Below are positions 1-19,655 of a stretch of DNA of 19,655 bases, piece by piece. Source of the stretch: Gemmatimonadales bacterium. Its GTDB lineage: Bacteria; Gemmatimonadota; Gemmatimonadetes; Gemmatimonadales; GWC2-71-9. How positions within the stretch are numbered: the first letter of the stretch is position 1; each line of letters begins with the position of its first letter. A program made the translations under genes and the position numbers. The DNA is taken from the NCBI GenBank assembly GCA_041613315.1, contig JBFJHJ010000045.1, positions 1 through 19,655 of the forward strand. Direction: 5' to 3'. The notes under the pieces were generated by a model. The model searched no databases. It was not told the origin of the DNA and saw nothing but the letters and a program-made list of their open reading frames with translations.

Positions 1-2
1 CC

Positions 3-23
3 CGCTCACCGCTCACACCTCAC
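3..23. repeat. Heptamer tandem repeat (nnCTCAC x3), possibly truncated by window edge
   Basis: cgctcac / cgctcac / acctcac at 3-9, 10-16, 17-23. Confidence 0.5.
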
Positions 24-30
24 GTCAAAC

Positions 31-60
31 GAAAAAACCCCGGTCGCGAGGCGCCGGGGC
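31..60 (-). terminator. Intrinsic terminator directly 3' of the SAM-II aptamer
   Basis: Minus-strand RNA CCCCGG-CGC-cuc-GCG-a-CCGGGG-UUUUUU: a GC stem of 6+3 bp with one bulged A, followed by U6. Confidence 0.8.
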
Positions 61-65
61 GGGCG

Positions 66-116
66 TTTTAGCGACTTGTTTAACGTGGCTGCAATAGGCG
101 CAAATCACCACGGATC
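66..116 (-). ncRNA. SAM-II (SAM-alpha class) riboswitch aptamer
   Basis: Minus strand reads GAUCCGUGGUGAUUUG-cgccuau-UGCAGCCACGUUAAACAAGUCGCUAAAA. P1 is CGUGG/CCACG, the pseudoknot is GAUUUG/CAAGUC, and the 3' tail is GCUAAA. This matches the SAM-II consensus known from alphaproteobacterial met genes as I recall it. Confidence 0.9.
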
Positions 117-132
117 ACGATTGTCGGTGAGG

Positions 133-161
133 AATCTACGCTGCTCCGCAATTCCTGGGAA
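133..161 (-). promoter_or_regulatory. Putative sigma70 promoter for the riboswitch leader
   Basis: Minus strand TTCCCA (161-156) - 17 nt - TAGATT (138-133). Predicted TSS near 126, about 10-15 nt upstream of P1. Confidence 0.45.
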
Positions 162-164
162 GGG

Positions 165-201
165 GGTCGGGAAAGGACGAGGGGTGGTCGTCCCCCCGAC
201 C
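165..201. other. GC-rich stem-loop immediately after the yggU stop (possible terminator or stabiliser of the kgd-yggT-yggU mRNA)
   Basis: ggtcggg..ggacga / tcgtcc..cccgacc inverted repeat. Only a weak pyrimidine tail on the minus strand. Confidence 0.45.
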
Positions 202-205
202 GCCC

Positions 206-487
206 TTACACTCCTAACCGCCGCACGGCCTCGTCGGTATCGAGCCCCTCGATGACCACCCGTTTCCGCCGGCCGCCGGCACCGGCGGCGAGCGACACGC
301 TGGACGGCGGCATGCCCAGCCGGTCGGCGAGGAAGCGGACCAGCTCGGCGTTGGCGGCGCCCCCCGACGGCGGCGCCGCGACGCGGACCTTGATCGCGTC
401 GCCGTGCCACCCCGCGACTTCCGTGCGCCGCGCCTTCGGCTGGACGTGCAGGGTGAGGCGGGCGCTGCGAGGCGGTGCGGGCGTCAC
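206..487 (-). CDS. yggU: DUF167 / YggU (UPF0235) family protein
   Basis: Motifs LHVQPKARR, IKVRVAAPP.GGAAN.ELVRFLA, GAGGRRK. It lies downstream of yggT, a conserved gene order. Confidence 0.9.
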   Translation of the reverse strand: MTPAPPRSARLTLHVQPKARRTEVAGWHGDAIKVRVAAPPSGGAANAELVRFLADRLGMPPSSVSLAAGAGGRRKRVVIEGLDTDEAVRRLGV

Positions 488-508
488 CCCATGGCTCGCG
501 ACGACGCT

Positions 509-529
509 ATCCGTCGTCCGTCATCCGTG
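509..529. repeat. Heptamer tandem repeat (RTCCGTS x3)
   Basis: atccgtc / gtccgtc / atccgtg; the same unit occurs at 4853-4880. Confidence 0.55.
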
Positions 530-538
530 ATTCGCTGT

Positions 539-572
539 GTGGTGGTCAGCGCCGGTAGATCGGGACCACCAC
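539..572. other. Intercistronic stem-loop between yggT and yggU
   Basis: Perfect 9-bp inverted repeat GTGGTGGTC (539-547) / GACCACCAC (564-572). Confidence 0.55.
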
Positions 573-581
573 CGCGTGCGG

Positions 582-1151
582 TCAGAGGACCGACACGATC
601 ACGCCGAGGGCGATTTGAATGACGAACCACGCGACGAACGGCGTGATGTCGATGGGGCCGAGGGGCGGGATCACACGCTTGAGCGGCTCGACGATCCAGT
701 CGGTGAGCCGGTACGCGTACTTCATGACCGCCTGGTACCGCCCGACGCCGAGCCACGATCCGATCACCCGCGCGATGAGCGCGAACGAGACGATTTGGCC
801 GGCGAGCACGATCGCGAAGCGGATCGCGGCCAGCGGCCCGGTGAGCGCCGCCCGAGCCAGCCCGAGCACCGTGGTGATCAGGAGTTGCGCCACCGACAGC
901 ACGAGGATGCCGCCGATGAGGCTCACGCCGAAGAGCCACCAGCCGGCGTTCTGCGGGTTGCCGCCGCGGCGCAACTGCCACGTCTCGATCGGCGCGAGAA
1001 CAGGGTCCGTCAATCGGCGGATGGTCTGCCCGGCCGAGCCGAACGGACTGATGCGGCGCGACCGTACCGCCCACGAGCCGAGGGCGATGGCCGCGCTGCC
1101 GACGAAGACACCGAACACGGCGTACCGGAGCACATCGAGGACAAGCGTCAC
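582..1151 (-). CDS. yggT: YggT family membrane protein (two YGGT repeats)
   Basis: Hydrophobic helices with RLTDP.LAPI and RLTDWIVEPLKRVIPPLGPIDITP motifs. The GTG start overlaps the kgd TGA (GTGA), with GGAGG upstream. Confidence 0.9.
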   Translation of the reverse strand: MTLVLDVLRYAVFGVFVGSAAIALGSWAVRSRRISPFGSAGQTIRRLTDPVLAPIETWQLRRGGNPQNAGWWLFGVSLIGGILVLSVAQLLITTVLGLARAALTGPLAAIRFAIVLAGQIVSFALIARVIGSWLGVGRYQAVMKYAYRLTDWIVEPLKRVIPPLGPIDITPFVAWFVIQIALGVIVSVL

Positions 1152-4100
1152 GCGAGTACCTCCGTTACGAGTCGGTCCTGCTCCTGCTTATGTGCCGCGG
1201 GATACCCCTCGGCCGGACTGGCCCGCTCCGGCCGCGAGACGTAGCGGAGCTGGAGCCCGCGGGGGAGCACGTCGCCGATGCGCGGGATCGCCCATTTCCT
1301 GGCGCCGAAATTCTTGGGCTCTTCCTGGAGCCAGACCACTTCTCGGAGGTTTGGGTAGGACGTGATGAGCTCGCGGACCGCCTCGGCGGGCCATGGATAG
1401 AGAAGCTCCACCCGCCCCACCGCCACGTGCGCCGCCTCCGGCCGGCGGCCGCTCATCACCGTGTCGTAGTAGATCTTGCCCGAGCACAGCACCAACCGGG
1501 TCACGTCGTCCCGGCTCCCCGGGAGCGCCGGATCGCCCATCACGTGGTGGAACCGACCCTCCGTCAACTCGCCGAGTGTGGAGGCTGCCTGCGGCAGGCG
1601 GAGCAGGCTCTTGGGGGTCATCAGCACCAGCGGCCGCAGCTCCGTATGCGTCGCCTGGCGCCGCAGGAGGTGGAAGTACTGCGCCGGGGTCGAGCAGTTG
1701 GCGACGCGGATGTTGTTCTCCGCACCCAGCGCCAGGAACCGCTCCAGCCGTGCGCTCGAGTGCTCGGGCCCTTGGCCCTCATAGCCGTGCGGGAGGAGCA
1801 GCGTGAGGCGGGACGTCTGCCCCCACTTGGCGAGGCCCGCCACGATGAACTGGTCAATGATGATCTCGCCGCCGTTCACGAAGTCACCGAACTGGGCCTC
1901 CCACAGGACGAGCGTCTCCGGTGCCGCCACGCTGTAGCCGTACTCGAACCCCATCGCGCCATACTCCGACAGCGGGCTGTTGTGCAGCTCGAGCGGTGCC
2001 TTGGCGTCCGGCAGGTGGCGAATCGGCGTGTAGACCCGCCCGTCCTCCGCGTCGTGGAGCGTGAGGTGCCGCTGGCTGAAGGTGCCCCGTTCGGTGTCCT
2101 GGCCGGTGAGGCGAATCGGGATCCCTTCCACCAGGAGCGACGCGTAGGCCAGCGACTCGGCGTGCGACCATTCGATCCTTTGTCCGTCGAGCGCCCCGCG
2201 GCGTTGCTCGAACAGCTTCTGGAGCTTTCGGTTCACGCGGAACCCATCGGGGACGGTGAGCAGTTGCTCGTTCAGGTCCCGCAGCCGCTCGGCGCCCACG
2301 GCCGTCGCCGGCTCGTGTTCCGCGGCGAACACGCCGGAGCGGCGGGGCGGCTCAACCGGGGCATCGCTGCCCTCGTCGCCCCGCTCGCGCTGTCGCAGCT
2401 TGTCCTGCGTCTCCCGCAGTTGCCGCTGCACGCGCGCCGCCATCTCCTCCGCCTCCTCCTCCGTCACCACGCCGTCGTCGACCGCCGCCGTCGCATACAG
2501 CTCCCGGACCGTCGGATGGTCGTCCACCCGGCGGTACATGAGCGGCTGGGTGTAGCGGGGCTCGTCGCACTCGTTGTGCCCGTGCCGCCGATAGCCGACC
2601 AGGTTGATCACGACGTCACCGTGGAACTTCTGCCGGTACATCATCGCGAGCCGCACGGCCGTGAGACACGCGTGCGGGTCGTCGGCGTTCACGTGCACGA
2701 TCGGCACGTCGAAGCCCTTGGCCAGATCGCTGGCAAAGTCGGTGGACCGGGCGTCGCCGGGATTCGTGGTGAAGCCGATCTGGTTGTTGGCGATGATGTG
2801 GAGCGTACCGCCGGTGGTGTAGCCCTCGAGCCGCGCGAGGTTGAGCGTCTCGGCCACGACTCCCTGCGCGGCGAAGGCCGCGTCCCCGTGGATCAAGACC
2901 GGCAGGACACTGGCCGGCGCGTGCCGTAACTCGGGCGCGGATCGGTCGGACTGCCGCGCCCGGGCCGAGCCCACCACGACGGGGTTCACCGCCTCGAGGT
3001 GGCTGGGGTTCGGCATGAGGCTCACATCGAGCTCGGCACCGCTCGAGGTGCGGTAGATGCCGTGCGCACCGTGATGGTACTTCACGTCGCCGGTCCGGCC
3101 GGTCGTGATGAGCGTGTCCACGTCCAGTCCGCCCTCGAACTCGCGCAGCACGTTCTGGTACGGTACGCCGAGGATGTGCGCGAGGACGTTGAGCCGCCCC
3201 CGGTGCGCCATCCCGATCACGATCTCGTCCGCGCCCTGCTCCGCGGCGAGGTCCAGCGCCTTGTGGAGCATCGGAACGAGCGTGTCGAGCCCCTCGATGC
3301 TGAAGCGCTTCTGGCCCAGGTACGCGCGCTGGAGGAACTGCTCCAGTCCCCCCACCCGCGTGAGACGCTCCAGGAGCTGGCGCCGTTCGTCCTCGGAGAG
3401 CGGCTTGCGGTGCTCCCCCGACTCGATGACGCGGCGCAGCCATTCCCGCTCTTCGTGATTGGCGATGTGCTCGATCTCGTAGGCGACGGTTCCGCAATAG
3501 GTCTCGCTGAGCTTCGGCAGGACATCCGCCACCGTGTCGCCGGGGGCGTAGACCCGCAGCACGCTCGCCGGGATACGCGCGAGTTGCGGCGGCGCGAGGT
3601 CCCAGGCGGCCGGGTCGAGCGAGGGATCGCCCCGGGGCGGCACGCCGAGCGGATCGAGGTGCGCCGCCAGATAGCCGTGGGAGCGGTGGTGGTCCACCAT
3701 CGCCATCGCCGCGGCGACCTGACGAAGCGTCGCCTCGTCGACGGCGCCACCCCGCGCGGCCGGAGCGGGGGAGATGGCCGCACCCGCCGCCATTGCCGCT
3801 TCCGCCGCCCCTGGTTCCACTTCCATCGCCTCGGCGACCGCCCCGTAGAATCCCTCGGCGCCTTGCAGCAGCTGGTCGACCACCCGCAGGAACATCCCCG
3901 ACTCGGCGCCCTGGATGATCCGGTGGTCGTACGTGCTCGTGAGCGTCATGAGCCGCGTGCCGCCGACTTCGCGGATCGCCCCGGTCGCGATGATGGATCC
4001 CTGCCCCTTCATGAGCCGCGGCACCGACGCCACCGTCCCGATCGTGCCAGGATTGGTGAGCGTGATCGTGCCGCCCATGTAGGCGTCCGGCATCAGCTTC

Positions 4101-4762
4101 CCGTCGCGAGCCCCGGCCACCAGCCGCTCGTATTCCTCGTAGAACGCGCGAAACGCCATCGCGTCCGCGCGCTTGATCACCGGTACCAGCAGCTTGCGCT
4201 TTCCGTCCCGACCCTCGACGTCCACGGCGAGCCCCAGGTGCACGCCGCCCGGATCCTGCCGGTAGTAGTCGTCGCCCTCGCGGGCGACGGCGTGCACCAT
4301 GGCGGGGATCTGCTTGGCCGCCTGCACGATCGCCCACCCGATCAGGTGGGTGAAGGAGAGCTTGAGATCGCGCGGCGTGAGCGCGCGGTTGAGCGCCGCG
4401 CGGACGGCCCACAGGTGGGCGACGTCCACGTCGCGGAACGACGTCGCGGTCGGGACCTCGAGCGACACCTCCATGTTCTGGAGCAAGCGGAGCGCGGGGC
4501 CGGTGATGCGCTGCGGCGAGCCGGGCGCAGACGGGGCAGTGGGGGCAGGAGATCCGCGCTCGGCGGTGGCTGCCGCTCCCCCTGCCGCTCCTGCCCCTGC
4601 TGTGTCTCCCGCCCCGACCGCACTCACCGGCGCGTCCCCCTGCAGTCCGTTCTCGAACAGCTCGCGCCACTCCGGCGGCACCGACTGCGGGTCCCGCAGG
4701 TAGTCCTCGTACAGCGCCTGGGCGAAGCCCGAGTTGACGGTCTCGAAGATGTTCTCGAACAC
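1148..4762 (-). CDS. kgd: Multifunctional 2-oxoglutarate dehydrogenase, E2-like succinyltransferase domain fused to E1 (Kgd/OdhA type)
   Basis: N-terminal LYEDYLRDPQSV.PEW segment, E2 catalytic-like TYDHRIIQGAESG, and E1 motifs KRFSIEG, GMAHRGRLN, HGDAAFAAQG (ThDP), WEAQFGDF and LPHGYEGQGPEHSS. Start placed at GTG 4762 rather than TTG 4807 because a promoter-like -10 overlaps 4806-4811. Confidence 0.95.
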   Translation of the reverse strand: MFENIFETVNSGFAQALYEDYLRDPQSVPPEWRELFENGLQGDAPVSAVGAGDTAGAGAAGGAAATAERGSPAPTAPSAPGSPQRITGPALRLLQNMEVSLEVPTATSFRDVDVAHLWAVRAALNRALTPRDLKLSFTHLIGWAIVQAAKQIPAMVHAVAREGDDYYRQDPGGVHLGLAVDVEGRDGKRKLLVPVIKRADAMAFRAFYEEYERLVAGARDGKLMPDAYMGGTITLTNPGTIGTVASVPRLMKGQGSIIATGAIREVGGTRLMTLTSTYDHRIIQGAESGMFLRVVDQLLQGAEGFYGAVAEAMEVEPGAAEAAMAAGAAISPAPAARGGAVDEATLRQVAAAMAMVDHHRSHGYLAAHLDPLGVPPRGDPSLDPAAWDLAPPQLARIPASVLRVYAPGDTVADVLPKLSETYCGTVAYEIEHIANHEEREWLRRVIESGEHRKPLSEDERRQLLERLTRVGGLEQFLQRAYLGQKRFSIEGLDTLVPMLHKALDLAAEQGADEIVIGMAHRGRLNVLAHILGVPYQNVLREFEGGLDVDTLITTGRTGDVKYHHGAHGIYRTSSGAELDVSLMPNPSHLEAVNPVVVGSARARQSDRSAPELRHAPASVLPVLIHGDAAFAAQGVVAETLNLARLEGYTTGGTLHIIANNQIGFTTNPGDARSTDFASDLAKGFDVPIVHVNADDPHACLTAVRLAMMYRQKFHGDVVINLVGYRRHGHNECDEPRYTQPLMYRRVDDHPTVRELYATAAVDDGVVTEEEAEEMAARVQRQLRETQDKLRQRERGDEGSDAPVEPPRRSGVFAAEHEPATAVGAERLRDLNEQLLTVPDGFRVNRKLQKLFEQRRGALDGQRIEWSHAESLAYASLLVEGIPIRLTGQDTERGTFSQRHLTLHDAEDGRVYTPIRHLPDAKAPLELHNSPLSEYGAMGFEYGYSVAAPETLVLWEAQFGDFVNGGEIIIDQFIVAGLAKWGQTSRLTLLLPHGYEGQGPEHSSARLERFLALGAENNIRVANCSTPAQYFHLLRRQATHTELRPLVLMTPKSLLRLPQAASTLGELTEGRFHHVMGDPALPGSRDDVTRLVLCSGKIYYDTVMSGRRPEAAHVAVGRVELLYPWPAEAVRELITSYPNLREVVWLQEEPKNFGARKWAIPRIGDVLPRGLQLRYVSRPERASPAEGYPAAHKQEQDRLVTEVLA

Positions 4763-4805
4763 GATGCGATGGCCTTTGCTCTGATCTAACGCGTTTGCGT
4801 CACGC

Positions 4806-4834
4806 AAGATACGGTGACACTGGTCGCAAGTCGA
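4806..4834 (-). promoter_or_regulatory. Putative sigma70 promoter of kgd
   Basis: Minus strand TCGACT (4834-4829) - 17 nt - TATCTT (4811-4806). Confidence 0.4.
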
Positions 4835-4852
4835 GTTTGTGCGTACTACGTT

Positions 4853-4948
4853 ATCCGTCGACCGTCGTTCGTTCTCCGTCCGGTGTCGAGCCCGCCGTCG
4901 AGGCGTACCGGCCGGCGGATGACCGATAACAGAAAACGGCTAACGGAG
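4853..4948. repeat. Inverted pair of degenerate heptamer arrays
   Basis: Left arm atccgtc gaccgtc gttcgtt ctccgtc (4853-4880). Right arm ggcggat gaccgat aacagaa aacggct aacggag (4914-4948) is the reverse-complement unit. Confidence 0.6.
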
Positions 4949-4953
4949 GCCAG

Positions 4954-5427
4954 ATGTTCACCGCCATCCGCCACTTCGCCAATAGCTGGCGCCACGAGTC
5001 CGCGCAGACCGCGCGGGTGTTGGCCCAGCTGACCGACGAGTCGCTCGCGACGCGCGCCGCCCCAGGCCACCGCAGTCTGGGCGAGCTCGCCTGGCACATC
5101 GTCGTGTCGCCGCGTGTGATCGCCGGGAAGGCGGGGGTCGTCTTCGACGCCCCGGACCGCAAGCTCCCGGCCCCCGCGCGCGCGGCGGAGATCCATTCGA
5201 CCTACGTGGACGCGGCAAAGGCGTTCGGCGCCGCGGTGGAGCGGGATTGGACTGACGAGATGCTCAGGGAAAAGGTGGACTTCTACGGTGGGCGCGTACC
5301 CCGCGGCGTGGCGCTCGCGGTCACGCTACACCACGAAATCCACCACCGCGGGCAGATGACCGTCCTGATGCGGATGGCGGGGCTCAAGGTGCCGGGCGTC
5401 TACGGGCCATCGAAAGACGACGCGTGA
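4954..5427 (+). CDS. DinB/YfiT superfamily putative metal-dependent enzyme
   Basis: RSLGELAWHI and HHEIHHRGQM.V.MR.AG..VPGVYGP His-triad motifs. GGAGG SD at 4945-4949. Confidence 0.9.
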   Translation: MFTAIRHFANSWRHESAQTARVLAQLTDESLATRAAPGHRSLGELAWHIVVSPRVIAGKAGVVFDAPDRKLPAPARAAEIHSTYVDAAKAFGAAVERDWTDEMLREKVDFYGGRVPRGVALAVTLHHEIHHRGQMTVLMRMAGLKVPGVYGPSKDDA

Positions 5428-5431
5428 GGCG

Positions 5432-6226
5432 CTAGCGGCTCCGCGCGACGAAGCTCTGGAGCCGCTGCCGGAACTCATCGGAGGTGAGCGCCTCGAGCTG
5501 GGCGCGGCCTTCCTGCTCCAGATGCCGCTCGAGGGCTTGCAGCTCGTCCCCCCGCGCGAGCGCCTTGATCCGCCGCACCGAGGTACGCGCCGCATCGGCC
5601 AGGCGCCCCGCCAGCGCCGCCGCCTCCGCCTCGATGCGCTCGGCCGGGTACACCGCGCTCACCAACCCGATCTCCCGGGCCCGGGCCGCGTCCACCGTGG
5701 CGCCGGCGAGCAGCACGTCCAGCGCGTTCCCCGAGCCCAGCAGCCGAGGCAGTGTATAGGTAGACCCGCCGTCGGGCACCAGCCCCATCATCGCGAACGC
5801 CGACGAAACCGCGAGCGTGTCCGACGCGATCCTGAGATCGCACGCGAGCGCGATGTCGAGCCCGATGCCCGCGACGCTTCCCTCCAGCACCCCCACCACA
5901 GGGAGCGGTGATCGCACGATCGCCCGCACGACGTCCTGGAACGCCCGCAGCCCCTTCTCGAGATCTTGGCCCGTCAGGGCGTCGCCCAACTCCAGGTACC
6001 ACTTGAGGTCGAGCCCGACGCAAAAGTGGCCCCCGTCCCCGCGAAGGAGCACCGCGCGCACGGCGTGGTCGCGACCGGCGGCGTCCACCTGGGTCGCCAG
6101 CGCGCGGGCGACCTCGGGCGTCAAGGCGTTGCGCCGCTCGGGGCGGTCGAGGGTCAGCATCCTGGCGGCGCCCACCGTTTGCACGATGAGCCCGTCGAGG
6201 GTCGGGGCGGCACGCTCGGGAGGCAC
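5432..6226 (-). CDS. Enoyl-CoA hydratase/isomerase (crotonase) family protein, PaaG-like
   Basis: LTLDRPERRNAL, FCVGLDL oxyanion-hole loop, AGIGLDIALACDLRIA and GLVPDGG. It carries Asp rather than the Glu pair of classical hydratases. Confidence 0.9.
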   Translation of the reverse strand: MPPERAAPTLDGLIVQTVGAARMLTLDRPERRNALTPEVARALATQVDAAGRDHAVRAVLLRGDGGHFCVGLDLKWYLELGDALTGQDLEKGLRAFQDVVRAIVRSPLPVVGVLEGSVAGIGLDIALACDLRIASDTLAVSSAFAMMGLVPDGGSTYTLPRLLGSGNALDVLLAGATVDAARAREIGLVSAVYPAERIEAEAAALAGRLADAARTSVRRIKALARGDELQALERHLEQEGRAQLEALTSDEFRQRLQSFVARSR

Positions 6227-6358
6227 GGCGGAAGCGTACCGTGCGCGGGGGCGCGTGTCCAGCGGTAGACCGACACGCCCGTTCCGCGTGAGTTCTACCG
6301 CGCTTTCCAGTGTTACCGTCCGTTCCGTCTGTGCTGACTTTCAGCCTATATTGACGCC

Positions 6359-9300
6359 ATGCCCCTCGCCGCCTTCCACCCCGCCGTCCGCCGCTGGTTC
6401 GCCGAGCGCCTTGGGGAGCCCACACCCCCGCAGGTCCGGGGGTGGGAGGCGATCCGCTCGGGACGGGACACGCTGATCGCCGCGCCCACGGGGTCGGGCA
6501 AGACGCTCGCGGCGTTCCTCCACGCGATCGACGAGCTGTTGCGCGAGGGCGTGGACCACGGGCTGCCCGACGAGGTCCGTGTCCTCTACGTCTCGCCGCT
6601 CAAGGCGCTGTCGGCCGACATCCACAAGAACCTGGCCGAGCCGCGGCGCGAGATCCGCCGCCTGGCGGAAGCGATGGGGTTGGATCCCGCGAAGATCACC
6701 GCGGCCGTCCGGACCGGTGACACGCCGGCGGGCGAGCGCACGCGGATGCTCAAGACGCCGCCCCACATCCTCGTCACGACTCCCGAGTCGCTGTACCTGC
6801 TCCTGACGGCCGCGCGGAGCCGCGAGATGCTCCGCACCGTGCGGACGGTGATCGTGGACGAGATCCACGCCGTGATCGAATCGCGCCGCGGCGCGCACCT
6901 GGCGCTCTCGCTCGAGCGGCTCGAGCACGTGGCGGGCAACCGGATGCAGCGGATCGGGCTCTCCGCCACCCAGAAGCCGATCGAGGAGGTGGCGCGCTTC
7001 CTCGTGGGCGCCGGACGCACGCGGGAGGACGGCACCGCCGACTGCGCGATCGTGGACGAGGGGCACCGGCGCGCCCTGGACCTGGCGGTCGAGATTCCGG
7101 GCTCGCCGCTGGAAGCGGTGATGGCCGGCGAGGTGTGGGAGGAGGTGTACGACCGGCTCGCGCAGCTCGCGCAGGAACACCGTACGACGCTGGTGTTCGT
7201 CAACACTCGGCGGCTGGCGGAGCGGGTCGCGCGGCACCTCTCCGATCGGCTCGGTGAGGACGCGGTGACCGCGCATCACGGCAGCCTGGCGAAGGACGTC
7301 CGGCTCGACGCCGAGGAGCGGCTCAAGACGGGGCAGCTCAAGGCACTCGTCGCGACGGCGTCGCTCGAGCTGGGGATCGACATCGGCCACGTGGACCTCG
7401 TGTGCCAGCTGGGCTCGCCGCGGCGGATCGCCGCGTTGCTCCAGCGGGTGGGGCGTGCGGGGCACACCGTGGGCGGCGTGTCCAAGGGCCGGCTATTTCC
7501 GCTCTCGCGCGACGACTTGGTCGAGGGCGCGGCGCTGTTCCGCGCGGTCAAACTGGGCGAGTTGGATCGGCTCATCATGCCGGAGCATCCGTTAGACGTG
7601 CTCGCGCAGCAGGTGGTGGCCGAGGCGGCGTGCGAGGACTGGGGTGAAGACGACCTGTACGGGCTGGTGACCCGCGCGTACCCGTACCGCGGGCTTCCAC
7701 GCGAGCGGTTCGACGGCGTGGTCGAGATGGTGGCCCGCGGGTTCACGACGCGCCGCGGCCGCCGCGGCGCCCTCGTCCACCGCGACGCGGTGAACCGGAG
7801 GGTGCGCGGCCGCAAGGGCGCCCGCCTCTTCGCGATCACGTCGGGCGGTGCGATCCCCGACAACGCCGACTACCGGGTGGTGCTCGAGCCCGAGGGCACG
7901 TTCATCGGCACCCTGAACGAAGACTTCGCGATCGAGAGCATCCCCGGCGACATCTTCCAGCTCGGCAACGCATCGTGGCGCATGCTGCGGATTCAGACCG
8001 GCACCGTGCGCGTGGAGGACGCCAAGGGGCAACCGCCCACGATTCCGTTCTGGTTGGGCGAAGCCCCCGGGCGGAGTCACGAGCTGTCCCTGGCGGTGTC
8101 GCGGCTGCGTGCGGACTGCGAGTCGCGGATGGCCGATCGCGAGGCGGCCGTCGAGTGGCTGACCGCGGAGATCGGACTCTCACGTCCCGCGGCCGGCCAG
8201 ATCGTGGACTACTTTGCCGAGTCGCTGAGGCTCCTGGGCGTGCTCCCCACGCAGGAGACGCTCGTGGCGGAGCGGTTCTTCGACGAGTCGGGCGGGATGC
8301 AGCTCGTGATCCACGCGCCGTTCGGGAGCCGGGTCAACCGCGCCTGGGGTCTGGCGCTGCGCAAGCGCTTCTGCCGCCAGTTCAACTTCGAGCTCCAGGC
8401 GGCGGCGACCGAGGATGCGGTGCTGCTCTCGTTAGGGCCGCAGCACTCGTTCCCGCTGGACGACGTGTTCCGCTACCTCCATCCGAACGGCGTGCGCGAC
8501 ATCCTGGTGCAGGCGCTGCTGGACGCCCCGGTGTTCCAGACCCGGTGGCGCTGGAACGTCACGATCTCGCTCGCCGTGTTGCGCAACCGCGGCGGCCGGA
8601 AAGTGGCGCCCCAGATCCAGCGCATGGAGGCGGAGGATCTCCTCGCGGCGGCGTTCCCCGACGCGGCGGCGTGCCTCGAGAACATCGCGGGCGACCGGGA
8701 GATCCCCGACCACCCGCTGGTGCAGCAGGCGGTCGGCGACTGCCTGCGCGAGGCGATGGACGTGGACCGGCTGACGGCGATCCTCGAGAGGATCCACAAC
8801 GGCGCCATCACCTATCTCGGCCGCGACCTGCCCGAGCCGTCGCCGCTCACGCACGAGATCCTGAACGCGAGGCCGTACGCGTTCCTCGACGACGCGCCGC
8901 TCGAGGAGCGGCGGGCGCACGCGGTGTACACCCGCCGCGCGATGGAGCCGTCGTCGTCGGACGACCTGGGCGCGCTCGATCCCGAGGCGATCGCGCGCGT
9001 CCGGGACGAGGCGCGGCCCGACTGGGACACCGCGGACGAGCTGCACGATGCCGTGCTGACGTCGGGGTTCTTGACGGCGCACGAGGTCGAGCGAACCGAG
9101 GGCGGTCGAACACAAGGCGGTCAGGCGGACGGGCGTACGGGCGGTCGGGATGGCGACAGCGATGGCCACGGCGCCGGTGACGCCCTACTCGATGAGCTCG
9201 TGCGGGAGCGACGGGTCGGGCGGGTCACGGTCGGGGAAGCCGGCGGCGCGCGCGTGCTCTGGTTCGCCGCGGAGCGGATGCCCGAGATGCGGGCCGTGTG

Positions 9301-10855
9301 GCCCGGAGGGGTGGTCGAGCCCGCCGATCTCCAGGCGCCCGCCGGTATCGCACCCGCACCTGAGCGTCATGAGGCTTTGCGCGAGCTGGTGCGCGGGCGG
9401 ATGGAGATCCTGGGTCCCGTGACCGCGGCCGATCTCGCGCGATCGTTCGGCGTATCTGAGGGCGACATCGACGCCGCCCTCGCGGCATTGGAGGGCGAAG
9501 GCGCGATCCTCCGGGGTCAGTTCACTCCCGGATTGCGTGCTGTGGACGGCGGATCGCTCGAATGGTGCGATCGCCGTCTCCTCGCCCGGATCCACCGCTA
9601 CACGATCAACCGGCTCCGCGCCGAGATCGAGCCGGTGAGCGCGGCCGACTACATGCGGTTCCTGTTCCAGTGGCAGCGGATGGAGCCCGAGCATCGGGCC
9701 GCGGGCCTCGAGGGGCTGGCGGCGGTGATCGAGGGGCTGGACGGATTCGAGCTGGCGGCCGGGGCGTGGGAGGCCGACGTGCTGGCGTCGCGGGTGGACG
9801 AGTACGATCCGCTGCTGCTCGACACGCTCTGTCTCACCGGGCGCGTGGCGTGGGGCCGGCTCTCCCCCCGGCTCCAGCTGGGGCAAGGGCATGCGGCGGG
9901 GCCGCTGCGCTCGACGCCGGTCGCGCTGTTCCTCCGCGAGCACCGCGACGAGTGGATGGCGATCGCCCGGACGAACGGCGAGCACGAGCGCTCGGCGTAC
10001 GCCGCGCAAGCGCTGGACGTGTTGGAGCGGCGGGGCGCGTCGTTCTTCCAGGATCTGGTCAAGGGATCGGGGCTGCTCGCGACGCAGGTGGAACAGGCGT
10101 TGGGCGAATTGGTGGCATTGGGGCTGGTCACGTCGGACAGCTTCGCCGGGCTCCGCGCGCTGCTCGTCCCGTCGGGCAAGCGGCGGCCGCGCGCGGGCGG
10201 GCGGCGCAAGGGGAAGACGGTGCCGTTCGGCGTCGAGAGCGCGGGGCGATGGGAGCTCCTGTCTTCTGACCACCCGACCGCCTTACCGCCCGCCCGCACG
10301 TCACATGACCGCCCGACCGCCCGACCGCCCGACCGCGGGGGAAAGGGCGGGGAGCGGGCGGCCGCCCTCGAGACCTACGCCTGTGTCCTTCTGCGGCGCT
10401 ACGGTGTCGTGTTCCGCCGAGTGCTGGCGCGCGAGCCGTTCGCCGCGCCGTGGCGTGACTTGCTGCTGGTGTACCGCCGGCTCGAGGCCAGGGGCGAGAT
10501 CCGGGGTGGGCGGTTCGTCTCCGGCATGGCGGGCGAGCAGTTCGCGCTTCCCGAGGCCGTGGGACAGCTCCGCGCGGTGCGGAGGCAGGAGAAGGAAGGG
10601 CGGCTCGTCGGCATCTCCGCGGCCGATCCGCTGAACTTGACCGGTATGGTAACGCCCGGTGAGCGGATCCCCGCGCTCGCCGGTAACCGGGTGGTGTACG
10701 ACGACGGGGTGCCGGTCGCGGCGCTCGAAGGGGGAGCGTTCCGGCCGCTCGTGGAGTTGGCACCCGAGCGGGCGCTCGCCGTCGAGCGCGCGCTGGTCCG
10801 CCGGCTGGTGAGTCCGGTGTTGCGGAGATACTTGGGGGAGGCGGTGGGGAGATAG
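6359..10855 (+). CDS. lhr: Lhr-family ATP-dependent SF2 helicase, long form with C-terminal domain
   Basis: [48 protein letters not shown] and QRVGRAGH, plus C-terminal [14 protein letters not shown] and SAADPLNL. 1498 aa. Confidence 0.95.
9101..9147 (+). repeat. Intragenic octamer array (GGCGGWCR) in lhr
   Basis: ggcggtcg (9101), then ggcggtca ggcggacg ggcgtacg ggcggtcg (9116-9147). Encodes [14 protein letters not shown]. Confidence 0.7.
10267..10336 (-). repeat. Intragenic octamer array (reverse orientation) in lhr
   Basis: tgaccacc cgaccgcc ttaccgcc ... tgaccgcc cgaccgcc cgaccgcc cgaccgc. Encodes [23 protein letters not shown]. Confidence 0.75.
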
Positions 10856-10959
10856 ATGGTAGGGCGGGAAGTGAGTAAGGCGGTAAGGATCGCCTACATT
10901 CCGCCCCTACCGACCTACCGCCTTTCGCACTTACCGGCTTACGCACCTACCGCCTTTTT
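10840..10959. repeat. Inverted octamer arrays after lhr forming a long imperfect hairpin with T-tract (probable lhr terminator)
   Basis: Left arm ggcggtgg ggagatag ... ggcgggaa gtgagtaa ggcggtaa. Right arm ctaccgac ctaccgcc tttcgcac ttaccggc ttacgcac ctaccgcc (10907-10954), followed by TTTTT. Confidence 0.7.
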
Positions 10960-10967
10960 CGTCCTAC

Positions 10968-10985
10968 TGTCCGCCGTCGTGGACA
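10968..10985. promoter_or_regulatory. Candidate enhancer (UAS) palindrome for a sigma54 activator
   Basis: TGTCC-N8-GGACA, about 100-120 bp upstream of the predicted sigma54 TSS. Confidence 0.4.
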
Positions 10986-11059
10986 CTCCTTGCCGTCAGA
11001 CGCGCCACGTGTTCCCCGTCAAGTCATTATCCCACAGCAACTTCGCCTTCCTGGAACAT

Positions 11060-11076
11060 CTGGCATTCCTCTTGCG
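11060..11076 (+). promoter_or_regulatory. Sigma54 (RpoN) -24/-12 promoter
   Basis: CTGGCATTCCTCTTGCG = TGGCA-N6-TTGC with exact GG-N10-GC spacing. Intergenic and oriented toward the ORF at 11152. Confidence 0.75.
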
Positions 11077-11151
11077 TTGTTAAGGGAGCGTTCAAAATCG
11101 GGGCCGGGCTCGACTCGGCGTGGTCGGACGCAGGCAGTGAGGTGAGCTGTG

Positions 11152-11466
11152 ATGCGCCAGGACATTCCCAGACTCAAGCCGACGATGCACATCGACGCGG
11201 TGCCGGAGCTGCGGCTTCGGCCGCAGGTGGCGCCCGTGGTACCGAAACGGCGCCGGCGACGGATCGCGGGCGTGCTCTCGGCGCTCGGTGGGCTCGCGGT
11301 CGTCGTGGGGTTCGCGCTCTCGCCGGTGCTGCACGGGGACCATGATATGACGCACCCCGAGGCGGTAGTCCCCGCGGAAGCGGGGGCATCAGATCATGGG
11401 ATCGAGGCGCCGACGGACCCCGGCGGCGCCGGAACGGCTGGAGCGCTCTGGCGGAGCTGCGCATGA
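11152..11466 (+). CDS. Hypothetical small bitopic membrane protein
   Basis: GAGGTG SD 7 nt before the ATG (alternative GTG at 11149). KRRRRR is followed by about 20 hydrophobic residues and a His/Asp/Ala-rich tail. Upstream sigma54 promoter. No family recognised. Confidence 0.6.
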   Translation: MRQDIPRLKPTMHIDAVPELRLRPQVAPVVPKRRRRRIAGVLSALGGLAVVVGFALSPVLHGDHDMTHPEAVVPAEAGASDHGIEAPTDPGGAGTAGALWRSCA

Positions 11467-11590
11467 GGTAGGGCGGTAGGTTTGCCGGAGGGTCGAGAGC
11501 GACGGGGCGGGCGGTGCGGTTGCGCCGCCCGCCCTTTGCTATGTGGGGAGTGGCCTGGCGGCCGCAGCTCCGCCCTCCGTCCGCCTGTTT

Positions 11591-12904
11591 CTACCCCACC
11601 CGCCGCGTCTTCCGCCGCATGAAATCCATCAGGATGTATTGCCCCAGCGTCATCGTGTTCGTGAAATACGCCTTGCCCCGCGAGATCTCGCACACCCGCT
11701 TCACGAACTCGACCAGCATCCGCTCCCGCGCAAGCATGAACGTGTTGATCATGATCCCCGCCCGCTTGCAGATCGAGACCTCGCGGTAGGTCTCCTTCAG
11801 GATCTTCGGGTCCAGCCCCATCGAGTTCACGTAGATCCGCCCGTCGGGCATCGTGAGCGCCGACGGCTTGCCGTCGGTGATCATGATGATCTGCCGCATG
11901 TCCTTCTTCTGCGCCTGCAGGATGCGGCGCGCGAGCTTGAGCCCCTCGGCGGTGTTCGTGTGATACGGCCCCACCTGGGCGTGCGCCAGCCGCGCCAGCG
12001 GAATCTCCTCGGCGCCGTCGTGGAATAGCACGACTCGGATGGAATCGCCTGGGAACTGCGTGCGGATCAGGTGCGTGAGTGCCAGCGCCACCTTCTTGGC
12101 CGGCGTGAAACGGTCCTCGCCGTAGAGGATCATCGAGTGCGAGCAGTCGAGCATCAGCACCGTCGCCGCGCTCGAACGGTACTCGGCCTGGTGCACCATG
12201 AGGTCCGGGTAATCGATGTCGATGATCGTCCGACCGTCCGACCGCCGCACCGCCCCGCGCGCGAGCGCGTTCTTGAGCGTCTCCGGCACGTCCAGGTTGA
12301 GCGTGTCGCCGAACTCGTACGGCTTGGAGACGGCCTCGGCCTCGACGCCCGTTGCGAGGTGCTCGGTGTCGTGCGCGCCGAAGCTCGACTTGCCGACGCT
12401 CCCCAGGAGGCTTCGCAGCGCGCGGTACCCCAGGAAGTCGAGGCCCTTCTCGGTCAAGTTGAACTGCACCTGCTGCGCCGCCGACTGCGCCTGCCCGCCC
12501 GGCCCGAACACCTGCTGATGCCCCTCGGGCACCTGCGGCGCGTGCTCGACCGAGAGGTACCCATCGTCGATCAGCTTCTGGACGATCTGGTCGATCAGGT
12601 CGGCGAGCTGCTGTTGGATCTGGGCGTCCCGCGCGGGATCGCCGCTCGACTCGCCGCGGAGCACCTGCAGCATGTCCTGCGTCAGCTTGCCCGACTCCAC
12701 CAGCGCCTGGACGATCGCCTGCTTCAGCGCGTCCATGGACCGGTCGCCCTCCTCGTCGCCGAAGGGCCCCCAGTAGGGATGGTAGAACGGACCACCCGCG
12801 AACCCCGACTGGAGCAGGAAGTCGGACAGCTGCTCCAGCAGCTCCTGGAGGTTCACCGCATCGAGCAGCTCGGGTAGGAACTTGGAATAGGTCGTGTAGC
12901 GCAT
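11591..12904 (-). CDS. VWA domain-containing protein (partner of AAA+ ATPase)
   Basis: MIDAS DCSHS...TNT...ITDG and [12 protein letters not shown] motif. Start placed at ATG 12904 (MRYTTYSKF) to avoid overlap with the divergent MFS gene. Confidence 0.9.
12231..12254 (-). repeat. Intragenic 3 x 8-nt array in the VWA gene
   Basis: cgaccgtc cgaccgcc gcaccgcc, exactly 24 nt, in the segment encoding GAVRRSDG. Confidence 0.55.
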
Positions 12905-12944
12905 TGGGTTGTACGAAACCTTACGGGGGGCGATTGTTCCCGCA

Positions 12945-14258
12945 ATGTCTGGCGGTCCCACTCCCGACCCGCCCCAGCCCGGCGGTCAGGCGGACGGGCG
13001 GTCGGGCGAACCCCCCGACCTCGCCCACCCCACCCTCCGCCCGCCGCGCCCACGCGCCGTGCCGTTCGGGGCGCTGCGCCACCGCAACTTCCAGCTCTAC
13101 TTCGGCGGCTTCGTCGTGTCGCTGGTGGGCGTCTGGATGCAACGCATCGCCCAGTCGTGGCTCGTGCTCGAGCTCACCGACTCGGCGTTCTACGTGGGGC
13201 TGGTGGACGCGATGGGCTCGCTGCCGGTGCTGTTCTTCTCGCTCTATGCCGGCGCCATCGCCGACCGCGTGTCCAAACGGCGGCTCGTGCTCACGTCGCA
13301 GAGCTCGTCCATGGTGTTCGCCTTCGCGCTCGGCGCGATCGTGCTGGCGGGACACGTGTCGCTGTGGCACGTCGTCCTGGTGGCCGCGCTCCTGGGACTC
13401 GCCAACGCGTTCGATATCCCCGCCCGCCAGGCGTTCATGGTGGAGCTGGTCGGCAAGGACGACCTGATGAGCGCCATCGCGCTCAACTCGTCGGCGTTCA
13501 ACGGGAGCCGGCTGGTGGGGCCGGCGGTGGCGGGTATCCTCATCGGCCTCGTGGGCGTGGGCCCGGTGTTCGTGCTGAACGGCGTCACCTATCTCGCCGT
13601 GATCGCCGCCCTCCTCGCGATGCGGCTGCCCCCGGCGCCGCGCCCCGGATCCATCTCCGCGTGGGACACGATCCGGGACGGCTTCCGCTACGTGCGCACC
13701 GACCGGCGCGTGCAGGCGTTGATCGCGAACGTCGCCGTCGTGAGCGTGTTCGCGTTTCCCGTGCAGGTGCTCCTGCCGGTCGTGGTGCGCGACGTGATGG
13801 GCCTGGGCGCCGTCGAGTACGGCTGGACGATGTCCGCGGTGGGCCTGGGGGCGCTGCTCGGGGCGCTGGCACTCGCAACGTTCGTGCGTCACATCCCCAA
13901 GGGCCTGGTACTGGGGATCTCGTCCACCGCGTTCGGGATTCTGGTGGCGCTCTTCGCCCTCACGCGCTCGCTGGCGGCGGCGCTGATCCTCCTGCCCGTG
14001 ATGGGCGTCGCCATGATCGTGACCACGGCGCTCACCAACACTCTGCTCCAGGTCCTCGCGCCCGACGAGCTGCGCGGCCGGGTGATCTCGTTCTACACCT
14101 TCGCGTTCGTGGGCCTGGGGCCATTCGGGGCGCTCCAGGCGGGCGCGCTGGCCGAGCGGTTCGGCCCGACGGTGCCGCTGGTGGCGGGCGGGGCGGTGAC
14201 GGCGCTGGTGGGACTCTTCGGGGTGCTGCGGTCGAAGGAGCTGAGGGGAAGTGAGTAA
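12945..14258 (+). CDS. MFS transporter (MFS_3 / DHA3-like family)
   Basis: About 12 hydrophobic segments. ALRHRNFQLY, GVWMQRIAQSWLV, AGAIADR, AFDIPARQA, GPAVAG and PDELRGRV. Start placed at ATG 12945; the exact start is uncertain. Confidence 0.9.
   Translation: MSGGPTPDPPQPGGQADGRSGEPPDLAHPTLRPPRPRAVPFGALRHRNFQLYFGGFVVSLVGVWMQRIAQSWLVLELTDSAFYVGLVDAMGSLPVLFFSLYAGAIADRVSKRRLVLTSQSSSMVFAFALGAIVLAGHVSLWHVVLVAALLGLANAFDIPARQAFMVELVGKDDLMSAIALNSSAFNGSRLVGPAVAGILIGLVGVGPVFVLNGVTYLAVIAALLAMRLPPAPRPGSISAWDTIRDGFRYVRTDRRVQALIANVAVVSVFAFPVQVLLPVVVRDVMGLGAVEYGWTMSAVGLGALLGALALATFVRHIPKGLVLGISSTAFGILVALFALTRSLAAALILLPVMGVAMIVTTALTNTLLQVLAPDELRGRVISFYTFAFVGLGPFGALQAGALAERFGPTVPLVAGGAVTALVGLFGVLRSKELRGSE
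12981..13004 (+). repeat. Intragenic 3 x 8-nt array in the MFS N-terminus
   Basis: ggcggtca ggcggacg ggcggtcg, encoding GGQADGRS. Nearly identical to 9116-9147. Confidence 0.7.
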
Positions 14259-14448
14259 GTGAGTAAGTGAGTAAGTGGGTAGGGGGGTAAGGGAGTAGGA
14301 GGGAAGTGAGAGCATGTGGGGAAGGGCAACGGTCAGGTACGCTGGTGCGGGGATTCGGTCACGTCGAGCGGCTCAACGCCGACGCTAGGCGTGTCGGACG
14401 CGCACGCCCTACCGCCTTACCCTCTTACCGCCTTACCGCCCGTCCGCC
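14251..14448. repeat. Convergent octamer arrays between the MFS and cytidylate-kinase-like genes
   Basis: gtgagtaa x3 gtgggtag gggggtaa gggagtag (14251-14298) and ctaccgcc ttaccctc ttaccgcc ttaccgcc cgtccgcc (14409-14448). Both genes' TAA stops lie inside the arrays. Confidence 0.8.
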
Positions 14449-15073
14449 ATCCCCGTACTCTCGCCGCCTCCACGATCAACCCCGCTGCCTGATCGTAATC
14501 GAACACCGCGGTGTTGATCACGAGGTGATAGTTGGCGGGATCGTCCCACTTGCGGTCGTAGTGCGTCTTCACGTAGCGGCGTCGGCCCTCGTCGGTCCGG
14601 TCCAGCGTCTCCTCCGCATCCTCGCGCCGGAGGCCGAGGCGGTTCATGGCGGCGCGGACCCGCACCTCGCGGGGTGCCGCGATGTAGACGTGCAGGGTGT
14701 CCTCCCGTTGCGCGAGGTACGCCTGCGCGCCGCGGCCGACGAGCACCGCGTTGTCCTCGCGGACGGCCTGGTTGATCACCGCCTCTGTGACCGTGACCAG
14801 CTCGTCCTCGGTGCCCAGCCGCGCGTCGGCTGTTTCGCCGGTGGCGACGAACAGCTCGGGGGAGGAGATGGCGAGCGCGCGGGCGAGGCGCTCGATGAGT
14901 CCCGGTGTCCGTTCTTCCCGCGCCTCCACCTCCTGGCGCGTGAGGCCGGCGCGGGCCGCCACGCGGTCCACGAACTCGTTGTCGAGGAGCAGCCAACCGA
15001 GCCGCTCGGCGACCCGCCGCGCGATATCGGAGCCGCCCGAGGCGTATTGGCGCGAGATGGTGATGACGGGCAC
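14417..15073 (-). CDS. Cytidylate kinase-like family protein (Cytidylate_kin2)
   Basis: Starts VPVITISRQYASGG..IA..VAERLG, followed by VLVGRGA, D..RRRY and YHLVINT. GTG at 15073 with a GGGAG SD. The longer 451-aa ORF overlaps the upstream gene and was trimmed. Confidence 0.88.
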   Translation of the reverse strand: MPVITISRQYASGGSDIARRVAERLGWLLLDNEFVDRVAARAGLTRQEVEAREERTPGLIERLARALAISSPELFVATGETADARLGTEDELVTVTEAVINQAVREDNAVLVGRGAQAYLAQREDTLHVYIAAPREVRVRAAMNRLGLRREDAEETLDRTDEGRRRYVKTHYDRKWDDPANYHLVINTAVFDYDQAAGLIVEAARVRGWRTGGKAVRG

Positions 15074-15099
15074 GACTCCCGCCTTCGGTCGCTTGCCCG

Positions 15100-16581
15100 C
15101 TACTGGAAGAGGTGCGGGTCCATGCCCCCGCCGTGGCCGCCCTGGCCGAAGGACGGCGGCTTGTCCGGCCGGATGCGGTGCCACGCCCAGTCCTCGGTGC
15201 GCGAGATCCGCTTGTGGGCGACAAGCCCCTCGAGCACCAGCTCGGACGCCGCCACCATGGTGGCCGGGTCTTTCCTCGGCGCCAAGCCGCTGCGCTCGAT
15301 CACGTCCAGCAGGCTCGGCACCGTCGAGAAGCCCTTGAGGCAGACGTCGGAGCGCTCGTTCTGCTGCATCTTGAGCGCCCCGCCCTGATCGAACCACTGG
15401 ATGATCTCCTGACACTCGGCTTCCGGGATGCGGGCGTCGAAGGTCTTGCCGGCCGCCCGCCGCACCAGGTCGCGGGCGACCGTGTCGGCGCCTTGGAGCT
15501 CGCCCTCGTACTCCAGCTCGATCTTGCCGGTGATGGACGGGAGGGCGCCGTAGACGTCGGACAGCCGGGGCACGACGCCCTTCTCTTTCGTGAAGATGGC
15601 GCGCTGTTCGGCGTTGGACACGACGTTCTCGAGCACCGTGATCGGTAACCGCTGGCTCACCCCCGAACGCCGGTCCACCCGCTTGTCCTCGCGTGCCTCG
15701 AAGGCGATTCGCTCGACCACCTCCCGGATGAACTCGGGGACGTCGAGACCGCGGCCGTTGCGGGCGATCCACGCTTCCTGCTCGGTGATCGCCATCCCGT
15801 GCTCGACGGTTTCGGGATAGTGCGTCAAGATCTCGCTGCCGATCCGGTCCTTGAGCGGTGTGATGATTTTGCCGCGCGCCGTGTAGTCCTCGGGGTTCGC
15901 CGAGAAGACGAGGGCCACGTCGAGCAGCAGCCGGATCGGGTAGCCTTTGATCTGGACGTCTCCCTCTTGCATGATGTTGAACAGGCCCACCTGGATCTTA
16001 CCCGAGAGGTCCGGCAGCTCGTTCAACGCGAAGATGCCGCGATTGCTGCGGGGAAGCAGGCCGTAGTGGATCGTCAGCTCGTCCGAGAGCAGGTGACCGC
16101 CGCGGGCGGCCTTGATCGGGTCGACGTCACCGATGATATCCGCGATCGTGACGTCGGGGGTCGCGAGCTTCTCGACGTAGCGATGATCCCGCGGCAGCCA
16201 GTCGATCGGGGCGCGATCGCCGTGCTCCTCCACGAGCTGGCGCCCGTACTTGGAGATCGGCCGGAGCGGATTGTCGTTCACCTCGCTCCCGGCGAGGATC
16301 GGGATCTCCTCGTCGAGCAGCTCGGTGAGCGCCCGTAGGATCCGGCTCTTGGCCTGCCCCCGGAGCCCCAGGAGGATGAAATTGTGGCGCGACAGGATGG
16401 CGTTCACGACGTGCGGGACCACCGTATCCTCGTAGCCGATGATCCCCGGGAACACCTCGCGCCGAGACTCGAGCAGGCAGATCAAGTTCTCTCGCATCTC
16501 GTCCTTCACGCTCCGCGCGTGGAAGCGCGGTGCGGCCCACTCGCTCTGCTTGAGATCGCCTAACGTCGTTGGGCGCGTCAT
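15100..16581 (-). CDS. AAA+ ATPase (MoxR / Mg-chelatase ChlI-like; VWA-associated)
   Basis: Walker A variant GLRGQAKS, Walker B variant IFALNELPDL, SANPEDYT.RG.II.PLKDR arginine-finger region. GGGAG SD. Confidence 0.9.
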   Translation of the reverse strand: MTRPTTLGDLKQSEWAAPRFHARSVKDEMRENLICLLESRREVFPGIIGYEDTVVPHVVNAILSRHNFILLGLRGQAKSRILRALTELLDEEIPILAGSEVNDNPLRPISKYGRQLVEEHGDRAPIDWLPRDHRYVEKLATPDVTIADIIGDVDPIKAARGGHLLSDELTIHYGLLPRSNRGIFALNELPDLSGKIQVGLFNIMQEGDVQIKGYPIRLLLDVALVFSANPEDYTARGKIITPLKDRIGSEILTHYPETVEHGMAITEQEAWIARNGRGLDVPEFIREVVERIAFEAREDKRVDRRSGVSQRLPITVLENVVSNAEQRAIFTKEKGVVPRLSDVYGALPSITGKIELEYEGELQGADTVARDLVRRAAGKTFDARIPEAECQEIIQWFDQGGALKMQQNERSDVCLKGFSTVPSLLDVIERSGLAPRKDPATMVAASELVLEGLVAHKRISRTEDWAWHRIRPDKPPSFGQGGHGGGMDPHLFQ

Positions 16582-16814
16582 GTGACTCCCTTGGGACGAT
16601 CCGAAATCAGCAATTCGCGGTCCGCAAACCGCAGATGGCGCACCAATCGGGTTTCTGAGATCCGCTGACAGATATACCCGGTGGCATGCGCACCGTTCAA
16701 CCCCGCCGCCGCGGGCGCCGGCCCGGCGCTCGACCTGGCGGGAGACGCGGTGTACCGGTTCAACGTTGGAGGGTTGTCCATCGTGGCCGCAAGGGCCGGT
16801 CGGTGGGGCGGCCG

Positions 16815-17672
16815 CTACAGCCCGAGGACGTTTCGCTGGAGCTTGCGCAGGCCCTGCTCGTCACACCACACGTCGAGCTCCACCGACGCCACGTCGTCCA
16901 CCAGCGGCACGGCGGTCCCCATCTCGCGAAGATCGACGGACTTGACGTACACGCCGCAGCTCCGGCACTCCTCGACGCGGACGTGCGGCATCGATTCACC
17001 GACGTGGTAGATGAGCTGTTCCGGCTTGGTCTCGCCGCAGTTGGGGCAGGTCGAGCGGGGAAAGGGCCACGCCGCGATGCAGAGCGAGCACACCAAGACC
17101 CGCCGGCCCTTGATGTCCGGCTCGTTACGGATCGCCGCCACCTGCGGGAGCCGGCTGCAGTAGGGACAGGAGCGCATCTCGGTCGGCACATCGTCGGCCG
17201 GCTCCACGAGCGCTTCCGCGATCGGCTGGACGAAGGCGCGCGGAAAGAACTCGAGCTGGAGCGGTCCGCACCCGAGTGCGCTGGCGAGCTCCTCCAGCGG
17301 CTCTTGCGTCAAGAAGTGGGTCAGTGCCCACGCATGGGTCTCGTGCCCCGCCAAGAGCAGGGATTCCGCCGCAGTGGCGAGCAGGTCCGTCGCAGGTGGT
17401 GCGATCGTCTCCACGAACTCCTGAAACCGTGGCAGCAGATCGGCGACCGGCAGCCGCTCCAGGCGGAAACGCGGCACGCCCTCCCCGGGGGCGGCGCGCG
17501 CCACCTCGTGCCACCCCGCTGCGAGTGCGGCGTGATACAGCGGCTCCTGCAACGACAGCAGCTCGCGATAGAACGCGAGCAGCTCCTGCGCGTGCGGCTG
17601 TCGCGTCTGGAGAACCTTTGCGCGCTGTTGTCGGGCGTTCCAGGGAGGGTTGAGGAGGCTCGCGCCGCTCAA
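16815..17672 (-). CDS. fdhE: Formate dehydrogenase accessory protein FdhE
   Basis: Four CxxC motifs (CPYC, CSLC, CPNC, CRSC), YVKSVD and DDVAS..LD. TTG start overlaps the fdnI TGA (TTGA); the start is inferred. Confidence 0.9.
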   Translation of the reverse strand: MSGASLLNPPWNARQQRAKVLQTRQPHAQELLAFYRELLSLQEPLYHAALAAGWHEVARAAPGEGVPRFRLERLPVADLLPRFQEFVETIAPPATDLLATAAESLLLAGHETHAWALTHFLTQEPLEELASALGCGPLQLEFFPRAFVQPIAEALVEPADDVPTEMRSCPYCSRLPQVAAIRNEPDIKGRRVLVCSLCIAAWPFPRSTCPNCGETKPEQLIYHVGESMPHVRVEECRSCGVYVKSVDLREMGTAVPLVDDVASVELDVWCDEQGLRKLQRNVLGL

Positions 17673-18304
17673 GGCTCTGTCTTTTCCCGGTGCCAGAGCG
17701 GATGATGAAGCTTCGCCCAGCTCCGGCTGACGGCGCCCTCGAGCATCCCCCGAAGGGTCCCGGGATACGCCACGGTGCCCAGGTAGATGTGCACGATCAG
17801 GAAGAGCCCGCCCCCCAACGTGGCTACGTAGTGGAGCAGCCGCATGGTCGTCAGGAGTCCGCGGCCGAACGGCGCGAGCCCGAGCACGCCGTCCGGCAAC
17901 CAGAGCGGGAGGCCGGTCACGAGGAACACCACGCCGAGTCCGCTCTGCACCCAGAAGAACACCTTCTGCCCACCGTTGTACTTGCCCGCGGGCGGCACCT
18001 TGTCGCGCTCGTGCCGGGCGTAGTGCTTGATCGCCCGCATCCAGCGCACATCGTCGGCGCTGATCCCCATGTCCCGGACCCAGAGGACGAACATGGCCAC
18101 GAGGGCCACGGTGAACACCAAGCCCGTCCACGGGTGGAGCACCCGGGCCGCGGGGCCGCCGCCCACGAGGCTGGTGAGCCAGAAGAGCGACGGGTAGGAA
18201 AAGGCCAGCCCGGTGAGCAGGAGTAGCACGAACGTGATGCCGACCACCCAGTGCACGACGCGCTCGAGGAAGTTGAACCGGGGCAAGTCGTCGCGTCGCC
18301 GCAC
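17669..18304 (-). CDS. fdnI: Formate dehydrogenase gamma (cytochrome b556) subunit
   Basis: Four TM helices with heme His ligands (ERVVHW, RVLHPW, LLHY, IVHIY), GKYNGGQK and WAKLHHPLW. Confidence 0.95.
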   Translation of the reverse strand: MRRRDDLPRFNFLERVVHWVVGITFVLLLLTGLAFSYPSLFWLTSLVGGGPAARVLHPWTGLVFTVALVAMFVLWVRDMGISADDVRWMRAIKHYARHERDKVPPAGKYNGGQKVFFWVQSGLGVVFLVTGLPLWLPDGVLGLAPFGRGLLTTMRLLHYVATLGGGLFLIVHIYLGTVAYPGTLRGMLEGAVSRSWAKLHHPLWHREKTEP

Positions 18305-18305
18305 G

Positions 18306-19193
18306 TCACGCGCTCCGCGAGCGGGCGCCGGGCGCCTCGTCGTCCGGCGATTCGGGGCCGACGCCCAGGTAATGGAGCACGGCGGCCAGCAGGCCGAAGC
18401 CGAAGAAGTACGACCCCAGCTTCTTCACCACCGAGAGCGCCGCCATCGGTCCGGGGCTCGCCACGGGGTCCGCCGGGAGCCGGTAGTCGTGCAGGTGATC
18501 GCCGTGCGGGACGACGTACATCATGTGCGTGCCGCCCACCCCCGCGGGGTTGTACAGCACGGCGTTCTCGAAGCCCCGGGCCTTGAGCGTCGCCACCTTT
18601 TCCTTCGCGAGCAAGACCATGTCGTCTTTGCTGCCCCAGGCGATGGCGTTCGTGGGGCAGGTCTTGACGCAGGCCGGCTCGAGCCCCGCTTCCACCCGGT
18701 CGATGCACATGTTGCACTTGTACACCTTGCGGGTCTCGCGGTTGTAGCGGGGGATGTCGAACGGGCACCCGGAGACGCAGAACTGGCACCCGATGCAGTT
18801 CTCCTGGTTGAAATCAACGATGCCGTTCTCGTACTGGACGATGGCGCCGGGGGCCGGACAGGCATACAGGCAGCCCGGCTCTTCGCAGTGCAGGCAGGCG
18901 TCCTTCTTGATGAACCACTGGAGGTTTCCGGCGACGTCCACCTCGTCGAACCGCATCAGGAGCCAGGTGTCGGCTGACAGGTCGCGGTGACTCTGGTAGG
19001 AGCCGAAATTGACCGTCGGCTCGACCTTCAGCTCGTTCCACTCCTTGCACGCCACCTCGCAGCCCTTGCAGCCGATGCAACGTGAGATGTCGACGAGCTT
19101 GGCGTACTCCTGGGACCGCCGGATACCCGGCGCCACCGCCTCCGGCGTCGCGGAGATGCGCTTGAGCGCGAGTTGGTTCTCGGGCAATCGCAC
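18306..19193 (-). CDS. fdnH: Formate dehydrogenase beta (4x[4Fe-4S]) subunit
   Basis: CIGCKGCEVAC, CLHCEEPGCLYAC, CIGCQFCVSGC and CNMC..ACVKTC, plus GVGGTHMMYV and a C-terminal TM anchor. Confidence 0.95.
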   Translation of the reverse strand: MRLPENQLALKRISATPEAVAPGIRRSQEYAKLVDISRCIGCKGCEVACKEWNELKVEPTVNFGSYQSHRDLSADTWLLMRFDEVDVAGNLQWFIKKDACLHCEEPGCLYACPAPGAIVQYENGIVDFNQENCIGCQFCVSGCPFDIPRYNRETRKVYKCNMCIDRVEAGLEPACVKTCPTNAIAWGSKDDMVLLAKEKVATLKARGFENAVLYNPAGVGGTHMMYVVPHGDHLHDYRLPADPVASPGPMAALSVVKKLGSYFFGFGLLAAVLHYLGVGPESPDDEAPGARSRSA

Positions 19194-19203
19194 GGTGCGC
19201 CCC

Positions 19204-19655
19204 CTACGCCTTGGCGAGGTTGACCCGGAACGCCTTGAACTCCGGGCACCGGGTGTTCGCGTCGCCGATGAACGGCGTCAGCTGGTTGGCCATCGCGCCC
19301 TGGGTGATCCCCACGAAGCCCCAGTGTACGGGAATCCCGACGGTCCAGAGCGTCTGCCCGTTGACGGTGAGCGGCTGGATGCGCTTGGTCACGATCGCCG
19401 TGCCTTCGACTGCGCCGCGCTTCGACCAGACCCGCACCCGGCTGCCGTTGGCGATGTCCTTCTCTCGGGCCAGCCCCTCCGGCACTTCGACGAAGAAGTC
19501 CGGCATCAACTCGACCAGGTACGGCACGTTGCTGGTGACGAAGTGCTCCCGTTCGACCACCCGGTACACGGTGCAGGCGTACGGATAGTCCTCGCCCGCC
19601 TGCGCCAGGCTCTCCCGCACGCCGTCGTACCACCGCAGCGTGGGGTTCACGGGGA
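19204..19655 (-). CDS. fdnG: Formate dehydrogenase alpha subunit, C-terminal molybdopterin-dinucleotide-binding domain (partial; 5' end outside window)
   Basis: PDFFVEVPEGLAREKDI.NG, VGIPVHWGF and ANQLTP.IGDANT..PEFKAF. Directly upstream of fdnH. Confidence 0.9.
   Translation of the reverse strand, partial: PVNPTLRWYDGVRESLAQAGEDYPYACTVYRVVEREHFVTSNVPYLVELMPDFFVEVPEGLAREKDIANGSRVRVWSKRGAVEGTAIVTKRIQPLTVNGQTLWTVGIPVHWGFVGITQGAMANQLTPFIGDANTRCPEFKAFRVNLAKA

Follow-up and report, generated by a model that had tools for sequence, protein, structure and literature searches.

In the excerpts of the cited papers on which this account draws, SAM-II riboswitches carry a promoter just before P1 and, in many representatives, a terminator that suggests an OFF switch (PMC1273637). 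They are described as most often terminator-associated, by a mechanism not established at the time of that report (PMC2258182), and most are held to be transcriptional, the SD-masking metX element being a rare translational case (PMC6061858). Terminator-type SAM-II elements have also been placed in tandems, as a prediction (PMC9481103), and elsewhere SAM-II is treated as a switch acting by ribosome-site occlusion (PMC10907184). The proteobacterial targets comprise metY, metA, metX, hom and metC (PMC4239095). In Sinorhizobium meliloti, SAM-induced termination has been predicted for metZ and a terminated SAM-II RNA of approximately 100 nt has been detected by Northern blotting; the terminator behind the metA element is active in both media and has no predicted antiterminator (PMC9373788). 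The first-pass annotation of the present locus had regarded a terminator platform and the release of a small RNA as unusual for SAM-II, but both are already published (PMC1273637, PMC2258182, PMC6061858, PMC9373788).

Here we analyse a SAM-II leader at the end of a contig of a Gemmatimonadales bacterium (assembly GCA_041613315.1, contig JBFJHJ010000045.1); the whole stretch of 19,655 nt, referred to as the window, supplies all positions below unless another contig, C38, is named. The locus resembles the SAM-II metA motif in having a putative promoter a few nucleotides before P1, a terminator between the pseudoknot and the open reading frame and methionine genes downstream (PMC1273637, from the portions consulted), but differs in its host, Gemmatimonadota. 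The target also differs, being mainly metH in this group rather than the metY, metA or metX listed for SAM-II (PMC4239095, likewise in part). With S. meliloti metZ and its RZ small RNA it shares a terminator platform predicted on SAM binding and a terminated RNA of about 100 nt, detected there and predicted here. In our own test, however, the metZ leader (L378) offers a tail-to-terminator helix of only 3 bp. In its predicted SAM-free fold the tail seems to be paired with the terminator's 3' arm and U tract (PMC9373788, as far as its accessible text goes), whereas here the terminator top and 5' arm would be engaged.

The aptamer, its putative promoter and the operon downstream

The features of the locus are given one per line. 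The names P2a and P2b rest in part on what we take to be the arrangement of the 2QWY structure. They also follow, by analogy, the descriptions of SAM-II and SAM-V in the consulted portions of PMC6061858.

133..161, minus strand: putative sigma70-type promoter, TTCCCA (161-156), 17 nt, TAGATT (138-133); sequence reading
63..112, minus strand: SAM-II aptamer; RF00521 match and sequence reading
112-108/88-84, minus strand: P1 stem; sequence reading
107-102, minus strand: third strand UGAUUU; sequence reading
101-99/65-63, minus strand: P2a, GCG with CGC (3 bp); sequence reading
94-91/72-68, minus strand: P2b, UUGC with GC(U)AA; sequence reading
72-66, minus strand: aptamer tail GCUAAAA; sequence reading
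43..75, minus strand: candidate antiterminator of the SAM-free state; energy and conservation
75-71/47-43, minus strand: outer helix of the candidate antiterminator, GUCGC/GCGAC; sequence and folding
65-62/55-52, minus strand: inner helix of the candidate antiterminator, CGCC/GGCG; sequence and folding
27..60, minus strand: intrinsic terminator, stem 60-54/43-37, inner pairs 53-51/47-45, loop 50-48, bulge A44; sequence and folding
37-32 plus 29-27, minus strand: terminator U tract, six U and further U; sequence
1..26, minus strand: spacer to the operon, continuing on C38
C38 144-148: SD sequence AGGAG; sequence
C38 156: presumed GTG start, in frame
to C38 3878: metH; TIGR02082, 1734 bits versus a cut-off of 1011
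to C38 5713: fused homocysteine methyltransferase/MTHFR gene; NF006396, 689 versus 453

In the Rfam covariance-model search that had been proposed for this locus, RF00521 (SAM_alpha) matched positions 48-121 of the minus strand across the full model (positions 1-79 of 79; E = 5.8e-9), its 50.7 bits exceeding the gathering score of 36, which bears out the initial reading of a near-textbook SAM-II aptamer. This was the sole Rfam match at gathering level in the whole window; the SAM-II long loops family and SAM-V (presumably RF01826) gave none there. Both a P1 stem enclosing UGAUUU and UUGC and a GCUAA tail able to form the pseudoknot are present, and the P1 pairs are unchanged in 16/16 aligned leaders, with no variation. 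On every feature that can be tested from sequence the element belongs to SAM-II, differing from the alphaproteobacterial consensus in its short, 3 bp P2a and its shorter L1.

The promoter candidate at 161-133 matches 8 of 12 consensus positions, which lies under the threshold of the consensus scan, and the scan returned no promoter. The relatives used for comparison here and below are 235 distinct leaders obtained from 254 loci examined, five of which failed the extraction expression; a TANNNT at the matching distance occurs in 207 of the 235, versus 10 of 232 control windows. We infer that transcription starts near 125-124, which, with termination in the U tract, predicts an RNA of approximately 95 nt. 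A very stable hairpin (160-207, minus strand; −31.7 kcal/mol, 0/200 shuffles as good) is situated between the stop of a DUF167/YggU gene (206-487) and the promoter candidate, extending into the first bases of the −35-like hexamer; it is without a U tract, is single-copy in the genome and may insulate the leader against upstream read-through.

The window begins at a contig end, and the start of C38 is an exact reverse-complement copy of window positions 1-141. From this exact 141 nt overlap we infer that the window is joined to C38. The alternative of two SAM-II copies in the genome is disfavoured, the overlap being exact and six of the nine contig-end overlaps in the genome being 141 nt long. 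A short contig in three DNA runs matches window 1-95 with no differences and is in full about 200 nt longer than the portion compared; none of the contigs compared spans the whole stretch. Contigs of many other organisms in these runs pile up on the aptamer, which accounts for the contig break. Across the join, SAM-II sits 5' of methionine genes in the sense orientation, so the expectation of a met/SAM gene to the left of the window is borne out by metH on C38. The genome also contains metK, and SAM-I (RF00162) was not found in it at 83% completeness. Further into the window (1148-4807, minus strand) lies a gene for 2-oxoglutarate dehydrogenase E1 in its fused, multifunctional form (NF008907, 1413 bits versus 878) with an N-terminal acyltransferase-like part.

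The position of the SD sequence separates this leader from the translational relatives. It is found approximately 40 nt past the U tract and more than 60 nt after the tail, outside both aptamer and terminator, and thus neither in nor beside the pseudoknot tail, where the metX type and SAM-V would have it. The aptamer core and tail are like those of metX SAM-II (PDB entry 2QWY), but the metX tail occludes the ribosome-binding site, whereas here the SD sequence follows the terminator. SAM-V, described with a related pseudoknot and SAM pocket (PMC6061858, in the portions consulted), differs in being translational.

The terminator and a candidate antiterminator

The terminator hairpin (60-37) has a predicted energy of −18.2 kcal/mol and is the only terminator-like site on both strands of positions 1-1000 (one found, 0.4 expected). 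It begins 5 nt after the tail, where the first-pass annotation gave about 6 nt, and, as in that annotation, with no start codon in between. A strict terminator is present at the same position in 167/232 related leaders, compared with 4/232 downstream windows and 21/234 shuffles. A looser detector (dG ≤ −8, 4 U of 8) called 222/232 leaders, yet also 130/234 shuffles and 61/232 control windows; since it is unspecific, the strict version is relied on for terminator counts. Six loci (L009, L040, L076, L114, L152 and L161) carry SAM-II without a terminator call, and in these the tail directly precedes the apparent start of a fused methyltransferase/MTHFR-type gene, which makes them candidate translational switches in Gemmatimonadota.

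It had been suggested that the pseudoknot strand GUCGC (75-71) pairs with GCGAC (47-43) of the terminator as a 5 bp antiterminator. The positions stand, and the pairing is conserved in relatives as part of a candidate two-part antiterminator, but the pseudoknot helix takes only GC (72-71) of GUCGC, while GUC is the end of the L3 linker. By itself the 5 bp helix is at chance level (P ~0.48, 5000 shuffles) and yields only −5.4 kcal/mol relative to P1 only, and it was rejected as a stand-alone argument; a duplex test on this leader gave p 0.075. The outer helix being too weak alone, the CGCC/GGCG helix that it encloses, and that occupies the terminator 5' arm, is needed as well. Outer and inner helices together reach −13.2 kcal/mol, with 6/200 dinucleotide shuffles as good. 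The switch energy gained by freeing the tail is −9.4 kcal/mol versus −2.6 kcal/mol in structure-preserving terminator shuffles, 3/1000 of which are as good (p ~0.004).

Folding was followed by leader length with P1 held, SAM binding being mimicked by blocking the tail. Under these conditions the antiterminator has a probability of 0.98-0.99 at leader lengths 82-85, and blocking the tail brings the terminator to 0.99 already at length 85. At equilibrium without SAM the probability of the antiterminator falls to 0.29 at length 86 and to 0 from 87, where the terminator is favoured with or without the tail blocked (−23.1 versus −18.1 kcal/mol). Since the terminator is approximately 5 kcal/mol stabler than the antiterminator, switching would have to be kinetic. 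Energy and position thus support a candidate, mutually exclusive antiterminator that uses aptamer bases, in a copy that is eroded compared with close relatives, which have 7-14 contiguous pairs.

Conservation was assessed in leaders that are kin and of which 119 loci, about half, were retrieved with a pattern in which the tail is fixed; some loose hairpin boundaries in the duplex, contiguous-helix and switch-energy tests are imperfect. Within these bounds, a helix of at least 7 bp between the tail and the loop or top of the terminator is found in 128/222 leaders versus 14 expected, and in 28/47 dereplicated methyltransferase-linked leaders versus 3.4 expected. The motif UUU-N-GC occurs in the platform of 120/232 leaders, versus 1 and 4 in control windows, and in 110 of these 120 its N, which faces the tail U, is one of the two letters able to pair with U, A or G. 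Switch energies reach p ≤ 0.05 in 25/38 methyltransferase-linked representatives and 9/32 others, counts that omit representatives whose hairpin call started too early. GCGAC accompanies the linker end GUC in 25 of 32 leaders, versus 10/200 leaders with other ends, and no comparable GUC/GAC-like extension was seen at nine other linker ends (for example 0/13 CUC and 0/29 UCC). In the alignment, which holds 16 of the 32 GUC leaders, the outer five pairs are kept in 16/16, with U-A changed to U-G in two, and the terminator top holds the conserved GCG(A/G)C; no two-sided change occurs at any antiterminator pair among these 16. Tree-based independent pairs were not significant, just 2 and 3 being usable (starred branches), and an own-versus-foreign swap test was weak (0.42 versus 0.5 expected). 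Support for the tail-to-terminator helix accordingly comes from conservation and energy rather than from compensatory change.

A second set of 114 leaders was drawn nearly entirely from metagenomes by an alphaproteobacterial-type loop pattern and includes three named plasmid loci. Here a helix of at least 7 bp occurs in 38 of the 104 leaders with a terminator versus 11.1 expected, and among individual leaders the tail-to-terminator helix measures 9 bp in Rhizobium metA and 3 bp in S. meliloti metZ. The enrichment in alphaproteobacterial-type copies led us to reject an antiterminator confined to Gemmatimonadota.

Variants of the pairing were also observed. At L035, L066, L074, L086 and L166 the complement of the tail lies in the terminator 5' arm, not in the loop, and four of the five folds show 10-12 contiguous pairs. 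At L021, L026, L178, L181, L182, L206, L216, L226, L241, L252 and L255 there is complementarity between the L1 loop (GCCGC) and the 5' arm of the terminator (GCGGC). This pairing reaches p ≤ 0.05 in 13/49 dereplicated representatives not classed as metH and in 0/39 metH-linked ones; a slipped pseudoknot of this kind is a possible second antiterminator type.

Proposed mechanism and its alternatives

We consider it likely that the element is a cis-acting SAM-II riboswitch working as a transcriptional OFF switch for the operon of metH and the fused methyltransferase/MTHFR gene, a design already suggested by the first-pass annotation and supported by the terminator and the metH operon downstream. 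With SAM absent, the tail and the end of L3 would capture the terminator's top and 5' arm during transcription, and the combined GUCGC/GCGAC and CGCC/GGCG pairing would delay folding of the terminator as the polymerase passes through the U tract, allowing metH to be read. With SAM present, the tail would be locked in the pseudoknot triple helix, leaving the terminator to fold freely and release the RNA of approximately 95 nt. Given the greater stability of the terminator, such a kinetic switch would probably be leaky toward termination.

The same stability, since the fully transcribed terminator is stabler than any alternative, could also be read as that of a largely constitutive attenuator, with SAM bound but mainly stabilizing the released RNA or acting elsewhere. 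The terminator behind S. meliloti metA provides a precedent (PMC9373788, in the text consulted), and the erosion of the antiterminator here relative to the 7-14 contiguous pairs of relatives points the same way. We nevertheless regard this reading as unlikely: complementarity to the tail is far above chance inside otherwise divergent terminators, and its conservation counts against a constitutive terminator, which would not need it; moreover, the composite helix of this leader is bettered or equalled by just 3/1000 shuffles. A SAM-dependent terminator switch might instead employ another ON helix, either L1 GCGCC (101-97) with the GGCGC of the 5' arm, as a slipped pseudoknot, or a pairing between the tail and the terminator's 3' arm and U tract. 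The L1 pairing is enriched in the 13/49 dereplicated non-metH leaders and a 5 bp version is possible in this leader, and the text of Fig. S1 of PMC9373788, as far as it was available, suggests a tail/U-tract hairpin for S. meliloti metZ. In this leader, however, the L1 pairing does not exceed shuffles (p 0.25), none of the 39 metH-linked representatives reaches p ≤ 0.05, and the conserved GCG(A/G)C is located at the terminator top, which together make a different ON helix improbable.

Control at translation, or an element that is mainly the gene of a trans-acting small RNA, seems very improbable to us. Promoter, aptamer and terminator do form a self-contained unit, trans roles of such RNAs have been raised as speculation (PMC9373788, in its consulted portions) and a few relatives without a terminator have the tail directly before a start codon; but the SD sequence and start lie past the terminator here, and most relatives have a methionine enzyme downstream, as for a cis element. 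Of these readings, the transcriptional OFF switch is the most likely.

SAM-II in Gemmatimonadota

The Gemmatimonadota host, at first surmised, is confirmed by the labels of the subtype-pattern matches, by the YggT clusters and by the match of the aptamer in a plasmid collection. The pattern matches at least 119 genome stretches; among the matches listed, 115 are from Gemmatimonadota, two have no phylum and one each belongs to Thermotogota and Pseudomonadota. The three best Atlas clusters of the neighbouring YggT protein are most often from Gemmatimonadota, and the best of the eight plasmid-collection records matched by the aptamer is Gemmatirosa kalamazoonensis, in which a terminator-type SAM-II precedes metX. 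RF00521 scores above its cut-off in 33/41 relatives and 96/141 genomes of the phylum (both counts including this genome) and in 0/14 control genomes. By family, it is near-universal in the order of this genome (60/65, 31/31 and 2/2); several distant families have it seldom or gave no match (1/16 and 0/9).

A homocysteine-methyltransferase-type start follows 155 of the 235 distinct leaders. Of 76 further downstream frames scanned, 50 have a Pfam hit, mostly to methionine- or aspartate-pathway enzymes (14 methyltransferase, 10 PALP, 7 MTHFR, 4 Cys/Met PLP, 3 homoserine dehydrogenase, 3 PanB, 2 GHMP kinase and 7 others), and 26 have none; the one PALP frame checked is closest to threonine synthase. 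Threonine-synthase-like frames follow SAM-II at L004, L026, L043, L059, L211, L220, L222, L223, L224 and L230, homoserine dehydrogenase frames at L109, L210 and L252, and homoserine kinase frames at L172 and L226; an amino-acid kinase (L206), a PAPS reductase (L246) and a hemL-like frame (L031) are also seen. The spectrum of targets suggests SAM control over the whole aspartate-family branch in Gemmatimonadota. The ketopantoate hydroxymethyltransferase gene panB follows SAM-II at L153 (650-1495, minus strand; TIGR00222 over its cut-off), L178 and L181, and is absent from the SAM-II targets named in the portions of the literature consulted. L153 (G095:C13, 14227-14302 and 14510-14583) also carries two SAM-II aptamers back to back on opposite strands, approximately 200 nt apart, which serve divergent genes.

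A search covering mainly literature outside subscription journals found no publication joining SAM-II and Gemmatimonad, and judged by titles and the starts of abstracts none of the papers on Gemmatimonad and riboswitches was on SAM-II. The consulted main text of PMC5473149 and PMC12452182 does not contain 'Gemmat', their figures or supplements possibly listing the phylum, and the portions seen of PMC11508383 and PMC10469786 hold nothing pertinent. Nor do titles and abstract starts on SAM-II antiterminators or single-round transcription, within the same coverage, describe the tail-to-terminator helix.

Both the riboswitch class and the platform type are known, and the locus is an ordinary instance of each; only the details of its wiring and its host group have been little described. 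Across much of Gemmatimonadota the standard methionine regulator appears to be SAM-II (96/141 sampled genomes). In the literature consulted, structural and dynamic work has centred on the rare translational metX element, and the mechanism of the terminator-type majority is still given as predicted; the conserved tail-to-terminator helix names the exact bases to mutate. From helices of at least 7 bp in 128/222 Gemmatimonadota leaders and 38/104 alphaproteobacterial-type leaders (11 expected), we tentatively put forward a rule, which may or may not hold, for terminator-type SAM-II: the terminator would hold a reversed copy of the tail in its loop, top or 5' arm, giving a kinetically trapped antiterminator, with an L1 slipped pseudoknot in paralogous copies. 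Such a general platform rule was not found stated in the portions of the literature consulted; if true, it would provide a wiring plan, open to test, for the mode that most SAM-II elements use and that the structural work on metX leaves uncovered.
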